From: Escherichia phage vB_EcoM-UFV13
Length of the DNA stretch: 64,000 bases
Direction: 5' to 3' (one strand)
Sequence record: NC_031103.1
Under the pieces are notes generated by a model. The model made no database searches and was not told the origin of the DNA. It saw nothing but the letters and a program-made list of their open reading frames with translations. Below, piece after piece: positions 1 through 64,000 of this stretch. The translations under genes were made by a program, and so were the position numbers. Within the stretch, counting starts at the first letter, position 1. Every line of letters starts with the position of its first letter.

Positions 1-45
1 TCTGCTGAGTATGTTCCAGTATCTCATGGTATGTCAATGGTATAA
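1..45 (+). CDS. 17: 3' end of upstream gene (partial), probably terminase large subunit gp17 by synteny
   Basis: Open frame from window edge to TAA at 43-45, directly upstream of gene 18 as in T4 order; too short to confirm by sequence. Confidence 0.35.
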   Translation, partial: SAEYVPVSHGMSMV

Positions 46-48
46 ATA
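41..48 (+). promoter_or_regulatory. T4-type late promoter core TATAAATA for gene 18
   Basis: Exact TATAAATA about 29 nt upstream of the gene 18 ATG. Confidence 0.7.
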
Positions 49-76
49 TATTAAAGCATATTAAAGAGGATTAAAA

Positions 77-2056
77 ATGACTTTATTATCTCCGGGCATT
101 GAGCTCAAAGAAACTACGGTTCAAAGCACCGTGGTTAATAACTCTACTGGTACAGCAGCTTTGGCCGGTAAATTCCAGTGGGGTCCTGCTTTTCAAATTA
201 AACAGGTTACAAATGAAGTAGATTTAGTTAATACTTTTGGTCAACCAACCGCTGAAACTGCTGACTATTTTATGTCTGCGATGAATTTCTTGCAGTACGG
301 AAATGACTTACGAGTAGTTCGTGCTGTTGATAGAGATACCGCTAAAAACTCATCGCCAATTGCTGGTAATATTGAATACACAATTTCTACCCCAGGTAGT
401 AACTACGCGGTTGGAGATAAAATCACGGTCAAATATGTTTCAGATGATATTGAAACTGAAGGTAAAATTACTGAAGTAGACGCAGATGGAAAAATTAAGA
501 AAATTAATATTCCTACTGCAAAAATTATCGCTAAAGCGAAAGAAGTCGGTGAATATCCAACACTAGGTTCTAACTGGACTGCGGAAATTTCTTCATCTTC
601 CTCTGGTTTAGCCGCAGTAATAACTCTTGGAAAAATTATTACTGATTCTGGTATTTTATTAGCTGAAATTGAAAATGCTGAAGCTGCTATGACAGCGGTT
701 GACTTTCAAGCAAATCTCGAAAAATACGGAATTCCAGGAGTAGTAGCTCTTTATCCAGGTGAGTTGGGCGATAAAATTGAAATTGAAATCGTATCTAAAG
801 CTGACTATGCAAAAGGAGCTTCTGCATTACTCCCAATTTATCCAGGCGGTGGTACTCGTGCATCTACTGCCAAAGCAGTGTTTGGATATGGACCGCAAAC
901 TGATTCACAGTACGCTATTATAGTTCGTCGTAATGATGCTATTGTTCAAAGCGTTGTTCTTTCAACTAAGCGTGGCGAAAAAGATATTTACGATAGTAAC
1001 ATCTATATCGATGACTTTTTCGCAAAAGGCGGCTCAGAATATATTTTTGCAACTGCACAAAACTGGCCAGAAGGCTTCTCTGGAATTTTAACTCTGTCTG
1101 GTGGATTATCATCAAATGCTGAAGTAACAGCAGGAGATTTGATGGAAGCTTGGGACTTCTTTGCTGACCGTGAATCTGTTGACGTTCAACTGTTTATTGC
1201 GGGTTCTTGTGCTGGTGAATCTTTAGAAACAGCATCTACTGTCCAAAAACATGTTGTTTCAATCGGGGATGCTCGCCAGGATTGCTTAGTATTGTGCTCA
1301 CCACCGCGCGAAACTGTAGTTGGAATTCCTGTAACTCGCGCTGTTGACAACTTAGTCAATTGGAGAACCGCAACAGGTTCATATACTGATAATAACTTTA
1401 ATATTAGTTCAACCTATGCAGCAATTGATGGTAACTACAAATATCAGTATGACAAATATAATGATGTGAATCGTTGGGTCCCATTAGCAGCTGATATTGC
1501 TGGATTGTGTGCAAGAACTGATAACGTATCTCAGACTTGGATGTCTCCAGCTGGTTATAATCGTGGCCAAATTTTGAACGTTATTAAACTGGCTATTGAA
1601 ACTCGCCAGGCTCAGCGCGACCGTTTATACCAAGAAGCTATCAACCCGGTAACTGGTACAGGTGGTGATGGTTACGTATTGTATGGTGATAAAACAGCTA
1701 CTTCTGTTCCTTCTCCGTTTGATCGTATTAACGTTCGTCGTCTGTTTAATATGTTGAAAACGAATATCGGACGTAGTTCAAAATATCGTTTGTTCGAATT
1801 AAACAATGCGTTTACTCGTTCATCATTCCGCACAGAAACTGCCCAGTACTTACAGGGAATTAAAGCTCTCGGTGGAATTTATGAATATCGTGTAGTTTGC
1901 GATACAACAAATAACACTCCGTCAGTAATTGATAGAAATGAGTTTGTTGCAACATTCTACATCCAACCGGCTAGAAGCATTAACTACATTACCTTAAACT
2001 TCGTAGCAACTGCTACTGGTGCAGACTTCGATGAGTTAACTGGTCTTGCAGGTTAA
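77..2056 (+). CDS. 18: Tail sheath protein gp18
   Basis: 659 aa, same length as T4 gp18; N-terminus MTLLSPGIELKETTVQSTVVNNSTGTAALAGKFQWGP recalled as T4 gp18; ATG start. Confidence 0.95.
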   Translation: MTLLSPGIELKETTVQSTVVNNSTGTAALAGKFQWGPAFQIKQVTNEVDLVNTFGQPTAETADYFMSAMNFLQYGNDLRVVRAVDRDTAKNSSPIAGNIEYTISTPGSNYAVGDKITVKYVSDDIETEGKITEVDADGKIKKINIPTAKIIAKAKEVGEYPTLGSNWTAEISSSSSGLAAVITLGKIITDSGILLAEIENAEAAMTAVDFQANLEKYGIPGVVALYPGELGDKIEIEIVSKADYAKGASALLPIYPGGGTRASTAKAVFGYGPQTDSQYAIIVRRNDAIVQSVVLSTKRGEKDIYDSNIYIDDFFAKGGSEYIFATAQNWPEGFSGILTLSGGLSSNAEVTAGDLMEAWDFFADRESVDVQLFIAGSCAGESLETASTVQKHVVSIGDARQDCLVLCSPPRETVVGIPVTRAVDNLVNWRTATGSYTDNNFNISSTYAAIDGNYKYQYDKYNDVNRWVPLAADIAGLCARTDNVSQTWMSPAGYNRGQILNVIKLAIETRQAQRDRLYQEAINPVTGTGGDGYVLYGDKTATSVPSPFDRINVRRLFNMLKTNIGRSSKYRLFELNNAFTRSSFRTETAQYLQGIKALGGIYEYRVVCDTTNNTPSVIDRNEFVATFYIQPARSINYITLNFVATATGADFDELTGLAG

Positions 2057-2072
2057 TACGGTGCATTCTAAA

Positions 2073-2090
2073 GGCCTGTTTCGGCAGGCC
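2073..2090 (+). terminator. Stem-loop downstream of gene 18 (GGCCTG-N6-CAGGCC)
   Basis: Perfect 6-bp GC-rich inverted repeat 17 nt after the gene 18 stop; no clear U-tract, so it may be an attenuator or RNA-stability hairpin. Confidence 0.45.
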
Positions 2091-2091
2091 A

Positions 2092-2099
2092 TATAAATA
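2092..2099 (+). promoter_or_regulatory. T4-type late promoter TATAAATA for gene 19
   Basis: Exact TATAAATA immediately after the hairpin, about 74 nt upstream of the gene 19 ATG. Confidence 0.65.
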
Positions 2100-2150
2100 C
2101 ACTATATCCTTAATTCTTTAATTCTATATGCCCTAGGTTAAACATAGGGA

Positions 2151-2158
2151 TATAAATA
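2151..2158 (+). promoter_or_regulatory. Second TATAAATA motif upstream of gene 19
   Basis: Exact TATAAATA 15 nt before the ATG; the predicted start would fall in the SD (GAGG), so function is uncertain. Confidence 0.35.
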
Positions 2159-2172
2159 CTACAGAGGCTAAT

Positions 2173-2664
2173 ATGTTTGTAGATGATGTAACACGAGCGT
2201 TTGAATCTGGTGATTTTGCTCGACCTAACTTATTCCAAGTAGAAATTTCTTATCTTGGACAAAATTTTACGTTTCAATGTAAAGCCACTGCTTTGCCAGC
2301 TGGTATTGTAGAAAAAATTCCAGTCGGATTTATGAACCGTAAAATTAACGTGGCAGGAGATCGTACATTCGATGACTGGACTGTTACAGTAATGAACGAT
2401 GAAGCTCATGATGCTCGTCAGAAGTTTGTTGATTGGCAAAGCATTGCTGCTGGTCAAGGAAACGAAATTACTGGTGGAAAACCTGCAGAGTATAAAAAGA
2501 GCGCTATCGTTCGTCAATATGCTCGTGACGCTAAAACAGTAACAAAAGAAATTGAAATTAAAGGTCTGTGGCCTACTAACGTGGGTGAACTTCAATTAGA
2601 TTGGGATTCAAACAATGAAATCCAAACCTTTGAAGTAACTCTTGCTCTCGATTATTGGGAATAA
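2173..2664 (+). CDS. 19: Tail tube protein gp19
   Basis: 163 aa as in T4 gp19; position after gene 18. Confidence 0.93.
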   Translation: MFVDDVTRAFESGDFARPNLFQVEISYLGQNFTFQCKATALPAGIVEKIPVGFMNRKINVAGDRTFDDWTVTVMNDEAHDARQKFVDWQSIAAGQGNEITGGKPAEYKKSAIVRQYARDAKTVTKEIEIKGLWPTNVGELQLDWDSNNEIQTFEVTLALDYWE

Positions 2665-2669
2665 AATGA

Positions 2670-2687
2670 ATGGGGAGAAATCCCCAT
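2670..2687 (+). terminator. Stem-loop after gene 19 (TGGGGA-GAAA-TCCCCA)
   Basis: 6-7 bp perfect stem with GAAA tetraloop 6 nt after the gene 19 stop. Confidence 0.5.
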
Positions 2688-2696
2688 CCTGCTTAA

Positions 2697-4321
<1,625 letters not shown>

Positions 4322-4322
<1 letters not shown>

Positions 4323-4561
4323 TGGAAGGTTTAATTGAAGCTATTAAATCAAACGACCTCGTAGCCGCTCGTAAATTATTTGCTGAAGCCATGGCTGCAA
4401 GAACGATTGATTTAATTAAAGAAGAAAAAATCGCTATCGCTCGTAATTTCTTAATCGAAGGTGAAGAACCTGAAAACGAGGATGAAGATGATGACGAAGA
4501 TAGTGATGATAAAGACGACAAAAAAGACAAAGACTCTGACGAAGACGAGGATGATGAATAA
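4322..4561 (+). CDS. 67: Prohead core protein gp67 with poly-acidic C-terminal tail
   Basis: 79 aa; position between 20 and 68; start overlaps the gene 20 stop; C-terminal D/E-rich tract. Confidence 0.8.
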
Positions 4562-4986
4562 TGCTTCTGATCCCTGAAACTCATGAATTAGTTCTCGAGA
4601 ATGTCGAAGCACTTATTCCTGAAGCACAGGGTCGCTTTGACGAATTGTCTTCTGCTTTAAATAAAGACGATATAAATACAATTGTCGAGAATATGCTTGA
4701 TGATGAAACTGATTTAGCGATTGCATTAGCTTCTATTAATGAAAACATGCCGTTAAATGAATTTATCGTTAAACATGTTTCTGCCCGTGGTGAAATTACT
4801 CGCACTAAAGATCGCAAAACCCGCGAACGAAATGCATTTCAAACCACTGGGCTGTCTAAAGCAAAACGTAGACAAATTGCTCGCAAAGCTACCAAAACGA
4901 AGATTGCCAATCCAGCAGGTCAATCTCGTGCTCAGCGTAAGCGTAAAAAAGCTCTTAAACGCCGTAAAGCATTAGGATTAAGCTAA
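4561..4986 (+). CDS. 68: Prohead core protein gp68
   Basis: 141 aa as in T4; TAATG overlap with 67; basic C-terminus. Confidence 0.8.
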
Positions 4987-5624
4987 TGAATGAACCCCAA
5001 TTACTAATTGAAACTTGGGGTCAACCTGGCGAAATTATTGATGGTGTGCCAATGCTCGAATCCCACGATGGAAAAGACTTAGGTTTAAAACCTGGTTTAT
5101 ACATCGAAGGAATATTCATGCAAGCAGAAGTCGTCAATAGAAATAAACGTCTTTATCCAAAACGCATATTAGAAAAAGCGGTAAAAGACTATATTAATGA
5201 GCAAGTTTTAACTAAACAAGCTCTCGGAGAATTAAATCATCCTCCACGCGCTAATGTTGACCCAATGCAAGCCGCTATCATTATAGAAGATATGTGGTGG
5301 AAAGGAAATGACGTATACGGACGAGCTCGTGTTATTGAAGGTGACCATGGTCCTGGAGATAAATTAGCAGCTAATATTCGTGCCGGATGGATTCCAGGAG
5401 TTTCTTCTCGTGGATTAGGTTCATTGACTGACACAAATAAAGGTTATCGTATCGTAAACGAAGGATTCAAATTAACTGTAGGTGTTGATGCAGTATGGGG
5501 TCCAAGTGCTCCAGATGCATGGGTAACTCCTAAGGAAATTACCGAATCACAGACGGCGGAAGCCGATACAAGTGCCGATGACGCCTATATGGCTCTCGCA
5601 GAGGCCATGAAAAAAGCGTTATAA
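4986..5624 (+). CDS. 21: Prohead core protease gp21
   Basis: 212 aa as in T4 gp21; position. Confidence 0.93.
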   Translation: MNEPQLLIETWGQPGEIIDGVPMLESHDGKDLGLKPGLYIEGIFMQAEVVNRNKRLYPKRILEKAVKDYINEQVLTKQALGELNHPPRANVDPMQAAIIIEDMWWKGNDVYGRARVIEGDHGPGDKLAANIRAGWIPGVSSRGLGSLTDTNKGYRIVNEGFKLTVGVDAVWGPSAPDAWVTPKEITESQTAEADTSADDAYMALAEAMKKAL

Positions 5625-5627
5625 ATA
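5620..5627 (+). promoter_or_regulatory. T4-type late promoter TATAAATA for gene 22
   Basis: Exact TATAAATA overlapping the gene 21 stop, about 28 nt upstream of the gene 22 ATG. Confidence 0.7.
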
Positions 5628-5654
5628 TTATTATCTAAACAACAGGACTACAAA

Positions 5655-6464
5655 ATGCTTAAAGAACAACTGATTGCCGAAGCGCAGAAAATTGATGCTT
5701 CCGTTGCTCTTGATAGTATTTTCGAATCAGTTAATATTTCTCCGGAAGCAAAAGAAACTTTCGGCACTGTATTCGAAGCTACCGTCAAGCAGCACGCCGT
5801 TAAATTAGCTGAATCTCATATCGCTAAAATTGCTGAAAAAGCAGAAGAAGAAGTAGAAAAAAATAAAGAAGAAGCAGAAGAAAAAGCTGAGAAGAAAATC
5901 GCTGAGCAAGCTTCTAAATTCATTGACCATCTTGCGAAAGAATGGCTCGCTGAAAATAAATTAGCAGTTGATAAAGGCATCAAAGCCGAACTGTTTGAAT
6001 CCATGCTTGGTGGATTAAAAGAGCTCTTTGTTGAACACAACGTTGTTGTTCCAGAAGAATCAGTTGATGTTGTAGCTGAAATGGAAGAAGAGCTGCAAGA
6101 ACATAAAGAAGAATCAGCTCGTCTGTTCGAAGAACTCAATATGCGCGACGCATATATCAATTATGTGCAGCGTGAAGTGGCATTGAGCGAAAGTACTAAA
6201 GATCTGACTGAGTCTCAAAAAGAAAAAGTCTCTGCTCTGGTCGAAGGTATGGATTATTCAGATGAATTCTCAAGTAAATTGAGTGCCATCGTAGAAATGG
6301 TGAAGAAGTCTAATAAAGATGAAAGCACTATTACTGAGGGTATAAATACTCCTGATACTGAAGCAGCCGGACTGAATTTCGTCACTGAAGCTGTAGAAGA
6401 TAAATCTGCATCTGGTGCAGAAGATATTGTAAGTGTATATGCGAAAGTCGCATCTCGTTTCTAA
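5655..6464 (+). CDS. 22: Prohead core scaffold protein gp22
   Basis: 269 aa as in T4; acidic, coiled-coil-rich; position. Confidence 0.9.
   Translation: MLKEQLIAEAQKIDASVALDSIFESVNISPEAKETFGTVFEATVKQHAVKLAESHIAKIAEKAEEEVEKNKEEAEEKAEKKIAEQASKFIDHLAKEWLAENKLAVDKGIKAELFESMLGGLKELFVEHNVVVPEESVDVVAEMEEELQEHKEESARLFEELNMRDAYINYVQREVALSESTKDLTESQKEKVSALVEGMDYSDEFSSKLSAIVEMVKKSNKDESTITEGINTPDTEAAGLNFVTEAVEDKSASGAEDIVSVYAKVASRF
6341..6348 (+). promoter_or_regulatory. T4-type late promoter TATAAATA inside the 3' part of gene 22, candidate gene 23 promoter
   Basis: Exact TATAAATA about 135 nt upstream of the gene 23 ATG; no exact motif in the short 22-23 spacer. Confidence 0.45.
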
Positions 6465-6482
6465 TTTTAAAGGTTAACACAA

Positions 6483-8048
6483 ATGACTATCAAAACTAAA
6501 GCTGAACTTTTGAACAAATGGAAGCCATTACTGGAAGGTGAAGGTTTACCGGAAATTGCTAATAGCAAACAAGCGATTATCGCTAAAATCTTTGAAAACC
6601 AGGAAAAAGATTTCCAGACAGCTCCGGAATATAAAGACGAAAAAATTGCTCAGGCATTCGGTTCTTTCTTAACAGAAGCTGAAATCGGTGGTGACCACGG
6701 TTACAATGCTACCAACATCGCTGCAGGTCAGACTTCTGGCGCAGTAACTCAGATTGGCCCAGCTGTTATGGGTATGGTACGTCGTGCTATTCCTAACCTG
6801 ATTGCTTTCGATATTTGCGGTGTTCAGCCGATGAACAGCCCGACTGGCCAGGTATTCGCACTGCGCGCAGTATATGGTAAAGACCCAATCGCTTCCGGTG
6901 CTAAAGAAGCATTCCACCCAATGTATGGTCCAGATGCAATGTTCTCTGGTCAGGGTGCTGCTAAGAAATTCGCTGCTTTGGCTGCTAGCACACAAACTAC
7001 AGTAGGTGATATCTATACTCACTTCTTCCAGGACACTGGTACTGTGTATCTGCAAGCTTCTGTTCAAGTAACAATCGATGCTGGTGCGACTGATGCTGCT
7101 AAATTAGATGCTGAAATTAAGAAACAAATGGAAGCTGGTGCACTGGTAGAAATCGCTGAAGGTATGGCTACTTCTATCGCTGAACTCCAGGAAAGTTTCA
7201 ACGGTTCTACCGATAACCCATGGAATGAAATGGGCTTCCGTATCGATAAACAAGTTATCGAAGCTAAATCTCGCCAACTGAAAGCTGCTTACTCTATCGA
7301 ATTAGCACAAGACCTCCGTGCTGTTCACGGTATGGATGCTGATGCTGAACTGTCTGGTATTCTGGCTACAGAAATCATGCTGGAAATCAACCGTGAAGTT
7401 GTTGATTGGATTAACTACTCAGCTCAGGTTGGTAAATCTGGTATGACCCTGACTCCGGGTTCTAAAGCTGGTGTATTTGACTTCCAGGACCCAATCGATA
7501 TTCGTGGTGCTCGCTGGGCAGGTGAATCCTTTAAAGCTCTGTTGTTCCAGATTGACAAAGAAGCAGTTGAAATTGCTCGTCAGACCGGTCGTGGTGAAGG
7601 TAACTTCATTATCGCTTCCCGTAACGTAGTTAACGTTCTGGCTTCAGTTGATACCGGCATTTCTTATGCTGCACAAGGTCTGGCTACCGGCTTTAACACT
7701 GATACTACCAAGTCAGTATTTGCTGGTGTTCTGGGTGGTAAATACCGTGTATATATCGACCAGTATGCTAAACAGGATTATTTCACTGTAGGTTATAAAG
7801 GTCCGAACGAAATGGATGCTGGTATTTACTACGCTCCATATGTAGCTCTGACTCCGCTGCGTGGTTCCGATCCGAAGAACTTCCAACCAGTAATGGGATT
7901 CAAAACTCGTTACGGTATCGGTATCAACCCATTTGCAGAATCCGCTGCTCAGGCTCCGGCTTCTCGCATCCAGAGCGGTATGCCTTCTATTCTGAATAGC
8001 CTTGGTAAAAACGCTTACTTCCGCCGTGTATATGTTAAAGGTATCTAA
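6483..8048 (+). CDS. 23: Major capsid protein gp23
   Basis: 521 aa as in T4 gp23; strongly codon-biased, highly expressed-type sequence. Confidence 0.96.
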   Translation: MTIKTKAELLNKWKPLLEGEGLPEIANSKQAIIAKIFENQEKDFQTAPEYKDEKIAQAFGSFLTEAEIGGDHGYNATNIAAGQTSGAVTQIGPAVMGMVRRAIPNLIAFDICGVQPMNSPTGQVFALRAVYGKDPIASGAKEAFHPMYGPDAMFSGQGAAKKFAALAASTQTTVGDIYTHFFQDTGTVYLQASVQVTIDAGATDAAKLDAEIKKQMEAGALVEIAEGMATSIAELQESFNGSTDNPWNEMGFRIDKQVIEAKSRQLKAAYSIELAQDLRAVHGMDADAELSGILATEIMLEINREVVDWINYSAQVGKSGMTLTPGSKAGVFDFQDPIDIRGARWAGESFKALLFQIDKEAVEIARQTGRGEGNFIIASRNVVNVLASVDTGISYAAQGLATGFNTDTTKSVFAGVLGGKYRVYIDQYAKQDYFTVGYKGPNEMDAGIYYAPYVALTPLRGSDPKNFQPVMGFKTRYGIGINPFAESAAQAPASRIQSGMPSILNSLGKNAYFRRVYVKGI

Positions 8049-8063
8049 TCTTTGACGATTTAA

Positions 8064-8079
8064 GGGACCTTCGGGTCCC
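8064..8079 (+). terminator. Intrinsic terminator after gene 23 (GGGACC-TTCG-GGTCCC then T-run)
   Basis: Perfect 6-bp GC stem with UUCG tetraloop followed by TTTAGTTGTTTTT. Confidence 0.8.
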
Positions 8080-8096
8080 TTTAGTTGTTTTTATGG

Positions 8097-8104
8097 TATA
8101 AATA
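8097..8104 (+). promoter_or_regulatory. T4-type late promoter TATAAATA for gene 24
   Basis: Exact TATAAATA about 28 nt upstream of the gene 24 ATG. Confidence 0.7.
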
Positions 8105-8131
8105 AATCATATAAACCAAAAGGAAAGCGCA

Positions 8132-9415
8132 ATGGCTAAAATCAACGAACTTCTGCGCGAATCAACCACAACGAATAGCAACTCAATCGGTCGCCCAAAT
8201 CTCGTTGCTTTGACTCGCGCTACCACTAAATTAATATATTCTGACATTGTAGCAACGCAAAGAACTAATCAACCTGTTGCTGCTTTTTACGGTATCAAAT
8301 ACCTTAACCCAGATAACGAATTTACGTTTAAAACTGGTGCTACTTACGCTGGCGAAGCTGGATATGTAGACCGAGAACAAATCACAGAATTAACAGAAGA
8401 GTCTAAATTAACACTCAATAAAGGCGATTTATTCAAATATAATAATATCGTTTATAAAGTATTAGAAGATACTCCATTTGCTGATATTGAAGAAAGCGAC
8501 TTAGAGTTAGCTCTTCAGATTGCAATCGTTCTTTTAAAGGTTCGTCTATTTTCTGACGCAGCGTCAACAAGCAAATTTGAAAGCTCTGATAGCGAAATTG
8601 CGGATGCTAGATTCCAGATTAATAAATGGCAAACCGCCGTTAAATCTCGTAAACTTAAAACTGGTATCACAGTTGAATTAGCACAAGATTTAGAAGCAAA
8701 CGGATTCGACGCTCCTAATTTCCTGGAAGATTTGCTTGCAACTGAAATGGCAGATGAAATCAATAAAGATATTCTACAGTCTTTGATTACAGTATCAAAA
8801 CGTTATAAAGTTACAGGAATTACTGATACTGGATTCATTGATTTGAGTTATGCATCTGCTCCTGAAGCAGGTCGTTCATTATACCGAATGGTATGTGAAA
8901 TGGTTTCACATATCCAAAAAGAATCAACTTATACAGCAACGTTCTGTGTTGCTTCAGCTCGTGCCGCTGCGATTCTTGCTGCATCAGGTTGGTTAAAACA
9001 TAAACCAGAAGATGACAAATATCTTTCACAAAATGCCTACGGGTTCTTAGCTAATGGTTTACCGCTTTATTGCGATACTAACAGCCCATTAGATTATGTA
9101 ATCGTTGGTGTAGTAGAAAATATCGGTGAAAAAGAAATTGTTGGATCAATTTTCTATGCTCCGTATACAGAAGGTCTCGACTTAGATGACCCTGAACATG
9201 TAGGTGCATTTAAAGTTGTGGTTGATCCAGAAAGCTTACAACCGTCTATCGGTTTATTAGTTAGATATGCTTTATCAGCAAATCCTTATACCGTAGCAAA
9301 AGATGAAAAAGAAGCAAGAATAATTGACGGTGGAGACATGGATAAAATGGCAGGTCGTTCAGATTTGTCTGTTTTATTAGGTGTTAAGCTACCAAAAATT
9401 ATTGTTGATGAATAA
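8132..9415 (+). CDS. 24: Capsid vertex protein gp24
   Basis: 427 aa as in T4 gp24; gp23-like fold region (compare ...YYAPYV... in gp23 with ...FYAPYT... here). Confidence 0.93.
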   Translation: MAKINELLRESTTTNSNSIGRPNLVALTRATTKLIYSDIVATQRTNQPVAAFYGIKYLNPDNEFTFKTGATYAGEAGYVDREQITELTEESKLTLNKGDLFKYNNIVYKVLEDTPFADIEESDLELALQIAIVLLKVRLFSDAASTSKFESSDSEIADARFQINKWQTAVKSRKLKTGITVELAQDLEANGFDAPNFLEDLLATEMADEINKDILQSLITVSKRYKVTGITDTGFIDLSYASAPEAGRSLYRMVCEMVSHIQKESTYTATFCVASARAAAILAASGWLKHKPEDDKYLSQNAYGFLANGLPLYCDTNSPLDYVIVGVVENIGEKEIVGSIFYAPYTEGLDLDDPEHVGAFKVVVDPESLQPSIGLLVRYALSANPYTVAKDEKEARIIDGGDMDKMAGRSDLSVLLGVKLPKIIVDE

Positions 9416-9418
9416 AAC

Positions 9419-9440
9419 AAAGGGACCTTTCGGTCCCTTT
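9419..9440. terminator. Bidirectional terminator between gene 24 (+) and rnlB (-)
   Basis: AAGGGACC-TTTC-GGTCCCTT hairpin with A/T-rich runs on both sides, between convergent genes. Confidence 0.8.
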
Positions 9441-9444
9441 TTAT

Positions 9445-10449
9445 TTAACTTACCAATTCAATCCAAGCCGGACGAAGTACATCTTGTACCATTTTAACTA
9501 ATTCCTTTTTAATCAAAGAAGGATTATCCGCTTGAGTTAGAGTAATACCTTCACGAGAAGTTTCTTCCAAAATATCTTGAACAGTTAGTCCCATCACCTT
9601 TCCAAAATCTTTAGGACCAATTTCGCCAATTTTAGAAATAACGTTATTTACTCGGTTCAGTGTAACGTAACAAGCTAAAATTCCCACCAATTTGTTATCA
9701 GCTTCTGATAGTTCAACTTTAGCTTTAATAGGCTTATCAGACTTTTTCTTTTCACTAAATTTGGAATTCTTGCATTTAATAGCTACACGATTGCGATTAG
9801 GCAGCCAAGAAGGATAACAAGGTTTCAATACATATCCTTCAGCGGTAAATACTTCGCCTTTAGCTTCGGCATTCCAAACGCATTTATTTGCATCAACTAA
9901 TCCAGCATGGTCTACTGTAAAATTATAATCTTGGACAACAGAATCTAAATCATTTGGCAATTTAATAAGCTCTTCAAATTTACCGCGGCCTAAAAGTGGA
10001 GCCATTTTAAATTTAAATGTATTACAGAATGATTCCATCATATAATCGTCGACATAAGTCACATCACCACTTTCTGTAGTGACAATAATGTCAAATACAT
10101 AAAAATCTTTATCACCATAATCAACATTCTTCTGAATGCCAGGTCCAGCGAATTCGCCAAAGACTTGATAAGATACAACCGCTGAGGTTTCCATAATATC
10201 TTGTACTGCTTTAATGGAATCAGCGTAATTCTTTAAAATAATTTCATACCCAAAGAAATCTTCAGCAGGAAGAATCGGTCCAGTACGTTTAGCGCAAGTT
10301 ACTTTATCACGCTCAATAATCAATGAGAAATTTGTACCATGAATCTTTTCACGAGCTACCCACTCCCCACCAGTCAATCCCAAGCTGTAAAGTTTTTCAA
10401 TAAATTTAGAGTTGTAATGATTTTCAAGACTGCTATACTTTTTAAACAT
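9445..10449 (-). CDS. rnlB: RNA ligase 2 (Rnl2)
   Basis: 334 aa as in T4 Rnl2; nucleotidyltransferase motif I around [10 protein letters not shown] (KxHG); position after gene 24. Confidence 0.9.
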
Positions 10450-10458
10450 AATTAATCC

Positions 10459-10737
10459 TCAAAATGTAATTTCTAACCAATCACCATCACGCTGATCACT
10501 ATTGACTTTAAAGCTGAATCCTTCTTTTCTCAGCCAATCACCAATTTCTTCAGTAATCAATTTATCGCGAGCAGTACAATAATAACTAAAATATGTTTTA
10601 CCTTGTTCAGCTGCTTTATTAGCAAGTTCTGAAAAATCTTTAATAAAACACTCTAGCTTAAACTGTTTACTTTTTAATGCTTTTTCACGTAATTGATTAG
10701 CAAAAGATTCATTTTCATAAAGATCATACTGTTCCAT
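10459..10737 (-). CDS. Hypothetical protein (positional equivalent of T4 24.2)
   Basis: 92-aa ORF in series with rnlB. Confidence 0.55.
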   Translation of the reverse strand: MEQYDLYENESFANQLREKALKSKQFKLECFIKDFSELANKAAEQGKTYFSYYCTARDKLITEEIGDWLRKEGFSFKVNSDQRDGDWLEITF

Positions 10738-10939
10738 TTTTCACCTTTTTATTGATATGTCTTTTTCTATAGACAACTTTTTCTCGAGTTTCAAATTTAT
10801 TCTTAGCAGTCATAGCTCGAGCCCATAATACAGCCACTTCTTTTGCCTGTAAGTTCAATTCACGAGCAATTTCAATGAATGACTTTCCAGACTCATGAAG
10901 AGTAAACACCACAACCTCAGTTCTCATAATCAATCTCAT
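10724..10939 (-). CDS. Hypothetical small basic protein with possible helix-turn-helix (positional equivalent of T4 24.3)
   Basis: 71 aa, ATG start; segment SGKSFIEIARELNLQAKEVAVLW resembles an HTH. Confidence 0.5.
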   Translation of the reverse strand: MRLIMRTEVVVFTLHESGKSFIEIARELNLQAKEVAVLWARAMTAKNKFETREKVVYRKRHINKKVKNGTV

Positions 10940-11006
10940 GTTATCGAGTTAGTGCCATTATATACATCATTTTCTGATTGTGTTTTGTGTGCTTTCAAAA
11001 TGAAGA

Positions 11007-11024
11007 AAGGGGCCGAAGCCCCTT
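11007..11024 (-). terminator. Stem-loop downstream of hoc (GGGGC-CGAA-GCCCC)
   Basis: Perfect GC stem 5 nt after the hoc stop. Confidence 0.6.
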
Positions 11025-11028
11025 ATGA

Positions 11029-12159
11029 TTATGGATAGGTATAGATGATACCAGTTTCTAAAGCAGTTTTATGAATGATGTATCCATTACGTGATTCTTG
11101 AACATCAACTTCTGGATAGTCTTTCATCATCTTCTGAAGAGTGTAACGATGCAGGTAATATTTACTATCTGGATCGTCAGTTTTCCAATCTTTACCTTCT
11201 TCAGTCATTTTTTGGATTTCATCCATAACCCACCAACCGCACCAGATGTAAGCTGAAGTACGATGTGGAAGAGGATGAACATAAGGTAATTCACCTTCTG
11301 GTTCTGGAGCAACTTTATCAGTTACCTGAACTTGACCTTCTGCTGTAATAGTTTTACTATCATAATCAGTAGCAGTAACAGTTGCAGTAACTTCAATAGT
11401 TTGACTTCCAATAGATGAGGTATCAACGGTATATACATTAGTTGACCCTTCTACAGGAGAAGAATCTTTCTTCCATGAATATTCAATTTGCGCTTCTTCT
11501 GGAGCATCCGTAACATTAGCCGTAAATGTAGCCGAAGCATCTTGCTGAACGTTAATAGAAGGAGGAGTCAATGTAACCTGTGGATTCATTGTCTTCTTAT
11601 TAACAGTCAGTGATACTTCATTAGAAGTAACTTCCTTTGCATCATAATCTGCCGCGGTTACTTGAGCTACACACTTGATTTTTTTAACTCCGCTTGTAGT
11701 AGGAGTGTAATTGAATGTAGCAGAAGTTGCTTCGCCCACAGGAGAACCGTCAACGTGCCATTGATACGTAGCAGATGCACCTGATGGCTGCGAAGCTAAA
11801 GCAGCAGTAAATTCAACTGGGGTTCCGATTACTCCAGCGGCGGGGCTATCAGGAGTTACAGCCAATGTAGTCGTCTGTGTCTTATTTTGAACTGTGATAG
11901 TTGTAGTAGCTTCTGCTGTTTCAGGTTCAGATTCTGCAACTTGATTGGTTGCAACTACTTTAATAGTCTTTTGACCGGCAGGTCCTTTTAGTACATAACT
12001 AAAAGTTGCTGACGTTTCTTCCTGTGGAGCATCGTCTACAGTCCAAGCATATGTAATAGGTCCATCTCCAGTTTGACCACTGGGTGTAGCAGTAAACTGC
12101 TTAGTTTCATCAATAACCCCTGTCGGTGTTTTAGGAGTTATATCAACTGTAAAAGCCAT
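11029..12159 (-). CDS. hoc: Head outer capsid protein Hoc (Ig-like domains)
   Basis: 376 aa as in T4 Hoc; T/S/V-rich repeated beta-strand (Ig-like) segments; position. Confidence 0.88.
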   Translation of the reverse strand: MAFTVDITPKTPTGVIDETKQFTATPSGQTGDGPITYAWTVDDAPQEETSATFSYVLKGPAGQKTIKVVATNQVAESEPETAEATTTITVQNKTQTTTLAVTPDSPAAGVIGTPVEFTAALASQPSGASATYQWHVDGSPVGEATSATFNYTPTTSGVKKIKCVAQVTAADYDAKEVTSNEVSLTVNKKTMNPQVTLTPPSINVQQDASATFTANVTDAPEEAQIEYSWKKDSSPVEGSTNVYTVDTSSIGSQTIEVTATVTATDYDSKTITAEGQVQVTDKVAPEPEGELPYVHPLPHRTSAYIWCGWWVMDEIQKMTEEGKDWKTDDPDSKYYLHRYTLQKMMKDYPEVDVQESRNGYIIHKTALETGIIYTYP

Positions 12160-12168
12160 AAGTTATCC

Positions 12169-12849
12169 TTATTTTAATGTTACGAAAGAAGAATTGCGTG
12201 TTTCACGAATTAAAACTGATCCGTCACGGTTAATGTAATAAATTAAGCTAAATAAAGTTTGGTGTGCTGACGCATGCTCAAAACTTGTTGGGTGAGATTT
12301 CCAATCAGGAGTTTCAGCTATCCATTGATAAATCCACCAAGGAACAGTGCAGAATCCTGGATTTTTTCCAATCAGCTGAAGATTCGGACTAAAGTTTTCC
12401 GGAAGAGTAAATACAGACGGCTTTTCAGATTCAATAATCTCAGCTACAGCCTGTTCGAATTTTTCTTCAACAAAAGGAGTATCTTCAATCAAAACATCGG
12501 TATTTTCAGGAATTTTATCCGTTTCTACTACTTCAATTTTAATGTCAGATTTAACTGGAGAATCAATCAAAAGTGCTGCTTCTGGATTGACTTCTTCATC
12601 GTCATATTTTAATCCCTCTGCAGCATCAGCAGCATCAATTAAGTCTTTAATAGATAACCCATCAGTCTCTGGCATAGGTTCACTAGCGAGCTTCTGGAGG
12701 GCTTCTTCAATATCAACAACGATATTATCAAAAGATTTATTCTTTTTGACCTTTATACCAAACTGTTCAGCATATTCAGCTAATTTAGCTTTAGCTTCTT
12801 TATTATCATCAAGAGCCTTCAGCTCTGCAATATAATCTTTATCTATCAT
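12169..12849 (-). CDS. inh: Inh-like protein (inhibitor of prohead protease), acidic
   Basis: 226 aa, position next to hoc as in T4; GAGGA SD; identity by synteny and recalled length. Confidence 0.65.
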   Translation of the reverse strand: MIDKDYIAELKALDDNKEAKAKLAEYAEQFGIKVKKNKSFDNIVVDIEEALQKLASEPMPETDGLSIKDLIDAADAAEGLKYDDEEVNPEAALLIDSPVKSDIKIEVVETDKIPENTDVLIEDTPFVEEKFEQAVAEIIESEKPSVFTLPENFSPNLQLIGKNPGFCTVPWWIYQWIAETPDWKSHPTSFEHASAHQTLFSLIYYINRDGSVLIRETRNSSFVTLK

Positions 12850-12862
12850 AATATTTCCTCAG

Positions 12863-12870
12863 TATAAATA
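12863..12870 (+). promoter_or_regulatory. T4-type late promoter TATAAATA for uvsW
   Basis: Exact TATAAATA about 30 nt upstream of the uvsW ATG. Confidence 0.65.
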
Positions 12871-12899
12871 TAGATATATTTATTACATGGTATTTAGAC

Positions 12900-14411
12900 A
12901 TGACTGACATTAAAGTACATTTTTATGATTTTAGTCACGTGAGAATTGATTGTGAAGAAAGTACATTTCATGAACTCCGTGATTTCTTTAGCTTTGAAGC
13001 TGATGGGTATCGTTTTAATCCGAAGTACAGATATGGCCACTGGGATGGACGAATCCGTCTTTTAGATTATAATCGTCTTCTTCCATTCGGCTTAGTCGGG
13101 CAAATTAAAAAGTTCTGTGATAACTTTGGCTATAAAGCCTGGATTGACCCACAAATTAACGAAAAAGAAGAATTATCAAGAAAAGATTTTGATGAATGGC
13201 TTTCTAAATTAGAAATCTATTCAGGAAATAAAAGAATTGAACCACACTGGTATCAAAAAGATGCAGTGTTCGAAGGATTAGTTAATCGTCGTAGAATTCT
13301 TAATCTTCCAACATCCGCTGGTAAATCTTTAATTCAAGCTTTGCTTGCGCGATATTATTTGGAAAATTATGAAGGTAAAATTCTTATCATTGTTCCAACA
13401 ACTGCTCTGACAACTCAGATGGCTGATGACTTCGTTGACTATCGTTTATTCAGTCATGCAATGATAAAGAAAATTGGCGGCGGAGCATCAAAAGATGATA
13501 AATATAAAAATGATGCACCAGTCGTTGTTGGTACATGGCAAACTGTAGTTAAACAACCAAAAGAATGGTTCTCACAGTTTGGAATGATGATGAATGATGA
13601 ATGCCATCTTGCTACAGGAAAAAGTATTTCATCTATCATATCAGGTTTAAATAACTGTATGTTTAAATTTGGTCTATCAGGTTCATTACGTGATGGCAAA
13701 GCCAATATCATGCAGTATGTTGGAATGTTTGGTGAAATATTTAAGCCAGTAACGACTTCTAAATTAATGGAAGATGGGCAAGTAACTGAGCTAAAAATTA
13801 ATAGTATTTTTCTTCGCTATCCCGATGAGTTCACTACTAAATTAAAGGGGAAAACTTATCAAGAAGAAATAAAAATTATTACTGGGCTCAGTAAAAGAAA
13901 TAAATGGATCGCTAAATTAGCTATTAAGCTTGCGCAAAAAGATGAAAACGCTTTTGTCATGTTTAAACATGTATCACATGGTAAAGCTATTTTTGATTTA
14001 ATTAAAAATGAATACGATAAAGTTTATTACGTATCAGGGGAAGTTGATACCGAAACCCGCAATATAATGAAAACCTTAGCTGAAAACGGTAAAGGAATAA
14101 TTATAGTAGCTAGTTATGGTGTATTTTCTACTGGTATTTCAGTTAAAAATCTACATCACGTTGTTTTAGCGCACGGTGTTAAATCAAAAATCATTGTATT
14201 ACAAACAATCGGTCGTGTATTACGTAAGCACGGTTCTAAGACAATAGCAACAGTCTGGGACCTCATAGATGATTGTGGTGTTAAGCCAAAATCTGCTAAT
14301 ACGAAAAAGAAATATGTTCATTTGAACTATCTTTTAAAACACGGCATTGATCGTATTCAGCGCTACGCAGATGAAAAATTTAATTACGTAATGAAAACAG
14401 TTAATTTATAA
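12900..14411 (+). CDS. uvsW: UvsW DNA helicase (SF2, recombination/repair)
   Basis: 503 aa; Walker A LPTSAGKS; DECH box (MNDECH); helicase motif VI-like QTIGRVLRK. Confidence 0.92.
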   Translation: MTDIKVHFYDFSHVRIDCEESTFHELRDFFSFEADGYRFNPKYRYGHWDGRIRLLDYNRLLPFGLVGQIKKFCDNFGYKAWIDPQINEKEELSRKDFDEWLSKLEIYSGNKRIEPHWYQKDAVFEGLVNRRRILNLPTSAGKSLIQALLARYYLENYEGKILIIVPTTALTTQMADDFVDYRLFSHAMIKKIGGGASKDDKYKNDAPVVVGTWQTVVKQPKEWFSQFGMMMNDECHLATGKSISSIISGLNNCMFKFGLSGSLRDGKANIMQYVGMFGEIFKPVTTSKLMEDGQVTELKINSIFLRYPDEFTTKLKGKTYQEEIKIITGLSKRNKWIAKLAIKLAQKDENAFVMFKHVSHGKAIFDLIKNEYDKVYYVSGEVDTETRNIMKTLAENGKGIIIVASYGVFSTGISVKNLHHVVLAHGVKSKIIVLQTIGRVLRKHGSKTIATVWDLIDDCGVKPKSANTKKKYVHLNYLLKHGIDRIQRYADEKFNYVMKTVNL

Positions 14412-14424
14412 GGGCTTCGGCCCT
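14411..14424 (+). other. Stem-loop at the uvsW stop (AGGGC-TTCG-GCCCT)
   Basis: Perfect 5-bp stem with UUCG loop overlapping the TAA; followed by the uvsW.1 SD rather than a U-tract. Confidence 0.5.
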
Positions 14425-14436
14425 TTGGAGAAAAAG

Positions 14437-14667
14437 ATGTTACTAGAATTTAAACAATTTCTTTATGAAGCTTCTATTGATGAATTTATGGGTAAAATTG
14501 CCTCTTGTCAAACATTAGAAGGTTTAGAAGAACTTGAAGCTTATTATAAGAAAAGAGTTAAAGAAACTGAATTAAAAGATACTGATGACATCTCTGTGAG
14601 AGATGCTTTGGCAGGAAAAAGAGCTGAATTAGAAGATTCAGACGATGAAGTAGAAGAAAGCTTTTAA
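14437..14667 (+). CDS. uvsW.1: UvsW.1-like small acidic protein
   Basis: 76 aa from the ATG at 14437 (GGAG SD 6 nt upstream), matching T4 UvsW.1 length; the track start at 14425 is TTG. Confidence 0.7.
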   Translation: MLLEFKQFLYEASIDEFMGKIASCQTLEGLEELEAYYKKRVKETELKDTDDISVRDALAGKRAELEDSDDEVEESF

Positions 14668-14676
14668 ATTAAAAAA

Positions 14677-14699
14677 GGCCCAACCGAAAAGGAAGGGCC
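14677..14699 (-). terminator. Stem-loop between uvsW.1 and the minus-strand uvsY operon
   Basis: GGCCC...GGGCC inverted repeat; U-rich 3' side when read on the minus strand. Confidence 0.45.
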
Positions 14700-14722
14700 A
14701 AAACTATAGACTAAAGGTCACA

Positions 14723-14890
14723 CTATAGCAAAAGTTGTGTTTCATTTAATTGTTCTTCCGAACTTTCTGAAACTGGTAGTTCTTTAATGTAATTATAGCA
14801 AGGCCCAGGATGTACAGGACCTTTGTCTGTTTCAACAACCAATGCAGAATCGATTGGAGTTTTACAGACAACACAAATCTTATCTGACAT
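14723..14890 (-). CDS. Small 55-aa protein with CxxC(20)C spacing, absent from the ORF track (possible uvsY.-1 equivalent)
   Basis: ATG at 14890 with GAGGAG SD 6 nt upstream and a late-promoter motif 26 nt upstream; translation MSDKICVVCKTPIDSALVVETDKGPVHPGPCYNYIKELPVSESSEEQLNETQLLL. Confidence 0.45.
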   Translation of the reverse strand: MSDKICVVCKTPIDSALVVETDKGPVHPGPCYNYIKELPVSESSEEQLNETQLLL

Positions 14891-14915
14891 GATTGTCTCC
14901 TCTGAATTATATATC

Positions 14916-14923
14916 TATTTATA
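14916..14923 (-). promoter_or_regulatory. T4-type late promoter (TATAAATA on the minus strand)
   Basis: TATTTATA on the + strand overlapping the stop of the 74-aa ORF, upstream of the 55-aa ORF. Confidence 0.55.
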
Positions 14924-15143
14924 CAACTCTCATATGCATATCAATGCCCATATCTTTAGAATAAAAATATTCATCAAGATATCCGGCAAATTTTCCTTTA
15001 ATATAAAGGACATCTTCACCACATGGATGATCAGCCAGGATACGAATATCCTGACGCTTAAGATTATGCTTTTTCATTAAGAATTGAATTTCCGTTTCAA
15101 ATTCTTCTTCATAATTAAAAGCATCATCAATGTTATATCTCAT
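14919..15143 (-). CDS. Hypothetical protein (positional equivalent of T4 uvsY.-2)
   Basis: 74 aa, immediately downstream of uvsY. Confidence 0.55.
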   Translation of the reverse strand: MRYNIDDAFNYEEEFETEIQFLMKKHNLKRQDIRILADHPCGEDVLYIKGKFAGYLDEYFYSKDMGIDMHMRVV

Positions 15144-15556
15144 TATTTTCCAGCCTCAAATGCTCGCATGTCTTGAATATGCTTAATAGCAAATCCACGT
15201 GATTTGATAGCATCAAGAGCTCCGCTACAGAAATCTAATAAAATTCCCCAATATTGTAATGAAGTATCAACCTTTAAAACATCCTTATCAGCTGATAGAA
15301 CTGTCTTCATTTCTGATTTCTCGTAACGATCCATACTAAATTCATCACCATCTCCTCGTCCCGAGTAGTAGTCTAATTTAGCTTTAAGAGCAACTTTTTT
15401 CTGTGCATCAATTCTAAGCATTTCCTTTTTAATACTTGAATGCTTATTAAGCCATTTACTATATAACATCACATTATTAGCTGCTTCATACTGCAATTTA
15501 GTCGAATCTATAAACACATCTTTCTTCAATTCTTCTTGAAGATCTTCTAATCTCAT
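15143..15556 (-). CDS. uvsY: UvsY recombination mediator
   Basis: 137 aa as in T4 UvsY; position. Confidence 0.9.
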   Translation of the reverse strand: MRLEDLQEELKKDVFIDSTKLQYEAANNVMLYSKWLNKHSSIKKEMLRIDAQKKVALKAKLDYYSGRGDGDEFSMDRYEKSEMKTVLSADKDVLKVDTSLQYWGILLDFCSGALDAIKSRGFAIKHIQDMRAFEAGK

Positions 15557-15596
15557 ATTGTTCTCTATTCAATTGTTATTGGATGGACTTAGATTC

Positions 15597-15622
15597 ATTA
15601 TACCACGTTTATACGTGAAGCA
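15597..15622 (-). promoter_or_regulatory. MotA-dependent middle promoter for uvsY
   Basis: Minus strand reads TGCTTCA (MotA box) - 13 nt - TATAAT, about 40 nt upstream of the uvsY ATG. Confidence 0.55.
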
Positions 15623-16021
15623 TTATACTCTATTACTGGAAGCCAGTTGCAGTTTTATCTGCTCAATATCATCAGGATTATCGATGACCGAAAAGCGTAT
15701 TTCTACTATCAGAGTATAATCATCATAAACCGGTATCACATTAACTGATAATTTATCAATACGTGGCTCATAGTTTCTTACCGCGCTTTCGATGTTACGC
15801 TCAACTGTGTCAGCAGTAAGAGGAGTCATATTTTCAAAAAGCTGGTCTGATAAATCACATCCAAATTCAGGGTCAAACGGTCTTGAACCTTTTCTTGTTG
15901 TAATAATTCCCAAAAGACTGTTTTTAATTGACCTTAATCCAAGAGATCTAGAAACGTCTTTGTCCCAGTCCATTTTCATTTCTGGGTCAATGTCAGAATA
16001 AAGCTTATTAATATTTGCCAT
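15623..16021 (-). CDS. 25: Baseplate wedge protein gp25
   Basis: 132 aa as in T4 gp25; position. Confidence 0.9.
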   Translation of the reverse strand: MANINKLYSDIDPEMKMDWDKDVSRSLGLRSIKNSLLGIITTRKGSRPFDPEFGCDLSDQLFENMTPLTADTVERNIESAVRNYEPRIDKLSVNVIPVYDDYTLIVEIRFSVIDNPDDIEQIKLQLASSNRV

Positions 16022-16647
16022 TACAATAGCTCAAAGAATTCTTTGAGTCCTCTTATTACATGAGCGTGAGTTTTTCCACACTCTGGACACTTAATTGGAA
16101 CAGCCAAATAAACAGTAGGCTTTAAAAGCATATCTTTTATAGCTACAATATCTGACTCTGTGATGATAGAATATAAATCTTCCAGTTCTTTTTCATTTAA
16201 GTCTTCAACTGGAATGCTTTCCCCGTTAGCATGAATCGTTTCTATACATGATACTATCATGTGGGCTATATTTTTATCATCAAAAATTTTAGGGTAATGG
16301 AACTTAATTTTAATGTCACCCAGTGTATACCAGAGGTCTTCTGGTGCATCTATTTGTGTATGTAATAGATTTATATGGGTTGGTATTTCAGTTCCACAGG
16401 TGCACTTCCAGGAGTTTTCGTGATTAACTTCACCAAGAGAATGTGCCCATAAATGAATCAACAATAGTTCTGATTCTTGGCGGTTTAAATCTTTTGCATT
16501 TGTGCAGTCTTTGATTAGCTTTTTAACAATTACTTCTACGGAACCATTATTTTTGGCAGTAATAAGTTCTAGATATTCTTTAAGCGTGAATGCGCGACAA
16601 TTGATTATTTTAGAACCAACTCTCACGTCAAATTTGTATTCATACAT
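16021..16647 (-). CDS. 26: Baseplate hub protein gp26
   Basis: 208 aa as in T4 gp26; position. Confidence 0.85.
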
Positions 16648-16668
16648 ATTTAGCTCCTTTATTTATCA

Positions 16669-16676
16669 TATTTATA
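16669..16676 (-). promoter_or_regulatory. T4-type late promoter for genes 26-25 (TATAAATA on the minus strand)
   Basis: TATTTATA on the + strand, 22 nt upstream of the gene 26 ATG. Confidence 0.65.
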
Positions 16677-16680
16677 AATA
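16673..16680 (+). promoter_or_regulatory. T4-type late promoter TATAAATA for gene 51
   Basis: Exact TATAAATA 18 nt upstream of the gene 51 ATG; overlaps the minus-strand motif in the palindrome TATTTATAAATA. Confidence 0.6.
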
Positions 16681-16697
16681 GAATAAAAGGAGCATCT

Positions 16698-17447
16698 ATG
16701 GCAAACATTATTCGTTGTAAATTACCAGATGGTGTTCATCGTTTTAAACCATTTACGGTAGAAGATTATCGAGATTTTTTGTTAGTTCGAAACGATATAG
16801 AACATCGGTCACCACAAGAACAAAAAGAAGTAATTGCTGATTTAATTGCTGATTATTTTGGAGACTATCCAAAGACTTGGCAACCATTTATATTTTTGCA
16901 GGTATTTGTAGGGTCAATAGGTAAAACTAAAGTACCAGTCACATTTGTGTGTCCAAAATGTAAAAAAGAAAAGACGGTTCCATTTGAAATATATCAAAAA
17001 GAATTAAAGGAACCTGTTTTTGATGTAGCTAATGTTAAAATTAAATTAAAGTTTCCTTCTGAGTTTTATGAAAATAAAGCAAAGATGATTACTGAAAATA
17101 TTCATTCTGTTCAAGTAGATGAAATATGGTATGATTGGAAGGAAATTAGCGAGTCCAGTCAAATAGAACTAGTTGACGCCATCGAGATAGAAACATTAGA
17201 AAAAATTCTCGATGCAATGAATCCTATTAATTTAACATTGCACATGTCGTGTTGTAATAAGTATGTAAAAAAATACACTGATATAGTAGATGTGTTTAAG
17301 CTATTAGTTAACCCAGATGAAATATTTACTTTTTATCAAATTAATCACACACTCGTAAAAAGTAATTATAGCTTAAATTCAATAATGAAAATGATTCCTG
17401 CCGAGCGCGGATTCGTATTAAAACTGATTGAGAAGGATAAACAATAA
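16698..17447 (+). CDS. 51: Baseplate hub assembly catalyst gp51
   Basis: 249 aa as in T4 gp51; position. Confidence 0.85.
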
Positions 17448-18622
17448 TGAGTATGTTGCAACGCCCCGGATATCCAAATCTCAGCGTTAAATTATTTGAT
17501 AGCTACGACGCTTGGAGTAATAATAGATTTGTTGAATTAGCTGCTACTATTACCACATTAACTATGCGGGATTCTCTTTATGGCCGAAATGAAGGAATGC
17601 TGCAGTTTTATGATTCTAAAAATATCCACACAAAAATGGATGGGAATGAAATAATTCAGATTTCTGTAGCTAATGCAAATGATATTAATAATGTTAAAAC
17701 ACGAATTTATGGATGTAAGCATTTTTCCGTGTCAGTAGATTCAAAAGGTGATAACATCATTGCTATTGAATTGGGAACTATTCATTCTATAGAAAATCTT
17801 AAATTTGGTAGACCATTTTTCCCTGATGCAGGTGAATCTATAAAAGAAATGCTTGGCGTCATTTATCAGGATCGCACATTATTAACTCCAGCAATAAATG
17901 CCATAAATGCCTATGTTCCTGATATTCCATGGACTAGCACATTTGAAAACTATTTGTCATATGTAAGAGAAGTTGGTCTAGCTGTAGGAAGCGACAAATT
18001 TGTATTTGTGTGGCAAGACATCATGGGAGTTAACATGATGGACTATGATATGATGATAAATCAAGAACCATATCCAATGATTGTCGGTGAGCCATCTTTA
18101 ATAGGTCAATTCATCCAAGAATTAAAATACCCATTAGCATATGATTTCGTTTGGTTAACTAAATCGAATCCTCACAAACGTGACCCAATGAAAAATGCTA
18201 CTATCTATGCGCATTCATTTTTAGATTCTTCATTGCCAATGATTACTACGGGAAAGGGCGAAAACTCTATTGTAGTGTCAAGGTCAGGTGCTTATTCTGA
18301 AATGACTTATAGGAACGGATATGAAGAAGCTATTCGTCTTCAAACTATGGCACAATATGACGGATATGCTAAATGTTCTACTGTCGGCAATTTTAACTTG
18401 ACTCCTGGTGTTAAAATTATTTTTAATGATAGTAAAAACCAATTTAAAACAGAATTTTACGTTGATGAAGTTATCCATGAATTATCCAATAATAATTCAG
18501 TAACTCATCTATATATGTTCACTAATGCAACGAAACTGGAAACAATAGACCCAGTTAAGGTTAAAAATGAATTTAAATCTGATACTACCACTGAAGAAAG
18601 TAGTTCTTCCAATAAGCAATAA
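17447..18622 (+). CDS. 27: Baseplate hub protein gp27
   Basis: 391 aa as in T4 gp27; TAATG overlap with 51. Confidence 0.9.
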
Positions 18623-19100
18623 AGAAGTTTCTATTCCTAAAATGGGTCTTAAACATTATAACATTTTAAAAGATGTTAAAGGCCCCGATGAAAATTTAAA
18701 ACTTCTTATTGATTCTATTTGTCCGAATTTGTCACCGGCAGAAGTTGATTTCGTTTCTATTCATTTATTGGAATTTAATGGAAAGATTAAATCTCGTAAA
18801 GAAATAGATGGCTATACTTATGACATTAATGATGTTTATGTGTGCCAAAGATTAGAATTTCAATACCAAGGAAATACATTTTATTTTAGACCTCCTGGAA
18901 AATTTGAACAATTTTTAACGGTGAGCGATATGTTATCTAAATGCTTGCTTAAGGTCAACGATGAAGTTAAAGAAATTAATTTTCTTGAGATGCCAGCATT
19001 CGTTTTAAAATGGGCAAATGATATTTTTACAACTTTAGCAATTCCTGGCCCTAATGGTCCAATAACCGGAATTGGCAATATTATTGGATTATTTGAATGA
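18567..19100 (+). CDS. 28: Baseplate hub distal protein gp28
   Basis: 177 aa as in T4 gp28; overlaps the gene 27 3' end. Confidence 0.8.
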
Positions 19101-20869
19101 AAAAGCCACAAGAAATGCAAACGATGCGTAGAAAAGTTATTTCAGATAATAAACCAACACAGGAAGCGGCTAAATCCGCTTCCAACACTTTATCTGGACT
19201 TAACGATATATCTACGAAATTGGATGATGCTCAAGCTGCCTCTGAATTAATAGCTCAAACTGTCGAAGAAAAATCGAATGAAATAGTTGGAGCAATTGAC
19301 AACGTTGAAAGCGCAGTGAGTGATACTACCGCAGGTTCTGAGTTAATTGCCGAGACTGTTGAAATTGGCAATAATATCAATAAAGAAATCGGTGAATCAC
19401 TCGGGAGCAAATTAGATAAATTAACGAGTTTATTAGAACAAAAAATTCAGACAGCTGGAATTCAACAGACGGGAACGAGTTTAGCCACGGTTGAAAGCGC
19501 TATTCCTGTTAAAGTCGTTGAGGATGATACTGCTGAATCTGTAGGTCCTTTATTACCGGCTCCTGAAGCAGTTAATAATGATCCTGACGCTGATTTTTTC
19601 CCTACCCCTCAGCCAGTTGAACCCAAACAAGAATCACCAGAAGAAAAACAGAAAAAAGAAGCATTTAACTTAAAATTATCTCAAGCTTTAGATAAATTAA
19701 CAAAGACAGTTGATTTTGGATTTAAGAAATCTATTTCAATTACTGATAAAATATCAAGCATGCTATTTAAGTACACCGTCAGTGCTGCTATTGAAGCTGC
19801 TAAAATGACTGCAATGATACTGGCTGTTGTTGTTGGAATAGACCTTTTGATGGTTCACTTTAAATACTGGTCAGGTAAATTTTCACAAGCCTGGGACTTG
19901 TTTAGTGCAAACTTTACTAAATTCTCTAGCGAAACCGGAACATGGGGTCCTTTATTACAGAGCATCTTTGGTTCTATTGATAAAATTCAACAATTTTGGG
20001 AAAATGGAGATTGGGGCGGATTGACGGCAGCTATCATAGAAGGACTCGGAAGTGTTCTTTTTAATTTAGGAGAGCTTATTCAATTAGGCATGGCTAAATT
20101 ATCTGCTGCAATTCTTCGAGTCATTCCTGGCATGAAGGATACTGCTGATGAAGTAGAAGGAAGAGCACTGGAAAATTTCCAAAATACTACTGGAGCATCT
20201 CTCAATAAAGAAGACCAGGAAAAAGTTGCAAATTATCAGTACAAAAGAATGAATGGAGACCTTGGTCCAATAGCAAAAGGATTAGACAAAATTGCGAACT
20301 GGAAAACTCGTGCATCTAACTGGATTCGTGGTGTAGATAATAAAGAAGCACTAACATCTGATGAAGAGAGAGCAGAGGAAGAAGAAAAATTAAAGCAGCT
20401 TTCTCCAGAGGAAGCTAAAATTGCTTTAATGAAAGCTAATGAAGCTCGTGCTGCTATGAATCGTTTTGAAAAATATGCTGATTCAGCTGATATGAGTAAA
20501 GACTCAACGGTTAAATCAGTTGAATCTGCCTATGAAGACCTTAAAAAACGGATGGATGACCCGGATTTAAATAATTCAACGGCAGTTAAAAAGGAACTTG
20601 CTGCTAGATTTTCTAAAATTGATGCTACTTATCAAGAGCTCAAGAAAAATCAGCCTAATGCCAAACCTGAAACTTCTGCTAAATCGCCAGAAGCGAAACA
20701 GGTCCAGGTTATTGAAAAGAACAAAGCACAGCAAGCTCCTGTTCAGCAAGCATCTCCTTCAATCAATAATACTAATAATGTTATTAAGAAAAATACTGTC
20801 GTTCATAATATGACACCTGTCACAAGCACAACTGCTCCTGGTGTATTTGATGCGACTGGAGTTAATTAA
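19097..20869 (+). CDS. 29: Tail tape-measure / baseplate hub protein gp29
   Basis: 590 aa as in T4 gp29; position. Confidence 0.9.
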   Translation: MKKPQEMQTMRRKVISDNKPTQEAAKSASNTLSGLNDISTKLDDAQAASELIAQTVEEKSNEIVGAIDNVESAVSDTTAGSELIAETVEIGNNINKEIGESLGSKLDKLTSLLEQKIQTAGIQQTGTSLATVESAIPVKVVEDDTAESVGPLLPAPEAVNNDPDADFFPTPQPVEPKQESPEEKQKKEAFNLKLSQALDKLTKTVDFGFKKSISITDKISSMLFKYTVSAAIEAAKMTAMILAVVVGIDLLMVHFKYWSGKFSQAWDLFSANFTKFSSETGTWGPLLQSIFGSIDKIQQFWENGDWGGLTAAIIEGLGSVLFNLGELIQLGMAKLSAAILRVIPGMKDTADEVEGRALENFQNTTGASLNKEDQEKVANYQYKRMNGDLGPIAKGLDKIANWKTRASNWIRGVDNKEALTSDEERAEEEEKLKQLSPEEAKIALMKANEARAAMNRFEKYADSADMSKDSTVKSVESAYEDLKKRMDDPDLNNSTAVKKELAARFSKIDATYQELKKNQPNAKPETSAKSPEAKQVQVIEKNKAQQAPVQQASPSINNTNNVIKKNTVVHNMTPVTSTTAPGVFDATGVN

Positions 20870-20877
20870 GGAATAAT

Positions 20878-21972
20878 ATGGCAATTGTTAAAGAAATAAC
20901 TACTGATTTAATTAAAAAGTCCGGTGAGAAAATTTCAGCCGGACAGAGCACTAAATCAGAAGTAGTAACTAAAACATACACTGCCCAGTTTCCAACTGGG
21001 CGTGCTAGTGGTAATGACACTACAGGGGACTTCCAGGTAACAGATCTATATAAGAATGGATTATTATTTACTGCATACAATATGTCATCTAGGGATTCTG
21101 GAAGTCTTAGATCGATGAGATCTAACTACTCTTCTTCATCTTCGAGTATTTTAAGTACAGCTAGAAACACTATTAGTAGTACAGTATCAAAACTATCAAA
21201 TGGATTAATATCAAACAATAATTCAGGAACAATAAGTAAAGCTCCTGTGGCAAATATTCTTTTGCCGAGATCTAAATCTGATGTTGATACATCATCACAC
21301 CGATTTAATGATGTTCAAGAAAGTCTTATCAGCAGAGGCGGAGGTACTGCTACTGGTGTGCTAAGTAATATTGCTTCAACTGCAGTATTTGGAGCACTGG
21401 AAAGTATAACACAAGGTATAATGGCTGATAATAATGAACAGATTTATACGACAGCCAGAAGTATGTATGGCGGGGCTGAAAATAGAACTAAAGTGTTCAC
21501 TTGGGATTTGACTCCACGTTCAACAGAAGATTTAATGGCTATTATTAATATCTATCAGTATTTTAACTATTTTTCTTATGGTGAAACAGGTAAATCTCAA
21601 TATGCTGCTGAAATAAAGGGGTATTTAGATGATTGGTATCGTTCTACGTTAATTGAACCTTTATCTCCGGAAGACGCAGCTAAAAATAAAACACTATTTG
21701 AGAAAATGACAGCAAGTTTAACGAACGTTCTTGTAGTTTCAAACCCGACAATTTGGATGGTGAAAAACTTTGGTGCAACATCTAAGTTTGATGGAAAAAC
21801 GGAAATATTTGGTCCATGCCAAATACAGAGCATTAGATTTGATAAAACGCCTAATGGTAACTTTAACGGATTAGCTATTGCTCCAAACCTCCCTAGTACA
21901 TTTACTCTCGAGATTACTATGAGAGAAATTATCACGTTAAACCGTGCTTCTTTATATGCGGGGACTTTTTAA
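20878..21972 (+). CDS. 48: Baseplate tail tube cap protein gp48
   Basis: 364 aa as in T4 gp48. Confidence 0.9.
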   Translation: MAIVKEITTDLIKKSGEKISAGQSTKSEVVTKTYTAQFPTGRASGNDTTGDFQVTDLYKNGLLFTAYNMSSRDSGSLRSMRSNYSSSSSSILSTARNTISSTVSKLSNGLISNNNSGTISKAPVANILLPRSKSDVDTSSHRFNDVQESLISRGGGTATGVLSNIASTAVFGALESITQGIMADNNEQIYTTARSMYGGAENRTKVFTWDLTPRSTEDLMAIINIYQYFNYFSYGETGKSQYAAEIKGYLDDWYRSTLIEPLSPEDAAKNKTLFEKMTASLTNVLVVSNPTIWMVKNFGATSKFDGKTEIFGPCQIQSIRFDKTPNGNFNGLAIAPNLPSTFTLEITMREIITLNRASLYAGTF

Positions 21973-22937
21973 TGTATTCTTTAGAGGAATTTAATAATCA
22001 AGCAATAAACGCAGATTTCCAACGTAATAATATGTTTAGCTGCGTTTTTGCGACAACTCCATCAACTAAAAGCTCTTCGTTGATAAGTTCAATTAGCAAC
22101 TTTTCTTATAATAACTTGGGCCTAAATTCAGATTGGTTAGGATTAACTCAAGGCGATATTAATCAGGGAATTACCACGCTAATTACTGCTGGTACACAAA
22201 AACTAATAAGAAAATCAGGAGTCAGTAAATATCTTATTGGTGCCATGAGTCAACGTACTGTCCAGAGTTTATTAGGCTCATTTACAGTCGGTACATATTT
22301 AATCGATTTCTTTAATATGGCGTATAATTCATCTGGATTGATGATATATTCTGTAAAAATGCCAGAGAATAGATTATCCTATGAAACTGACTGGAACTAT
22401 AATTCTCCTAATATTCGTATAACTGGGAGAGAATTAGACCCTTTGGTTATTTCATTTAGAATGGATTCAGAAGCTTGTAACTATCGTGCAATGCAAGACT
22501 GGGTTAACGCTGTTCAAGACCCAGTAACTGGATTACGTGCTTTGCCACAAGATGTCGAGGCAGATATTCAGGTTAATCTTCATGCTCGTAATGGATTACC
22601 TCATACTGCGGTGATGTTCACCGGATGCATTCCAATATCAGTGAGCGCTCCTGAGTTATCATATGATGGAGATAACCAAATAACTACATTTGACGTTACT
22701 TTTGCGTATAGAGTGATGCAGGCTGGAGCAGTTGATAGGCAAGCTGCGCTTGAATGGCTTGAATCTGCTGCTATAAATGGTATTCAAAGCGTTCTCGGAA
22801 ATAGTGGAGGTGTTACTGGACTATCTAATTCGCTTTCACGACTTAGTAGATTAGGAGGAACTGCAGGAAGCATTTCAAACATTAATACTATGACAGGGAT
22901 TGTCAATTCGCAAAGTAAAATATTAGGAGCAATATAA
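21972..22937 (+). CDS. 54: Baseplate tail tube initiator gp54
   Basis: 321 aa; TAATG overlap with 48. Confidence 0.9.
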   Translation: MYSLEEFNNQAINADFQRNNMFSCVFATTPSTKSSSLISSISNFSYNNLGLNSDWLGLTQGDINQGITTLITAGTQKLIRKSGVSKYLIGAMSQRTVQSLLGSFTVGTYLIDFFNMAYNSSGLMIYSVKMPENRLSYETDWNYNSPNIRITGRELDPLVISFRMDSEACNYRAMQDWVNAVQDPVTGLRALPQDVEADIQVNLHARNGLPHTAVMFTGCIPISVSAPELSYDGDNQITTFDVTFAYRVMQAGAVDRQAALEWLESAAINGIQSVLGNSGGVTGLSNSLSRLSRLGGTAGSISNINTMTGIVNSQSKILGAI

Positions 22938-22940
22938 CAA

Positions 22941-22960
22941 TGGGGACCGAAAGGTCCCCA
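22941..22960. terminator. Bidirectional terminator between gene 54 (+) and the minus-strand early block
   Basis: TGGGGACC-GAAA-GGTCCCCA hairpin with T-runs, between convergent genes. Confidence 0.8.
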
Positions 22961-22965
22961 TATTT

Positions 22966-23256
22966 TTATTTACGGAATGAAATAAAAGCAGCAACTGAAG
23001 CAACTAAACTGTCTTCAATATAAACTTCAATTTTTACCGGAGCTTCTGACTCAAATTTACCTGTTACTACACCTTGAAAAATACTTTCAGTCTGTTCTGG
23101 CTTTGAAAAATTTTCAGAAGGAAAAATTCCGAACTTTTTATCCGTTCCAAAAATTTTGATAAATTCATCGTAAACTGCTTCATTAAAAGCATTATCAGCA
23201 GGAATAACGCCTTCAACTACAAGTTCTTGACCTAAAAAGCGCAAAGAAGATTTCAT
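22966..23256 (-). CDS. Hypothetical protein, 96 aa
   Basis: ATG start with GAGGA SD 7 nt upstream; own early-type promoter; no recognisable domain. Confidence 0.55.
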   Translation of the reverse strand: MKSSLRFLGQELVVEGVIPADNAFNEAVYDEFIKIFGTDKKFGIFPSENFSKPEQTESIFQGVVTGKFESEAPVKIEVYIEDSLVASVAAFISFRK

Positions 23257-23287
23257 TTTGTGTTCCTCATGTTATGTCAGTAAGACT

Positions 23288-23317
23288 ACTATAACACAAC
23301 ATAAGGAACTTGTAAAC
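23288..23317 (-). promoter_or_regulatory. T4 early-type promoter (GTTTACA - 17 nt - TATAGT) inside a conserved leader element, copy 1
   Basis: Minus strand GTTTACA overlapping the alt-paralogue stop, 17-nt spacer, TGTTATAGT; about 90% identical to the element at 38261-38316. Confidence 0.55.
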
Positions 23318-25374
23318 TACATTTTGAACTTTTTAGACATTCCGTTGATGTTAACCAAAGAAGCTAAGATTTGAGAAACTTCGTTTTCCTCTTCTTTTGA
23401 TTCTTCTACAAGGAATTGATTAAATCCAGTCATTGGACGAACTTCACCAGTTTCCATCAGATGGTCGCCATCATATACTGATTCTTCTAATTGTTCAGAA
23501 GGAGGAACGATTGTACCTTCGATTAGATACTTGTTATAAGCAGTTTCTTTCATAAAGTAAGTACTTACTTTATTAATCTTCAGTAAAATTCCACGCGGTA
23601 GAATAACTTCAGCTTCTGATGGAAATCCTGATAAATGACCTGGAACGATAACTTTGATTCGCTCAGCTCCTTTAATTACCATACCCACGCTAGTTTCAGC
23701 ATCTTCATTAGCATATGTAGAATGACTACCCATATGCATTAAATCTTCGGCATCAACGGAACCTTCTCCTTCACCAGAAAATACTGCGCCGGAATCATCT
23801 AGAGCCATATAGTTTTTACCATGCTCACCGAAGATATTTGGTTTAAGCGATGTGGATACGAAGTTCTTGAAATAGAACATTTTATTTTCAATGTTATGAC
23901 GCAAAGTTTTAAAGGTAACTTCTTGTCCACGGTAAAGTGTAGTTCCTGGAGGAAGAACTGATCCTTTGGCAAAGGCAGAATCCAACGTCTCGATGTGCTT
24001 AATAGCTCGTTCCATGTATTCTTCACGGGTAGAATCTGGTTTACCCAAAAGGAACGAGTTCATTTCAACATATGAATCTGCACAATAATCTTCAATTACA
24101 TCAGATTCAGCTTGGGTTAGTCCTTTTGGAGTTACTTCGGTGCTTGCGTATTCATATGCCTGAGCAGCAGATTCATTAATCAATTTATAAATGCCATTCA
24201 TTACAAATTGAATAATAGCTGTCTTTTCATCTGGTGTAGCTTTAGAACCTTTAACTAAATCATTGATAATTTTCTTAATAACATCAAAGCTATTAGAAAT
24301 ATTAATGTCAGCAAGATCACTTAAAATTTTATCAGTTTTATAATCAAAGAATTCTTTATTCTTTAAATATTCTTGAGAACCTTGATATGTTATATCGCTC
24401 TGCAGCTTGATAGATGGATCGCGTAAACGTGCATGGGCCAATGCAATATGATTTCGGAAGCTTTCTAGTTCATAATCGTTAGATTTAAAACGAGAAGCAC
24501 TTCTCATACCACCGATAGCTCCTTTGCTGAAGTTTGAACCAATCTGAATAACGCCAGAGTTCATTGGTCCTTCTGCTTTATATACCGGAACCTTAGATTC
24601 AAACTCTTGATATTTCTTAGCAGCGAAGCTATCACCCTGAAGTGAAGCGTCAACAGTAGAATATTGAGCTTGTGCTGCTAATCGACGACTAATTTTAGTT
24701 TTCTGAATAACAGCTTGGTCAGTACGTTTATCATTTTCTAAAGCAATAGAAGCAGCAACAGCGACAGCTTTAGGAACAGCATTACCTGTTTTAACGTCTA
24801 CATAAACATCACCAACCTTTGATTCAACTTTTGTGAATAACTCAGTTGAAATAGGAGGTACACCTGGAATGTCTTCTAAATTGGCATTTTTACGGTAAAC
24901 CATAATATATGCATATTTCTTATCATAGTCCCAGATTTCCTTTAAGAGAACATATCGACCTGCTCCTTTAGTACGTACTAAACGGTCAGCAATAACTTGC
25001 ATTTGACGAGCAGCGCCATTTGTTTTACTTTTTAGTACGCGGAATAGGCATGCATCAATTTTATACTGCTTCATTGTTTGAAGAGCAGTATCAAAAACAG
25101 CATTAATGACACCAATTGGATTTCCACCCAAGTTTCTAAGCTTAACCAGCGATAATTTCTCGTTGACACCTATCATTACGATATGCATCATTTTATCGCC
25201 TGGCTTAACGTTTTTATTTGTATCACCGCCAGAGGTGTATGTACAAAATCTAAATCCAGGAAGCACACTTTCTTCACCGGCTTGAATAGCAAAAATTTGA
25301 GGTATTTTATGCTTAGGATTTAAGTTAACAACCGGCGCCGAAGCGCCGTCAAATAATTCTGTAATAAGTTCCAT
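23317..25374 (-). CDS. Alt-family ADP-ribosyltransferase paralogue (head-packaged Alt-like protein)
   Basis: 685 aa; N-terminal about 230 aa and C-terminal ART region align with the adjacent Alt; central region diverged. Confidence 0.85.
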   Translation of the reverse strand: MELITELFDGASAPVVNLNPKHKIPQIFAIQAGEESVLPGFRFCTYTSGGDTNKNVKPGDKMMHIVMIGVNEKLSLVKLRNLGGNPIGVINAVFDTALQTMKQYKIDACLFRVLKSKTNGAARQMQVIADRLVRTKGAGRYVLLKEIWDYDKKYAYIMVYRKNANLEDIPGVPPISTELFTKVESKVGDVYVDVKTGNAVPKAVAVAASIALENDKRTDQAVIQKTKISRRLAAQAQYSTVDASLQGDSFAAKKYQEFESKVPVYKAEGPMNSGVIQIGSNFSKGAIGGMRSASRFKSNDYELESFRNHIALAHARLRDPSIKLQSDITYQGSQEYLKNKEFFDYKTDKILSDLADINISNSFDVIKKIINDLVKGSKATPDEKTAIIQFVMNGIYKLINESAAQAYEYASTEVTPKGLTQAESDVIEDYCADSYVEMNSFLLGKPDSTREEYMERAIKHIETLDSAFAKGSVLPPGTTLYRGQEVTFKTLRHNIENKMFYFKNFVSTSLKPNIFGEHGKNYMALDDSGAVFSGEGEGSVDAEDLMHMGSHSTYANEDAETSVGMVIKGAERIKVIVPGHLSGFPSEAEVILPRGILLKINKVSTYFMKETAYNKYLIEGTIVPPSEQLEESVYDGDHLMETGEVRPMTGFNQFLVEESKEEENEVSQILASLVNINGMSKKFKM

Positions 25375-25377
25375 GAT

Positions 25378-27474
25378 TTATCCTTGAACGAACTTGTAAG
25401 GCATGTTTGTAATATCTATGCAAGACGCAATAATTCCAAGAGATGATTCTACTTTCTGTTTAACATTTGATGAAACAAATGATGCAAAGTCAACTCTGTC
25501 TTCTACTTCAATATCACCTGTCATTGCAACTACTTCACCGGTTTCCATTAAATGGTCTCCGTCATAGATTACCGATTCGGTGAGCTCTTCCGTAGTCATA
25601 ACTTCAGCTTGAATGAGTTTTGTATTATTAGATGTTGTTCCGTCATTATTAGAAGCATCAGTTATTTTATTAACTTTGACCATCAATCCGCGCGGTAGAA
25701 TAACTTCAGCTTCTGTTGCTATTCCGAGACTTCCTGGATATACAACATTAACTTTATGAGCTCCATCAATTGCCCATCCTATTTGAACTTTAACGTATTC
25801 AGGATTTTCTTTATACGCTCTTATTTCGTTTGGATTAATAGTTATTCCTTCTTCATTTTTATCAACTGTTAATTCATTGCGAGCTTCTGGTTCTAAAAGA
25901 CCAATACCAGCATGTGTAATTCCAAAACGTCCAAAAATGATAGGAGTTAAAGAAGTAGATACAAAATTTCTGAAATAGAACACTTTATTTTTAACTAGTG
26001 CTTCGTATATAGGAGCAGTCATACTTTGAGCACGATAAACTGTAATGCCTTCCGGTATGCGGTCACCATTTTCAAAAGCTGAATCTAAATTATTTATAGC
26101 AGATTCAATTTCTTTTTCACTCATTACATCATATCGTTCTGGATTGTAACGACCTAAAAGAAGATTATTAATGTCTGTATATCCTGAACCACAATATTCT
26201 CTAATACCTCGCTTTTGTGATGGAGTATATTTAGAACCATCACGGGCGATAGTAATATCAATCATTGGACCAGCGCCAATTCCGGAAAAGCTATAAATCA
26301 TTCGTTTGAGGAATTTAGTTTTTGCCGCATTCCAGGCATTTTTAGTTATTTCTCCCCAGACTTCATCTGACTGCCCTTTACGAGTTTTATTATGTTTATC
26401 AAGCCAATTATCTTTGTATTCTTCAAAGAATTTATTAACAGCTGCTGCGTATTTCTCTAAACATTTTATTGAAGTAGTTGGTTCATTTTTGATTGCGTTA
26501 AAAATTACATCTTTAATTTTTTCTGAAACTTCATCAACCTCACTTTTTGAAAAGAATTTATAGTCATAGTGAAGTTCATTCGCAGTTCCTTCGGCAATAA
26601 TTTTTGCTGCCTTAGTTTTAGAAGCTAATGAATTAATTCCAAGCTTCATTTCTTCTGCTTCGGGAATTAAAGGAGCGGTAGCAGGTTTATTGAAATTAGC
26701 TGCGGTAGATTCATACTTCTGGAATAATTCACTTTCAAATCTAGAAGATTCCAATGATTGACTTTGCGCAATTGCTCTACGGGAAATTTTAACTTTAACG
26801 ATTACAGCTTGGTCAGAACGCTTATCATTTTCTTGCGCAATAGATGCTGCAATTGCCTCATTTTTAGTTACTTGGGCTCCAGTATCTTTATTGATATAAA
26901 CATCACCGACCTTCGATTCAACTTTAGTAAAGAGCTCGGTACTAATTTCCGGAACTCCTGGAATGTCTTCTAGCGATACATTTTTGCGATGTATAAGAAT
27001 ATATGCATACTTTTTATCGTAATCCCAGAGTTCCTTAAGAAGGACGTATCTGCCACCTGAACGACTACGGATAAGTCTATCAGCAATAACTTGAATTTGT
27101 CGAGCTTGACCAGCAGTTTTAGACTTAAGAATACGAAGCATACAAGCATCAATTTTATATTGACGCATAGTTTGCATTGCAACAGTAAAAACTGAATTGA
27201 TATAATTAATTGGGCTTGGACCAAGACCTTTTAATTTAGCAATTGAACCTTTAGCAGTTAATGTAAAAGGAACAATATGCATCATTTTATCGCCCATCTT
27301 TAAATCGCGATTAGTATCACCTCCAGATGTATAGGTACATAAACGAAAGCCTGGTTGTTCAATTGCATCATCAACATGAACTGAAAAAATTTGTGGTATT
27401 TTCTTCTTTGGATTTAAGTTTGTAATCGGAAGAGTAGTATCTTCGTCAAATAATTCTGTAATAAGTTCCATCAT
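25378..27474 (-). CDS. alt: Alt ADP-ribosyltransferase
   Basis: 698 aa; N-terminus MELITELFDEDTTLPITNL and C-terminus IASCIDITNMPYKFVQG recalled as T4 Alt; ART motifs (YRxQ-like, STSL, EAEVILPRG). Confidence 0.9.
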   Translation of the reverse strand: MMELITELFDEDTTLPITNLNPKKKIPQIFSVHVDDAIEQPGFRLCTYTSGGDTNRDLKMGDKMMHIVPFTLTAKGSIAKLKGLGPSPINYINSVFTVAMQTMRQYKIDACMLRILKSKTAGQARQIQVIADRLIRSRSGGRYVLLKELWDYDKKYAYILIHRKNVSLEDIPGVPEISTELFTKVESKVGDVYINKDTGAQVTKNEAIAASIAQENDKRSDQAVIVKVKISRRAIAQSQSLESSRFESELFQKYESTAANFNKPATAPLIPEAEEMKLGINSLASKTKAAKIIAEGTANELHYDYKFFSKSEVDEVSEKIKDVIFNAIKNEPTTSIKCLEKYAAAVNKFFEEYKDNWLDKHNKTRKGQSDEVWGEITKNAWNAAKTKFLKRMIYSFSGIGAGPMIDITIARDGSKYTPSQKRGIREYCGSGYTDINNLLLGRYNPERYDVMSEKEIESAINNLDSAFENGDRIPEGITVYRAQSMTAPIYEALVKNKVFYFRNFVSTSLTPIIFGRFGITHAGIGLLEPEARNELTVDKNEEGITINPNEIRAYKENPEYVKVQIGWAIDGAHKVNVVYPGSLGIATEAEVILPRGLMVKVNKITDASNNDGTTSNNTKLIQAEVMTTEELTESVIYDGDHLMETGEVVAMTGDIEVEDRVDFASFVSSNVKQKVESSLGIIASCIDITNMPYKFVQG

Positions 27475-27494
27475 AGCCTCTCTAGTGTTTATTC

Positions 27495-27502
27495 TATTTA
27501 TA
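27495..27502 (-). promoter_or_regulatory. T4-type late promoter for the alt tandem (TATAAATA on the minus strand)
   Basis: TATTTATA on the + strand, 21 nt upstream of the alt ATG; Alt is a late, head-packaged protein in T4. Confidence 0.6.
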
Positions 27503-27507
27503 AAATT

Positions 27508-27525
27508 AAAGGCCCGAAGGCCTTT
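27508..27525 (-). terminator. Stem-loop (AAAGGCC-CGAA-GGCCTTT) overlapping the stop of the 62-aa ORF
   Basis: Palindromic 7-bp stem with tetraloop between the ligase operon and the alt late promoter. Confidence 0.55.
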
Positions 27526-27712
27526 AGTAATCTAGTGGTAAGAGAGTACGATATATTTCAAACTTTGGTCCTTTTTCATAGGCATCAAATGTTTCTGTAA
27601 ATTTATTATAAGCGTATGCATCTACAAATTCGAGAATGACTTGTGATACAGAAGTAGAAACATCTCCACCTTCTTTTTGAGCAATGACAATTGTTTCTAA
27701 GTAAGCTTTCAT
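27524..27712 (-). CDS. Hypothetical protein, 62 aa, translationally coupled to DNA ligase
   Basis: ATG overlaps the ligase stop (ATGA). Confidence 0.5.
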   Translation of the reverse strand: MKAYLETIVIAQKEGGDVSTSVSQVILEFVDAYAYNKFTETFDAYEKGPKFEIYRTLLPLDY

Positions 27713-29172
27713 AGACCAGTTACCTCATGAAAATCGCCAAATACATCTTCGAACGTATTAGCTTTAGTTTTATCTTCGCGTAAACGAATCGCAATTGGAA
27801 GAAATAATTTAACGTAATCAGTGCGGCCATCAGATTTTAACCAACCGTTGCATTCGCACTCTAGAATTTTTCCAATATAATAATTTTGGTTTTCCATAAT
27901 GCGAGTACGGTCAAGTTCATGCGATTTTACGCCGGCTTTATCTTTTAAGCCTGAACCAGCATTTACTTTAATTTTTCCACACTCTGACTCAAGAATAAAT
28001 CCACCTGCTTTAGTAGGGTCTTTACGGTGAGGATAAATTCCTACAATTTTTAAATCAACATCAATTACTTCTTTAAATTTATAAAGATTTTTTGAACGAG
28101 CATTTTCCCATAATCCATCGATATTTTTGAGAATAATACCTTCAAGACCTTGGTCAATATACTTTTTATAAATTACCTTAGCTTCATCTAGGTTATTTAC
28201 TACCTGGTTTTCAATTAAAATTACTTTATCATAACCTGATGTCATTTGTTCTAGTTTAGAAAAACGTACATCATATTTCAAACGAAATGCAGGAAGACCG
28301 TATATTTCTACCAACGGGACATAATCCCAGACCTGAAACTTCATGCATTGAGCTTCTTTTTCAGAAATGGTTCCCTTTAAAGATTTATTAGCGATTCCAT
28401 TAGAAGCAGTACGTGATTCAGCTACTTCGGCGAATTCTTTAGCTTTACTAATTTCAGGATAAGCATCAAAAAGAAAATCTAGGCCTTCTGGCTCCTTTTT
28501 AACTTGCTCATGGTATACCAATTCGCCATCAATTAACACACCTTCTGGATGAATCTGGCGGGCTTCAGCGGTCATTTTGATTAACTCTTCTTTGAGAAGG
28601 TCTAATCCTAGATATTCATTACCAGCTCGTGATAAAAGACGAACATCATCTAATTCATCACCTCTGACTTCAGCAAAGCACCGAGCCCCATCAGCTTTTA
28701 ACTGGGCAAAGGCTGGAAATTTGATATTCTTATTAATGCCTTTTTCATCATAAGAACTTGCCAGCATTTGAGGTTGTTCAGGAATTAAACCTGGCCAAAC
28801 TTTGTTTGCAATAGATACTGAAGCACCGCATTCAAGGTCTCGCATCATCACCCGACGCAAAACTTCAACATCATCTTTTTTACCGTCAGTAATATATCCA
28901 GTTAATTCCTCAATTGCCGCATTTCCAGTCAATTTCCGAGTAGCTAACGTGAATTCAATGAAGTCGAGCATATCGGTAAGAGTCAACATTCCAAAACTCT
29001 GGGTAGCAATACCCGGTTTAGGCCATTTCTTGATATAATACTGTAACCCACGAGAATAAGTCAGACGATATACTCGTTTAAGCAATTCATTATCTTTATT
29101 CTTTTCAAGAATTGCTTGCTTCTGCTTAGTTGAACCAATAGATGCTATTTCGTTCAGAATTTTAAGAATCAT
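27709..29172 (-). CDS. 30: ATP-dependent DNA ligase gp30
   Basis: 487 aa as in T4 DNA ligase; N-terminus MILKILNEIASIGSTKQKQAILEKNKDNELLKRVY recalled as T4 ligase; adenylation lysine motif region. Confidence 0.96.
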   Translation of the reverse strand: MILKILNEIASIGSTKQKQAILEKNKDNELLKRVYRLTYSRGLQYYIKKWPKPGIATQSFGMLTLTDMLDFIEFTLATRKLTGNAAIEELTGYITDGKKDDVEVLRRVMMRDLECGASVSIANKVWPGLIPEQPQMLASSYDEKGINKNIKFPAFAQLKADGARCFAEVRGDELDDVRLLSRAGNEYLGLDLLKEELIKMTAEARQIHPEGVLIDGELVYHEQVKKEPEGLDFLFDAYPEISKAKEFAEVAESRTASNGIANKSLKGTISEKEAQCMKFQVWDYVPLVEIYGLPAFRLKYDVRFSKLEQMTSGYDKVILIENQVVNNLDEAKVIYKKYIDQGLEGIILKNIDGLWENARSKNLYKFKEVIDVDLKIVGIYPHRKDPTKAGGFILESECGKIKVNAGSGLKDKAGVKSHELDRTRIMENQNYYIGKILECECNGWLKSDGRTDYVKLFLPIAIRLREDKTKANTFEDVFGDFHEVTGL

Positions 29173-29438
29173 TGTTCATCCTTTAGAGTTTGGTTTACAG
29201 CTCTATTATAAATCAATTCATCATTAAGCTCAGTCAAAGACCTGTGGTATGTGGTTCTAACTTTATTTCCTTGCATCCAGTGCTTGACGTAAATGAAACC
29301 TTGCTCTACACATTTTTTAAAAATTCGTTCGTCTTTTTGAGCTCGGAATTCTGGATTGCATCTAAAAAATTGATTTACGTGACCGTAATCACGTGTAGTA
29401 TTACCTTCATTTTCATAAATAGTGTGAACGACAAACAT
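29169..29438 (-). CDS. Hypothetical protein, 89 aa (T4 30.1 position)
   Basis: ATG start; stop overlaps the ligase start (ATGA). Confidence 0.55.
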   Translation of the reverse strand: MFVVHTIYENEGNTTRDYGHVNQFFRCNPEFRAQKDERIFKKCVEQGFIYVKHWMQGNKVRTTYHRSLTELNDELIYNRAVNQTLKDEQ

Positions 29439-30277
29439 TAGAATGCTCCTTGGAAAATATTATCACCACTAGTAGGTCTATTATACAAATACTCTATGCC
29501 ACCAGGTTTAATATAGTTCCATGTCTGAAACGGATGTGTCTGATATGGATGATATAGATGATTATAAGGATTAAATCCAGGAGTTCTCCAGGTAGTGTTC
29601 CAAGGAAAAGAATCGTTTTTGATCATCTTCTCAATTACATCTTTTATAACTTTTTCACTATCAAAACTTTCTTTATTTTCCTTCGATGGAAAAAGCTTAT
29701 TCTCTACATCATTCCATGTATAAACTCGCTGTGCAGTTTTTGGAATACTGTCACGCTCTCCTCGAGCCATCCAATAAACAGGAACACTTAATATTTCACT
29801 CGCATGATCGCAGTGGTGAGCGAGATCGTCAATATAACAAATTACGTTATATTTCTCTTTTGCCTTTTTGAACAACTCTTCTTTTGAAGAATCATGACCA
29901 CACATCAATACTTCTGAGAAGGCACCAGGAAAAAGAGCATTCAAATTAAATTGACGATTCAGCAGAGCGTCAATAGAATCACCCAGTGCTGTAACAGCTA
30001 CAAAATTATAATCTTCTTTTAATTTGTTAATTACACACAGGGCATCTTTATATGGCGACAAGTAACGAATAAAATCTGAACGATTGTATTTTTCAATTAG
30101 CTTAACGCCAAGTTCTTCATCACAATTAAAAAGTTTACCAGGAGAAATAAATTTCTCATCCTGGATCATTTTTAAAATATGTTCTAACGGAAGATTATAT
30201 TTCTGAGCAAAATAAGGAAGGCCTGATTGCCAGCTTAAACATACACCATCAATATCAGTCAAAATAGTAGGCTTCAT
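29438..30277 (-). CDS. HAD-superfamily hydrolase-like protein (T4 30.2 position)
   Basis: 279 aa; N-terminal LTDIDGV matches HAD motif I (DxDG[TV]); His-rich C-terminus. Confidence 0.6.
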   Translation of the reverse strand: MKPTILTDIDGVCLSWQSGLPYFAQKYNLPLEHILKMIQDEKFISPGKLFNCDEELGVKLIEKYNRSDFIRYLSPYKDALCVINKLKEDYNFVAVTALGDSIDALLNRQFNLNALFPGAFSEVLMCGHDSSKEELFKKAKEKYNVICYIDDLAHHCDHASEILSVPVYWMARGERDSIPKTAQRVYTWNDVENKLFPSKENKESFDSEKVIKDVIEKMIKNDSFPWNTTWRTPGFNPYNHLYHPYQTHPFQTWNYIKPGGIEYLYNRPTSGDNIFQGAF

Positions 30278-30732
30278 AGAGAGTCTCTTAATAGGTTTAA
30301 CACATCAATAAATTCAGCTTCGGTTAGTATTGTATCATCTTTTGTTAGACCACTAGCCATGCTGTGCTTCAAAACTTTTCCTTTCGAGGCTAGTAATGCA
30401 TCACGAAAGCCCTTGTTTTGGATCGCTGCTTCAAAATATGCATTTGTGTATAATTCTTTCCACGCTGGGGAGTATCTTGAAAACGGAACTCCCAGCCAGA
30501 AGAGGGTCCCACGGTCCTGAGCTCTTGCATAAGACCTTCCAGCTTGTTGGGCGGCCAATCCGGAGAGCCTAAATATACGTTTTTGTTGTTCAACATTTTT
30601 CACCTTGCATCCTTGGAGGAATCCTTCAAGACCTCCAAATTGGATACCATCCATAACAAAAGGCCATTGGGCGAAATTACTTAATGCGCATGATGGCCAT
30701 CTAAAATTACTTCTTATCTCTAACTCAGACAT
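30274..30732 (-). CDS. NADAR (YbiA/DUF1768)-like protein (T4 30.3 position)
   Basis: 152 aa; segment LSNFAQWPFVMDG...F mirrors the E. coli YbiA signature FSNFAAWPIKVDG...W as I recall it. Confidence 0.55.
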   Translation of the reverse strand: MSELEIRSNFRWPSCALSNFAQWPFVMDGIQFGGLEGFLQGCKVKNVEQQKRIFRLSGLAAQQAGRSYARAQDRGTLFWLGVPFSRYSPAWKELYTNAYFEAAIQNKGFRDALLASKGKVLKHSMASGLTKDDTILTEAEFIDVLNLLRDSL

Positions 30733-30940
30733 CTTTAATACTTATAATTTCAACATCAGCCCAATGACCATAACTTGGCAGACGGTCTTCAATAGATAAT
30801 CCGCCATCATATTTAAGCATTTTAATTGTCATAATATATGGCTCTAAATGGTCTTCTGTGAGCGGAGAAACGTCAGTCACACGATAAGTAACTTCAACCA
30901 TTTCCGTACCTAATAATTTCTGAATTAATTTCTTAAACAT
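30725..30940 (-). CDS. Hypothetical protein, 71 aa
   Basis: ORF in operon series. Confidence 0.45.
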   Translation of the reverse strand: MFKKLIQKLLGTEMVEVTYRVTDVSPLTEDHLEPYIMTIKMLKYDGGLSIEDRLPSYGHWADVEIISIKDV

Positions 30941-30944
30941 ATTA

Positions 30945-31232
30945 TCAGAACCTCATCTGAAAACCGTGTGATTTAACATTACCGCCACCAATATCAGAGA
31001 TATTAATTTCGCGCGCAATTGAAGGGTCAATGTCAATTTCATGATTAAGTTTAGTGATAGCTAAAGTATCACGCCCATTTACTGTACGGAATTCTAAAGG
31101 ACAAACCACATCAACGTAATTTTTAATCGATTCACTTGTAGGTTGCAAATGTACAGGAAGGTCTTTGGGCGCCTTTGAGAAAACAACTTCACAGAAATTT
31201 TTGCGGGTGTCAAAATAAGTAGTCATAAACAT
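30945..31232 (-). CDS. Hypothetical protein, 95 aa
   Basis: ATG start, GAGGA SD. Confidence 0.5.
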   Translation of the reverse strand: MFMTTYFDTRKNFCEVVFSKAPKDLPVHLQPTSESIKNYVDVVCPLEFRTVNGRDTLAITKLNHEIDIDPSIAREINISDIGGGNVKSHGFQMRF

Positions 31233-31248
31233 AATGTTTTCCTCAGTA

Positions 31249-31264
31249 AGGGGCCGAAGCCCCT
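31249..31264 (-). other. Intercistronic stem-loop (GGGGC-CGAA-GCCCC)
   Basis: Perfect GC hairpin between two minus-strand ORFs, followed by an SD rather than a U-tract. Confidence 0.5.
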
Positions 31265-31273
31265 CATTTTATT

Positions 31274-31639
31274 TTAAATATCAAATTCGTTAAGAACTAC
31301 ATCAAAGATTGCTTCAAGATGCTCAGGTTTAGCTCTGTTACTCAGAATATGACGAATCCAAGTTTTAACAAGAAGCTTGCGATTAACGCCATTCCAGCAA
31401 GGATGAGTACCTAAATCACGTTGACGAAAATCATCATCCAGAGCGATTTTAAAGTTGGAACCTTCCATCGTGATTGAAACCGTGATACCGTTTTCAAATC
31501 GCATATAAACGTAGTTAGGAGTCATATACTGCTCAATTTCGCATACTGATCCATTTTGATGTTTCCAAAGGCAAATAGTATCAATAGAACCTGCAATACC
31601 ATTAGAAACATATTTACGTTCAAAGTTAATGTAGTTCAT
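31274..31639 (-). CDS. Hypothetical protein, 121 aa
   Basis: ATG at 31639 with GGAG SD; the track start at 31651 is TTG. Confidence 0.5.
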   Translation of the reverse strand: MNYINFERKYVSNGIAGSIDTICLWKHQNGSVCEIEQYMTPNYVYMRFENGITVSITMEGSNFKIALDDDFRQRDLGTHPCWNGVNRKLLVKTWIRHILSNRAKPEHLEAIFDVVLNEFDI

Positions 31640-31664
31640 TTTATTCTCCAAGATGTTTAATTGT

Positions 31665-31704
31665 GGTACAGGTGTATAATATCATATCCTGTACCAAAGT
31701 AAAC
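31665..31704 (-). promoter_or_regulatory. Early-type promoter (GTTTAC - 16 nt - TGATATTAT) with the -10 inside a hairpin loop
   Basis: GTAAAC at 31699-31704 (+), -10 at 31676-31681; inverted repeat GGTACAGG/CCTGTACC at 31665-31672 and 31688-31695. Confidence 0.55.
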
Positions 31705-31706
31705 AA

Positions 31707-32039
31707 TTATTTTACTACTTTCCAATGCTTCATGTCAAGTTTACCAACTTTTTTCATCTTCTCAATTAAGCGTTCGGCACGTTGGCGAGCTGTAACATAA
31801 TACCATTCACCTAATTCATTTTGTTCAATTTTTCCAACGATTACTGTATTCAATTCATAAATCCAACCAGTAAAGAAATTATGAACTTGAATTGTAAAGG
31901 TGAAATCTGTTCCCATACCTTCTGTTGTTTCTACTTCAATAATATCACCTTCAACTGCCATTAAGAACCACATAGTTTCATCATATGCACCGTTGAAGCA
32001 TTTAGTTTTAACAGCAGCGTTCAGATTAATCGTTTTCAT
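31707..32039 (-). CDS. Hypothetical protein, 110 aa
   Basis: ATG start with AAGGAG SD. Confidence 0.5.
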   Translation of the reverse strand: MKTINLNAAVKTKCFNGAYDETMWFLMAVEGDIIEVETTEGMGTDFTFTIQVHNFFTGWIYELNTVIVGKIEQNELGEWYYVTARQRAERLIEKMKKVGKLDMKHWKVVK

Positions 32040-32066
32040 TTTATTCTCCTTTGTTTGTGTAAGATA

Positions 32067-32096
32067 ATACTATCACAAAGGAACCATACTGTAAAC
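32067..32096 (-). promoter_or_regulatory. Early-type promoter (GTTTACA - 17 nt - TAGTAT)
   Basis: GTAAAC at 32091-32096 (+), TGTGATAGTAT -10 region. Confidence 0.5.
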
Positions 32097-32125
32097 AACT
32101 TTATGCAATCTTTGGAAAATAAAAA

Positions 32126-32145
32126 AGGACTCCCGAAGGAGTCCT
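32126..32145 (-). terminator. Intrinsic terminator (AGGACTC-CCGAAG-GAGTCCT then U-run) after the small basic ORF
   Basis: Perfect 7-bp stem, followed on the minus strand by TTTTTTATTTTCC. Confidence 0.7.
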
Positions 32146-32149
32146 CAAC

Positions 32150-32326
32150 TTATGCTTTCTGCTTACCAAAACGAGAAGCATCATCTCGAAGAACCGCACG
32201 TGCTCGGCGCATGATCTTCTCAACAGTTTGATTGATACGAGAGTTCGACCCACGCTTGTAGCCAGCGCGTTTAGAATCACCAACTTTCTTTTCAACTGCT
32301 TTCTTTGCTTTAACTTGTTTTGCCAT
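32150..32326 (-). CDS. Small basic protein, 58 aa (MAKQVKAKKAVEKK...)
   Basis: Internal ATG at 32326 preferred over the longer track ORF; lysine/arginine-rich. Confidence 0.4.
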   Translation of the reverse strand: MAKQVKAKKAVEKKVGDSKRAGYKRGSNSRINQTVEKIMRRARAVLRDDASRFGKQKA

Positions 32327-32446
32327 TATAAATTCTCTTTTAAATGAAAATGCAGGACTTATTGGCATTGCCTGCGCAAGCCCTCAAAGGGGTACTTAGG
32401 TTTTGAATATTTACCGACAGGATAACCATAAACCTCGTCAACATAA

Positions 32447-32695
32447 TTACTTCAATGTTACCACAAAGTGACGAACTGCTTTTCGTGCAGCAGAAGCCAG
32501 AGGCTTAGCATATTTAAGTTCATCTTTTTCCTGAAGCTCAGCAGCTAATGCAGTTTGAGCAGGATTTAGATGTTTGAAATAACGCAGGATTTCAAGAGCT
32601 TCGGCTTCAACATCAATAGATGCGCCATAGTTTTCGTGACCATTATTCCATGCGTTTCGTTGCAGTTCAAGAGCGTGTTGTAATTGTTTAATCAT
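32447..32695 (-). CDS. rIII: rIII lysis-inhibition accessory protein
   Basis: 82 aa as in T4 rIII; immediately downstream of gene 31 as in T4. Confidence 0.7.
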   Translation of the reverse strand: MIKQLQHALELQRNAWNNGHENYGASIDVEAEALEILRYFKHLNPAQTALAAELQEKDELKYAKPLASAARKAVRHFVVTLK

Positions 32696-32834
32696 TTAAA
32701 AATTCTCGTTAGAGATTAAAACTCGGTAGTCACGTTCTTCTGAATTTCATCTTCTTTCGACAGATCTCTCAGTTGTAGACTACCACATAGAATTGTTCGG
32801 TTAACTTATTATTCCGACACCCAATTCATATTAT

Positions 32835-32842
32835 TATTTATA
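32835..32842 (-). promoter_or_regulatory. Late-promoter motif (TATAAATA on the minus strand) at the gene 31 stop, facing rIII
   Basis: TATTTATA on the + strand adjoining the gene 31 stop. Confidence 0.4.
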
Positions 32843-33178
32843 TCACTTATAAAGACACGGAATAGCTTTATAGTGACAAGTAACGAATTTTTGTTTAATT
32901 TCTTTTGGTTGCTTAAGACCCAGAGCTACAAAAGGATGCGGAACATTTCGAATTTGACCAACTGGAAGAGAAGTCAAATCACCAACTTCGCAGAAACCTT
33001 CAGGAACATCAGGACCAACAGAGTGAACTACACACAGTTCAGGAACTTCACCTTGAACACGTTTACCGATAATAAGTCCTGATTCTGTAACTTCTTCATC
33101 ACCGGCTTGTGCAGGTTCAGAAACTAAAATAACATATTCACCGACAGCACGAATTGGTAGCTGTTGTACTTCAGACAT
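32843..33178 (-). CDS. 31: Co-chaperonin gp31 (GroES analogue)
   Basis: 111 aa as in T4 gp31; position between rIII and cd. Confidence 0.88.
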
Positions 33179-33208
33179 CGTTTTTCCTTTTTGTTAACAG
33201 ATGAATTA

Positions 33209-33233
33209 ATAATAACAAATAATTCTTAAAGCA
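33209..33233 (-). promoter_or_regulatory. MotA-dependent middle promoter for gene 31
   Basis: Minus strand TGCTTTA (MotA box) - 12 nt - TATTAT, about 30 nt upstream of the gene 31 ATG. Confidence 0.6.
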
Positions 33234-33234
33234 T

Positions 33235-33543
33235 TTATTTACCAATAAATTGGAGTAAATGCTCAACTTTCATACCATTAACAGAAATCAATTTGTCAAT
33301 AGAAAAACCTCGCCACGCACCAAGTTCAACATCAAATACTGGAATCATGTCAGTAGATTCTTTCCGAGTAGATTCAGTCAATTTACCGGTTTGCATAGTT
33401 GGCATAAAGTCTGCATCACGAGTACCTTTCATGGTACGAATAGTACCATCAGACTTTTCAAAAACTACGTTTGAAACACCCATGGACAATTTAGTTTTCA
33501 AAATTTCACGAATTGCTACTTTCTGCTCAGTTGTCAGTTTCAT
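33235..33543 (-). CDS. Hypothetical protein (T4 31.1 position)
   Basis: 102-aa ORF. Confidence 0.55.
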   Translation of the reverse strand: MKLTTEQKVAIREILKTKLSMGVSNVVFEKSDGTIRTMKGTRDADFMPTMQTGKLTESTRKESTDMIPVFDVELGAWRGFSIDKLISVNGMKVEHLLQFIGK

Positions 33544-33780
33544 TTATTTACCTATCACAGTTTTAATATGAGTTGTTCCACGTTCTTTAAGGGTGGAAAG
33601 TAATTTTTGGCATTTTTCTAAATCAGATTTCCAACTATATGGTCTATCAATACTAGTCCAATCAGTTTTATAATACTGTTTCCATTTAGAGAAAAAATAT
33701 TTCTTATACTCTACAGCAAATGAGATGTTCTCGTTAGAATAAGAACTAATTGCTGTGAGCTTTACCAAACGAAATTTCAT
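33544..33780 (-). CDS. Hypothetical protein (T4 31.2 position)
   Basis: 78-aa ORF; stop abuts the 31.1-position start. Confidence 0.5.
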   Translation of the reverse strand: MKFRLVKLTAISSYSNENISFAVEYKKYFFSKWKQYYKTDWTSIDRPYSWKSDLEKCQKLLSTLKERGTTHIKTVIGK

Positions 33781-34361
33781 TATTCACCACAGAATTCGTT
33801 GATATTTTCCCAGTTTAACTTATTCAAGTTTTTCTTAGGAACATTAAACACTTCAATACCTGCATTTCGCAGAATATCATCCCAACCAGGTTTATTTTTG
33901 TCGTATGTTTCACAATAAACCAGCTTTTTAATACCAGATTGAGCTATTGCTTTTGCACAATCTGGACAGGGAGAAAGTGTTACATACATAGTAGCACCTT
34001 CAATAGAAGAACCATTTCGTGCAGCAAACAAAATTGCATTTAGTTCAGCATGAATTTCATTTTTAGACGACCATTCAGAGTGAGCGCTGCGGTGTTCTTT
34101 CGCCAAGACAAAACGATCAGTTGAACCAAATGATACGCATTCAGGCTTATGACCTTGAATGATAGTATGTTTAGGCTTATTCAACAACCAACCTTGCTCA
34201 GCAGCATAATCACAGCAGTTCACACCCCCTGCGGGTGAACCATTATACCCAGTAGAAATAATACGTCCATTCTTTTCAATTACTGCTCCTACCTTCCAGG
34301 AGCAACATTTTGATTCTTGTGATACTAAATATGCAATTTGAAGTACTGTACTCGCTTTCAT
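33780..34361 (-). CDS. cd: dCMP deaminase
   Basis: 193 aa as in T4 Cd; zinc-binding deaminase motifs (HAE...PCxxC). Confidence 0.95.
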   Translation of the reverse strand: MKASTVLQIAYLVSQESKCCSWKVGAVIEKNGRIISTGYNGSPAGGVNCCDYAAEQGWLLNKPKHTIIQGHKPECVSFGSTDRFVLAKEHRSAHSEWSSKNEIHAELNAILFAARNGSSIEGATMYVTLSPCPDCAKAIAQSGIKKLVYCETYDKNKPGWDDILRNAGIEVFNVPKKNLNKLNWENINEFCGE

Positions 34362-34696
34362 TTCATAATCACCAGATAAGCAGATTTAGCAGTTTCAACA
34401 CGATAAATTTCGTGACGAAGTTTAGTTATACTTTTAATAACAGAACTAATTATATTCTGCCCATCTTTAAAGCGGTTTTTCTTATCAATAAAAACTGCGC
34501 CAACCATCTTTTTGTGAAGCTCAACTGGATACTTCGTCACAATAATAGCATCATACACAGAAGGATGAATACTATTCACTAGAGTATCATTCATTAAAGT
34601 TATTCTAATGAACTGTGCTGTTTCAGAGTCAAGCGCTCTATGATCGCCAGTATCATTTTCAAGACAATTATCAATTATATCAGTTAAATTCATCAT
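34358..34696 (-). CDS. Hypothetical protein (cd.1 position)
   Basis: 112-aa ORF overlapping the cd start by 4 nt. Confidence 0.5.
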   Translation of the reverse strand: MMNLTDIIDNCLENDTGDHRALDSETAQFIRITLMNDTLVNSIHPSVYDAIIVTKYPVELHKKMVGAVFIDKKNRFKDGQNIISSVIKSITKLRHEIYRVETAKSAYLVIMK

Positions 34697-34932
34697 AGTA
34701 CGCCATACACCCTTTGTGCTTCAACTAATCCATCAAAATCTAATTTAAGATGCGATATTTGGTCACCATCACCTGGATTCACAATTACTAATACTGAACG
34801 AGGAGTTTCGGTAATAACACGAACCGATGTTTCAGGAAATCGTTCAGAAACCTTATTTACCAATTCCTGAGCAAATAGTTTAACTTTTTCTTGGAATTCT
34901 TTAACAGTAATTGGTTTTTCACTTAGCAGCAT
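34693..34932 (-). CDS. Hypothetical protein (cd.2 position)
   Basis: 79 aa, ATG start with GAGGA SD. Confidence 0.5.
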   Translation of the reverse strand: MLLSEKPITVKEFQEKVKLFAQELVNKVSERFPETSVRVITETPRSVLVIVNPGDGDQISHLKLDFDGLVEAQRVYGVL

Positions 34933-34952
34933 TTTGTTTTCCTCATTTGTTT

Positions 34953-34991
34953 GGTAGAGCTATAATATCACAACTCTACCGTAAAGTAAAC
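34953..34991 (-). promoter_or_regulatory. Early-type promoter (GTTTAC - 17 nt - TGTGATATTAT) with the -10 inside a hairpin loop
   Basis: GTAAAC at 34986-34991 (+), -10 at 34962-34967; inverted repeat GGTAGAG/CTCTACC at 34953-34959 and 34974-34980. Confidence 0.55.
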
Positions 34992-34993
34992 TA

Positions 34994-35269
34994 TTAAATC
35001 GCTTTGAATTCCGCAGTTTGAGATTCAAAGCGAATGTCGCCTTTGATGACTAGCTCAGCATCAAGACCGAATACAACAATGATATGCGCGGAACCTGGAT
35101 ACAGCGTAATGGCAACAGAATCCACCTGGTCTGGAAGCAAAGTGTTCAATACATGAGTCACTTGAGCATGGATTCGAAGTTCAGCTGCATTATCAAGCTT
35201 TTCAAACATATTATTAGCGATAATTTGACTAAACACTACTTCTACGATTTTAGAATAAGTCGGAAACAT
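34994..35269 (-). CDS. Hypothetical protein (cd.3 position)
   Basis: 91-aa ORF. Confidence 0.5.
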   Translation of the reverse strand: MFPTYSKIVEVVFSQIIANNMFEKLDNAAELRIHAQVTHVLNTLLPDQVDSVAITLYPGSAHIIVVFGLDAELVIKGDIRFESQTAEFKAI

Positions 35270-35271
35270 AT

Positions 35272-35464
35272 TTACCTCACATAATTTTCTTCAAGCCAAT
35301 CAATAACATCCAAAGCGTTATCAAAAATTGAACCATCTACTTTGTCTTCTGTTTCATAATCAAGAACATCTAAGCCTACTCTTCCGTCAACAATAGGCCA
35401 TAGACAAAATAGATATTTCTTTTCTTTTTCAATTTTATCACAAAGACGATAAATCTTTTCTAGA

Positions 35465-35472
<8 letters not shown>
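35272..35472 (-). CDS. Hypothetical protein (cd.4 position)
   Basis: 66-aa ORF. Confidence 0.45.
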
Positions 35473-36883
<1,411 letters not shown>

Positions 36884-36887
<4 letters not shown>

Positions 36888-37120
36888 TTATTTTTCTCAA
36901 CTAATGATTGAATATAATCATGCAGCTCTTTAGATGCTTTACCCCACTTATTTTGATATTCATTTTTAAGATTAGCACGTGATTGAGCTAATAAAACATC
37001 ATTAGTTGGAGGTAAAGATTCTAACCGTTGAATCTGGCGTCCATAAATCATTGCAGCCATCTCGGATTCATAAATCAATCCTTTGAGATGTTCAAATTGA
37101 TGCCATGAAATCATTTGCAT
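36884..37120 (-). CDS. Hypothetical protein, 78 aa
   Basis: ORF in series. Confidence 0.45.
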
Positions 37121-37410
37121 TTATCCTCTTTTAACTCTTGACGATAATAACATATCATAGTTTTCTGATCATGTACATATCGTTTTACATCATTAAGCCA
37201 AATGCGAAATTCCTGGGAATCTTCAAATGGCATACCGACCCAAGCTTTACCATCAATAACTTTAACTTGCCAAGATAGTTTAGCTTCATCATATGACTTT
37301 ATTTGTACAGGCCAATTAGGATGAACTGTTTCTTTCTTTACTTCTAGAGGCTTTGTCGAACAACCAACTAGAAGACCAATAGATAATATTACTGCTGATA
37401 GTTTAATCAT
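37111..37410 (-). CDS. Outer-membrane spanin lipoprotein (o-spanin; T4 PseT.2-type)
   Basis: 99 aa; lipobox signal MIKLSAVILSIGLLVGC; sits next to a TM plus coiled-coil partner, as for the T4 spanin pair pseT.3/pseT.2. Confidence 0.65.
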   Translation of the reverse strand: MIKLSAVILSIGLLVGCSTKPLEVKKETVHPNWPVQIKSYDEAKLSWQVKVIDGKAWVGMPFEDSQEFRIWLNDVKRYVHDQKTMICYYRQELKEDKCK

Positions 37411-37760
37411 TTAGAAAGGTCCTGGATGTCTTCTGCGAACTTGTTGAAGGAGTTGTTGATTTGTTTTTCAACCAATCCTGGCTTATGAGCCACCACATCC
37501 GCCTTCTTTGCGTCTTTGCGCAGTTTTTCATTTTCACGCTCAATAGCAGCAATTGCCTCACGATTTTTATTATTCATCGCATCAATATAATTATACTGAA
37601 TTCGCAAATTATTTAATGCTAAAGCGTTTTCATTGGCCGTTTTTGTAATTTCTACAACAGACGTTTCTAATCTTTCAATTTTATTTTTTAAAATTAAAGA
37701 AGTTCCGCCCAATGCAATTACAATTAATAGCAAGCCTGCTGTCGTATTACTTAATTGCAT
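37407..37760 (-). CDS. Inner-membrane spanin (i-spanin; T4 PseT.3-type)
   Basis: 117 aa; N-terminal TM helix LLLIVIALGGTSLIL followed by a coiled-coil periplasmic domain. Confidence 0.65.
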   Translation of the reverse strand: MQLSNTTAGLLLIVIALGGTSLILKNKIERLETSVVEITKTANENALALNNLRIQYNYIDAMNNKNREAIAAIERENEKLRKDAKKADVVAHKPGLVEKQINNSFNKFAEDIQDLSK

Positions 37761-38254
37761 AAAGTTTTAATAACCTCTATAATATCGTCTTGAGAAAGAC
37801 CGTTAATTAAAATATGATGTTCAGCAGGAGATTTAGAAATTTTAAAGCATGCCTCAACATCTTCTGCCATATCTGATGCGCTACGATTTGGATTACTAAT
37901 TCCAAGACGATGTTTTCCCGTCAAAGGATTAACGATGATATAGCATTTACAGTTGTTAATATGAACATTAGGTTGAGTCTGATTAATGAACACATCACAA
38001 TCATATTTCGCAAGCTGATTTTCTAAAAAGACTTTCATCTCCTCAACTGCATCAGGAAGCATATCACGGGCTTGCTCAAGACGACGATTTCGATATTCTT
38101 TAATGGTCGTTTTCCGCTTGACTTGCTTAGCTAAATCTTTCTTAAGATCGGTGATATATCCAACTCGACGATTTCCTTTAAATACAGAAATCCCATCTGT
38201 AGTATCACCGTATGCTTCAACGACCATTTCAGTAGTAATAAGCTGTAAATCCAT
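37751..38254 (-). CDS. alc: Alc (host transcription shut-off)
   Basis: 167 aa from the second ATG, as in T4 Alc; position between spanins and rnlA. Confidence 0.8.
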   Translation of the reverse strand: MDLQLITTEMVVEAYGDTTDGISVFKGNRRVGYITDLKKDLAKQVKRKTTIKEYRNRRLEQARDMLPDAVEEMKVFLENQLAKYDCDVFINQTQPNVHINNCKCYIIVNPLTGKHRLGISNPNRSASDMAEDVEACFKISKSPAEHHILINGLSQDDIIEVIKTLCN

Positions 38255-38260
38255 CATAAA

Positions 38261-38316
38261 GTCCTCATGTTATGTCAGTAAGACTACTGTAACACAACAC
38301 GAGGGACTTGTAAACA
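38261..38316 (-). promoter_or_regulatory. Early-type promoter (GTTTACA - 17 nt - TACAGT) plus conserved leader, copy 2, upstream of alc
   Basis: About 90% identical to 23262-23316; GTAAAC at 38310-38315 (+); the leader carries the GAGGA SD. Confidence 0.55.
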
Positions 38317-38318
38317 GC

Positions 38319-39906
<1,588 letters not shown>

Positions 39907-39913
39907 AATAAAA

Positions 39914-39927
39914 TGGGCCTTGCGGCC
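39914..39927 (-). terminator. Terminator after nrdB (GGGCC-GCAA-GGCCC then U-run, minus strand)
   Basis: Perfect GC hairpin 7 nt after the nrdB stop, followed by ATTTTATTATG. Confidence 0.65.
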
Positions 39928-39933
39928 CACTCC

Positions 39934-41103
39934 TTAAAAATATTTTTTAAAACTCATCATAACTTTATCATCAACATCATTATCAATCTGCGCAACAAGG
40001 TAAGATGACAGTTCTACTTCTTGCGGTGCAGATTGAACATTATCAGAATTAAGATATTCACGAATCCAAGGATACGGATGTTTAACCGGAGCATCAGTAA
40101 TTGGGCATGGAAGACCGCACTGTTTCATACGAGATACAGTTAAGTAATCAATAAAGCTCCACATGCTATTTGTATTTAATCCAGGAACATCGCCATCTTT
40201 AAATAAATGAACTGCCCAGTCTTTTTCTTGACGGTTAACTTCCATGAAAATATCAACTGCTTCTTGTTCACATTCTTGGGCAATTTTAACCCATTCATCA
40301 CCATCAGTGCCAAGTTGAAGTTGACGAATAATATATTGGGTGCCTTTAAGGTGAAGCTGCTCATCACGTGCAATGAACTTCATAATCTTGGCATTACCTT
40401 CCATAATTTCCATGTTCTTATGGAAGTTAAAGGTACATGCGAAAGATACATAAAAACGAATAGCTTCCAATGCGTTGATTACGTGCAGGCAGAGGTAAAG
40501 AGATTTCATTAGTGCTCGTTTAGTACATTCAACAACTTTGCCTAACTCTTCTTTACGAAATCCTTCTGATAAAATTCCTTCATAATCTTCAACCGCATTC
40601 TGATATTCACGAGTCTTAACTAGAACATCATCGTAATAGCGACCAATGGACTCGGCACGTTTCATAATAGCTTTATCTAATACAATCTCGTCAAATACTT
40701 TTGACGGATCAGTATAAAGATTTCGCATAATATGAGTATATGAACGGCTGTGAATAGTTTCGCTAAAAGTCCATGTAGCAACCCATGTATCAAGACTTGG
40801 GTCTGAAATTAACGACATAAGTACAGCAGACGGCGCACGACCCTGAATGCTATCCAAAAGTGATTGATACTTCAGGTTATTAGTAAAAATATCTTGCTGA
40901 TATTGAGGAAGCTTGTTAAATTGTGCAGCATCCATCATCAAGTTTACTTCTTCAGGACGCCAGAAAAATGATAATTGCTTTTCGGTTAAATCTTCAAAAA
41001 CTTTATGACGTTGAATATCGTAACGCGCAATACCGAGACCTGAACCGAAGAACATAGGTTCTTTTAAAACATCAACTGGATTTGTATTAAAAACTGTGCT
41101 CAT
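39934..41103 (-). CDS. nrdB: Ribonucleotide reductase small subunit (uninterrupted, no intron)
   Basis: 389 aa continuous ORF; di-iron ligand motifs; T4 nrdB carries a group I intron that is absent here. Confidence 0.95.
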   Translation of the reverse strand: MSTVFNTNPVDVLKEPMFFGSGLGIARYDIQRHKVFEDLTEKQLSFFWRPEEVNLMMDAAQFNKLPQYQQDIFTNNLKYQSLLDSIQGRAPSAVLMSLISDPSLDTWVATWTFSETIHSRSYTHIMRNLYTDPSKVFDEIVLDKAIMKRAESIGRYYDDVLVKTREYQNAVEDYEGILSEGFRKEELGKVVECTKRALMKSLYLCLHVINALEAIRFYVSFACTFNFHKNMEIMEGNAKIMKFIARDEQLHLKGTQYIIRQLQLGTDGDEWVKIAQECEQEAVDIFMEVNRQEKDWAVHLFKDGDVPGLNTNSMWSFIDYLTVSRMKQCGLPCPITDAPVKHPYPWIREYLNSDNVQSAPQEVELSSYLVAQIDNDVDDKVMMSFKKYF

Positions 41104-41154
41104 AAATTTTCCGCTTAGTTAATAGATAGTGACTCGTCCGTGAGTCAAATTATA

Positions 41155-43419
41155 TCATAATTTACAGGATGAACAATCTTCAGCTTTTGGAGTTTCTATT
41201 TCATAATCATCAGTACCAGAACCATCGCGGGTATTATGATAATAGAAATTTTTTCCGCCAAAATACCAAAAATACAAAAGGTCATCAATCATTATTGACA
41301 TTGGAACCTTTCCTTTTGGAAAAATCTGCGGGTCATAATATGTATTTGCTGAAGCTGATTGACATACCCATTTAAGCATAATAGCTACCTGCGTAAGATA
41401 AGGTTTATTACCTTTCTTAGCTAATTTCCACGTATAATCATAGAGGTCTATGTTATGCTCAATATTGGGCACGACTTGATTAAAGGAACCCTCTTTTGAT
41501 TCTTTAACAGAGACTGGTCCACGTGGAGGCTCGATACCGTTTGTACTGTTAGAAACTTGGGAAGATGACTCACATGGCATAAGTGCTGATAATGTGCTAT
41601 TACGGATGCCAAAGAGCTTAAGGTCTTCCCGCAGCGACGACCAGTCACAAACGTATTTTGGAGCTGCGATTTGGTCAATCTTTTTATTGTACCAGTCGAT
41701 AGGTAATTCGCCTCGAGACCAACGAGTGTCTGAATAATATTCGCAAGGTCCTTTTTCTTTGGCGAGCTTAATGGATGCTTTAATGAGTCCATACTGTAAT
41801 CTCTCAAATAGCTCATGTGTTAAATCGTTAGCGTCTTCATAAGAAGCAAAATTACTTGCCAGCCAAGCTGCATAGTTAGTAACACCTACACCGAGATTTC
41901 GACGCTTTTTAGCTTTTTCTGCTTCAGGAACTGGATATCCTTGGTAGTCCAAAAGATTATCAAGAGCACGAACTTGAACTTCTGCCAATTCATTAATTTT
42001 ATCTTGGTCTTGCCAATCAAAGTTATCTAACACAAATGCAGATAACGTACACAATCCAATTTCAGCATCAGGACTATTCACGTCATTTGTTGGAATAGCA
42101 ATTTCACAACACAAGTTGCTCTGACGAATAGGTGCCTTTTCACGAATAAATGGAGTATAGTTATTCGTATTATCAATGAACTGTACATAAATCCTTGCTG
42201 TTCCTGAGCGTTCAGTCATTAGCAATTCAAACAGTTCACGGGCTTTAATACGCTTTTTACGAATATTAGGGTCTTTTTCTGCGGCTTCATATAATTCACG
42301 GAAACGGTCTTGGTCTTTAAAATAAGAATAATAAAGCTCACCACCCATTTCATGTGGACTGAACAAAGTAATGTAGTCGTTCTTTCCAAAACGTTCCATC
42401 ATTAGGTCATTCAGTTGAACGCCATAATCCATATGACGAATACGGTTTTCTTCTACGCCTTTGTTATTTTTCAAAACGAGAAGATTTTCAACTTCCAAAT
42501 GCCAAATAGGATAATAAGCAGTAGCAGCGCCGCCACGAATTCCACCCTGTGAGCATGATTTAACAGCAGTCTGAAAATGTTTCCAAAAAGGAATAACACC
42601 AGTATGACGTACTTCACCTGTACCAATCTTAGAACCTTCGGCACGAATCATACCAACGTTAATACCAATTCCAGCGCGTTTGGAGATATATTCAACAATT
42701 GAAGCAGAAGCTTTGTTAATAGACTTCAGCGAATCACCTGCTTCAATAACAACGCATGAACTAAACTGCCGAGTTGGAGTACGACAACCAGCCATAATAG
42801 GAGTTGGTAATGAAATCTGTCGAGTAGATACCGCTTCATAAAAACGAATAACGTGTTTTAATCTATCAACAGGTTCATCTTGATGCAATGCCATTCCAAT
42901 AGTCATAAATGCAAACTGTGGAGTTTCATAAATTTGACCAGTGGTTTTATCTTTAACGAGATATTTTTCTTTTAATTGCATCGCCCCGGAATAAGTAAAT
43001 TCCATATCCCGCTCGTGCTTAATTTTTGATTCTAAAAATGTAATTTCTTCTGCTGAATATTTTGACAGCAGTTCAGGGTCATATTTACCTTCATTTACAC
43101 AGTAAGAAATATGGTCAATAAATGAACGTGGTTCATATTGTCCGTAAACATGCTTACGAAGAGCAAACATTAAACAGCGAGCGGCTACGTATTGATAATC
43201 AGGCTCTTCAACTGAAATAGAATTCGCAGCAGCCTTAATTACAATGGTTTGAATGTCATCAGTGGTCATTCCATCACGGAGATATGATTTAATATTTTCA
43301 TATAATTCATAAGGATCTACAGATGTTCCTTCGGCTGCCCAAGATAAAACTTTAATAATTTTTTGCGGGTCAAAGCTCTGAGAAACACCACTACTTTTGA
43401 TAACATTAATTAATTGCAT
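41155..43419 (-). CDS. nrdA: Ribonucleotide reductase large subunit
   Basis: 754 aa as in T4 NrdA; active-site cysteine motifs; C-terminal CSSCKL. Confidence 0.96.
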   Translation of the reverse strand: MQLINVIKSSGVSQSFDPQKIIKVLSWAAEGTSVDPYELYENIKSYLRDGMTTDDIQTIVIKAAANSISVEEPDYQYVAARCLMFALRKHVYGQYEPRSFIDHISYCVNEGKYDPELLSKYSAEEITFLESKIKHERDMEFTYSGAMQLKEKYLVKDKTTGQIYETPQFAFMTIGMALHQDEPVDRLKHVIRFYEAVSTRQISLPTPIMAGCRTPTRQFSSCVVIEAGDSLKSINKASASIVEYISKRAGIGINVGMIRAEGSKIGTGEVRHTGVIPFWKHFQTAVKSCSQGGIRGGAATAYYPIWHLEVENLLVLKNNKGVEENRIRHMDYGVQLNDLMMERFGKNDYITLFSPHEMGGELYYSYFKDQDRFRELYEAAEKDPNIRKKRIKARELFELLMTERSGTARIYVQFIDNTNNYTPFIREKAPIRQSNLCCEIAIPTNDVNSPDAEIGLCTLSAFVLDNFDWQDQDKINELAEVQVRALDNLLDYQGYPVPEAEKAKKRRNLGVGVTNYAAWLASNFASYEDANDLTHELFERLQYGLIKASIKLAKEKGPCEYYSDTRWSRGELPIDWYNKKIDQIAAPKYVCDWSSLREDLKLFGIRNSTLSALMPCESSSQVSNSTNGIEPPRGPVSVKESKEGSFNQVVPNIEHNIDLYDYTWKLAKKGNKPYLTQVAIMLKWVCQSASANTYYDPQIFPKGKVPMSIMIDDLLYFWYFGGKNFYYHNTRDGSGTDDYEIETPKAEDCSSCKL

Positions 43420-43736
43420 AAGTCCTCAACTTGAAAATCGTCTTTAAACAATCGGTTAACTATATGAGCTATTATATCACCATGACACGGCTTTGGTTTA
43501 CATGTGCATCCTAGCCTCATTCCACGTAAAGGCTCTAAATGTGCTTTAGTTATTTCTCCGGATTTAATTCGACGTATAAAATCTTTTTTGAATAATTCAA
43601 TGGCAGCCTCCCGGCTGCCAGCATCTTTACCGACGTAATTTCCCCAAAATGTACCACGGTGAATATTAACATCAAAGTCGGATTTATATTTATTCACTAC
43701 CTGGCATAGACGGCCCGCGCGGTGATAATTCGTCAT
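43410..43736 (-). CDS. Hypothetical protein (nrdA.1 position), Cys/His-containing
   Basis: 108 aa; [11 protein letters not shown] motif. Confidence 0.55.
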
Positions 43737-43965
43737 ATTGTTTTTCCGTTAAAACAGTAATATCATAGTAACAATCTGAAGAAGTTTTAACTGTAGAAAT
43801 TTTATTATCAAAATACTCACGAGTCATTTTATGAGTATAGTATTTTTTACCATAAATGGTAATAGGCTGTTCTGGTCCTGGAACTTCTAACTCGCTTGGG
43901 TTAGGAAGTGTAAAAAGAACGGCGCCAGAAGTATCTTTAAATCGTAAAATCATATATCCTCGCAA
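43690..43965 (-). CDS. Hypothetical protein (nrdA.2 position)
   Basis: 91-aa ORF. Confidence 0.5.
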
Positions 43966-43976
43966 TTAAATTAAAA

Positions 43977-44837
43977 TTATACCGCCATTTTTCCTTTCAA
44001 GACGCCGTGGGACTGATAATCTTTGAGAACGAAATCTTTAGGCCTGAGTTTAAGAATGTATTCCAATTGTTCTTTAGTAGAAAGATATCGGAATTTATAA
44101 GGCAATCCGCCTATTATCAGTTCACAAAGCTCTTTAGGTTCACGACACAAAATTTCTTTACATTGTTCTACGTGATTCATATAGATATGAGTATTACCGC
44201 CAGAAAATATCAAATCTCCAGGAATAAGATTACACATCTTAGCTACAATATGAACTAACGCAGCATATGATGCAATGTTGAATGGCAAGCCCAAGAACAC
44301 GTCAACACTTCTTTGATACCACTGCAAATCTAAATAGCCATTACGCACATTAAACTGATAGAACATATGACAAGGTGGTAATGCCATATATTTAAGTTCA
44401 GCTGGATTCCACGCAGAAACAATTTGACGCCTATCACTTGGTAGTTTTTTAATACGATCAATAACTTTTACAATTTGGTCTACACCGCCAAAATCACGCC
44501 ATTGTTTTCCATAAATTGGACCAAGTTCACCGCTATGGTATCCTAAATCTTTTGCTTGATTTTCGTAATTTTCATCCCAGACTGTTTTGCCTTGAATTAA
44601 TGAATCATGCTGAATTAATCGTAAATCATTGACATTTGTGCTTCCTGATAAAAACCAAAGCAGCTCAGCAATGCAAGCTTTCCAGGCGAGCTTCTTGGTT
44701 GTTACCGCAGGAAAACCTTTAGTTAAATCCCAACGTAATTTAGTACCGAACAAAGCAATTGTTCCTGTGCCTGTTCGATCATCGGTTTCATAGCCATTTT
44801 CAAAAATATCTTTAATTAAATCTTGGTATTGTTTCAT
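43977..44837 (-). CDS. td: Thymidylate synthase (uninterrupted, no intron)
   Basis: 286 aa continuous; N-terminus MKQYQDLIKDIFENGYETDDRTGTGT and active-site PPCH recalled as T4 Td; the T4 td intron/I-TevI is absent. Confidence 0.96.
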   Translation of the reverse strand: MKQYQDLIKDIFENGYETDDRTGTGTIALFGTKLRWDLTKGFPAVTTKKLAWKACIAELLWFLSGSTNVNDLRLIQHDSLIQGKTVWDENYENQAKDLGYHSGELGPIYGKQWRDFGGVDQIVKVIDRIKKLPSDRRQIVSAWNPAELKYMALPPCHMFYQFNVRNGYLDLQWYQRSVDVFLGLPFNIASYAALVHIVAKMCNLIPGDLIFSGGNTHIYMNHVEQCKEILCREPKELCELIIGGLPYKFRYLSTKEQLEYILKLRPKDFVLKDYQSHGVLKGKMAV

Positions 44838-44853
44838 TTAGTACCTTATATAA

Positions 44854-44877
44854 ATTATAATACATTTTATGAAGCTA
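44854..44877 (-). promoter_or_regulatory. Possible middle promoter for td (AGCTTCA box-like - 10 nt - TATAAT)
   Basis: Imperfect MotA-box-like motif and TATAAT in the 45-nt spacer before td. Confidence 0.3.
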
Positions 44878-44882
44878 AATAA

Positions 44883-45230
44883 TCAATACGGTTTAGCATC
44901 AAATTTTCTCTCAATTTCAGGTGTGAAATATAATTCTTTACCACGTTTGGAAAAGCGACCAATAATATGATAATTATTCTCATCAAACGTGATATTACCA
45001 ATATCCATAGCTTTCAACCAAATATCGATATTTCTATCCAGCTTTATGTCAAAATTCCAATACAGAGAACTATTACCGAAAATACTGCAAGCGGATTCAG
45101 TGAAACAACTGCTATAAATCTTGTCTTTAGGAACTACTAATTGATAGACACCTTTAATAAACTGAGGACCCTGCCACTTTGGCTGTTTCTCATCTTTTTC
45201 TAATAGAATAGGGTAATAATTAAAATTCAT
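44883..45230 (-). CDS. Hypothetical 115-aa protein in the frd-td junction (not present at this junction in T4)
   Basis: ATG-initiated ORF filling a roughly 410-bp gap between frd and td; no recognisable motif. Confidence 0.6.
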   Translation of the reverse strand: MNFNYYPILLEKDEKQPKWQGPQFIKGVYQLVVPKDKIYSSCFTESACSIFGNSSLYWNFDIKLDRNIDIWLKAMDIGNITFDENNYHIIGRFSKRGKELYFTPEIERKFDAKPY

Positions 45231-45249
45231 ATTTCCGCCACGCGTTATT

Positions 45250-46076
<827 letters not shown>

Positions 46077-46086
46077 ATTATTTTCC

Positions 46087-46329
46087 TTAAACAGACTTTT
46101 TCACAATTTTCCAATCAGCTTTAAACTGATTGACGTCAGAATGGTAAATCCAGAATCCTGCGCTTTCTCCATCCTCATAAAGAGGGCATCCATCGCATTC
46201 ATCTTCCCATCCCATATCACGTAAAAGTTGTTCAGCTTTTTCAACAAGTTCAGAATCTTTACCGATGATATTAAAATACCATTTACCTCTAACTTCCGAA
46301 TCTTTGATGCTCTGGCGTTGTAATCTCAT
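46087..46329 (-). CDS. Hypothetical protein (frd.2 position)
   Basis: 80 aa; CDGC motif. Confidence 0.5.
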   Translation of the reverse strand: MRLQRQSIKDSEVRGKWYFNIIGKDSELVEKAEQLLRDMGWEDECDGCPLYEDGESAGFWIYHSDVNQFKADWKIVKKSV

Positions 46330-46347
46330 TTTATTCTCCTTAGTTGA

Positions 46348-46384
46348 TAGGGTAATAGTATCACACTACTACCCTACTGTAAAC
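46348..46384 (-). promoter_or_regulatory. Early-type promoter (GTTTACA - 17 nt - TGTGATACTAT) with the -10 inside a hairpin loop
   Basis: GTAAAC at 46379-46384 (+), -10 at 46355-46360; inverted repeat TAGGGTA/TACCCTA at 46348-46354 and 46370-46376. Confidence 0.55.
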
Positions 46385-46749
46385 TACTTTTTGAAAGTTT
46401 TTCGCAAAAGTTCAATGATTTCGTCTACATTGTTTTCATCTACAATGCAGTGAATTTTTGTTACGCCAGAAACCTTGTCTTCGACTTCATCTTCTTCAAA
46501 AGTCGGTTCTTTATACTCACGAAAACAATGAAATTCGTCTTCGCAAACGTTAAAATAAAAATGCTTTCCATTTGTGCATTCAATGTGTTTTATTACTCTA
46601 AATCCATCAACAAAGAAAGCTTCTTTAACTTCAAACCATCCGCCATTTTCTTGAATAATTTTAACTATTGCTGAATTAGAACGTGGACGATAATTAATAA
46701 ATGTATCAATAAGTCTTGGAACAAGTTCATACTTTTTACCGATATACAT
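46384..46749 (-). CDS. Hypothetical protein (frd.3 position)
   Basis: 121-aa ORF. Confidence 0.5.
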   Translation of the reverse strand: MYIGKKYELVPRLIDTFINYRPRSNSAIVKIIQENGGWFEVKEAFFVDGFRVIKHIECTNGKHFYFNVCEDEFHCFREYKEPTFEEDEVEDKVSGVTKIHCIVDENNVDEIIELLRKTFKK

Positions 46750-46770
46750 TTTCTTTTCCTCATTTTAATA

Positions 46771-46786
46771 GGGGCTTGATAGCCCC
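46771..46786 (-). other. Intercistronic stem-loop (GGGGCT-TGAT-AGCCCC)
   Basis: Perfect 6-bp stem between two minus-strand ORFs; not followed by a U-tract. Confidence 0.45.
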
Positions 46787-46793
46787 TTGATAA

Positions 46794-47021
46794 TTACTGT
46801 TCAATAAATCCTGTGTAAAATTCTACATCTTCAGCATCCATACCGTCGCAGTATTCATTAACCATAAACTGTTTAAGACGATCTAAAGGACCTTCAATAA
46901 CAACTGAAACATTACAATTAGGATCATCTAATGCGCTTATGATACTAAGTTCAGGATAACGATTACGAATAATTTCTTCAATATATTCAAAATCAACAAC
47001 ATCAATATCAATTTTAGCCAT
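46794..47021 (-). CDS. Hypothetical acidic protein, 75 aa, downstream of gene 32
   Basis: ATG start with AAGAGGA SD; own early-type promoter. Confidence 0.5.
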
Positions 47022-47064
47022 ATTATTTTCCTCTTTAATTATCAGCAGTATTGCCGATAGTTGT

Positions 47065-47094
47065 ATAGTACTATAAAGCTTTGTGCTTGTAAAC
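47065..47094 (-). promoter_or_regulatory. Early-type promoter (GTTTACA - 17 nt - TACTAT)
   Basis: GTAAAC at 47089-47094 (+); -10 lies in the 12-bp palindrome TATAGTACTATA. Confidence 0.5.
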
Positions 47095-47124
47095 CACTTT
47101 GTGAAAAATTTTTGAAATAAAAAA

Positions 47125-47143
47125 GGGGACCCTAGAGGTCCCC
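47125..47143 (-). terminator. Intrinsic terminator downstream of gene 32 (GGGGACC-CTAGA-GGTCCCC then U-run)
   Basis: 7-bp perfect stem followed on the minus strand by TTTTTTATTTCAAAAATTTTT. Confidence 0.8.
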
Positions 47144-47165
47144 AATTAATTAATAATATAATCTA

Positions 47166-48074
47166 TTAAAGGTCATTCAAAAGGTCATCCAGGTCCGTGT
47201 CATCAGCACTAGATGAACTGCCAGAGCTTGAGCTCATAAAATCATCTTCAGTTTTTGTTTTGAAGTCATCAACATTGAATGCATCCAAATCATCAGCAAC
47301 TTTATCAGCTTTCTTAGCAGCAATTGCAGCGGCACCACCCATCACAGCAGTTCCCATGACTTGACTGAACTTAGTGCTCAGTTCTTCAAATGATTTGAAT
47401 TTATCTTTAGAAGTCATTTCAGAAAGGTCAACCATTTGTTCGAACAGTTCTTTCTGGAAAGATTCATCATCAATGTTTGGAATCGCAGATTGATTCAGGA
47501 ATTTAGATTCATCGTAGTTACTAAATCCAGAAACTTGTTTAACTTTCAGTACAAAGTTAGCACCTTCCCACGGACAAGTTACATCAACCGGAGTTTCACC
47601 CATTTCAACATCAACTGCAATCATTGCGTTGATTTTATCCCAGATTTTCTTACCGAAACGGTATTTAAATACTTTACCTTCATTTTCTGGAGCAGCCGGG
47701 TCTTTTACAACAAGAATGTTAGCCCAGTAAGAAGTTTTACGTTTAACAAGACTGTACTCTTTATTGTCAGTGTTGTACAAATCATTTTTACTGATGTACT
47801 GACATACTGGGCAAGAATCGTAATCACCGTGGGTAGATGAGCAATTTTCGATATACCATTTACCGTTTTTCTTGAAACCGTGATTTACAAGAATTGCGAA
47901 TGGTGCTTGTTCATCATTTTTAGACGGAAGAAAACGAATTACTGCTTGACCGTTACCCGCATTGTCGAGTTTCAGTTTCCACTCGCCTTTATCTTCAGAA
48001 GAAAAACCACCTTTATTTCCAGCCAGTTTAGCCATTTGTGCAGCGAGTTCAGCAGTAGATTTACGTTTAAACAT
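47166..48074 (-). CDS. 32: Single-stranded DNA-binding protein gp32
   Basis: 302 aa; N-terminus [52 protein letters not shown] recalled as T4 gp32; Zn site C..H..C..C; acidic C-terminus. Confidence 0.96.
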
Positions 48075-48145
48075 TTTTATTTCCTTTTTAATTTAATTAA
48101 CAGTTGGTGCTATGACGATGTATGACCTCATAGCTGGTCAGTGAG
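48075..48145 (-). promoter_or_regulatory. Gene 32 translational operator: 5'-leader pseudoknot plus A/U-rich unstructured region (autoregulation site)
   Basis: Leader RNA ...UGACC-A-GCUAUGA-GGUCA-UACAUCG-UCAUAGC... gives interleaved pairings UGACC/GGUCA and GCUAUGA/UCAUAGC, followed by a U/A-rich stretch to the AUG. Confidence 0.7.
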
Positions 48146-48157
48146 ATAATTATAATC

Positions 48158-48165
48158 TATTTATA
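48158..48165 (-). promoter_or_regulatory. T4-type late promoter for gene 32 (TATAAATA on the minus strand)
   Basis: TATTTATA on the + strand about 85 nt upstream of the gene 32 ATG, upstream of the operator leader. Confidence 0.55.
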
Positions 48166-48173
48166 ATAAGCAA

Positions 48174-48827
48174 TTAATACTTACAAGATTTCACAGTTTC
48201 AATGAAAACATTTTTAGCTTTCTGTGAATCAATATTTAAAATTTTTCTATAAGCCTTTAACTTTATAGAATAATTATTCCAGACTAAATTATCAGTCTGT
48301 TCATCATGTTTATCAATTATATTTAAAAATGAATCAAGCAAGATAAACGTCTCAAACGAAATTATGTTCGACTGAAGCAGTTTAAAAATATAACTCGATT
48401 GAACCTTTGGATTATATTCAAAGATTTCTTTAAAAGCAGAAACTTCAACTTTTTTACTAAAATAATAAATGTTGCGAATATCTTCTTCAAACTTAAATTT
48501 AATTTGCTTTAAGCGTCCGATATATTCACGATAAAACACAAGTGCATCAGCGTCAGAGATGTCACCAATCCAAGCATCTTGGTTAGCAACCAGATTGCTT
48601 ATAAAGATTAAAGCAAGTTCCTTTAATTTATATTTTTCTGATAACTTCTGGAAAAAATACTTATCCCTTCGCTTTTGATAAGCGGCATCAGACACCCGCA
48701 TGCACCAATTATACTTAATTACATCATACTTTCCGTTCATATGTTGTTTTATCATTAAGTATAATTTATAAACTGATTTACCATCAATGTATCTTTCACC
48801 ACAAGCAGGCATGCGGAGTTTAATCAT
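48174..48827 (-). CDS. 59: gp59 helicase loader
   Basis: 217 aa as in T4 gp59; position between 33 and 32. Confidence 0.88.
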   Translation of the reverse strand: MIKLRMPACGERYIDGKSVYKLYLMIKQHMNGKYDVIKYNWCMRVSDAAYQKRRDKYFFQKLSEKYKLKELALIFISNLVANQDAWIGDISDADALVFYREYIGRLKQIKFKFEEDIRNIYYFSKKVEVSAFKEIFEYNPKVQSSYIFKLLQSNIISFETFILLDSFLNIIDKHDEQTDNLVWNNYSIKLKAYRKILNIDSQKAKNVFIETVKSCKY

Positions 48828-49162
48828 AGCAGAAAATCTAATGTATTAGTTTTTTCACAACGAACAACAGAAGGACGTAAAAGATTTTCGTCAATGGCTT
48901 CTGACTGAATTTTTTCAATTATACCCGAAGGAATAAATTTAGCAAATTGAGTTTCAGGAATAGAATTTTCTTCTAAGAATGCTGTTGTAGCTTCAAGATA
49001 ACTCATTCCAAACTCTTCTACCATTTTTTCAATAATAAATCCATTTTCTTGACGATCAAGAAGCTTTGCGATTTCATCTTTTTCCTTTTTAAGGGAAAGT
49101 TCTTTTTCTGAAAGCCCGGCCTCATCGACCGGGCGAATATCATTTAGAGAAAACTGTGTCAT
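48824..49162 (-). CDS. 33: gp33 late-transcription co-activator
   Basis: 112 aa from the ATG at 49162; the track start is TTG; position. Confidence 0.82.
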   Translation of the reverse strand: MTQFSLNDIRPVDEAGLSEKELSLKKEKDEIAKLLDRQENGFIIEKMVEEFGMSYLEATTAFLEENSIPETQFAKFIPSGIIEKIQSEAIDENLLRPSVVRCEKTNTLDFLL

Positions 49163-49409
49163 AAAGTTCAACTACCTCTTCAGTTTCAGCTTCAAACACA
49201 TCACGATTATCTTTATGATACAAAGCTAATAGACGATTAAACATCTTACCATCAACGCCAAGTTCATCTTTAGCACGAATTCGAATATCTTTAATCAGTT
49301 CATTATAACCGGAAATTTTCAGTTTATGATCAGATGCTTCTTTAATAAATTTAGCCAAGTCTTCGCCGTGGATAGCTTCATCAAATTCAACCATTTCTTT
49401 TTTAGCCAT
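49140..49409 (-). CDS. dsbA: DsbA double-stranded DNA-binding protein
   Basis: 89 aa as in T4 DsbA; position between rnh and 33. Confidence 0.75.
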   Translation of the reverse strand: MAKKEMVEFDEAIHGEDLAKFIKEASDHKLKISGYNELIKDIRIRAKDELGVDGKMFNRLLALYHKDNRDVFEAETEEVVELYDTVFSK

Positions 49410-49417
49410 TATTCACC

Positions 49418-50335
49418 TCAAAATTCATTAATGCTATTAGTTAATTTAGAAAGACCCGCTTTTACAAAATATGAATAAATTTTGCCACGCGGTGGTAATT
49501 TATATGAATTATAGTAATTCACAATGTTTGAAGCAATATTATCAGGAATATAATCAAAATCAATTAGAACTAAATTTTCTTTATAACGATTATATTCAGA
49601 TTCTGTGAGAAGCACCTTAGCTTGCTCACGGTCATTAGCAATAGCTTCAACGATTGAAGTTTTCATTGAAGGAGTTCGTTCACCTTCAACTTTGGTAAAC
49701 CAAAAGTCAGATCGTACTTTAACTGAAGCAACGTTATCCTTTTTGTCACCTTTAAGGATTTTAGTCATACAGTCAATTTCAGCAGAACCGCTTTTAATTT
49801 TAACCCATTTCTTATGCATCGGTGACCATTGCTTAACATTTGGGTATTTGTGAAGCTGTGTAAAGTCACCATCCGACGAAATGATTAAAATCTTATGTCC
49901 TTCTAAAGAGAACTTTTTAACAAGAACAGCAATGTGGTCATCTGCTTCATACTTATCAATATCCATAACAATGTATGGCATATAAGCTTTCAATTCATCT
50001 ATAACTTTATGGCTGGATTCAAAATAACCTTCCCAGTCCCAAGTAGATTCTTCTCGTGCTTTTCCACGGTTTTTCTTATAATAATAAGCGAAATCACGAC
50101 GCCAGTATCCAGATTTCGCGTTATCAATACACAGTACAATTTTAGTGTATCCAAGCGTTTTTGCTTTTTTGACATTAAACTTAATTGAGTTCAATATCAA
50201 ATGACGAACCATTGATAAATTAATTTTTTCTTTATCTGGGAAGTTTACTAAAGCAGTTGAAAGCGCAATTTGACTAAAGTCAATTAAGCAAATTCCTTCT
50301 TTGTAATCTTCATCCAGCATCATTTCTAAATCCAT
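49418..50335 (-). CDS. rnh: RNase H (5'-3' exonuclease / flap endonuclease)
   Basis: 305 aa from the ATG at 50335 (MDLEMMLDEDYKEGICLIDF as in T4 RNase H); the track start is TTG. Confidence 0.93.
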   Translation of the reverse strand: MDLEMMLDEDYKEGICLIDFSQIALSTALVNFPDKEKINLSMVRHLILNSIKFNVKKAKTLGYTKIVLCIDNAKSGYWRRDFAYYYKKNRGKAREESTWDWEGYFESSHKVIDELKAYMPYIVMDIDKYEADDHIAVLVKKFSLEGHKILIISSDGDFTQLHKYPNVKQWSPMHKKWVKIKSGSAEIDCMTKILKGDKKDNVASVKVRSDFWFTKVEGERTPSMKTSIVEAIANDREQAKVLLTESEYNRYKENLVLIDFDYIPDNIASNIVNYYNSYKLPPRGKIYSYFVKAGLSKLTNSINEF

Positions 50336-50364
50336 ATGAACCTCGTTCAATTAGTGAGATTTCT

Positions 50365-50394
50365 ATTATATACTATCCAAATCTTAAAGTAAAC
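50365..50394 (-). promoter_or_regulatory. Early-type promoter for rnh (GTTTAC - 17 nt - TATAAT)
   Basis: GTAAAC at 50389-50394 (+), TATAAT revcomp at 50365-50370. Confidence 0.5.
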
Positions 50395-50397
50395 AAG

Positions 50398-50405
50398 TAT
50401 AAATA
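50398..50405 (+). promoter_or_regulatory. T4-type late promoter TATAAATA for gene 34
   Basis: Exact TATAAATA 35 nt upstream of the gene 34 ATG, back-to-back with the rnh promoter. Confidence 0.7.
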
Positions 50406-50439
50406 CTTATTATTGAAAACACAATAGGAGCCCGGGAGA

Positions 50440-53400
50440 ATGGCCGAGATTAAAAGAAAGTTCAGAGCAGAAGATGGTCTGGACGCAGGTGGTGATAAAA
50501 TAATCAACGTAGCTTTAGCTGATCGTACCGTAGGAACTGACGGTGTTAACGTTGATTATCTAATTCAAGAAAACACAGTTCAACAATATGATCCAACTCG
50601 TGGATATTTAAAAGATTTTGTAATCATTTATGATAACCGCTTTTGGGCTGCTATAAATGATATTCCAAAACCAGCAGGAGCTTTTAATAGCGGACGCTGG
50701 AGAGCATTACGTACCGATGCTAACTGGATTACGGTTTCATCTGGTTCATATCAATTAAAATCCGGTGAAGCAATTTCGGTTAACACTGCAGCTGGTAATG
50801 ATATTACATTTACTTTACCATCTACCCCAATTGATGGTGATACTATCGTTCTCCAAGATATTGGAGGAAAACCTGGAGTTAACCAAGTTTTAATTGTAGC
50901 TCCGGTGCAAAGTATTGTAAACTTCAGAGGTCAACAAGTACGTTCAGTACTAATGACTCATCCAAAGTCACAGCTAGTTTTAATTTTTAGTAATCGTCTG
51001 TGGCAAATGTATGTTGCTGATTATAGTAGAGAAGCTGTAGTTGTAACACCAGCGAATACTTATCAAGCACAGTCTAACGATTTTATCGTACGTAGATTTA
51101 CTTCTGCTGCACCAATTAATATTAAACTTCCGAGATTTGCTAATCACGGAGATATTATTAATTTCGTTGATTTGGATAAATTAAATCCACTTTATCATAC
51201 AATTGTTACTACATACGATGAAACTACTTCAATACAAGAAGATGGAACTCATTCTATTGAAGGCCGTACATCGATTGACGGTTTCTTGATGTTTGATGAT
51301 AATGAGAAATTGTGGAGATTGTTTGACGGAGACAGTAAAGCACGTTTACGTATCATAACGACTAATTCAAACATTCGTCCAAATGAAGAAGTTATGGTAT
51401 TTGGTGCGAATAACGGAACAACTCAAACAATTGAGCTTCAGCTTCCAACTAATATTTCTGTTGGTGATACTGTTAAAATTTCCATGAATTACATGAGAAA
51501 AGGACAAACAGTTAAAATCAAAGCTGCCGGTGAAGATAAAATTGCTTCTTCAGTTCAATTGCTGCAATTCCCAAAACGCTCAGAATATCCGCCTGAAGCT
51601 GAATGGGTTACAGTTCAAGAATTAGTTTTTAATGGTGAAACTAATTATGTTCCAGTTTTAGAGCTTGCTTATATAGAAGATTCTGATGGAAAATACTGGG
51701 TTGTACAGCAAAACGTTCCAACTGTAGAAAGAGTTGATTCTTTAAATGATTCTACTAGAGCAAGATTAGGCGTAATTGCTTTAGCTACACAAGCTCAAGC
51801 TAATGTCGATTTAGAAAATTCTCCACAAAAAGAATTAGCAATTACTCCAGAAACGTTAGCTAATCGTACTGCTACAGAAACTCGTAGAGGTATCGCAAGA
51901 ATAGCAACTACTGCTCAAGTGAATCAGAACTCCACATTCTCTTTTGCTGATGATATTATCATCACTCCTAAAAAGCTGAATGAAAGAACTGCTACAGAAA
52001 CTCGTAGAGGCGTTGCTGAAATTGCTACGCAACAGGAAACTAATGCAGGTACTGATGACACTACAATCATCACTCCTAAAAAGCTTCAAGCTCGTCAAGG
52101 TTCTGAATCATTATCTGGTATTGTAACTTTTGTATCTACTGCAGGTGCTACTCCAGCTTCTAGCCGTGAATTAAATGGTACCAACGTTTATAATAAAAAC
52201 ACTAATAATTTAGTTGTTTCACCTAAAGCTTTGGATCAGTATAAAGCTACGCCTACTCAACAGGGTGCAGTAATTTTAGCAGTTGAAAGTGAAGTAATTG
52301 CTGGACAAAGTCAGCAAGGATGGGCAAATGCTGTTGTAACTCCAGAAACGTTACACAAAAAGACATCAACTGATGGAAGAATTGGTTTAATTGAAATTGC
52401 TACGCAAAGTGAAGTTAATACAGGAACTGATTATACTCGTGCAGTCACTCCTAAAACTTTAAATGACCGTAGAGCAACTGAAAGTTTAAGTGGTATAGCT
52501 GAAATTGCTACACAAGTTGAATTCGACGCAGGCGTCGACGATACTCGTATCTCTACACCATTAAAAATTAAAACCAGATTTAATAGTACTGATCGTACTT
52601 CTGTTGTTGCTCTATCTGGATTAGTTGAATCAGGAACTCTCTGGGACCATTATACCCTTAATATTCTTGAAGCAAATGAGACACAGCGTGGTACACTTCG
52701 TGTAGCTACACAAGTTGAAGCTGCTGCAGGAAAATTAGATAATGTTTTAATAACTCCTAAAAAGCTTTTAGGTACTAAATCTACCGAATCGCAAGAAGGT
52801 GTTATTAAAGTTGCAACTCAGTCTGAAACTGTGGCTGGAACGTCAGCAAATACTGCTGTATCTCCAAAAAATTTAAAATGGATTGTGCAGAGTGAACCTA
52901 CCTGGGCAGCTACTACTGCGATAAGAGGTTTTGTTAAAACTTCATCTGGTTCAATTACATTCGTTGGTAATGATACAGTCGGTTCTACCCAAGATTTAGA
53001 ACTGTATGAGAAAAATAGCTATGCGGTATCACCATATGAATTAAACCGTGTATTAGCAAATTATTTGCCGTTAAAAGCAAAAGCTGCTGATACAAATTTA
53101 TTAGATGGTCTAGATTCATCTCAGTTCATTCGTAGGGATATTGCACAGACGGTTAATGGTTCACTAACCTTAGCCCAACAAACGAATCTGAGTGCCCCTC
53201 TTGTATCATCTAGTACTGCTACGTTTGGTGGTTCAGTTTCGGCAAATAGTACATTAACTATTTCTAATACTGGAACGGCAACTCGTCTGATTTTTGAGAA
53301 AGGACCTCAGACTGGAACTAACCCAGCACAGACGATGACTATCAGAGTTTGGGGAAATCAGTTTGGCGGCGGATCAGATACAACGCGTTCTACTGTATTT

Positions 53401-54309
53401 GAAGTTGGTGATGAAACATCTAATCACTTTTATTCTCAACGTAATAAAGCTGGGAATATAACGTTTAGTATCAATGGTACTGTGATGCCAATAAATGTTA
53501 ACGCTTCAGGCACGTTAAATGCGAATGGCGTTGCAACATTTGGTCGTTCAGTTACAGCCAATGGTGAATTCATTAGCAAGTCTGCAAATGCTTTCAGAGC
53601 AATTAGTGGTGATTACGGATTCTTTATTCGTAATGATGGCGGCAGCACATATTTTATGCTCACTGCATCCGGTGATCAGACTGGCGGATTTAATGGATTA
53701 CGTCCTTTGGCTATTAATAATGCATCTGGCCAAGTAACGATTGGTGAAGGCTTAATCATTGCCAAAGGTGCTACTATAAATTCAGGTGGTTTGACTGTTA
53801 ACTCGAGAATTCGTTCTCAGGGCAATAAAACATCTGATTTATATACTCGTGCTCCTACTGCTGATACAGTCGGATTCTGGTCAATTGATATTAATGATTC
53901 AGCCACTTATAACCAGTTCCCGGGTTATTTTAAAATGGTTGAAAAAACTAATGAAGTGACTGGGCTTCCATACTTAGAACGTGGCGAAGAAGTTAAATCT
54001 CCTGGTACACTGACACAGTTTGGTAACACACTTGATTCGCTTTACCAAGATTGGATTACTTATCCAACAACTCCAGAAGCGCGTACCACTCGTTGGACCC
54101 GCACATGGCAGAAAACCAAAAACTCTTGGTCAAGTTTTGTTCAGGTATTTGACGGAGGTAACCCTCCTCAGCCGTCTGATATCGGTGCTTTACCATCTGA
54201 TAATGCTACAATGGGGAATCTTACTATTCGTGATTTCTTACGAATTGGTAATGTTCGCATTATTCCTGACCCAGTGAATAAAACGGTTAAATTTGAATGG
54301 GTTGAATAA
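50440..54309 (+). CDS. 34: Long tail fibre proximal subunit gp34
   Basis: 1289 aa as in T4 gp34; internal fibre repeat motifs. Confidence 0.95.
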   Translation: MAEIKRKFRAEDGLDAGGDKIINVALADRTVGTDGVNVDYLIQENTVQQYDPTRGYLKDFVIIYDNRFWAAINDIPKPAGAFNSGRWRALRTDANWITVSSGSYQLKSGEAISVNTAAGNDITFTLPSTPIDGDTIVLQDIGGKPGVNQVLIVAPVQSIVNFRGQQVRSVLMTHPKSQLVLIFSNRLWQMYVADYSREAVVVTPANTYQAQSNDFIVRRFTSAAPINIKLPRFANHGDIINFVDLDKLNPLYHTIVTTYDETTSIQEDGTHSIEGRTSIDGFLMFDDNEKLWRLFDGDSKARLRIITTNSNIRPNEEVMVFGANNGTTQTIELQLPTNISVGDTVKISMNYMRKGQTVKIKAAGEDKIASSVQLLQFPKRSEYPPEAEWVTVQELVFNGETNYVPVLELAYIEDSDGKYWVVQQNVPTVERVDSLNDSTRARLGVIALATQAQANVDLENSPQKELAITPETLANRTATETRRGIARIATTAQVNQNSTFSFADDIIITPKKLNERTATETRRGVAEIATQQETNAGTDDTTIITPKKLQARQGSESLSGIVTFVSTAGATPASSRELNGTNVYNKNTNNLVVSPKALDQYKATPTQQGAVILAVESEVIAGQSQQGWANAVVTPETLHKKTSTDGRIGLIEIATQSEVNTGTDYTRAVTPKTLNDRRATESLSGIAEIATQVEFDAGVDDTRISTPLKIKTRFNSTDRTSVVALSGLVESGTLWDHYTLNILEANETQRGTLRVATQVEAAAGKLDNVLITPKKLLGTKSTESQEGVIKVATQSETVAGTSANTAVSPKNLKWIVQSEPTWAATTAIRGFVKTSSGSITFVGNDTVGSTQDLELYEKNSYAVSPYELNRVLANYLPLKAKAADTNLLDGLDSSQFIRRDIAQTVNGSLTLAQQTNLSAPLVSSSTATFGGSVSANSTLTISNTGTATRLIFEKGPQTGTNPAQTMTIRVWGNQFGGGSDTTRSTVFEVGDETSNHFYSQRNKAGNITFSINGTVMPINVNASGTLNANGVATFGRSVTANGEFISKSANAFRAISGDYGFFIRNDGGSTYFMLTASGDQTGGFNGLRPLAINNASGQVTIGEGLIIAKGATINSGGLTVNSRIRSQGNKTSDLYTRAPTADTVGFWSIDINDSATYNQFPGYFKMVEKTNEVTGLPYLERGEEVKSPGTLTQFGNTLDSLYQDWITYPTTPEARTTRWTRTWQKTKNSWSSFVQVFDGGNPPQPSDIGALPSDNATMGNLTIRDFLRIGNVRIIPDPVNKTVKFEWVE

Positions 54310-54317
54310 GAGGTATT

Positions 54318-55433
54318 ATGGAAAAATTTATGGCAGAGTTTGGACAAGGATATGTCCAAACGCCATTTTTATCGGAAAGCAATTCAGTAAGATATAAAAT
54401 AAGCATAGCGGGTTCTTGCCAGCTTTCTACAGCAGGACCATACGTTAAATTTCAGGATAATCCTATCGGAAATCAAACATTTAGCGCAGGCCTTCATTTA
54501 AGAGTTTTTGACCCTTCCACCGGAGCATTAGTTGATAGTAAGTCATATGCTTTTTCTACTTCAAATGATACTACATCAGCTGCTTTTGTTAGTTTCATGA
54601 ATTCTTTGGCGAATAATAGACTTGTTGCTATATTAACTAACGGAAAGGTTAATTTTCCTCCTGAAGTAGTATCTTGGTTAAGAACCGCAGGAACGTCTGC
54701 TTTTCCATCTGATTCTATATTGTCAAGATTCGACGTATCATATGCTGCTTTTTATACTTCTTCTAAAAGAGCTATTGCATTAGAGCATGTTAAACTGAGT
54801 AATAGAAAAAGCACAGATGATTATCAAACTATTTTAGATGTAGTATTTGACAGTTTAGAAGATGTAGGAGCTACCGGGTTTCCAAGAAGAACGTATGAAA
54901 GCGTTGAGCAATTCATGTCAGCGGTTGGTGGAACTAATAATGAAATTGCGAGATTGCCAACTTCAGCTGCTATAAGTAAACTCTCTGATTATAATTTAAT
55001 TCCTGGTGATGTTCTTTATCTTAAAGCTCAGTTATATGCTGATGCTGATTTACTTGCGCTTGGAACTACAAATATATCTATCCGTTTTTATAATGCATCA
55101 AATGGATATATTTCTTCAACACAAGCTGAGTTCACCGGACAAGCTGGGTCTTGGGAATTAAAGGAAGACTATGTAGTTGTTCCAGAAAACGCTGTCGGAT
55201 TTACGATATATGCACAAAGAACTGCACAAGCCGGTCAAGGCGGCATGAGAAATTTAAGCTTTTCTGAAGTGTCAAGAAATGGAGGTATTTCGAAACCTGC
55301 TGAATTTGGCGTCAACGGCATTCGTGTTAATTATATCTGTGAATCTGCTTCACCTCCGGATATAATGGTACTTCCTACGCAAGCATCGTCTAAAACTGGT
55401 AAAGTGTTTGGGCAAGAATTTAGAGAAGTATAA
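54318..55433 (+). CDS. 35: Long tail fibre hinge protein gp35
   Basis: 371 aa; position. Confidence 0.9.
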   Translation: MEKFMAEFGQGYVQTPFLSESNSVRYKISIAGSCQLSTAGPYVKFQDNPIGNQTFSAGLHLRVFDPSTGALVDSKSYAFSTSNDTTSAAFVSFMNSLANNRLVAILTNGKVNFPPEVVSWLRTAGTSAFPSDSILSRFDVSYAAFYTSSKRAIALEHVKLSNRKSTDDYQTILDVVFDSLEDVGATGFPRRTYESVEQFMSAVGGTNNEIARLPTSAAISKLSDYNLIPGDVLYLKAQLYADADLLALGTTNISIRFYNASNGYISSTQAEFTGQAGSWELKEDYVVVPENAVGFTIYAQRTAQAGQGGMRNLSFSEVSRNGGISKPAEFGVNGIRVNYICESASPPDIMVLPTQASSKTGKVFGQEFREV

Positions 55434-55438
55434 ATTGA

Positions 55439-55456
55439 GGGAGCCTTCGGGTTCCC
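55439..55456 (+). terminator. Stem-loop after gene 35 (GGGAGCC-TTCG-GGTTCCC then T-run)
   Basis: 7-bp stem (one G.U pair) with UUCG loop followed by TTTTTCTTT. Confidence 0.65.
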
Positions 55457-55464
55457 TTTTTCTT

Positions 55465-55472
55465 TATAAATA
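55465..55472 (+). promoter_or_regulatory. T4-type late promoter TATAAATA for gene 36
   Basis: Exact TATAAATA 24 nt upstream of the gene 36 ATG. Confidence 0.7.
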
Positions 55473-55495
55473 CTATTAAAATAAAGGGGCATACA

Positions 55496-56158
55496 ATGGC
55501 TGATTTAAAAGTAGGTTCAACAACTGGAGGCTCTGTCATTTGGCATCAAGGAAATTTTCCATTGAATCCAGCCGGTGACGATGTACTCTATAAATCATTT
55601 AAAATATATTCAGAATACAATAAACCACAAGCTGCTGATAACGATTTCGTTTCTAAAGCTAATGGTGGTACTTACGCCGCGACTGTTCGATTTAATGGAG
55701 GAGTACATGTTCCTACTATAGGTAGTAGTCAACAGTGTGGTGTTTATCCAGGTAACGGTGATGCAGCTACTTTTGCTATGGCAAATATTGACATCGTTTC
55801 GTGGAATGGTATTGGTTTTAAATCATCACAAGGTTCAGCAGACCGAACTGTTGTAATTAATGCACGTAATGGTGATATTAGTACAAAAGGCGTTGTGACA
55901 GCAGTAGGTCAAATAAGAAGTAATGCAGTTACTCCTATAGCAGCGAATGACCTTACTAGAAAGGACTATGTTGATGGAGCAATAAATACTGTTACAGCAA
56001 ATGCGAACTCTAGAGTGTTGCGTTCTGGCGATACTATGACAGGGAACTTAACCGCACCAAACTTTTTTTCGCAGAATCCTGCATCTCAACCTTCACATGT
56101 TCCACGATTTGACCAAATCGTAATTAAGGATTCTGTTCAAGATTTCGGCTATTATTAA
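55496..56158 (+). CDS. 36: Long tail fibre distal connector gp36
   Basis: 220 aa; position. Confidence 0.9.
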   Translation: MADLKVGSTTGGSVIWHQGNFPLNPAGDDVLYKSFKIYSEYNKPQAADNDFVSKANGGTYAATVRFNGGVHVPTIGSSQQCGVYPGNGDAATFAMANIDIVSWNGIGFKSSQGSADRTVVINARNGDISTKGVVTAVGQIRSNAVTPIAANDLTRKDYVDGAINTVTANANSRVLRSGDTMTGNLTAPNFFSQNPASQPSHVPRFDQIVIKDSVQDFGYY

Positions 56159-56166
56159 GAGGACTT

Positions 56167-59100
56167 ATGGCTACTTTAAAACAGATACAATTTAAAAGAA
56201 GCAAAACCGCAGGTGCACGTCCTGCTGCTTCAGTATTAGCCGAAGGTGAATTGGCTATAAACTTAAAAGATAGAACAATTTTTACTAAAGATGATTCGGG
56301 AAATATCATTGATCTAGGTATTGCTAAAGGCGGTCAAATTGATGGAAATGTGACTATCAATGGTCTTTTAAGATTAAATGGGGATTATACACAAACTGGT
56401 GGAATGACCGTAAATGGACCTATTGGTTCTACTGAAGGCGTATCCGCCTTAGTTTTTAGATCTATGCGAGGGTCATTTTACGCAAGAGCAACAAATGATA
56501 CTTCCAATGCCCATCTTTGGTTTGAAAATACAAATGGATCAGAGAGAGGTGTTTTATATTCAAAACCGCAGTCTGAAAATGAAGGCGTAATTACAATGCG
56601 CGTTCGTCAAGGAACCGCAGCAGGGGCTCAAAATTCAGAATTTCATTTCATTTCTACTGATGGCGGTATCTTCCAGGCACGCAAATTAACTGCTTTAACT
56701 TCTATTAGTACACCAACTATTAGTGTTAATTTAATTAATCACGATTCTAAAGCCTTTGGACAATATGATTCACAGTCATTAGTTCAGTATGTTTATCCTG
56801 GAACAGGTGAAACAAATGGCGTAAACTATCTTCGTAAAGTTCGTGCTAAATCAGGTGGTACAATTTATCATGAAATTTGTACAGCTCAGACTGGGCTGGC
56901 AGATGAAATGTCATGGTGGACTGGTAATACACCGTTATTTAAACTATACGGTATTCGTAACGACGGTAGAATGATTATCCGCAATAGCTTGGCCATTGGT
57001 ACTGTGACTGAAGGATACCCGTCAAGCGATTATGGAAATACCGGGGTAATGGGAGATAGGTATTTAGCTCTTGGCGATAATGCTTCTGGACTTAAATGGG
57101 TTCGTACTGGCGTTATTGACTTAATGGCTAACGGTATTTCTGCGGCGACTATTATTAATAATGGTATTAATAGTACTAAAAAATTGATGGTCGGTTATAG
57201 CCGCGATTCTGGTACTACATGGGATTTTCCAAATAACAACCAAGCAATGTTTACTGCGCGTACCGATATTGATGGTAATAATAACGGTGATGGGCAAACT
57301 CATATCGGTTATAACAGTAATTCTAAAATGTATCACTATTTCCGTGGTACAGGTCGTATGGCTGTTGGTATGTCCCAAGGTCTCCTTGTTGAACCAGGAA
57401 TTTTAGATATTAACACTGGTTCTAACAGAGTTGCTATTAGAGCAGATGGTACATTTGACTCAACCCAACGTATTTCTATGCGTACGGGCTTGTTTTTAAG
57501 CGGTGATGATAATACTAATGCTTTATTGTTTAAAGCGCCTTCCGGCGTAGATGGTACTAAACCCATTAGCTGGGCCGCAGGTACTCGTAACGGTCAGAAT
57601 AAAAATGACATTTCAATTAAAGTATGGGGTAATGCCTTTAACTCAGTTCCGGGTATTAGAGAAACTGTATTTGAAGTATATGATTCACAAGGTTATTATT
57701 TTTATTCACAACGCCAGCGCCCAGAAGGTTCTGAAACTGTTGGGCCTGTTGTAACTCAGTTCAGTGGTCAAGTTAATGCTAACGGCTCTATTAGCACTGC
57801 AGGAAATCTTAAAGTTGATGGTTTGAGTACTTTAAACGGTAATGTTACAATGAAGAACGGTTTGTTTGTTCAAGGTGGTTCTTCTATTACTGGACAAGTT
57901 AAAATCGGCGGAACAGCTGACGCATTAAGAATTTGGAATGCTGAATATGGTGCTATTTTCCGCCGTTCGGAAAGTAATCTTTATATTATCCCGACTCCTA
58001 AAGGTGCCGGAGAATCGGGCGGTATAAGTAATCTTAGACCATTGATAATAGAACTGAACACTGGTACAGTTAAAATGTCGCATGATGTTCATTTAGGAGA
58101 TTCTGGATCTGGTACAGGATTATTACAAGTAAGTAATAGTCTTAAAACTATTAAAATGATATGTCCAGTAACTATTAATGAACGCAATGCAGCGCTTACT
58201 TTAGATTCTCCTTCATCTTCTTCTGCTAATTATTTACAGGGTTCTAAAGCTGGAACTAGATCATGGTATGTTGGTCTTGGTGGCGCTGGAAATGATTTAT
58301 CGCTTTATAGCCAATCTTATGGACATGGTCTTGTTATAAGCGATAATTTCGTGTCAATCAGTAAACCTCTTAAAGTCGGAAATGCCCAATTAGGAACTGA
58401 CGGTAATATTACCAATGGTTCAGGAAACTTTGCCAACTTAAACACCACGTTAAATCGTAAAGTTAATTCTGGATTTATTACTTATGGAGCAACTGCTGGC
58501 TGGTATAAGTTTGCAACAGTAACAATGCCACAATCCACTTCTACGGTCTTCTTTAAAATAGCCGGTGGTTCTGGATTTAATAGCGGATTATTCACACAAT
58601 GCAATATTGCTGAAATTGTTTTACGTACTAGTAATGAAAGACCTGCTGACTTAAATGCTGTATTATATACAAGAACATCTGGACTGTATAGCGCAGCATT
58701 TAGAAATATTGCAGTTAACAATGTCTCTGGAAATACATATGACATTTATGTTTATGCCGGAACATATTGTAATCAACTAGCGTGTGAATGGTCATGTACC
58801 GAAAATGCTACTGTTAGCGTTATTGGTATTAACTCATCTACACAATCACCTGTAGATGCTCTTCCAGATACAGCAGTTAACGGTCAAGTTGCTAATGTTC
58901 TTAATAACTTGGTTGATCGTGGTAAAGCAAAACGTTATGTAGCAGAGTCGGAAATTGCTATTAATAACCAAACTGGTATTCGTATTACGAGTAATTCTGA
59001 TAGATCAGGTTCTAATTCCGTTTTATTTCGAAATGACGGTGGAAACTTCTATATTTTACTGACCGACAAAAACTCTTCGGACGGCGATAATAAAGCGACT

Positions 59101-60027
59101 GAAGGCGATTGGAATGGAAAACGACCGTTTTCCATTGATATGACTGCTGGTACTGTTCGTCTTGGCGAAAATACTTCTTTTGATAAAGATATTACTATTA
59201 ATGGAAACATTAATTCACGAGTTAAAGCTGCCGGACAATGGAGTGTTAGCTTTTCTGCTATTTCAGATGTGACTCGCGACAATTCTGCATTCTTAGCGAA
59301 TACGGGTGGCATTTCCAAGACAAGTCAAGCTTATTACCCGCTATTTTCTGGATACAGTTTTTTAACTGACGCGGGTTATCGACAATCGTTTGAATTTGGA
59401 TGGTTAGGTGTTTCTGGTACTTGGCGCCAAGGCATTATTCGCATGCGTGGTGACAACGCATCGGGGCAACAGGCTCGTTGGACTTTTGATATGGATGGAA
59501 CATTTTATGCTCCTATACTATCATGCGGATCTGCGAGAGCATTCGGTGTCAATACATCAAATGGTCTCGGTGGAAACAGTATAACATTTGGTGATAGCGA
59601 TACCGGTATTAAGCAAAATGGTGATGGATTATTAGACATATATGCGAACAACGCACAAGTATTCCGTTTCCAAAACGGCGATTTGTACTCATACAAAAAT
59701 ATAAATGCTCCAAACGTTTATATTCGTTCTGATATTCGTTTAAAATCCAACTTCAAACCTATCGAAAATGCACTTGATAAAGTTGAAAAACTTAACGGTG
59801 TCATTTACGATAAAGCTGAATACATCGGTGGAGAGGCAATTGAAACTGAAGCGGGTATTGTGGCTCAAACGTTGCAAGACGTTTTACCAGAAGCTGTCCG
59901 TGAAACAGAAGACAGTAAGGGTAATAAAATACTCACTGTTTCTTCTCAAGCCCAGATTGCTCTTCTAGTTGAAGCTGTGAAAACACTTTCTTCTCGTGTA
60001 AAAGAACTTGAATCTAAACTTATGTAA
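56167..60027 (+). CDS. 37: Long tail fibre distal subunit gp37 with C-terminal intramolecular chaperone (self-cleaving) domain; T2/T6-type
   Basis: 1286 aa (T4 gp37 is 1026 aa); N-terminus conserved with T4; C-terminal about 110 aa carries the SD-x-RLK autoproteolysis motif (RSDIRLKSN) and a coiled-coil tail. Confidence 0.9.
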   Translation: MATLKQIQFKRSKTAGARPAASVLAEGELAINLKDRTIFTKDDSGNIIDLGIAKGGQIDGNVTINGLLRLNGDYTQTGGMTVNGPIGSTEGVSALVFRSMRGSFYARATNDTSNAHLWFENTNGSERGVLYSKPQSENEGVITMRVRQGTAAGAQNSEFHFISTDGGIFQARKLTALTSISTPTISVNLINHDSKAFGQYDSQSLVQYVYPGTGETNGVNYLRKVRAKSGGTIYHEICTAQTGLADEMSWWTGNTPLFKLYGIRNDGRMIIRNSLAIGTVTEGYPSSDYGNTGVMGDRYLALGDNASGLKWVRTGVIDLMANGISAATIINNGINSTKKLMVGYSRDSGTTWDFPNNNQAMFTARTDIDGNNNGDGQTHIGYNSNSKMYHYFRGTGRMAVGMSQGLLVEPGILDINTGSNRVAIRADGTFDSTQRISMRTGLFLSGDDNTNALLFKAPSGVDGTKPISWAAGTRNGQNKNDISIKVWGNAFNSVPGIRETVFEVYDSQGYYFYSQRQRPEGSETVGPVVTQFSGQVNANGSISTAGNLKVDGLSTLNGNVTMKNGLFVQGGSSITGQVKIGGTADALRIWNAEYGAIFRRSESNLYIIPTPKGAGESGGISNLRPLIIELNTGTVKMSHDVHLGDSGSGTGLLQVSNSLKTIKMICPVTINERNAALTLDSPSSSSANYLQGSKAGTRSWYVGLGGAGNDLSLYSQSYGHGLVISDNFVSISKPLKVGNAQLGTDGNITNGSGNFANLNTTLNRKVNSGFITYGATAGWYKFATVTMPQSTSTVFFKIAGGSGFNSGLFTQCNIAEIVLRTSNERPADLNAVLYTRTSGLYSAAFRNIAVNNVSGNTYDIYVYAGTYCNQLACEWSCTENATVSVIGINSSTQSPVDALPDTAVNGQVANVLNNLVDRGKAKRYVAESEIAINNQTGIRITSNSDRSGSNSVLFRNDGGNFYILLTDKNSSDGDNKATEGDWNGKRPFSIDMTAGTVRLGENTSFDKDITINGNINSRVKAAGQWSVSFSAISDVTRDNSAFLANTGGISKTSQAYYPLFSGYSFLTDAGYRQSFEFGWLGVSGTWRQGIIRMRGDNASGQQARWTFDMDGTFYAPILSCGSARAFGVNTSNGLGGNSITFGDSDTGIKQNGDGLLDIYANNAQVFRFQNGDLYSYKNINAPNVYIRSDIRLKSNFKPIENALDKVEKLNGVIYDKAEYIGGEAIETEAGIVAQTLQDVLPEAVRETEDSKGNKILTVSSQAQIALLVEAVKTLSSRVKELESKLM

Positions 60028-60029
60028 AA

Positions 60030-60045
60030 GAGGGCTTCGGCCCTC
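60030..60045 (+). other. Stem-loop between genes 37 and 38 (GAGGGC-TTCG-GCCCTC)
   Basis: Perfect 6-bp GC stem with UUCG loop 3 nt after the gene 37 stop. Confidence 0.6.
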
Positions 60046-60057
60046 TAAGGATTTTTA

Positions 60058-60849
60058 ATGGCAATTGTAGGTGTTCCTGGCTGGATTGGCGAATCTGCCG
60101 TGAATGAAACTGGACAACGTTGGATGGATGCTGCGATGAAAGCTGTTCGTGTTTCAGTTCCCGGTTGGATGAGTTCAATGGCTGGGCAATCTAAAGAAGT
60201 ATATTATAGTGTTGGTGCTAGTAATTCTTATAATAAAGACACACTAATAAATTGGATAAAAGCTCAAGGAAGTACTCCTGTTGTTATTACTATTACAGGA
60301 AATATTGTTTCTCAATCTACTGGTGTTCCATGCTTAGATTTTCCTAGCTCATTAACTAATGCGTATGTTACCTTAAATATTAATAGCGGGGTTCATGTAT
60401 TAGGTCGGGGAGGAAATGGCGGAAGTAACTCTGCTGGTGGAGCAGGAGGAACTGCAATAAATAACGGAATTGGAACTCGTTTAAGAATAAACAATAATGG
60501 TATTATTGGTGGCGGTGGCGGTGGCGGCGCAGGTGCTAGATACAATCCTTTCCCTCAAATGGATATGAAATTTGGCGGCGGAGGAGGTCGTCCATTTGGT
60601 GCTGCCGGTGCAGCCGGTGGCGGCGCAGCGGCTGCATCTGCCGGTACAATTTCTGCTCCTGGTAAAGGCACTGTTTCTGGGGTTCACCATGGAGGAGATG
60701 GTGGAGATTTGGGAGCTGCTGGCAAATCTTCATATATTCAAGGTGGTACTGGAGGAACTGTTCACTCGGGTGGTGCTGCGGGTAAAGCTGTTACTGGTAA
60801 TGCTCCAACTTGGACTAAAGTTGGTACAATATATGGTGCAAGAGTATAA
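60058..60849 (+). CDS. 38: gp38 receptor-binding adhesin (glycine-rich-motif type, T2/T6-like)
   Basis: 263 aa (T4 gp38 chaperone is 183 aa); conserved N-terminal gp37-attachment region; C-terminal poly-Gly motifs (GGGGGGGAGA, GGGGRPFGAAGAAGGG) separated by variable segments. Confidence 0.85.
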   Translation: MAIVGVPGWIGESAVNETGQRWMDAAMKAVRVSVPGWMSSMAGQSKEVYYSVGASNSYNKDTLINWIKAQGSTPVVITITGNIVSQSTGVPCLDFPSSLTNAYVTLNINSGVHVLGRGGNGGSNSAGGAGGTAINNGIGTRLRINNNGIIGGGGGGGAGARYNPFPQMDMKFGGGGGRPFGAAGAAGGGAAAASAGTISAPGKGTVSGVHHGGDGGDLGAAGKSSYIQGGTGGTVHSGGAAGKAVTGNAPTWTKVGTIYGARV

Positions 60850-60880
60850 TTTTGAATAAATATCCTTAAAAGGAGGGTCT

Positions 60881-61537
60881 ATGGCAGCACCTAGAATATC
60901 ATTTTCGCCCTCTGATATTCTGTTGGGTGTTCTAGATCGCTTGTTCAAAGATAACGCTACCGGGAAAGTTCTTGCTTCCCGGGTAGCTGTCGTAATTCTT
61001 TTGTTTATAATGGCGATTGTTTGGTATAGGGGAGATAGTTTCTTTGAGTACTATAAGCAATCAAAGTATGAAACATACAGTGAAATTATTGAAAAGGAAA
61101 GAAATGCACGCTTTGAATCTGTCGCCCTGGAACAACTCCAGATAGTTCATATATCATCTGAGGCAGACTTTAGTGCGGTGTATTCTTTCCGCCCTAAAAA
61201 CTTAAACTATTTTGTTGATATTATAGCATATGAAGGAAAATTACCTTCAACAATAAGTGAAAAATCACTTGGAGGATATCCTGTTGATAAAACTATGGAT
61301 GAATATACAGTTCATTTAAATGGACGTCATTATTATTCCAACTCAAAATTTGCTTTTTTACCAACTAAAAAGCCTACTCCCGAAATAAACTACATGTACA
61401 GTTGTCCATATTTTAATTTGGATAATATCTATGCTGGAACGATAACCATGTACTGGTATAGAAATGATCATATAAGTAATGACCGCCTTGAATCAATATG
61501 TGCTCAGGCGGCCAGAATATTAGGAAGGGCTAAATAA
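60881..61537 (+). CDS. t: Holin T
   Basis: 218 aa as in T4 holin; single N-terminal TM (VVILLFIMAIVWY) and large periplasmic domain. Confidence 0.93.
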   Translation: MAAPRISFSPSDILLGVLDRLFKDNATGKVLASRVAVVILLFIMAIVWYRGDSFFEYYKQSKYETYSEIIEKERNARFESVALEQLQIVHISSEADFSAVYSFRPKNLNYFVDIIAYEGKLPSTISEKSLGGYPVDKTMDEYTVHLNGRHYYSNSKFAFLPTKKPTPEINYMYSCPYFNLDNIYAGTITMYWYRNDHISNDRLESICAQAARILGRAK

Positions 61538-61810
61538 TTATTTGTTCGTATACATCTCTAGATATCGATATACACCCTCAAAACCCTCGTTGAATTCGTC
61601 GATGAGGGTTTTCTTATCTTCCTGGGTTAATTCAGAAACAATTTTACGGAATGAATTCTGATTTAATTTTCTACCTTCATGCGTTACTCCAATCTCATTC
61701 AGAAATGCAATAAAATTAGCACGATTCTCAACAATATCTTCTCTGGAAAATTTAATCAAAATAGACGCAACAGTAATAATTTCACGAATTGTATCAATGT
61801 TTTTATTCAT
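61538..61810 (-). CDS. asiA: AsiA anti-sigma70 factor
   Basis: 90 aa; MNKNIDTIREIITVASILIKFSREDIVENRANFIAFLNEIGVTHEGRKL recalled as T4 AsiA. Confidence 0.95.
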   Translation of the reverse strand: MNKNIDTIREIITVASILIKFSREDIVENRANFIAFLNEIGVTHEGRKLNQNSFRKIVSELTQEDKKTLIDEFNEGFEGVYRYLEMYTNK

Positions 61811-61822
61811 TAACTATACCAC

Positions 61823-61975
61823 TCAATTAGTTGACTTTATTATAATATCATCAGACGCTTGATTTGTAAACTGGTCTGTGTTATTTTCTTCAAAAATTTT
61901 TTCTACGAATTCCTTGAACGACTTACGTTCCTGAGCTACATTATGCTCGATTACTTTTTCAAGATTATGACTCAT
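61823..61975 (-). CDS. Small 50-aa ORF between arn and asiA, absent from the ORF track
   Basis: ATG overlaps the arn stop (ATGA); translation MSHNLEKVIEHNVAQERKSFKEFVEKIFEENNTDQFTNQASDDIIIKSTN; the asiA promoter lies within its 3' end. Confidence 0.35.
   Translation of the reverse strand: MSHNLEKVIEHNVAQERKSFKEFVEKIFEENNTDQFTNQASDDIIIKSTN
61842..61871 (-). promoter_or_regulatory. Early-type promoter for asiA (GTTTACA - 17 nt - TGATATTAT)
   Basis: GTAAAC revcomp at 61865-61871 (+), -10 at 61842-61847, about 30 nt upstream of the asiA ATG. Confidence 0.55.
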
Positions 61976-62250
61976 TCGAAATAATCTTCAATTTCATAAT
62001 CATGGACATAAATCATTATAGTTTTTAATACATCATCAATACTTTTTCCTGGAGCTGGAATTACGTAAAAATATCCTGCTTTTGAGAGGTCTTTATAAGT
62101 TCCAATCAAGAAATCATTATTCTCAAGATGTAGTTCTTCAACTAATTCATTAACAATTGAATGGTATAAATTTGGTAGAAACTTATATAGCTTTTCTAGA
62201 ATATCAATTTTGATTGTGTATTGAACCACGGACTGAGAATCAATAATCAT
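61972..62250 (-). CDS. arn: Arn anti-restriction nuclease (DNA-mimic inhibitor of McrBC)
   Basis: 92 aa as in T4 Arn; highly acidic; position after asiA. Confidence 0.8.
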   Translation of the reverse strand: MIIDSQSVVQYTIKIDILEKLYKFLPNLYHSIVNELVEELHLENNDFLIGTYKDLSKAGYFYVIPAPGKSIDDVLKTIMIYVHDYEIEDYFE

Positions 62251-62333
62251 AGACCTTCCCCTTATGTTTCTGTTTGCGATTAGATTCTTTAAACGCTTTC
62301 TTCTTATCTTTATGGACAGAAGCTTTATTAAAA

Positions 62334-62552
62334 TTATGTTTTGCGACTAAATTGTTCATAGTGCTGAATTACCTCTCTCAAACATTTGCATGTGAATGAA
62401 AACTTTTTAGCTACACCACATTCAAATATATGTTCTCTTAAATCGCGTGTATCGGTATATCCCATCTCAACAATAAAATGCCGTATTAGATTTTTATCTT
62501 TATCATTGAGAGAATTAAAATAGTCAGATTTTGAATTAATTTCCCTGGCCAA
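62334..62552 (-). CDS. Hypothetical protein, 72 aa (arn.x position), Cys-containing
   Basis: ORF in series; CGVAKKFSFTCKC motif. Confidence 0.45.
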   Translation of the reverse strand: MAREINSKSDYFNSLNDKDKNLIRHFIVEMGYTDTRDLREHIFECGVAKKFSFTCKCLREVIQHYEQFSRKT

Positions 62553-62832
62553 ATTGAATCACCTTCAGTTGACGTTTTAACTCTTTTATCATTTCTTCGT
62601 TCATCGCAATATAAAGATCACGTAAAGCAGGTTTTAGCATTCCATTTACTGGAGAACTAAATGGACATACATAATCTTTTCCTACGAGCTTTTTAGTGAA
62701 TTCAATATTACAGAACTGAAATGCCGGCTCATTGGTATAAATTCCCCAATTAGTTGACATCATTTTATTAGCATATTCCAGTGCCTGGATTTGATTCATA
62801 ATTCCATCAATTTGAAACTTTTTAATATTCAT
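62536..62832 (-). CDS. Hypothetical protein, 98 aa
   Basis: ORF in series. Confidence 0.45.
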   Translation of the reverse strand: MNIKKFQIDGIMNQIQALEYANKMMSTNWGIYTNEPAFQFCNIEFTKKLVGKDYVCPFSSPVNGMLKPALRDLYIAMNEEMIKELKRQLKVIQFGQGN

Positions 62833-63293
62833 TAGTAAAGGTCCTCAGAGTAAAGTTCTTTTTCACTACCACCGCGTTCAATACGCACCTGCCCAGCGTA
62901 AGTTGCAATAATCATTGCTTCTTCACGTGTCCAATAATTACTATATTGGTCAATAAACCCTTGGTCATCATCACAAACTTGTTGAGTAACTAATTGAGGT
63001 TTAACTACATCTAAAACTTCTGCCATATCTTTAGAATAATGACGAGCACCTGGAATAATAAGAGTTCGTCCATCTTTTAATTTAAAACGGTTGGCTGCGC
63101 AGACAATTCGTCGTTGATACTTTTGGTTTTCATCCCAATACGCAGTCTGCCAACAGATTTCAGGAACTTCTTTCAGAATATCTTCTTCTGCGCATTTATA
63201 ACCATGCGCTTTAAATTTTTCAACAAGACTTTCTGGAGTTTCACGAGATAAAGGAACATTTAACATTTTTAAACGATTAATAAATGGGTTCAT
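62832..63293 (-). CDS. Hypothetical protein, 153 aa
   Basis: ORF in series, ATGA-type overlap with the upstream ORF. Confidence 0.5.
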
Positions 63294-63619
63294 TTAAACC
63301 ATCCTTTAATACGTTGCCACAAAGTTTTCTGCTGAGCTTTGTTAACACCAATTGAACGAATAACTGGTTGAGATTCCTGGAATTCTTTATAATCAGCAAG
63401 GTAAATTTCGTAAGCTGCATCCGTAAATGAACTTATCGCTGCCATAAAATTATTGCGAATACCTACTGGAGCATCTTTACTTTCACGAATAATCATGTAT
63501 TTACCAGTCTTAATCTTTACGATAGTTCCAAGATAAGCTCCATGATACCAGATGTCCCAACCCTCTTGAGTGGGTTCTGCGCAACGACGAAGTTCATTGA
63601 TAATTTCTAACTTGTTCAT
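63290..63619 (-). CDS. Hypothetical protein, 109 aa
   Basis: ORF in series. Confidence 0.5.
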
Positions 63620-63629
63620 TATTTATTCC

Positions 63630-64000
63630 TCACAGTTCAGATGCTACAGTGATTACAGCTTCAATGTTTTCTACCGAACGTTTAATGTCAAGATACACAT
63701 TACCGTTTTTAGCGATTTTACATGACATTCCGATGTCAGTAAATTTCTGAATATGATGTTCCATCATTTTGTATCCAAAAATTCGCATGTTTCCATTGTT
63801 GTTAATTTCAAAATTGCGAATTCCGTGAGTGCGTTTTTCTAAAATAGCGAGATAGTTACTGCGATAAGTTTCGACCTTTTTAAGAACAAATCCATTTTCA
63901 TCTAAAAGTTTTAACATGAGGTCTTTATCTTCTTCCATATCAGAAGTAATCTCACGAGCTTTACGAGTTGCTCGTTTTTTCAGCAGTTCAGGAGCATTTT
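63630..64000 (-). CDS. motA: MotA middle-transcription activator, C-terminal part (N-terminus lies beyond the window end)
   Basis: Frame stays open upstream of the track Met to the window edge (...NAPELLKKRATRKAREITSDMEEDKDLMLKLL...), matching the linker and DNA-binding domain of T4 MotA as recalled. Confidence 0.75.
   Translation of the reverse strand, partial: NAPELLKKRATRKAREITSDMEEDKDLMLKLLDENGFVLKKVETYRSNYLAILEKRTHGIRNFEINNNGNMRIFGYKMMEHHIQKFTDIGMSCKIAKNGNVYLDIKRSVENIEAVITVASEL

Follow-up and report, generated by a model that had tools for sequence, protein, structure and literature searches.

The window analysed here, a 64,000-nucleotide stretch of Escherichia phage vB_EcoM-UFV13 DNA (NC_031103.1), contains the gp25-uvsY-uvsW region of phage T4, and within it a 55-codon open reading frame on the minus strand that is the phage T4 gene uvsY.-2, here in a T4-type phage (Tequatrovirus). 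In the minus-strand reading the frame opens with an ATG at 14890-14888 and closes with a TAG stop at 14725-14723, and its translation is exactly the peptide of the original prediction. That prediction had called the frame unannotated because the ORF track on which it drew stopped at 60 aa; the gene is already annotated in T4, where it is T4p185 (NP_049797.1, AAD42525.1) in the RefSeq and GenBank records, and in RB3, where the CDS is labelled ‘W.1; uvsY.-2’, and it is covered by Pfam PF10886 and PHROG 1043. The name uvsY.-2 is also used in the records of RB51, Bp7, Aeromonas phage 31 and Phi1.

The protein encoded in the window is 100% identical over 55 aa to that of T4 (UniProt Q00778), and its neighbours are those of T4, with uvsY and uvsY.-1 upstream and uvsW.1 and uvsW convergent. 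Pfam DUF2685 (PF10886) aligned residues 3-55 to profile positions 1-55 of 55 with a score of 119 bits against a cut-off of 25, and PHROG 1043 was matched with an E-value of 3.9e-31. uvsY.-2 makes up the whole of each of these two families; every membership test placed the protein within uvsY.-2/DUF2685, of which it is the type member. A tblastn search located uvsY.-2 in 1250 phage records, 494 of them at 99% identity or above, T4 itself among these at 100%, and the remaining matches reach into T4-like phages of Klebsiella, Acinetobacter, Aeromonas and Vibrio. In a public assembly collection 3493 blocks carry an index entry for the exact protein, with the same neighbours there, and the 1.3-kb stretch surrounding the gene is at least 99% identical to many Tequatrovirus genomes. 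The features of the locus are collected in Table 1.

Table 1. Genes and sequence features in and around uvsY.-2 (window coordinates).
Feature	Coordinates	Strand	Description
uvsW	12900-14411	plus	Late-promoter box in front at 12863-12870
uvsW.1	14437-14667	plus	Pfam UvsW-1 and RB3 annotation; convergent with uvsY.-2, downstream of late gene uvsW
Predicted intrinsic terminator	14671-14699	minus	For uvsY/uvsY.-2 transcripts; GGCCC (14699-14695) and GGGCC (14681-14677), then UUUUUU (14676-14671)
uvsY.-2 CDS	14723-14890	minus	55 aa plus stop codon; Pfam DUF2685
UvsY.-2 tail, residues 38-55	14726-14779	minus	Acidic linker (SESSEEQLNE), invariant E42 (‘xES’ patch), end E50-T-Q-L-L-L55
UvsY.-2 predicted CCHC zinc-knuckle domain, residues 1-37	14780-14890	minus	Candidate ligands C6, C9, H27 and C31; predicted beta-hairpin 19-26 and helix 30-37
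Shine-Dalgarno sequence GAGGAG	14897-14902	minus	6-nt spacer ACAATC to ATG
Predicted transcription start, +1 (A)	14910	minus	Placed from box at -13 to -6
T4-type (gp55-dependent) late-promoter box TATAAATA	14916-14923	minus	Exact match; positions -13 to -6
uvsY.-1	14919-15143	minus	74 aa; PF26882; variable gene between uvsY and uvsY.-2
uvsY	15143-15556	minus	Recombination mediator, upstream operon gene; Pfam UvsY, 176 bits

Within this arrangement uvsY.-2 is the last gene of the gp25-uvsY cluster and converges on uvsW.1 and uvsW. In the window, and in nearly all of 46 IMG/VR loci fetched for comparison, uvsY.-2 occupies the orthologous position, following uvsY and facing uvsW.1/uvsW on the opposite strand; uvsW.1 was not detected in six distant loci among these 46. 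In most of the more distant relatives fetched uvsY.-1 was likewise not detected, and uvsY.-2 there follows uvsY either directly or with another ORF in between. Two loci, L044 and L045 (IMG/VR UViG_650627005 and UViG_650627004; ~2240-2500), yielded no detectable uvsY homologue between gp25 and uvsY.-2, and as the gap between these two genes is only ~170-260 nt, uvsY is either located elsewhere or too diverged for detection. Two modes of transcription have been described for the flanking genes, a MotA-dependent middle promoter of uvsY associated with oriF, and late-promoter driven transcription of uvsW (PMC3016281).

On the uvsW side, the window differs from the T4 reference in two respects. The segE homing-endonuclease gene, which in T4 lies between inh and uvsW, is missing from 12849-12900, between inh (12169-12849, minus) and uvsW (plus), which marks the window phage as a Tequatrovirus that lacks segE and is distinct from the T4 reference strain. 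Among public contigs encoding an identical UvsY.-2, segE was found in one (L054) and not in two others (L051 and L052). Furthermore, 12900-14667 is divided between two ORFs, uvsW with 503 aa and uvsW.1 with 76 aa when counted from the ATG at 14437, whereas the T4 RefSeq record gives a single 1764-nt uvsW CDS together with a note on sequence discrepancies.

Several independent lines of evidence establish that uvsY.-2 is a real gene, that it is translated and that strong purifying selection acts on it. None of the 46 loci fetched has a broken frame, so that the disruption in close relatives which had been named as grounds for abandoning the prediction is not seen, and Nei-Gojobori dN/dS values calculated against the window sequence ranged from 0.04 to 0.33, with a median of 0.18 over 274 informative pairs. 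UvsY.-2 is often more conserved than UvsY and gp25; in one relative (L010) its identity is 84%, against 58% for UvsY and 65% for gp25. Translation, another of the checks proposed at the outset, has been demonstrated by a time-resolved omics study of T4 in which UvsY.-2 (Q00778) was detected by LC-MS, with its RNA classed as ‘middle’ and its protein as ‘late’, as for gp11, gp34, gp35, gp37, gp57A and gp2 (PMC9697503). In the same study the RNAs of uvsY and uvsY.-1 were classed as ‘early’ and those of 25, 26 and uvsW as ‘late’ (PMC9697503). A phenotype, the third check, is also on record. In a CRISPRi-ART screen uvsY.-2 was scored as ‘Semi-Fit’, with a median fitness of 1.12 and a pooled-screen KS p of 0.12; single-guide knock-down lowered the titre to about half that of the control and gave smaller plaques, and complementation restored both the efficiency of plating (EOP) and plaque size (PMC11879866 and its source data). 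The effect of the knock-down is modest. That the 55 codons form a chance open frame and no gene, a reading for which nothing speaks beyond the small size, can be dismissed given the DUF2685 score, the distribution over 1250 phage genomes, the dN/dS of ~0.18 and the 46 intact frames, and it was already refuted by the mass spectrometric detection and the complemented knock-down. The gene, its family, the detection of the protein and the fitness effect have all been published, and there is nothing new in kind here; as a discovery uvsY.-2 carries no weight, its family and expression being already on record.

Upstream of uvsY.-2 the minus strand reads, in order, GTTG, TATAAATA, GATATATAATTCA, GAGGAG, ACAATC and ATG. 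The exact TATAAATA box is located 25-26 nt before the ATG, confirming the element that had been placed 26 nt upstream at 14916-14923, and is directly followed by the AT-rich GATATATAATT; octamer and AT-rich segment together define a T4 late promoter at the sequence level. The box encloses the TAA with which uvsY.-1 stops (14919-14921), and in many relatives the stop codon of the upstream gene likewise overlaps a [TA]ATAAATA box. With T4 late promoters in general the element shares the exact 8-mer, the AT-rich segment downstream, independence of a -35 element and a similar distance to the ATG; it differs in overlapping the stop of the preceding gene and in its position at the end of an operon transcribed in the middle mode. 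The original prediction considered a late promoter at such a site unusual, a view that does not hold, as about 50 T4 late-promoter sites have been listed (PMC2988020) and the nearby genes uvsW, 26 and 51 are also preceded by boxes. A late promoter in such a position is ordinary for T4. The region of 25, 26 and uvsY is reportedly composed of spatially and temporally overlapping transcription units, as Gruidl et al. are said to have described in 1991 (Virology 184:359).

Comparison with relatives argues for a functional box. A [TA]ATAAATA motif is present 15-33 nt before the uvsY.-2 ATG in 30 of 42 distinct upstream regions (ten with the exact TATAAATA and twenty with AATAAATA), against a background of 1.4% of 40-nt windows in the same loci. 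In the alignment of these relatives, ATAAATA and AGGAGACAATC-ATG form islands of conservation while the remainder of the leader has diverged, and the box is kept whichever gene precedes, be it uvsY.-1, uvsY or another ORF. The variation at the first position of the box is of a known kind. Nolan et al. placed the box at -13 to -6 and reported A or T at -13 to be common across T4-like phages (PMC1524935), and among the listed T4 sites the consensus is perfect at 32, with A for T at -13 as the commonest variant (nine sites), although not all of the listed sites are proven active (PMC2988020). The most distant relatives, of the Acinetobacter, Aeromonas and Vibrio phage types, lack a box before uvsY.-2. 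In one relative without the box (L041) the stop codon of uvsY and the ATG of uvsY.-2 overlap, and in another (L043) the two are separated by only a few bases; the missing box and the tight junction together suggest plain operon expression in these phages, with probable translational coupling to uvsY.

Within the window, exact TATAAATA boxes are more frequent than expected by chance, with 19 occurrences against 8.4 ± 2.8 in dinucleotide shuffles, none of 100 of which reached 19. For twelve of the 19, a same-strand ORF starts 14-34 nt downstream; these ORFs include uvsW, 26, 51, 34 and uvsY.-2. Between the divergent genes 26 and 51, a minus-strand box at 16669-16676 and a plus-strand box at 16673-16680 overlap back to back; they precede the two genes by 21 and 17 nt, respectively, and make up a compact pair of late promoters that face in both directions. 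For five others, at 6341-6348 (plus), 26091-26098 (minus), 32835-32842 (minus), 38855-38862 (plus) and 48158-48165 (minus), no same-strand ORF of at least 50 aa starts within 80 nt downstream. Gene 32 (47166-48074, minus) follows the last of these at a distance of 84 nt; the boxes at 6341, 26091, 32835 and 38855 could have arisen by chance or belong to smaller ORFs.

On the grounds of its sequence and conservation, the box before uvsY.-2 would act as a late promoter of its own. No promoter features are annotated in the T4 GenBank records, and in the literature neither direct 5’-end mapping of the uvsY.-2 promoter nor a T4 TSS data set was found. Alternatively, TATAAATA may lack promoter activity and have arisen as a by-product where the stop codon of uvsY.-1 falls in AT-rich spacer sequence; uvsY.-2 would then rely entirely on read-through, both from the middle promoter of uvsY and from the late promoters of 25/26 upstream. 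The location of the TAA within the box would agree with this, as would the chance expectation of about 8 among the 19 boxes, the published RNA class of ‘middle’ and not ‘late’, the direct coupling to uvsY in distant relatives that lack the box, and the warning that some listed sites may be inactive (PMC2988020). However, irrespective of the upstream gene, [TA]ATAAATA recurs at the same distance in 30 of the 42 relatives, where the background is 1.4%, the ATG spacing in the window is like that of the boxes before uvsW, 26, 51 and 34, and the RNA of uvsY.-2 follows later kinetics than those of the co-transcribed uvsY and uvsY.-1. The by-product explanation is thus considered unlikely.

The remaining elements of an expression unit are also recognizable. 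Placing the box at -13 to -6 (PMC1524935) puts the predicted +1 at 14910 and gives a 20-nt leader, ATAATTCAGAGGAGACAATC. The strong Shine-Dalgarno sequence GAGGAG, 6 nt upstream of the ATG, is present as originally described, and AGGAGACAATC-ATG is nearly invariant among the enterobacterial relatives. In the 55-nt gap between the convergent uvsY.-2 and uvsW.1, a GC-rich hairpin directly followed by a U-run has the make-up that defines an intrinsic terminator. A simple terminator scan missed this hairpin because its loop exceeds the 8-nt limit of the scan; it was recovered by RNA folding, which gave a z-score of -2.6 for an 81-nt stretch, and by comparison with relatives, most of which (among those examined) have a GC-rich hairpin and T-run after the uvsY.-2 stop, with stems that differ in sequence and retain their pairing. 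By its sequence, then, uvsY.-2 appears to possess a complete expression cassette of its own, consisting of the late box, a 20-nt leader with Shine-Dalgarno sequence, and a terminator. Such a cassette would allow two routes of expression. In the first, transcripts from the MotA-dependent middle promoter of uvsY at oriF would read through into the gene; in the second, after the late switch, a monocistronic late mRNA of ~240 nt would be made. The later RNA class of uvsY.-2 relative to uvsY and uvsY.-1 fits a late monocistronic RNA.

The original prediction noted a CxxC...C arrangement in the protein that could bind a metal. The CxxC and the further cysteine are indeed present, but the pattern was incomplete, as the conserved set consists of C6, C9, H27 and C31 (CxxC-x17-HxxxC). 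An exhaustive profile search of 1.84 billion representative proteins gave ~65 clusters at E ≤0.001. When informative domain fusions were sought among them, nearly all proved to be stand-alone proteins of 50-65 aa. A family alignment was built from 57 of the clusters, with a mean column identity of 32%. Across it C6, C9, C31 and E42 are invariant, and K10, G24, H27 and G29 are at least 90% conserved; among 21 close relatives all four candidate ligands are invariant, together with L48, E50, Q52 and L53. In two family members (P0080 and P0084) H27 is replaced by Cys, and as His to Cys is a classic metal-ligand swap, these replacements support a metal-binding reading. The invariant ligands, the swaps and the AlphaFold model all favour the metal binding first proposed, and UvsY.-2 probably binds zinc.

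The AlphaFold model, calculated from a deep alignment, has a mean pLDDT of 78.9, with values of 83-90 over residues 1-40, and comprises a CxxC knuckle followed by a beta-hairpin and a helix, with C31 where the helix begins and H27 just ahead of it. In both its ligands and its topology the predicted layout corresponds to a treble-clef or treble-clef-like zinc finger. Fold matches to the model were weak and fell short of significance, and almost all of them were zinc modules, namely LIM, eL24/Rlp24, FYVE and C1. The first finger of LIM domains follows the pattern CX2C-X16-23-HX2C. With this finger and the N-terminal knuckle of eL24/Rlp24, the UvsY.-2 model shares the CxxC knuckle, the beta-hairpin and a helix that begins near the third and fourth ligands, and the ligand spacing is similar. 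A PDB sequence search with UvsY.-2 gave no relative; lysostaphin, returned at E 1.7e-4, contained no stretch that passed by itself and was judged a compositional match.

A few longer proteins matched the family. One of 126 aa (P0030; PHROG 26998) carries a 72-residue N-terminal extension ahead of a complete DUF2685 module, and represents either a fusion or a miscalled start codon. Three others contain 3-5 partial DUF2685 stretches each, with profile coverage of positions 12-39 in P0064 (1774 aa), 22-52 in P0085 (445 aa) and 14-32 in P0069 (172 aa); these may be repeated zinc-knuckle-like modules or compositional matches.

Beyond the predicted knuckle, model confidence falls to a mean pLDDT of 56 over residues 41-50 and 69 over residues 51-55, consistent with a disordered or flexible tail. 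The carboxyl end is nonetheless conserved, with E-x-[QE]-[LM]-[LI]-[LMI] near the terminus in most of the family and Glu in place of the Gln in the Acinetobacter and Aeromonas phage homologues. By its conservation the end of the tail would carry the signature of a short linear docking motif. A comparison can be drawn with gp43, gp55 and gp33, which bind the gp45 clamp through ‘hydrophobic and acidic C-termini’ (PMC2988020) that are also short and follow a flexible linker near the C-terminus. The compared tails are ...ASLDFLFG in gp43, ...SLDFLYEAND in gp55 and ...TLDFLL in gp33, and the end of UvsY.-2, NETQLLL, departs from their consensus [ST]LDFL[FYL], with no more than a general acidic-hydrophobic character in common; a gp45-clamp epitope in the strict sense was therefore rejected. 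Binding of UvsY.-2 to the clamp is a speculative lead, suggested by analogy.

Two tails encoded in the window bear a superficial likeness to that of UvsY.-2 (...SESSEEQLNETQLLL) with no consensus match. These are the Ser-rich or acidic, Leu-rich C-terminus of gp32 and the end of gp33 (48824-49171), ...EKTNTLDFLL. Apart from uvsY.-2 itself, a scan of the window for acidic-hydrophobic C-termini returned a single ORF, of 46 aa, located at 55581-55721 (plus) and with such a tail, ...LFDLMEEYMFLL / ...LTPRLFDLMEEYMFLL.

Taken as a whole, the observations are best explained by a small regulator expressed from its own late cassette and built from a zinc knuckle and a docking tail, and this overall reading is judged likely. 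Residues 1-37 would form a single CCHC (CxxC-x17-HxxxC) treble-clef-like zinc knuckle, and residues 38-55 a flexible acidic tail with the conserved E-x-Q-L-L-L near the carboxyl end. At ~6 kDa and with such a build, UvsY.-2 is too small for an enzyme. The protein would most likely act late in infection as a zinc-stabilised protein-binding module or small regulator, with its acidic-hydrophobic tail docking on a conserved partner at that stage. Such a partner would probably belong to the phage DNA replication, recombination or late-transcription machinery encoded next door. The steady association with uvsY and uvsW, together with the overlap of the uvsY.-2 ATG and the uvsY stop in L041, points in the direction of DNA recombination and replication, a role that is put forward tentatively and at somewhat less than even likelihood.

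A late role in DNA transactions has to be weighed against two others. UvsY.-2 could be a late morphogenetic factor, for example a helper of baseplate or hub assembly, acting outside DNA metabolism. Its protein kinetics are those of the late class, as for gp11, gp34, gp35, gp37 and gp57A, and the gene adjoins the baseplate genes 25, 26 and 51; yet it is always found on the uvsY/uvsW side of the cluster, with its ATG overlapping the uvsY stop in L041, an acidic disordered tail joined to a single zinc knuckle is more typical of regulators and adaptors, and in the literature examined UvsY.-2 was not found as a virion protein. A morphogenetic role is accordingly very unlikely. An anti-defence protein that neutralises a host immune system would be in keeping with the role suggested by the authors of the CRISPRi-ART screen for their unknown ‘Fit’ and ‘Semi-Fit’ genes (PMC11879866). 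The usual pattern of anti-defence genes is patchy and fast-evolving, unlike the strong conservation, low dN/dS and fixed synteny of uvsY.-2 across phages of Escherichia, Klebsiella, Acinetobacter, Aeromonas and Vibrio, and late expression comes after most defence decisions, which makes this role quite unlikely.

For the preferred regulator, a working analogy of mechanism is offered by YacG, a gyrase inhibitor (PDB 4tma), and CsfB/Gin, an anti-sigma-G factor (PDB 5n7y). Both, at ~50-65 aa, contain a single zinc knuckle and work solely by attaching to other proteins, as UvsY.-2 might. A more specific proposal, doubtful at present, casts UvsY.-2 as a zinc-finger adaptor or inhibitor. Its C-terminal E-x-Q-L-L-L tail, conserved across the family, would insert into a hydrophobic pocket on one of the core proteins of DNA transactions. 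Candidate partners may include the gp45 sliding clamp, a partner of the gp32 acidic tail, UvsW/UvsW.1, the host beta-clamp and the SSB-interaction network.

UvsY.-2 is a highly conserved small protein, and its gene is one of the few T4 unknowns for which a fitness phenotype has been complemented. It offers clear handles for study in the four candidate zinc ligands, the invariant E42, the C-terminal motif and a self-contained cassette of promoter, Shine-Dalgarno sequence and terminator. If the adaptor or inhibitor proposal is true, UvsY.-2 would tune the late switch, from origin- to recombination-dependent replication, or late transcription, a function would be provided for a gene that ranks among the most conserved unknowns of the T4 family, and its published fitness effect would be explained.

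What the first reader, a model, noticed from the sequence alone, without database searches (positions are those of the whole stretch)
16661..16682. Back-to-back late promoters fused into a palindrome (TATTTATAAATA) between genes 26 and 51
The minus-strand late promoter for genes 26-25 (16669-16676) and the plus-strand late promoter for gene 51 (16673-16680) overlap by 4 bp. Two polymerase complexes cannot occupy both at once, so baseplate hub gene 26 and assembly factor gene 51 may be mutually exclusive in initiation.
Basis: seen in the sequence. Interest (0 to 1): 0.35.

Follow-up and report, generated by a model that had tools for sequence, protein, structure and literature searches.

The report
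Known T4 bidirectional late promoter (26/51)
The 12-base palindrome between baseplate genes 26 and 51 is real and consists of two overlapping phage T4 late promoters pointing in opposite directions, but to my recollection it was already described in T4, so it is an ordinary finding.

Summary
TATTTATAAATA sits at 16669-16680. It contains a minus-strand TATAAATA (16669-16676) and a plus-strand TATAAATA (16673-16680) that overlap by 4 bp. It lies in the 50-bp gap between gene 26 (16021-16647, minus) and gene 51 (16698-17447, plus). The window is a Tequatrovirus, and this gap is base-for-base identical to T4.

The 12-mer is expected 0.05 times per window by chance. It is exactly conserved at this junction in 26 of about 31 distinct intergenic sequences, from 11 named Straboviridae genera plus IMG/VR contigs, while the bases beside it vary freely. 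An A is conserved at both predicted start sites.

Best reading: a compact bidirectional gp55-dependent late promoter with predicted starts about 23 bp apart. From memory, this was described for T4 in 1989 (Scarlato et al., Virology 171:475), but I could not retrieve that paper. Both promoters were predicted computationally for RB69 in 2006.

One RNA polymerase at a time per template follows from published structures and footprints. A regulatory trade-off between genes 26 and 51 has not been shown. Work on E. coli bidirectional promoters suggests competition matters only at high occupancy.

Novelty: already known. Interest: low.

The parts
16669..16680 (.). 12-bp perfect palindrome TATTTATAAATA, made of two late-promoter octamers sharing the central TATA
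   Evidence: Exactly conserved in 26 distinct 26/51 intergenic sequences.
16669..16676 (-). Late promoter octamer TATAAATA for genes 26-25 (P26); predicted positions -6 to -13 reading leftward
   Evidence: The octamer is defined as -13..-6. It lies 21 nt from the gene 26 start codon.
16673..16680 (+). Late promoter octamer TATAAATA for gene 51 and downstream hub genes (P51); predicted positions -13 to -6
   Evidence: It lies 17 nt from the gene 51 start codon.
16663..16663 (-). Predicted transcription start of the 26-25 late transcript (A on the minus strand; +/-1-2 nt). The leader is AAUAAAGGAGCUAAAU.
   Evidence: Inferred from the -13..-6 rule. This position is T on the plus strand in 85% of 26 distinct sequences. 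Not mapped here.
16686..16686 (+). Predicted transcription start of the gene 51 late transcript (A; +/-1-2 nt). The leader is AAAGGAGCAUCU.
   Evidence: Inferred as for the minus-strand start. This position is A in 92% of 26 distinct sequences. Not mapped here.
16654..16659 (-). Shine-Dalgarno AAGGAG of gene 26
16687..16692 (+). Shine-Dalgarno AAGGAG of gene 51
16651..16698 (.). Pseudo-palindrome of 24+24 nt centred between 16674 and 16675 (71% complementary), with the exact inverted repeat GCTCCTTT/AAAGGAGC. The layout is SD-leader-promoter|promoter-leader-SD.
   Evidence: Read-through RNA in either direction folds at -13 to -14 kcal/mol and buries the SD and AUG. RNAs started at the late promoters are unstructured.
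16660..16667 (-). One-mismatch octamer GATAAATA. Probably not a productive promoter, because its predicted start would fall inside the gene 26 SD.
   Evidence: geometry
16021..16647 (-). Gene 26 (baseplate hub, 208 aa)
15623..16021 (-). Gene 25 (baseplate wedge, 132 aa), downstream of gene 26 in the same unit
16698..17447 (+). Gene 51 (baseplate hub assembly protein, 249 aa)
17447..18622 (+). Gene 27 (baseplate hub, 391 aa). Its start overlaps the gene 51 stop, and it is the next gene in the rightward unit.

Best explanation
This is the T4-type bidirectional late promoter of the baseplate hub cluster. Two consensus gp55-dependent late promoters (TATAAATA at -13..-6) lie back to back and share their first four base pairs. 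RNA polymerase carrying gp55 and gp33, activated by the gp45 sliding clamp, starts leftward at about 16663 to make the 26-25 mRNA, or rightward at about 16686 to make the 51-27-28... mRNA. The two starts are about 23 bp apart, and the leaders are only 16 and 12 nt long, each with a strong AAGGAG. Each complex covers the other promoter, so one DNA molecule can hold only one initiating polymerase at this site at a time. The two directions therefore fire alternately rather than together. gp45 activates only promoters of one polarity for a given clamp orientation, so any one clamp can serve only one of the two directions. The overlap most likely reflects extreme packing of a ~50-bp divergent gap. 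It then became frozen, because every one of the 12 bases belongs to at least one essential promoter and any indel inside destroys one of them. What is shown: the sequence, its position, its non-random occurrence and its conservation. What is inferred: the start sites, gp55 dependence, exclusivity and the effect of clamp polarity.
For: Both octamers are perfect and correctly oriented, 21 and 17 nt from their start codons. The intergenic region is identical to T4. The 12-mer is unique in the window, with 0.05 expected. It is exactly conserved at the 26/51 junction in 11 named genera: Tequatro-, Mosig-, Karam-, Jiaoda-, Gelderland-, Gapriver-, Dhaka-, Winkler-, Teguna-, Hadassah- and Bragavirus. 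It is also present in 25 of 29 distinct IMG/VR junction sequences. The four bases on either side carry only 0.17-0.5 bits of information, and A is conserved at both predicted +1 positions, 92% and 85%. No sigma-70-type promoter is predicted in the gap. Nolan et al. 2006 predicted two opposite-strand late promoters, Pl:118620(+) and Pl:118672(-), in RB69, and both lie in its 26/51 gap at 118623-118669. The octamer is defined as -13..-6, and gp55 contacts non-template bases -12, -9 and -8 in the open bubble. The clamp sits at the upstream end and adds 13 bp to the footprint. [quoted passage not shown] From memory, and not retrieved here: Scarlato et al. 1989, Virology 171:475, 'overlapping promoters direct divergent transcription of the base plate gene cluster', describes this site in T4.
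Against: The T4 GenBank and RefSeq records annotate no promoters here. The late-transcription review warns that not all listed TATAAATA sites have been verified in vivo. Three lineages depart from the 12-mer at this junction. Krisch-like phages have a 1-bp insertion (TATTTTATAAATA) that leaves only the rightward octamer perfect. Two Aeromonas phage lineages have a 10-bp palindrome, TATTTAAATA, with a non-consensus base at -12, and no late promoter was predicted there in 44RR. Acinetobacter phages keep the palindrome even though their 65-67-bp gap has room to separate the promoters, so packing alone does not force the overlap.
Confidence: 0.9

Rival explanations
1. The exact 4-bp overlap is itself selected as a regulatory device. 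The two hub operons compete for a single polymerase/clamp per template, and the direction is chosen by the orientation of the gp45 clamp, that is, by which strand carries the nick or primer end. This would set or buffer the ratio of 26-25 to 51-27-28-29 transcripts.
For: The overlap is invariant across many genera, even where the gap is 65-67 bp. Clamp activation is strictly polarity-specific. At E. coli bidirectional promoters, strong activation of one direction represses the other through polymerase competition and lowers expression noise. The junction lies about 1.1 kb from oriF, at a strand-switch region.
Against: Nothing here measures competition. At basal activity the E. coli promoters show none. 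Late templates are numerous and promoters clear after escape. Invariance is equally explained by each base being needed for one of two essential promoters. Geometry does change in some lineages, and at the 4/53 junction, without apparent harm.
Confidence: 0.12
2. The two directions help rather than hinder each other. Divergent transcription leaves negative supercoils between the departing polymerases, and these promote opening of the shared AT-rich element, so firing in one direction stimulates the other.
For: Basal gp55 transcription is markedly more active on negatively supercoiled DNA. The twin-domain model of transcription-coupled supercoiling is established knowledge.
Against: Late T4 DNA is nicked and replicating, so supercoils may dissipate. 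Clamp-activated transcription works on nicked or linear DNA. There are no data for this site.
Confidence: 0.08
3. The palindrome is, in addition or instead, the operator of a dimeric DNA-binding protein, for example an A/T-binding late protein such as DsbA.
For: It is a perfect 12-bp dyad. DsbA was reported to bind A/T-rich sites overlapping two late promoters, though with micromolar affinity.
Against: The boundaries of conservation coincide exactly with the two octamers, with no extra conserved flanking bases. The same octamer occurs at many single, non-palindromic late promoters in the window. dsbA is non-essential.
Confidence: 0.04
4. Only one octamer is functional. Gene 26 would then be expressed from read-through or from the nearby GATAAATA, and the second TATAAATA is a by-product of the near-palindromic nature of the motif.
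For: TATAAATA is nearly self-complementary in AT-rich DNA. In Krisch-like phages only the rightward octamer is perfect.
Against: A single TATAAATA does not create a second one on the other strand; four further specific bases are needed, and they are invariant. A start directed by GATAAATA would fall inside the gene 26 SD. Gene 26 has no co-oriented upstream late gene to read through from. An A is conserved at the leftward +1 position.
Confidence: 0.04

Closest known systems
T4 P26/P51 overlapping divergent late promoters of the base plate gene cluster (Scarlato, Storlazzi, Gargano, Cascino 1989, Virology 171:475; cited from memory, not retrievable in the held library)
   Same: It is the same locus. 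The 50-bp intergenic sequence in the window is identical to T4.
   Different: Nothing in the element itself differs. The window phage is another Tequatrovirus: the best database match is 98.7% identical, and gp51 is 238/249 identical to T4.
Predicted opposite-strand late promoters Pl:118620(+)/Pl:118672(-) of phage RB69 (Nolan et al. 2006, PMC1524935, Additional file 5)
   Same: The junction and the 12-mer are the same. Both predictions fall in the RB69 26/51 gap, and the Mosigvirus sequence carries TATTTATAAATA.
   Different: These are computational predictions only, and the paper's text found here does not discuss the overlap.
Sigma-70 bidirectional promoters of E. coli (Warman et al.; PMC12825309 and its reference 16)
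   Same: A symmetric -10-type element is shared by two divergent starts. 23 bp is one of the common separations (18, 10 and 23 bp). Simultaneous binding of opposing polymerases is sterically excluded.
   Different: Here the specificity factor is gp55, the element is an 8-bp motif with no -35, and activation comes from a non-site-specific, orientation-dependent sliding clamp. The predicted 23-bp spacing has not been mapped.
T4 gene 4 / gene 53 divergent late junction (outside this window)
   Same: Two opposite-strand TATAAATA sit in a 47-bp gap between divergent late structural genes. In Serratia phages PS2 and Muldoon this junction carries the identical 12-bp palindrome.
   Different: In T4 and most relatives the two octamers are crossed (face to face, 7-10 nt apart). 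Predicted starts are about 4 nt apart and the transcripts overlap at their 5' ends.
Late promoter inside an RBS-sequestering hairpin (T4 gene e, I-TevI; review PMC3014915)
   Same: Longer read-through RNA is predicted to bury the SD and AUG in a hairpin. RNA started at the late promoter lacks the 5' arm and is open.
   Different: Here the complementarity follows automatically from two opposed SD sequences. No read-through transcripts or translational effects are documented for this site in what I could read.

Membership tests
T4-type (gp55-dependent) late promoter | 8-bp TATAAATA element at -13 to -6, tightly matching the consensus | tested here: met
   Perfect octamers on both strands at 16669-16676 (-) and 16673-16680 (+). 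Definition.
T4-type (gp55-dependent) late promoter | No -35 element, and not a sigma-70 promoter | tested here: met
   No sigma-70-type match inside 16648-16697. Bases flanking the palindrome are unconserved.
T4-type (gp55-dependent) late promoter | Lies just upstream of a late (virion structural or assembly) gene in the same orientation | tested here: met
   17 nt to gene 51 and 21 nt to gene 26. 12 of the 19 octamers in the window lie 14-34 nt upstream of an ORF start. Gene identities.
T4-type (gp55-dependent) late promoter | Primary transcript 5' end about 6 nt downstream of the octamer, dependent on gp55/gp33/gp45 and replication | not testable with these tools
   Indirect support only: A is conserved at both predicted +1 positions. 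Published mapping is recalled (Scarlato 1989) but was not retrieved.
Bidirectional promoter (sensu Warman/Grainger) | Divergent starts on opposite strands either side of a shared, symmetric -10-type element, with preferred spacings of 18, 10 or 23 bp | tested here: inconclusive
   The shared symmetric element is present. The 23-bp spacing is predicted from the -13..-6 rule and has not been measured.
Bidirectional promoter (sensu Warman/Grainger) | Recognised by the housekeeping sigma factor through TATAAT symmetry | tested here: not met
   The motif is the gp55 octamer and no sigma-70 promoter is predicted. It therefore works like this class but is the phage late-sigma version.
Bidirectional promoter (sensu Warman/Grainger) | RNA is made in both directions, and opposing polymerases exclude each other | not testable with these tools
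   Exclusion is inferred from structure and footprints.
Late-promoter-in-hairpin translational gating (gene e / I-TevI type) | Read-through RNA forms a hairpin that sequesters the RBS, and the late transcript starts inside it and is open | tested here: inconclusive
   Predicted hairpins of -14.3 kcal/mol (minus; z -2.55) and -13.0 kcal/mol (plus; z -3.18), against 0 and -0.3 kcal/mol for the late-initiated RNAs. The complementarity is an automatic result of two opposed SDs, and the existence of read-through RNA was not tested.

The most novel reading that the evidence does not exclude
The exact 4-bp overlap, kept across more than ten genera even where the gap would allow separation, is selected. 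It would turn the hub-cluster promoter into a one-polymerase-at-a-time switch whose direction is set by the orientation of the incoming gp45 clamp, and hence by which strand carries the nick or primer end near oriF. This would couple the ratio of 26-25 to 51-27-28-29 transcripts, or its noise, to the state of replication.
Probability: 0.1. Interest if true: 0.5.

Novelty: already known. Interest (0 to 1): 0.15.

Why it matters
It matters little as a discovery. To my recollection, the overlapping divergent late promoters of the T4 baseplate cluster were reported in 1989, although I could not retrieve that paper. The equivalent RB69 sites were predicted in 2006. The sequence here is identical to T4.

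The session does add a clean comparative picture. The 12-mer is invariant at this junction across much of the Straboviridae, with sharp boundaries and a conserved initiating A on both sides. A second divergent late junction (4/53) uses either a crossed layout or the same palindrome.

That makes the site a convenient natural test bed for one open question. Does polymerase competition, recently characterised at E. coli bidirectional promoters, operate when the activator is an orientation-specific sliding clamp?

Tried and rejected
1. I tried to retrieve the primary literature. Searches for the Scarlato 1989 title phrases and authors found nothing in the held library. The T4 genome review PMC150520 is not held. 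That paper is therefore cited from memory only.

2. I looked for promoter annotation in the T4 records NC_000866 and AF158101. None is given for this region.

3. I looked for a genome-wide T4 transcription-start map from dRNA-seq or Cappable-seq. None was found.

4. I considered the one-mismatch GATAAATA at 16660-16667 as the real gene 26 promoter. I rejected it because its predicted start falls inside the SD and would leave about 7 nt of leader.

5. I considered a sigma-70 early or middle-type promoter in the gap. None is predicted.

6. I considered a protein operator. I rejected it because conservation stops exactly at the octamer boundaries.

7. I looked for predicted late promoters at the 44RR junction in Nolan et al.'s table. 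None is listed, so the status of the Aeromonas 10-bp palindrome stays open.

8. I did not attempt a covariation test of the SD/anti-SD hairpin. The pairing is forced by two functional SDs, so the test would be uninformative.

Full report
**What is in the sequence.** The region reads CAT (16645-16647, the gene 26 start on the minus strand), ATTTAGCTCCTTTATTTATCA, TATTTATAAATA, GAATAAAAGGAGCATCT, ATG (16698, gene 51). TATAAATA is found on the minus strand at 16669-16676 and on the plus strand at 16673-16680. The two copies share TATA and form a perfect 12-bp palindrome at 16669-16680.

The flanking ORFs are 16021-16647 (minus, 208 aa), 15623-16021 (minus, 132 aa), 16698-17447 (plus, 249 aa) and 17447-18622 (plus, 391 aa). 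They correspond to T4 genes 26, 25, 51 and 27. Against T4, gp26 is 207/208 identical, gp25 130/132 and gp51 238/249.

The window belongs to a Tequatrovirus that is not T4 itself; its best database match is 98.7% identical. The 50-bp gap between genes 26 and 51 is nevertheless identical to T4 116429-116478.

**Is it more than chance?**
- The window has 19 TATAAATA against 8.4 expected, and no shuffle of 100 reaches 19.
- 12 of the 19 lie 14-34 nt upstream of an ORF start on the same strand, including the two here at 17 and 21 nt.
- The 12-mer is unique in the window, with 0.05 expected per 64 kb.

**Comparative evidence.** I collected the 26/51 junction from 14 named phages of different genera and from 50 IMG/VR contigs found with a gp51 profile.
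- The exact 12-mer is present in Tequatro-, Mosig-, Karam-, Jiaoda-, Gelderland-, Gapriver-, Dhaka-, Winkler-, Teguna-, Hadassah- (Acinetobacter) and Bragavirus.
- It is present in 25 of 29 distinct IMG/VR junction sequences.
- When 26 distinct sequences are anchored on the 12-mer, the four bases on either side carry only 0.17-0.5 bits. Conservation therefore stops exactly at the octamer boundaries. The 2.0 bits inside the 12-mer are circular, because those sequences were selected for containing it. The informative numbers are the fraction of junctions that contain it and the sharp edges.
- The position six bases beyond each end, which is the predicted +1, is A in 92% of sequences rightward and A on the minus strand in 85% leftward.
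- The distance from the palindrome to either start codon is 16-24 nt in nearly all sequences.

There are exceptions.
- Krisch-like phages have TATTTTATAAATA. The 1-bp insertion leaves only the rightward octamer perfect.
- Two Aeromonas phage lineages have a 10-bp palindrome, TATTTAAATA.
- Slopek-like Klebsiella phages have genes 51, 26 and 25 on the same strand, so there is no divergent junction.

**What it is.** The T4 late promoter is an 8-bp TATAAATA at -13 to -6 with no -35 element. It is recognised by gp55 and activated by gp33 and the gp45 sliding clamp. In the cryo-EM open complex, gp55 flips non-template bases -12, -9 and -8.

Applying that register gives these predictions:
- P51 has -13..-6 at 16673-16680 and +1 at about 16686.
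- P26 has -13..-6 at 16676-16669 and +1 at about 16663.
- The starts are about 23 bp apart.
- The leaders are AAAGGAGCAUCU (12 nt) and AAUAAAGGAGCUAAAU (16 nt).

No sigma-70-type promoter is predicted in the gap. The whole gap is a 24+24-nt pseudo-palindrome centred between 16674 and 16675, with the two SDs forming an exact 8-bp inverted repeat.

**How it most likely works.** One polymerase binds in one of two orientations. The two bubbles (-12 to about +2) abut and share only base pairs 16674-16675. However, the upstream duplex of each complex, where gp33 and the clamp sit and where the footprint is extended by 13 bp, is the bubble and downstream channel of the other. Simultaneous occupancy of one template is therefore excluded. 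This is an inference from published structures, not a measurement at this site.

A T4-specific consequence follows. [quoted passage not shown] A given clamp can therefore activate only one of the two directions. This too is inference.

The identification as two fused late promoters stands. 'Mutually exclusive in initiation' is true in the narrow, per-template and per-instant sense. Nothing supports it as a regulatory trade-off. For E. coli bidirectional promoters, which have the same geometry class (starts 18, 10 or 23 bp apart around a shared symmetric -10), competition was undetectable at basal activity. It appeared only when one direction was strongly activated. Stimulation through transcription-coupled negative supercoiling is an equally open possibility, since gp55 transcription is favoured by supercoiling.

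**Comparison with what is known.**
- From memory, this exact site was described as 'overlapping promoters direct divergent transcription of the base plate gene cluster' (Scarlato et al. 1989, Virology 171:475). I could not retrieve that paper or any paper citing it, and the T4 genome review is not held.
- Retrievable evidence exists for RB69. Nolan et al. 2006 list opposite-strand predicted late promoters Pl:118620(+) and Pl:118672(-), and both lie in the RB69 26/51 gap at 118623-118669.
- The T4 database records carry no promoter features here.
- The late-transcription review cautions that not all listed sites have been verified in vivo.

**Seen along the way.** T4's other divergent late junction, gene 4/gene 53, lies outside the window. 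It also packs two opposite-strand octamers into 47 bp, but in a crossed layout with predicted starts about 4 nt apart. Most relatives keep that layout. Serratia phages PS2 and Muldoon instead carry the same 12-bp palindrome there. Bidirectional late promoters thus come in two geometries that have interconverted.

RNA reading through the 26/51 gap in either direction is predicted to fold into a hairpin of -13 to -14 kcal/mol that buries the SD and the AUG. The late-initiated RNAs are open. This resembles the logic at gene e and I-TevI, but here it follows automatically from two opposed SDs and is untested.

**Verdict.** The feature is already known and ordinary for T4-type phages. The residual interest lies in using it to test polymerase competition and clamp polarity at a natural bidirectional late promoter.

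Noticed in passing
L018 5339-5385 (T4 NC_000866 77338-77384; outside the window): The gene 4(-)/gene 53(+) junction also has two opposite-strand TATAAATA in a 47-bp gap, but in a crossed layout: the plus octamer sits next to the gene 4 SD, then a 7-nt spacer, then the minus octamer next to the gene 53 SD. Predicted starts are about 4 nt apart and the transcripts would overlap at their 5' ends.
   Followed up: partly
L095 and L096, upstream of position 701 (Serratia phages PS2 and Muldoon): At the 4/53 junction these phages carry the same 12-bp palindrome TATTTATAAATA that T4 has at 26/51. Most other relatives keep the crossed layout, often with A at -13.
   Followed up: partly
window 16651-16698: The whole 26/51 gap is a 24+24-nt pseudo-palindrome with the exact inverted repeat GCTCCTTT/AAAGGAGC. 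Read-through RNA in either direction is predicted to form a hairpin of -13 to -14 kcal/mol that buries the SD and AUG. RNAs started at the late promoters are unstructured.
   Followed up: partly
L010 1128-1197; L011 1156-1203; L012 1152-1197: Krisch-like phages have a 1-bp insertion (TATTTTATAAATA) that leaves only the rightward octamer perfect. Aeromonas phages 50AhydR13PP and 44RR2.8t have a 10-bp palindrome, TATTTAAATA, with T instead of A at -12. No late promoter was predicted there for 44RR by Nolan et al.. How gene 26 is transcribed in these phages is unclear.
   Followed up: partly
L014 and L015 (Klebsiella phages phi1_146010 and Roth41): Distant gp51 relatives (27-28% identity) sit in a co-directional block, tail tube - 51-like - 26-like - 25-like, so the divergent junction and its palindrome do not exist there.
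   Followed up: no
window 16660-16667 (minus strand): A one-mismatch octamer, GATAAATA, lies 1 bp from the palindrome. Its predicted start would fall inside the gene 26 Shine-Dalgarno, so it is probably not productive.
   Followed up: partly
window 2092-2099 and 2151-2158 (plus strand); window 14916-14923 (minus strand): Two tandem perfect TATAAATA lie 73 and 14 nt upstream of the ORF starting at 2173. Another perfect octamer overlaps the 3' end of the uvsY.-1 homologue, upstream of the uvsY.-2 homologue.
   Followed up: no
about window 15540 (T4 115321): Replication origin oriF (ori-uvsY) is annotated in T4 about 1.1 kb left of the bidirectional promoter. A review notes that oriE, oriF and oriG lie near the regions where the transcribed strand switches.
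   Followed up: no

Follow-up and report, generated by a model that had tools for sequence, protein, structure and literature searches.

The 64,000-nucleotide stretch of the Escherichia phage vB_EcoM-UFV13 genome (NC_031103.1) analysed here, which we call the window, carries two near-identical minus-strand elements, one in front of alt.-3 (copy A) and one in front of alc (copy B). Each holds a predicted T4-type early promoter, and nearly the whole of each is predicted to fold as one long RNA hairpin on the sense strand. This hairpin is the most informative feature of the pair; it had been overlooked in an earlier note on the same sequence, and it alters the functional reading. We propose, with a probability of roughly 60%, that in both copies an early (sigma-70) promoter lying inside a long RNA hairpin serves as a transcript-specific translational gate.

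The earlier note had described a near-identical element occurring twice, at 23262-23316 and 38261-38316, and these coordinates are correct to within 1-2 nt. The repeat itself comprises 54 nt, identical at 50/54 positions (93%; Table 1), and the 27 nt that run from just past the -10 to the Shine-Dalgarno sequence (SD), AGTAGTCTTACTGACATAACATGAGGA, are the same in both copies. Its edges are abrupt, falling at GTTTAC (the -35) on the 5' side and at GAGGA (the SD) on the 3' side in an alignment that included 100 nt of flank on each side. As the flanks of the two copies are unrelated, the pair is not part of a larger ordinary duplication, the possibility against which the earlier note had cautioned. 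An old segmental duplication, considered since the repeat families D8 and D10 share an exact spacing of 14998, is also rejected: identity along the diagonal at that spacing is 0.274 vs a background of 0.271 +/- 0.004, with no other similarity, and the spacing of the 54-mer pair varies from 13243 to 15462 in other genomes. No third copy with at most 3 mismatches occurs in the window, and 100 dinucleotide-preserving shuffles gave 0 matches. The gene context first reported (alt and a 96-aa ORF for one copy, alc for the other) holds as well, the ORF being T4 alt.-3 and copy B lying between rnlA and alc.

Table 1. Features of the two elements and of their surroundings (positions in the window unless stated otherwise)
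Feature	Position	Strand	Remark
Copy A (alt.-3 cassette), G of GTTTAC to GAGGA	23264..23317	-	first base shared with the TAG stop of alt
Copy A, -35 hexamer TTTACA	23311..23316	-	
Copy A, extended -10 TGT-TATAGT	23288..23296	-	
Copy A, predicted start	23281	-	A of CTTACTG, 7 nt past the T at -7; predicted from geometry
Copy A, Shine-Dalgarno GAGGA	23264..23268	-	alt.-3 start codon at 23254-23256
Copy A, predicted hairpin	23262..23309	-	17-bp lower stem (3 G.U), 2-nt bulge, 4-bp apical stem, GUCU loop
alt paralog (685 aa), upstream of copy A	23317..25374		stop codon adjoins copy A
alt.-3 (96 aa), gene served by copy A	22966..23256	-	
Terminator-like hairpin, bidirectional	22940..22961	both	ends the alt.-3 transcription unit
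Late-promoter motif TATAAATA	27495..27502	-	upstream of the tandem alt genes; likely late read-through source for copy A
Copy B (alc cassette), 54 nt	38262..38315	-	
Copy B, -35 hexamer TTTACA	38309..38314	-	
Copy B, extended -10 TGT-TACAGT	38286..38294	-	
Copy B, predicted start	38279	-	predicted from the same geometry as copy A
Copy B, Shine-Dalgarno GAGGA	38262..38266	-	alc ATG at 38255-38257, or at 38252-38254 as annotated in T4
Copy B, predicted hairpin	38259..38309	-	6 bp, 1-nt bulge, 11 bp, 2-nt bulge, 5-bp apical stem, GUCU loop
rnlA/gp63, upstream of copy B	38319..39479		
alc (inhibitor of host transcription), gene served by copy B	37751..38257	-	
T4 equivalents of the predicted starts (AF158101)	123057 (alt.-3), 136300 (alc)	-	

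The source phage belongs to Tequatrovirus and shares 98-99.8% identity with T6, Shfl2 and similar phages. A blastn search of 50,697 phage records with the 54-mer found it at 995 places in 498 records, two per Tequatrovirus genome, and at none outside Tequatrovirus. Looking for further copies in this genome and its relatives, as the earlier note had suggested, therefore always led to two copies at the same two loci. T4 (AF158101) has both of them, upstream of alt.-3 and alc, and there they differ from each other in one base. Overall genome identity within Tequatrovirus is 95-99%, so that conservation of the element inside the genus proves little.

Both copies match the T4 early-promoter pattern, with GTTTAC at -36 to -31 (in the numbering convention of PMC1524935), a 17-nt spacer and a TGn extended -10; the hexamer is TATAGT in copy A and TACAGT in copy B, directly preceded by TGT in both. 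T4 early promoters have been described as belonging to a 'UP/-35/TGn/-10' class (PMC2988021), and predicted (early) promoters are already annotated at exactly these positions in some GenBank records. The early-type promoter that had been read in each copy is thus borne out as a predicted promoter, and the leader does end, in both copies, in the SD of the downstream gene. From the geometry we infer start sites that would give leaders of 22-25 nt. Upstream of the -35, where an A-rich UP-like sequence would be expected around -40 to -44, copy A has AAAAAGTTCAAAATGTA and copy B has GGATACTAAGCT, which is not A-rich; both stretches still belong to the end of the preceding coding sequence. T4 time-course omics data class alc and alt.-3 as early at both the RNA and the protein level and alt as late, whereas rnlA is early as RNA but late as protein (PMC9697503). 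No middle promoter is listed at either T4 site in Table 1 of PMC2988021, and no relevant T4 start-site map was found in the literature.

As RNA, copy A is predicted to fold at -25.7 kcal/mol (z -4.67) and copy B at -28.6 kcal/mol (z -4.98), with 0/200 dinucleotide-preserving shuffles as stable in either case; the T4 copies give hairpins of -23.0 and -24.7 kcal/mol. The underlying inverted repeat is imperfect, extends from just past the -35 to the SD and is centred a few bases upstream of the predicted start. Its 5' arm consists of the promoter spacer and the -10 (AAGUCCCUCGUGUUGUGUUAUAGUA, about -30 to -6), the GUCU loop occupies -5 to -2, and its 3' arm consists of the leader and the SD (UACUGACAUAACAUGAGGAC), with CCUC or, in copy A, CCUU pairing with the GAGG of the SD. 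When 30 nt of upstream sequence are included in the RNA, the predicted pairing probability of the SD is 1.00 in both copies. The antisense strands fold at -15.7 (copy A) and -17.9 kcal/mol (copy B); the advantage of about 10 kcal/mol on the sense strand is due to G.U pairs and points to a structure on the mRNA strand. As the predicted start falls at the beginning of the 3' arm, by geometry on its second base and just past the loop, RNA made from the element's own promoter would be devoid of the 5' arm. RNAs modelled from about 3 nt upstream of that start are nearly unstructured (-0.8 and -1.8 kcal/mol, z about 0), the SD of the short alt.-3 RNA pairing weakly (-2.2 kcal/mol) with codons 3-5. 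Rfam 15 gave 0 matches in the whole window at the gathering threshold, and an E-value search of the minus strand gave only sub-threshold, generic hairpins resembling miRNA precursors (E 0.6-9).

The gate that we propose would operate as follows. An mRNA initiated at the element's own promoter would start at the 3' arm, its GAGGA would be free, and alc or alt.-3 would be translated right after infection. Transcripts derived from upstream would hold both arms, so that the hairpin would form, CCUC or CCUU would pair with GAGG, and translation of alc or alt.-3 would be blocked. Such read-through could come from late alt mRNA in the case of copy A, and from mRNA of rnlA and the genes upstream of it in the case of copy B. 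Synthesis of Alc and Alt.-3 would then be confined to the period during which early promoters fire. The alt.-3 version would be a Tequatrovirus-specific copy of the alc cassette, with gene conversion having since made the two copies more alike in part. Between the late-promoter motif upstream of the tandem alt genes and copy A, the minus strand has no called terminator-like site.

Alc homologs are present in 1135 phage records, and the rnlA-alc junction is syntenic across many genera. We compared the alc upstream regions of eleven phages outside Tequatrovirus, and the design recurs, with other arm sequences, in 6/11: Gelderlandvirus (Melville), Karamvirus, Klebsiella phage Lion_ER11, Bragavirus, Dhakavirus (QL01) and Winklervirus. 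In the rnlA-alc spacer of these six, an anti-SD arm begins directly after GTTTACA, the loop or upper stem holds the -10, and the SD is included in the 3' arm; AUCUCCGUUU/AAACGGAGAU and ACCUCUCAUUUUU/AAAAUGAGAGGUU are examples of such arm pairs. The hairpins have z-scores of -2.6 to -6.5 and stems of 9-15 bp, near-perfect palindromes that are equally stable on both strands. When 5' arms are paired with 3' arms among the seven genera, the mean duplex energy is -21.0 kcal/mol for arms of the same genome vs -10.9 kcal/mol for arms of different genomes, and in a permutation test only the true assignment (1/5040) reaches the observed sum. The two arms of the alc cassette thus co-evolve. MAFFT and RNAalifold, applied to nine cassettes from the seven genera, yielded no consensus structure, because the offset of the anti-SD arm after the -35 varies and the columns are out of register; this null result is a failure of the method rather than counter-evidence, and the arm-by-arm duplex permutation was used instead.

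The occurrence of the same design with different sequences in at least six other genera indicates that the alc version of the cassette is old. The design is missing or stops short of the SD in the remaining 5/11 phages (Mosigvirus, Providencia phage PSTCR6, VR7, Ac42 and phiAS4), VR7 having an extra ORF inserted. With five lineages lacking SD sequestration at alc, the gate would be widespread but dispensable.

Variation inside Tequatrovirus was followed at both loci in nine phages (the source phage, T4, four from IMG/VR and three from GenBank) and at one locus in four more; a pattern scan of IMG/VR had given 8 loci in 4 phages, too few for a population test, and GenBank genomes were sampled instead. 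Twelve positions of the cassette are variable. Six of the distinct variants preserve a pair, 4 break one and 2 fall in the loop. Pairs are preserved where C15-G50 becomes U.G and then U-A, where G16.U49 becomes A-U and where U27.G40 becomes C-G or U-A, and C11 to U makes a new pair with an A specific to alt.-3; they are broken by G18A, T19A, G29A and G40T. Given this split, within-genus support for structural selection is weak, and it is the cross-genus result that carries the argument.

The alt.-3 version appears to have a different history. Alt.-3 homologs are found in 835 records, and in Gaprivervirus, Dhakavirus, Mosigvirus, Marfavirus and Karamvirus the spacer between alt and alt.-3 contains a different cassette (type II), made of GTTTACA, a short spacer hairpin (e.g. 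GCACaaggaaGTGC), TACTAT and a leader ending in ACATGAGGA. No significant long structure was found in the type II cassettes of these five genera. Since alt.-3 has another cassette elsewhere, the long-hairpin (type I) copy of Tequatrovirus looks derived, the simplest explanation being that it was copied from the alc cassette of the phage itself. Its joints lie in motifs common to both types, GTTTACAA on the 5' side and ATGAGGA on the 3' side. The idea of a portable cassette, put forward in the earlier note, thus gains comparative support, the Tequatrovirus alt.-3 copy having the appearance of a transplant. The alt.-3 locus is variable, with two full alt paralogs here vs alt.-1/alt.-2 remnants in T4.

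The converse transfer, of a type II cassette to alc, seems to have taken place in Mosigvirus, whose alc cassette carries the type II spacer hairpin. This cassette shares 75-78% identity with most type II alt.-3 cassettes, that of its own genome included (69-71% with those of Gaprivervirus and Marfavirus), and 54-70% with alc cassettes from other genera. Such figures are only suggestive, as the background identity among early promoters already amounts to 60-70%.

The two Tequatrovirus copies also seem to exchange sequence. The derived alleles A16, C27, A29, A32 and T34 occur at both loci; the linked changes G29A and G32A, which turn TATAGT into the consensus TATAAT, are present at both loci in UFV10 and at alt.-3 only in phage P8. 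For the first four of these shared positions, P is put at 0.0003 to 0.013 by a rough Poisson calculation. These shared derived alleles suggest gene conversion between the two copies, although parallel selection, for instance for a better -10, offers an alternative for some of them. In close relatives, DNA ligase and the co-chaperonin of gene 31 are annotated in the 15-kb interval between the copies. As each of the two is essential in T4, a deletion between the copies is unlikely to be viable and gene conversion is the realistic outcome. Where the earlier note had seen a substrate for homologous recombination or deletion, then, non-reciprocal exchange agrees with the shared alleles and deletion does not agree with the genes that would be lost.

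Both elements have the structure by which promoter-early stem-loops (PeSLs) are defined, an early promoter with a stem-loop and an SD, in which stem-loops overlapping the -10 form a common subclass (PMC2839356). They could accordingly be ordinary PeSLs, the stem-loop shielding alc and alt.-3 from upstream transcription by termination or attenuation, the cassette a homology patch for shuffling, and the SD pairing incidental. We regard this as unlikely, in spite of several observations that agree with it: an RB49 stem-loop cut downstream lacZ like a strong terminator (PMC2839356), PeSLs with the pattern TTTACW-N17-TAYWAT have been reported for the PST/T4 (Tequatrovirus) pair (PMC4122927), other early promoters in the window have stem-loops around the -10 that stop short of the SD, and the swapping of cassettes together with the shared polymorphisms fits recombination at the elements. 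The terminator part of this explanation finds no match in the sequence, however, as no U tract comes after either hairpin (ACACAAAAUG and CUUUAUGAUG, with tails ACACAAAA and CTTTATGA) and neither hairpin is among the 14 terminator-like sites called between 22000 and 40000 by a scan that does call real terminators nearby; intrinsic termination is rejected on these grounds. Covering of the SD by the 3' arm and a CCUC or CUCC in the 5' arm, both kept in seven genera, would moreover be needless for a pure terminator. A processing or stability element seems improbable to us. In that case the duplex of about 22 bp, as a target of RNase III or as a hairpin protecting 3' ends, would cleave or cap the mRNAs of alt and rnlA where the genes meet and thereby fix the half-lives of messages on the upstream or downstream side, which would suit its length of about two helical turns, its mostly continuous sense-strand pairing, its location exactly between genes of different temporal class and the fact that the sub-threshold Rfam matches are all generic long precursor hairpins. 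Nothing in the sequence is specific to RNase III, however, and the stems of the other genera, at 9-15 bp shorter than a typical RNase III substrate, nevertheless keep the SD/anti-SD pairing. The sections of the T4 post-transcriptional review drawn on here (PMC3014915) make no mention of such sites.

It is likewise very doubtful that the inverted repeat works as DNA (as the site of a dimeric protein, a cruciform or a melting aid that tunes the promoter), or that a good promoter was merely duplicated, recently and neutrally. The near-perfect palindromes of the other genera, with their equal stability on both strands, may have a role in DNA there, the coincidence of the symmetry centre (-5 to -2) with the region melted in the open complex would agree with such a role, and the 95-99% identity within Tequatrovirus with neutrality. 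The Tequatrovirus hairpin, however, makes use of G.U pairs at the expense of its antisense strand; the binding site of a protein should retain its sequence, whereas the arms co-vary across genera and always include the SD; and a neutral duplication leaves boundaries placed exactly at the -35 and at the SD unexplained. The strongest argument against all of these explanations is that what is conserved in seven genera is the complementarity of a spacer segment to the SD, not the sequence. Among known regulators, control by RegB is rejected, as the SD is GAGGA and contains no GGAG, the motif that RegB cleaves according to the same review sections (PMC3014915), and nothing specific supports control by RegA.

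A wider reading can be offered only tentatively, at somewhat less than an even chance. An ancient gate, made of an early promoter in an SD-sequestering hairpin, would confine Alc (and in Tequatrovirus Alt.-3) to the immediate-early window, as a mirror image of the gates of T4 late genes, with arms that co-vary in at least seven Straboviridae genera. It would be a movable module, copied in both directions (alt.-3 receiving type I in Tequatrovirus and alc receiving type II in Mosigvirus) and kept similar between copies by gene conversion. A third, unrelated instance, upstream of the 30.8-like gene in the window, suggests that it would represent a general, undescribed layer of temporal control in the early regions of T4-like phages.

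If the gate works, PeSL-type stem-loops would gain a concrete role in translation beyond termination, and Alc, an important protein of host takeover, would have an additional device for its temporal control. The elements would also provide a clean natural case of an entire control module (promoter, 5' UTR, SD and gate) being transplanted and then homogenised. RNA-seq coverage that reads through alc and alt.-3 would be predicted to be untranslated, which bears on the timing of the T4 transcriptome and proteome. The same would be relevant wherever alt.-3 or alc is engineered, as in anti-defence work like that on CmdTAC escape through alt.-3 (PMC11618068).

Parts of this picture are already known from T4 early promoters, PeSLs and existing annotations, namely the repeat, its reading as a promoter and the portable, recombinogenic promoter cassette. 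The elements resemble T4 early promoters (Hinton 2010, PMC2988021; Nolan et al. 2006, PMC1524935) in their GTTTAC at -36 to -31, 17-nt spacer, TGn, TAnnnT and location at early genes. Ordinary T4 early promoters share consensus positions only, whereas copies A and B are also identical through the spacer and 5' UTR, and differ in the region of the UP element. PeSL cassettes (Arbiol et al. 2010, PMC2839356; Comeau et al. 2014, PMC4122927) likewise combine a sigma-70-type early promoter, an overlapping stem-loop, an SD and a start codon in an intergenic position. PeSLs are located preferentially in hyperplastic regions beside variable ORFs; of the loci here, alt.-3 is variable and the rnlA-alc junction syntenic across many genera. 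PeSLs have also been proposed as homology patches for shuffling, and the present copies show signs of exchange and belong to cassettes swapped between loci, indirect indications of recombination at these sites. The differences are that the stem here is much longer (21-22 bp), reaches from just past the -35 to the SD, occludes the ribosome-binding site and is without a U tract, and that the copies are near-identical throughout, 15 kb apart beside the conserved alc and alt, with essential genes between them. The stem-loops of PeSLs were read by their authors as terminators or attenuators, translation not being considered (PMC2839356, PMC4122927). In the papers and annotations compared here, we found no description of the alc cassette as a hairpin that sequesters the SD, encloses an early promoter and has arms co-varying across genera, of the transplantation of the full module to Tequatrovirus alt.-3, or of sequence exchange between the alc and alt.-3 copies.

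The closest parallels are the T4 genes e, soc, 49 and I-TevI, in which the DNA for the 5' strand of a helix that sequesters the ribosome-binding site contains a late promoter (PMC3014915, in the sections drawn on here, as for the rest of this comparison). The list of gated genes given there does not include alc or alt.-3. As is the case for those genes, where the SD or AUG is buried on long transcripts and transcripts from the internal promoter, devoid of the 5' arm, are translated, the predicted fold of both elements has the SD paired on the long transcript, and the geometry places the promoter in the DNA of the 5' strand. Similar structures are conserved in related phages in both systems. 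The internal promoter of e, soc, 49 and I-TevI is a late one (TATAAATA) and the structure blocks early expression, whereas neither element contains TATAAATA and the promoter within each is of the early, sigma-70 type, which would reverse the logic. With an early instead of a late internal promoter, the alc and alt.-3 elements would thus be a variant of this family rather than standard members of it.

On its upstream side the alt.-3 copy of the 54-nt cassette adjoins two full-length alt paralogs in tandem, a pair that shows up in the window as repeat families D1, D4, D6, D7 and D13, with a spacing of about 2094-2103 nt. Only remnants of the downstream paralog (alt.-1 and alt.-2) are found in T4, where the 3' end of the alt remnant retains the identical junction with the cassette (AAAAGTTCAAAATGTA). 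Beyond alt.-3 lies a terminator-like hairpin, placed between this gene and the convergent gene 54.

At its other end, each cassette copy carries within cATGAGGA the ATG of a mini-ORF of 4-5 codons, which in both copies lacks an SD of its own and ends in a TGA that overlaps the start codon of the gene served, alt.-3 or alc (as ATGA). Some other genera have the same arrangement: Winklervirus at alc, and Gaprivervirus in its type II cassette at alt.-3.

Features associated with the cassette and with other early promoters (window coordinates)
Feature	Position	Strand	Detail
Terminator-like hairpin, bidirectional	22940-22961	both	perfect 9-bp G+C-rich stem, T runs on each strand
Mini-ORFs from ATG within cATGAGGA	23254-23270; 38255-38268	minus	MRNTK*; MRTL*
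alt paralogs, full-length, tandem	23317-25374; 25378-27474	minus	685 aa; 698 aa
Third early promoter with anti-SD spacer	32025-32100	minus	GTTTACA, 17 nt, TAGTAT
GTTTAC early promoters	46383; 34990; 31703	minus	8-14 bp inverted repeats around -10

Gaprivervirus VR7 has an additional 77-aa ORF, annotated as alc-like, between rnlA and alc (160-393 of L015, the comparison locus from this phage), and this ORF takes the place of the promoter-hairpin spacer known from other genera. The Mosigvirus records (341-904 of comparison loci L017 and L030) annotate an alc of 187 aa that begins at the stop of rnlA. The ATG that matches the start of other Alc proteins in alignment, and that lies 3' of the SD, is 60 nt further downstream. 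The annotated start is probably over-extended, running through the promoter cassette.

The two cassette copies (family D8, 23264 and 38262) are separated by exactly 14998 nt, as are the members of family D10 (32090 and 47088), which are the upstream halves of two further early promoters. We treat this shared spacing as a coincidence, as no similarity was found elsewhere along the diagonal in the window and the distance between the two 54-mers varies by genome (13243 nt in T4; 15126, 15462 and 15308 nt in three others).

A third promoter-hairpin precedes a 30.8-like gene (110-aa ORF, 31707..32039). Its spacer anti-SD UUCCUUUGUG is predicted to pair with its own leader SD CAAAGGAG in a hairpin of -18.6 kcal/mol (z -3.97), the predicted pairing probability of the SD being 0.99 in read-through RNA (entering from upstream) versus 0.01 in RNA from its own start. 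Since this element shares the design of the 54-nt cassette but is unrelated to it in sequence, promoters set in an SD hairpin may be a more general device of the early regions of T4. At the three GTTTAC promoters the inverted repeats enclose the -10 and stop short of the SD, a style typical of the promoter-early stem-loops (PeSL) of T4-like phages.

Follow-up and report, generated by a model that had tools for sequence, protein, structure and literature searches.

An intact second Alt-type gene in the alt locus of a T-even phage and its remnant in T4

Within the 64,000-nt stretch of Escherichia phage vB_EcoM-UFV13 DNA analysed (NC_031103.1; hereafter the window), the minus strand carries a tandem of two paralogous Alt-family genes, arranged head to tail and 3 nt apart, with a terminator-like hairpin and then a late promoter, TATAAATA, ahead of them. 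The downstream member of the pair, alt2, is an intact gene under purifying selection, and the alt.-1 and alt.-2 ORFs of T4 are the wreck of this same gene, left by a 1-nt frameshift and a 1,699-bp deletion between 9-bp repeats. Because T4 lost alt2 by frameshift and repeat-mediated deletion, the gene has never been studied in the model phage. The comparisons reported below make it probable that the window holds the ancestral, complete alt locus of Tequatrovirus and that Alt2 is a second packaged, injected and arginine-specific ADP-ribosyltransferase having targets of its own.

The pair is normal for T-even phages and is already annotated as alt.-2, "Alt2" or "Alt-like"; the duplication of alt is mentioned both in the T4 record and by Nolan et al. 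2006. The alt.-2 of RB32 and ime09, 'Alt2' of KarlGJung (bas37_0032) and the T2/T6 RefSeq 'Alt-like RNA polymerase ADP-ribosyltransferase' are orthologues of Alt2, 97–99.9% identical and in the same tandem, with no difference of substance from the window gene.

Layout and expression signals of the locus

The genes and signals of the locus are the following.

27507..27526, minus strand: terminator-like hairpin, TAAAGGCCTTCGGGCCTTTA followed by a T-run, 3′ of alt.1
27495..27502, minus strand: T4-type late promoter TATAAATA, 21 nt ahead of the first alt ATG
25378..27474, minus strand: alt (Alt1), positional and sequence orthologue of T4 Alt (PF03496 at 2e-37; phrog_802)
26091..26098, minus strand: second TATAAATA, in the alt codons for A-I-N-N and 717 nt ahead of the ATG of Alt2
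25381..25385, minus strand: Shine-Dalgarno AAGGA for Alt2, in the last codons of alt
23317..25374, minus strand: alt2 (alt.-2 in RB32; 'Alt2' in BASEL phages), an intact 685-aa Alt paralogue
22940..22961, no strand assigned: strong bidirectional terminator hairpin, 3′ of alt.-3 and gene 54

Both open reading frames are present as described in an earlier sequence-only reading of this DNA, the alt product being 698 aa long from the first ATG and 697 aa from the second, at 27471, which is the RB32 annotation and likely the true start. That the two are paralogues is borne out by BLASTP, in which they align full-length at 42% identity (E=5e-161), and by PF03496 (ADPrib_exo_Tox; Alt/VIP2), for which both proteins score above the gathering cut-off of 23.4 (128.7 bits for Alt1 and 71.9 bits for Alt2). 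The identity is unevenly distributed, being 68% over N-terminal residues 1–235, 35% in the ART domain, 46% in the C-terminal tail and 17–22% in the central region, and the first 9 residues are identical; the same reading was right in stating that the N-terminus and the ART core align while the centre has diverged, and all the motifs that it quoted are present, except that Alt2 has KQYKIDAC instead of RQYKIDAC. The two proteins have a common build: the alpha/beta domain at the N-terminus, which contains the prohead-protease site, is followed by a helical middle, a C3/Vip2-like ART domain and a conserved tail.

The late promoter previously placed at 27495–27502 on the minus strand is confirmed as TATAAATA, and the element upstream of alt is common to T4, RB32 and L004. 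The further claim, that only the upstream copy has such a promoter, holds for intergenic promoters but overlooks the second TATAAATA on the same strand inside alt; this one also occurs in RB32, is absent from T4, dhabil and L004, and could either match by chance or serve as a late promoter within the gene. The hairpin at 27507..27526 would shield the alt genes from early and middle transcription upstream, and that at 22940..22961 is the probable end of the late alt-alt2(-alt.-3) transcript. As had been noted, the second gene begins 3 nt past the stop of the first, the alt TAA occupying 25378–25380 and the Alt2 ATG 25372–25374 (junction AAGGA TAA ATC ATG), a spacing that makes translational coupling from alt to alt2 likely.

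Domains of Alt2 and its predicted path into the cell

Alt2 can be divided into the following parts.

24670..25374, minus strand: N-terminal alpha/beta domain, aa 1–235, Pfam PF26846 Tevenvirinae_ADPRT
24133..24669, minus strand: central all-helical domain, aa 236–414, unrelated in sequence to that of Alt
23500..24132, minus strand: ADP-ribosyltransferase domain, aa 415–625, C3/Vip2/iota-like R-S-E fold with R482, S507-T-S and E587-x-E589
23608..23634, minus strand: ARTT loop and ExE, aa 581–589, LSGFPSEAE, which is the canonical form in the family (L-S-x-[YF]-P-x-E-x-E)
23317..23499, minus strand: C-terminal tail, aa 626–685, containing a terminal helix and YDGDHLMETGE, a motif conserved in the family

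The catalytic motifs LYR482GQ, FVS507TS and SE587AE589VILPRG are all found in Alt2, which matches phrog_802 with E=2e-256, and R482, S507, E587 and E589 are invariant in a 60-sequence family alignment, so that the downstream copy has kept the R-S-E residues whose loss the sequence-only reading had contemplated. In the AF2 model of the protein (pLDDT 81) the ART domain matches Vis, Certhrax, C3bot, CDTa and Vip2 by Foldseek (E=5e-7 to 1e-4, probability 1.00, target TM-score ~0.6), and a profile search finds the same solved ARTs. ExE-type C3/Vip2-like ARTs modify protein arginine, QxE-type C3 enzymes Asn; from its ExE motif, Alt2 is predicted to carry out NAD+-dependent arginine ADP-ribosylation. 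The ARTT loop is the substrate-recognition loop, an argument that comes from C3-like toxins rather than from Alt biochemistry, and the corresponding loops of Alt1 in the window (LG-IATEAE) and of T4 Alt (SLAPSNEME) both lack the serine and the aromatic residue. The central domain is a candidate for target selection, whereas the N-terminal domain, which has at most a weak GNAT-like fold similarity, is proposed to be the head-packaging and delivery module.

The prohead protease gp21 cleaves a propeptide ending in (L/I)-x-E. At the sequence level, the MELITE/LFD site of Alt2 is identical to that of Alt, and E6 is nearly invariant in the family. Six residues are cleaved from T4 Alt (GenBank note, X15811), and each head contains ~40 copies of gpAlt, a protein that gp21 trims and that enters the host by injection (PMC9958956, PMC9026906). 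Virion proteomics for Alt2 was not found in the literature searched, and a search for direct evidence of Alt2 in virions, of its injection or of its enzyme activity found none; the analysis itself shows the structure and paralogy of the genes, the catalytic residues, the predicted fold, the purifying selection, the distribution and the T4 lesion, and we infer the mechanism by homology with T4 Alt as regards packaging, injection, arginine specificity and distinct targets. Both genes would be transcribed late from the TATAAATA promoter, Alt2 being translated by coupling or from its own Shine-Dalgarno; the common N-terminal domain would carry the two proteins into the prohead core, where gp21 would take off MELITE, and both would be ejected together with the phage DNA. 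At the very start of the next infection, each would use NAD+ to mono-ADP-ribosylate arginines of host proteins, the target set of Alt2 presumably being made distinct from that of Alt by its unrelated middle domain and different ARTT loop.

Selection on alt2 and its loss in T4

The alt/alt2 tandem occurs in ~400 sequenced Tequatrovirus genomes, among them T2, T6, RB32, RB27 and BASEL Bas37, and in Dhakavirus, and an Alt2 copy at ≥80% identity is found in 401 phage records. Against RB32 and KarlGJung, alt2 has accumulated 42–69 synonymous vs 3–8 non-synonymous changes (dN/dS 0.02–0.03); against a 75%-identical orthologue dN/dS is 0.13, remaining <0.2 in every domain, with 0.16 in the ART domain.

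Concerning T4, the sequence-only reading had wondered whether the tandem might be standard and characterised there; it is standard in T-even phages, T4 itself holding only the remnant alt.-1/alt.-2. This remnant is the same gene in the same position, with a DNA identity of ~95% in the first ~340 nt and again in the last ~20 nt, but it is frameshifted and deleted whereas the alt2 of the window is intact. The sites of the two lesions can be located in the window as follows.

25211..25215, minus strand: A5 run, codon 54 of alt2, lacking one A in T4, which splits the remnant into alt.-1/alt.-2
25027..25035, minus strand: first (upstream) of two 9-bp direct repeats CTAAAAAGT, marking where the 1,699-bp T4 deletion has its left end
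23328..23336, minus strand: downstream copy of CTAAAAAGT, right end of the T4 deletion

The T4 remnant and the truncation of the gene in some genomes might suggest that the downstream copy is a decaying duplicate, a pseudogene in the making. The full-length open frame in the window and in ~400 genomes and the dN/dS of 0.02–0.13 speak against decay, as does the relaxed constraint on the T4 remnant itself (0.18, vs 0–0.03 across the same stretch); the pseudogene reading is refuted by this selection analysis and retains practically no probability. Alt2 is nevertheless dispensable in many settings, since T4 and roughly 100 relatives thrive without it and truncated forms occur (P0006, P0008, P0010); in some phages the ORF begins only at M62 (P0006, 36 member sequences).

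Role of Alt2, possible module exchange and comparison with known systems

The proposal that a diverged second copy could have a different target is supported indirectly, by the central region, by the ARTT loop and by the phenotypes of Bas37, whose Alt and Alt2 are 98% and 99% identical to the window proteins. In a transposon screen of this phage the phenotypes of the two genes differ: on CFE331, Alt insertions were depleted (log2FC -1.56, adjusted p ~0) and Alt2 insertions were not (+0.12), while baseline saturation was 0.71 ('Intermediate') for Alt2 vs 0.92 ('Non-essential') for Alt, and on K-12 the insertion counts of Alt2 were 4.6-fold lower than those of Alt (bioRxiv 10.1101/2025.11.20.689424). 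These lower counts could be a technical or polar effect. On four clinical strains of E. coli, the same screen brought out no conditional phenotype for Alt2.

It is improbable that Alt2 redundantly backs up Alt or raises its dosage, with RNA polymerase alpha and the other host proteins modified by Alt as its targets. Such redundancy would fit the common architecture, promoter and N-terminal domain and the fact that either effector has been lost in nature, T4 having only Alt and ECML-134 and PST only the Alt2 body; but ART identity is only 35%, the proteins have unrelated middles and different ARTT loops, the two lineages have stayed separate since a time before Tequatrovirus and Dhakavirus diverged (dS is saturated), and on CFE331 Bas37 needs Alt but not Alt2. 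Still less credit can be given to a chiefly structural role in the prohead core with enzyme activity secondary: Alt is a core protein and the host-independent 'Intermediate' class of Alt2 insertions, with their reduced counts on K-12, would suit such a role, yet the catalytic residues are strictly conserved, the ART domain is itself constrained and normal T4 heads are built without Alt2.

A somewhat better, though still rather unlikely, alternative is that Alt2 acts mainly against host defence, or on RNA/DNA, or by RNAylation like ModB, as a counter-defence warhead rather than a transcription-takeover factor. Against this alternative stand the lack of a conditional phenotype on the four clinical strains and the fact that ExE-type C3/Vip2-like ARTs are protein-arginine modifiers. 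In its favour, the effector parts are mosaic and fast-evolving whereas the delivery domain is conserved, the N-terminal fold occurs in other phages joined to effectors of other types, those T-even internal proteins that are injected act against restriction (PMC12373910), and T4 Alt is needed to evade Mokosh type I in an allele-specific manner, Alt alleles differing in defeating this system (recent screen).

N-terminal domains cluster by genome and effector parts by gene copy, and natural single-gene hybrids joining an Alt N-terminus to an Alt2 body originated at no fewer than 5 crossover sites; thus the former can carry the latter, and the single gene labelled 'alt' in PST and ECML-134 has the Alt2 effector, not that of the T4 type. 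Tentatively, and with the odds rather against it, the locus might be viewed as a two-cassette effector-exchange system in which the N-terminal domain, staying alike in the two tandem copies of each phage lineage, serves as packaging and recombination handle, unequal crossovers within it repeatedly delete one warhead and so produce the single-gene hybrids, effectors are swapped between genera, and Alt2 is a separate injected effector that possibly acts on a defence system or on some housekeeping protein apart from RNA polymerase; its target would have been invisible so far because T4 is without the gene. Nearly all knowledge of phage-injected ADP-ribosyltransferases comes from T4, which is a deletion mutant for the second enzyme of most of its relatives, T2 and T6 included. 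Should Alt2 have targets of its own, they might account in part for the contrast of T4 with other T-even phages in host takeover and in sensitivity to host defences. The N-terminal domain, a portable packaging module judging from the hybrids, could be used to load foreign proteins into phage heads.

Compared with T4 Alt (gpAlt, NAD+--arginine ADP-ribosyltransferase, NP_049811), the window Alt is 70% identical overall, with 100% in the N-terminus, 95% in the tail, 32% in the centre and 66% in the ART domain; the gene is a T2-type allele, nearly T4-identical at its N-terminus and C-tail and strongly diverged in centre and ART. Alt2 has the same domain order as T4 Alt, the same first 9 residues and the same cleavage site, together with R-S-ExE, a late promoter context and the conserved C-tail, but is only 41% identical to it, has an unrelated middle and possesses the canonical ARTT loop that T4 Alt lacks. 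Alt2 was rejected as the orthologue of T4 Alt, the enzyme that modifies RNA polymerase (alpha Arg265), given this 41% vs 70% for the upstream gene and its second position, which is that of T4 alt.-1/alt.-2.

The layout of Dhakavirus (JS10/JS98/dhabil) is that of the window, namely ligase, alt.1, ART, ART, alt.-3 and gp54. Of the non-orthologous relatives of Alt2, its copy 2 comes nearest (48–51%), and the ART domain of the window Alt1 is nearer to its copy 1 (82%) than to T4 Alt. The N-terminal domains are genus-specific, with 41–47% identity between Tequatrovirus and Dhakavirus vs 64–68% between paralogues of one genome.

The C3-like/Vip2/iota-type bacterial toxins (PF03496) share their fold with the Alt family, as well as the motifs R, STS and ExE; the family is <20% identical to them and adds a ~415-aa N-terminal delivery/helical region and a conserved C-tail. 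Among phage ARTs, T4 ModA and ModB fall into the R-S-E clade as well (PMC5512222); they are small proteins that are expressed early and are not packaged, whereas Alt2 is built like Alt, with its packaging architecture. Finally, MuF-fused or polyvalent head-packaged effectors follow the same logic, a conserved head-association module joined to an exchangeable effector, the module of Alt and Alt2 being PF26846 and not MuF.

The tandem gene pair and its transcriptional setting

The two tandem ORFs that the sequence-only reading had assigned to one protein family are indeed paralogues: their products are 42% identical over their full length (E=5e-161), both pass the Pfam ADP-ribosyltransferase (ART) model PF03496 and fall into PHROG 802 ("Alt-like RNA polymerase ADP-ribosyltransferase"). 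T4 alt has its orthologue in the upstream gene (70% identity), which is hereafter called alt, its product being Alt1; the product of the downstream gene, Alt2, is 41% identical to T4 Alt. The window belongs to a Tequatrovirus (T-even phage) genome, and its gene order is gp29, gp48, gp54 and, on the opposite strand, alt.-3, the tandem pair, alt.1, DNA ligase and 30.1-30.3. A 4.9-kb stretch around the pair is 97-98% identical to RB27, RB32, T2 and T6, and a nearby stretch of 24 kb is at most 96.5% identical to any deposited phage. The features of the locus are as follows.

22940-22961, GC-rich hairpin with a perfect 9-bp stem, ATGGGGACC-GAAA-GGTCCCCAT, scoring as a terminator on both strands
22966-23256, minus strand, alt.-3 (DUF5498, 96 aa)
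23288-23316, minus strand, promoter-like site of alt.-3, sigma-70/T4-early-like (TTTACA, 17 nt, TG-TATAGT)
23317-25374, minus strand, Alt2 gene, the downstream ORF
25378-27474, minus strand, alt, the upstream ORF
26091-26098, minus strand, second exact TATAAATA, within alt and 717 nt upstream of alt2
27495-27502, late promoter octamer TATAAATA upstream of the gene pair
27507-27526, terminator-like hairpin upstream of the gene pair
27524-27712, minus strand, alt.1 (62 aa), matching Pfam PF24647 "Phage_blade" (2e-29)

As had been noted, the downstream gene starts 3 nt past the upstream stop, the junction reading AAGGA-TAA-ATC-ATG with the Shine-Dalgarno sequence located within the 3′ end of alt. 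The late promoter preceding the upstream copy was likewise correctly recognized; its uniqueness holds among intergenic promoters only, given the second exact octamer inside alt, which is found also in RB32 and is absent from T4 and from more distant relatives. T4 late promoters require little beyond the octamer. The internal copy could be a late promoter boosting the transcription of alt2 or a chance match, the latter being conceivable because the octamer encodes A-I-N-N. The alt locus of the Dhakavirus dhabil (L003 1-8885) contains no exact TATAAATA despite its identical gene layout, and therefore the Dhakavirus late promoter is either off the T4 consensus or elsewhere.

At one end of the locus the stop codon of the ligase gene overlaps alt.1, on whose 3′ side come the terminator and then the alt late promoter. 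At the other end the hairpin at 22940-22961, whose T4 counterpart differs by 2 nt, separates the convergent gene 54 and alt.-3, and the promoter-like site of alt.-3 directly follows the Alt2 stop codon. T4 Alt.-3 mutants with a C-terminal extension evade the CmdTAC defence system (PMC11618068).

Loss of the downstream gene from T4 and its distribution

Between alt and alt.-3 the T4 record shows two small ORFs, alt.-1 and alt.-2, which its note traces to an old duplication of the beginning of alt. Alignment to the window shows that T4 keeps ~340 nt from the start and ~20 nt from the end of the Alt2 gene at ~95% identity, that an A5 run (window 25211-25215) is one A shorter in the remnant and that a deletion of 1,699 bp is bounded exactly by the copies of CTAAAAAGT at window 25027-25035 and 23328-23336; judged from this alignment, alt.-1 and alt.-2 are what is left of the downstream gene. 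Over the first 121 codons the dN/dS of the remnant versus the window gene is 0.18, compared with 0-0.03 for intact orthologues over the same stretch, and thus the constraint on the remnant is relaxed.

An Alt2 copy with at least 80% identity is present in 401 phage records (tblastn with Alt2 as query). Matches to the T4 remnant region occur in 501 Tequatrovirus records; among a spread sample of these, roughly one fifth align over its full length and so carry the T4-type deletion, and the remainder match only its 5′ part. The order ligase, alt.1, ART, ART, alt.-3, gp54 recurs in dhabil and in a divergent metagenomic contig (L004). Since Tequatrovirus, Dhakavirus and this contig all possess the pair, the tandem arrangement is ancestral and standard, T4 being the exception. 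The possibility that the pair is standard and characterized in T4 itself had also been raised, and only its first half stands, for the T-even phages, T4 having nothing more than the remnant ORFs. Truncated Alt2 ORFs starting at M62 (P0006, with 36 member sequences, starting where T4 alt.-2 starts, just past the T4-type frameshift site), at M158 (P0008) and at M271 (P0010) point to more independent disruptions.

The second gene is not new to annotation. It is called alt.-2, "similar to alt", in RB32, and "ADP-ribosyltransferase Alt2" in KarlGJung (Bas37 of the BASEL collection); both genes are named "Alt-like RNA polymerase ADP-ribosyltransferase" in the RefSeq entries of T2, T6, RB3 and RB27, and alt duplications were listed for T4, RB49 and 44RR (Nolan et al. 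2006, PMC1524935). Literature searches turned up no functional, biochemical or virion-proteomic work on the second copy. The finding of the earlier reading is real and its interpretation sound; Alt2 is best filed as known but functionally uncharacterized, a standard T-even gene that annotation already covers and that its loss from T4 had hidden from view.

Domain-wise evolution and natural hybrids

The N-terminal domains group by genome and the effector parts by copy, as is apparent from the amino acid identities.

Amino acid identity between ART copies, by domain
N-terminal domain, paralogues in one genome: 64-68%
N-terminal domain, Tequatrovirus versus Dhakavirus, whichever copies are compared: 41-47%
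Centre / ART / tail, paralogues in one genome: 17 / 35 / 45%
Centre / ART / tail, Alt2 versus dhabil copy 2 (second gene of the pair): 44 / 57 / 63%
Centre / ART / tail, Alt1 versus dhabil copy 1 (first gene of the pair): 64 / 82 / 53%

Recent gene conversion was considered as the origin of the conserved N-terminus and is ruled out by the paralogue N-terminal dS, which is saturated (1.55), so that any homogenization must be old; a within-genus homogenization of older date is the best reading of this identity matrix.

Alt1 itself is a mosaic allele. When window 25378-27474 was compared with T4 (L001 7455-9503) and dhabil (L003 701-2761), Alt1 and T4 Alt proved nearly identical in the N-terminus and tail (dS ~0.1), with amino acid identities of 32% in the centre and 66% in the ART domain (dS 1.2-1.6), the latter domain resembling copy 1 of Dhakavirus (82%) more closely than T4 Alt. 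The T2-type allele, that of the window, occurs in ~315 phage records and the T4-type in ~211.

A further state of the locus is a single-gene hybrid, found in four metagenomic contigs and in the finished genomes of ECML-134, vB_EcoM_SCS4 and Yersinia phage PST. In these three genomes and in the two contigs extending past the gene, a single gene of 684-686 aa fills the interval from alt.1 to alt.-3; the remaining two contigs stop just 3′ of it.

L007 1742-3802, hybrid of ECML-134
L008 742-2802, hybrid of Yersinia phage PST
L005 4001-6055, hybrid
L006 4001-6061, hybrid
L009 and L010, 3501-5561 in each, hybrids

The 5′ part derives from Alt1 and the remainder from Alt2, with crossovers at no fewer than five sites (codons ~52, ~100-104, ~157, ~185 and ~221), each within a microhomology of 2-13 nt; every hybrid preserves the reading frame and the catalytic motifs of Alt2. 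An origin as assembly artefacts is ruled out: alt and alt2 share no identical run longer than 27 nt, which is less than the assembler k-mers (one contig is named k99), and the same state is present in the finished ECML-134, SCS4 and PST genomes. The hybrids are products of unequal crossovers between the tandem N-terminal repeats, each removing the Alt1 effector. They show the N-terminal domain to be an exchangeable, putative delivery module, and the PST gene named "alt" to bear the Alt2 effector.

Modelled separately, residues 1-415 reach a pLDDT of 86.6. In a Foldseek search of viral models the N-terminal fold heads large uncharacterized myovirus proteins, some of which carry other effector-type domains (zeta toxin, deaminase, ParB/Srx; E=1e-5 to 1e-3), an association with varied effectors that would fit a modular delivery domain. 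A Pfam scan of proteins matching in the N-terminal domain only (P0200, P0217, P0218 and P0229) returned no domains.

Constraint on Alt2 and its proposed role

Between close relatives the synonymous/non-synonymous counts of Alt2 are 42/3 versus RB32 and 69/8 versus KarlGJung.

dN/dS of the window genes
Alt2 versus RB32: 0.019
Alt2 versus KarlGJung: 0.029
Alt1 versus RB32 and KarlGJung: 0.025-0.043
Alt2 versus its 75%-identical orthologue in L004, whole gene: 0.13
Same comparison, N-terminal domain: 0.04
Same comparison, centre: 0.17
Same comparison, ART domain: 0.16
Same comparison, C-terminal tail: 0.08

The loss of catalytic residues from the downstream copy, envisaged earlier as evidence against a second enzyme, has not occurred, R482, S507, E587 and E589 all being kept. 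Across a family alignment of 60 sequences, invariance in the catalytic half is confined to Y430, D465, R482, S507, E587, E589, R594 and G595 (Alt2 numbering), a set containing the catalytic R, S-T-S and E-x-E. The Alt catalytic mutant described as E577A (PMC11404850) would correspond to the ExE glutamates that are E574/E576 when counted on NP_049811, with a one-residue offset.

The AlphaFold2 model of Alt2 (mean pLDDT 81, pTM 0.74) begins with an alpha/beta domain (residues 1-235), continues with a wholly helical middle (240-415) and the ART domain (415-625), and ends in a helix. In the PDB, Foldseek pairs the ART domain with Vis, Certhrax, C3bot, CDTa and Vip2. A profile search finds the same C3-like toxins, to which phmmer of Alt2 against PDB sequences, with 0 hits, did not extend, and no solved Alt structure came to light. 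The C-terminal region (window 23317-23499, Alt2 aa 626-685; also in Alt) carries a motif conserved across the family, Y-D-G-D-x-x-x-E-T-G-E, in which D635, G636, D637 and G643 hardly vary; a helix and a terminal P/S-x-K-F come after it, and model confidence is low in this region.

The HIDEN-SEQ preprint of 2025 describes transposon libraries of T4 and of Bas37, whose Alt and Alt2 are 98% and 99% identical to the window proteins; it reports that evasion of Mokosh type I needs T4 Alt, for which Bas37 Alt is no substitute, and its text leaves Alt2 undiscussed (bioRxiv 10.1101/2025.11.20.689424). In its strain data, insertions in Bas37 alt are depleted in CFE331 (log2FC -1.56, adjusted p ~0) and those in alt2 (bas37_0032) are not (+0.12), alt2 being neutral in CFE303 (0.00) and scoring +0.11 and +0.19 in two more comparison sheets that, judged from their place in the file, are CFT073 and probably CFE299; the reference library is saturated at 116/164 TA sites for alt2 ("Intermediate") and 164/179 for alt ("Non-essential"), and K-12 read counts are 4.6-fold lower for alt2 than for alt (bioRxiv 10.1101/2025.11.20.689424). 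These data show that alt and alt2 of Bas37 are not interchangeable, and do not reveal the action of Alt2.

A putatively injected enzyme that T4 lacks and that is subject to strong purifying selection offers a tractable lead; this, together with the recurrent loss and exchange of cassettes that adds interest to the alt locus, raises somewhat an interest that overall is modest.

T4 gpAlt is a prohead-core protein, present in ~40 copies per head and injected with the DNA, from which the prohead protease gp21 cuts a short N-terminal peptide (PMC9958956, PMC9026906), the original GenBank entry for T4 Alt noting six residues cleaved off. Alt2 starts with MELITELFD, the same as Alt through residue 9, E6 being nearly invariant in the family. 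Added to the late promoter, the coupled start and the conservation of the N-terminal domain, this makes the packaging of Alt2 into the head, its trimming and its injection in the manner of Alt the parsimonious reading.

Of the ExE and QxE types of enzyme, it is the former whose motif confers arginine specificity, and by analogy the ExE motif predicts that Alt2 is arginine-specific. The divergence of the two proteins sits where substrate choice would be expected to lie. Their middle domains are unrelated (17-22% identity), and the substrate-recognition (ARTT) loop of Alt2, LSGFPSEAE, conforms to L-S-x-[YF]-P-x-E-x-E, the consensus of the family, whose aromatic position is Y or F in 41/60 members, whereas the loop of the window Alt1 (LG-IATEAE) is without the serine and the aromatic residue, both of which have been lost also from that of T4 Alt (SLAPSNEME).
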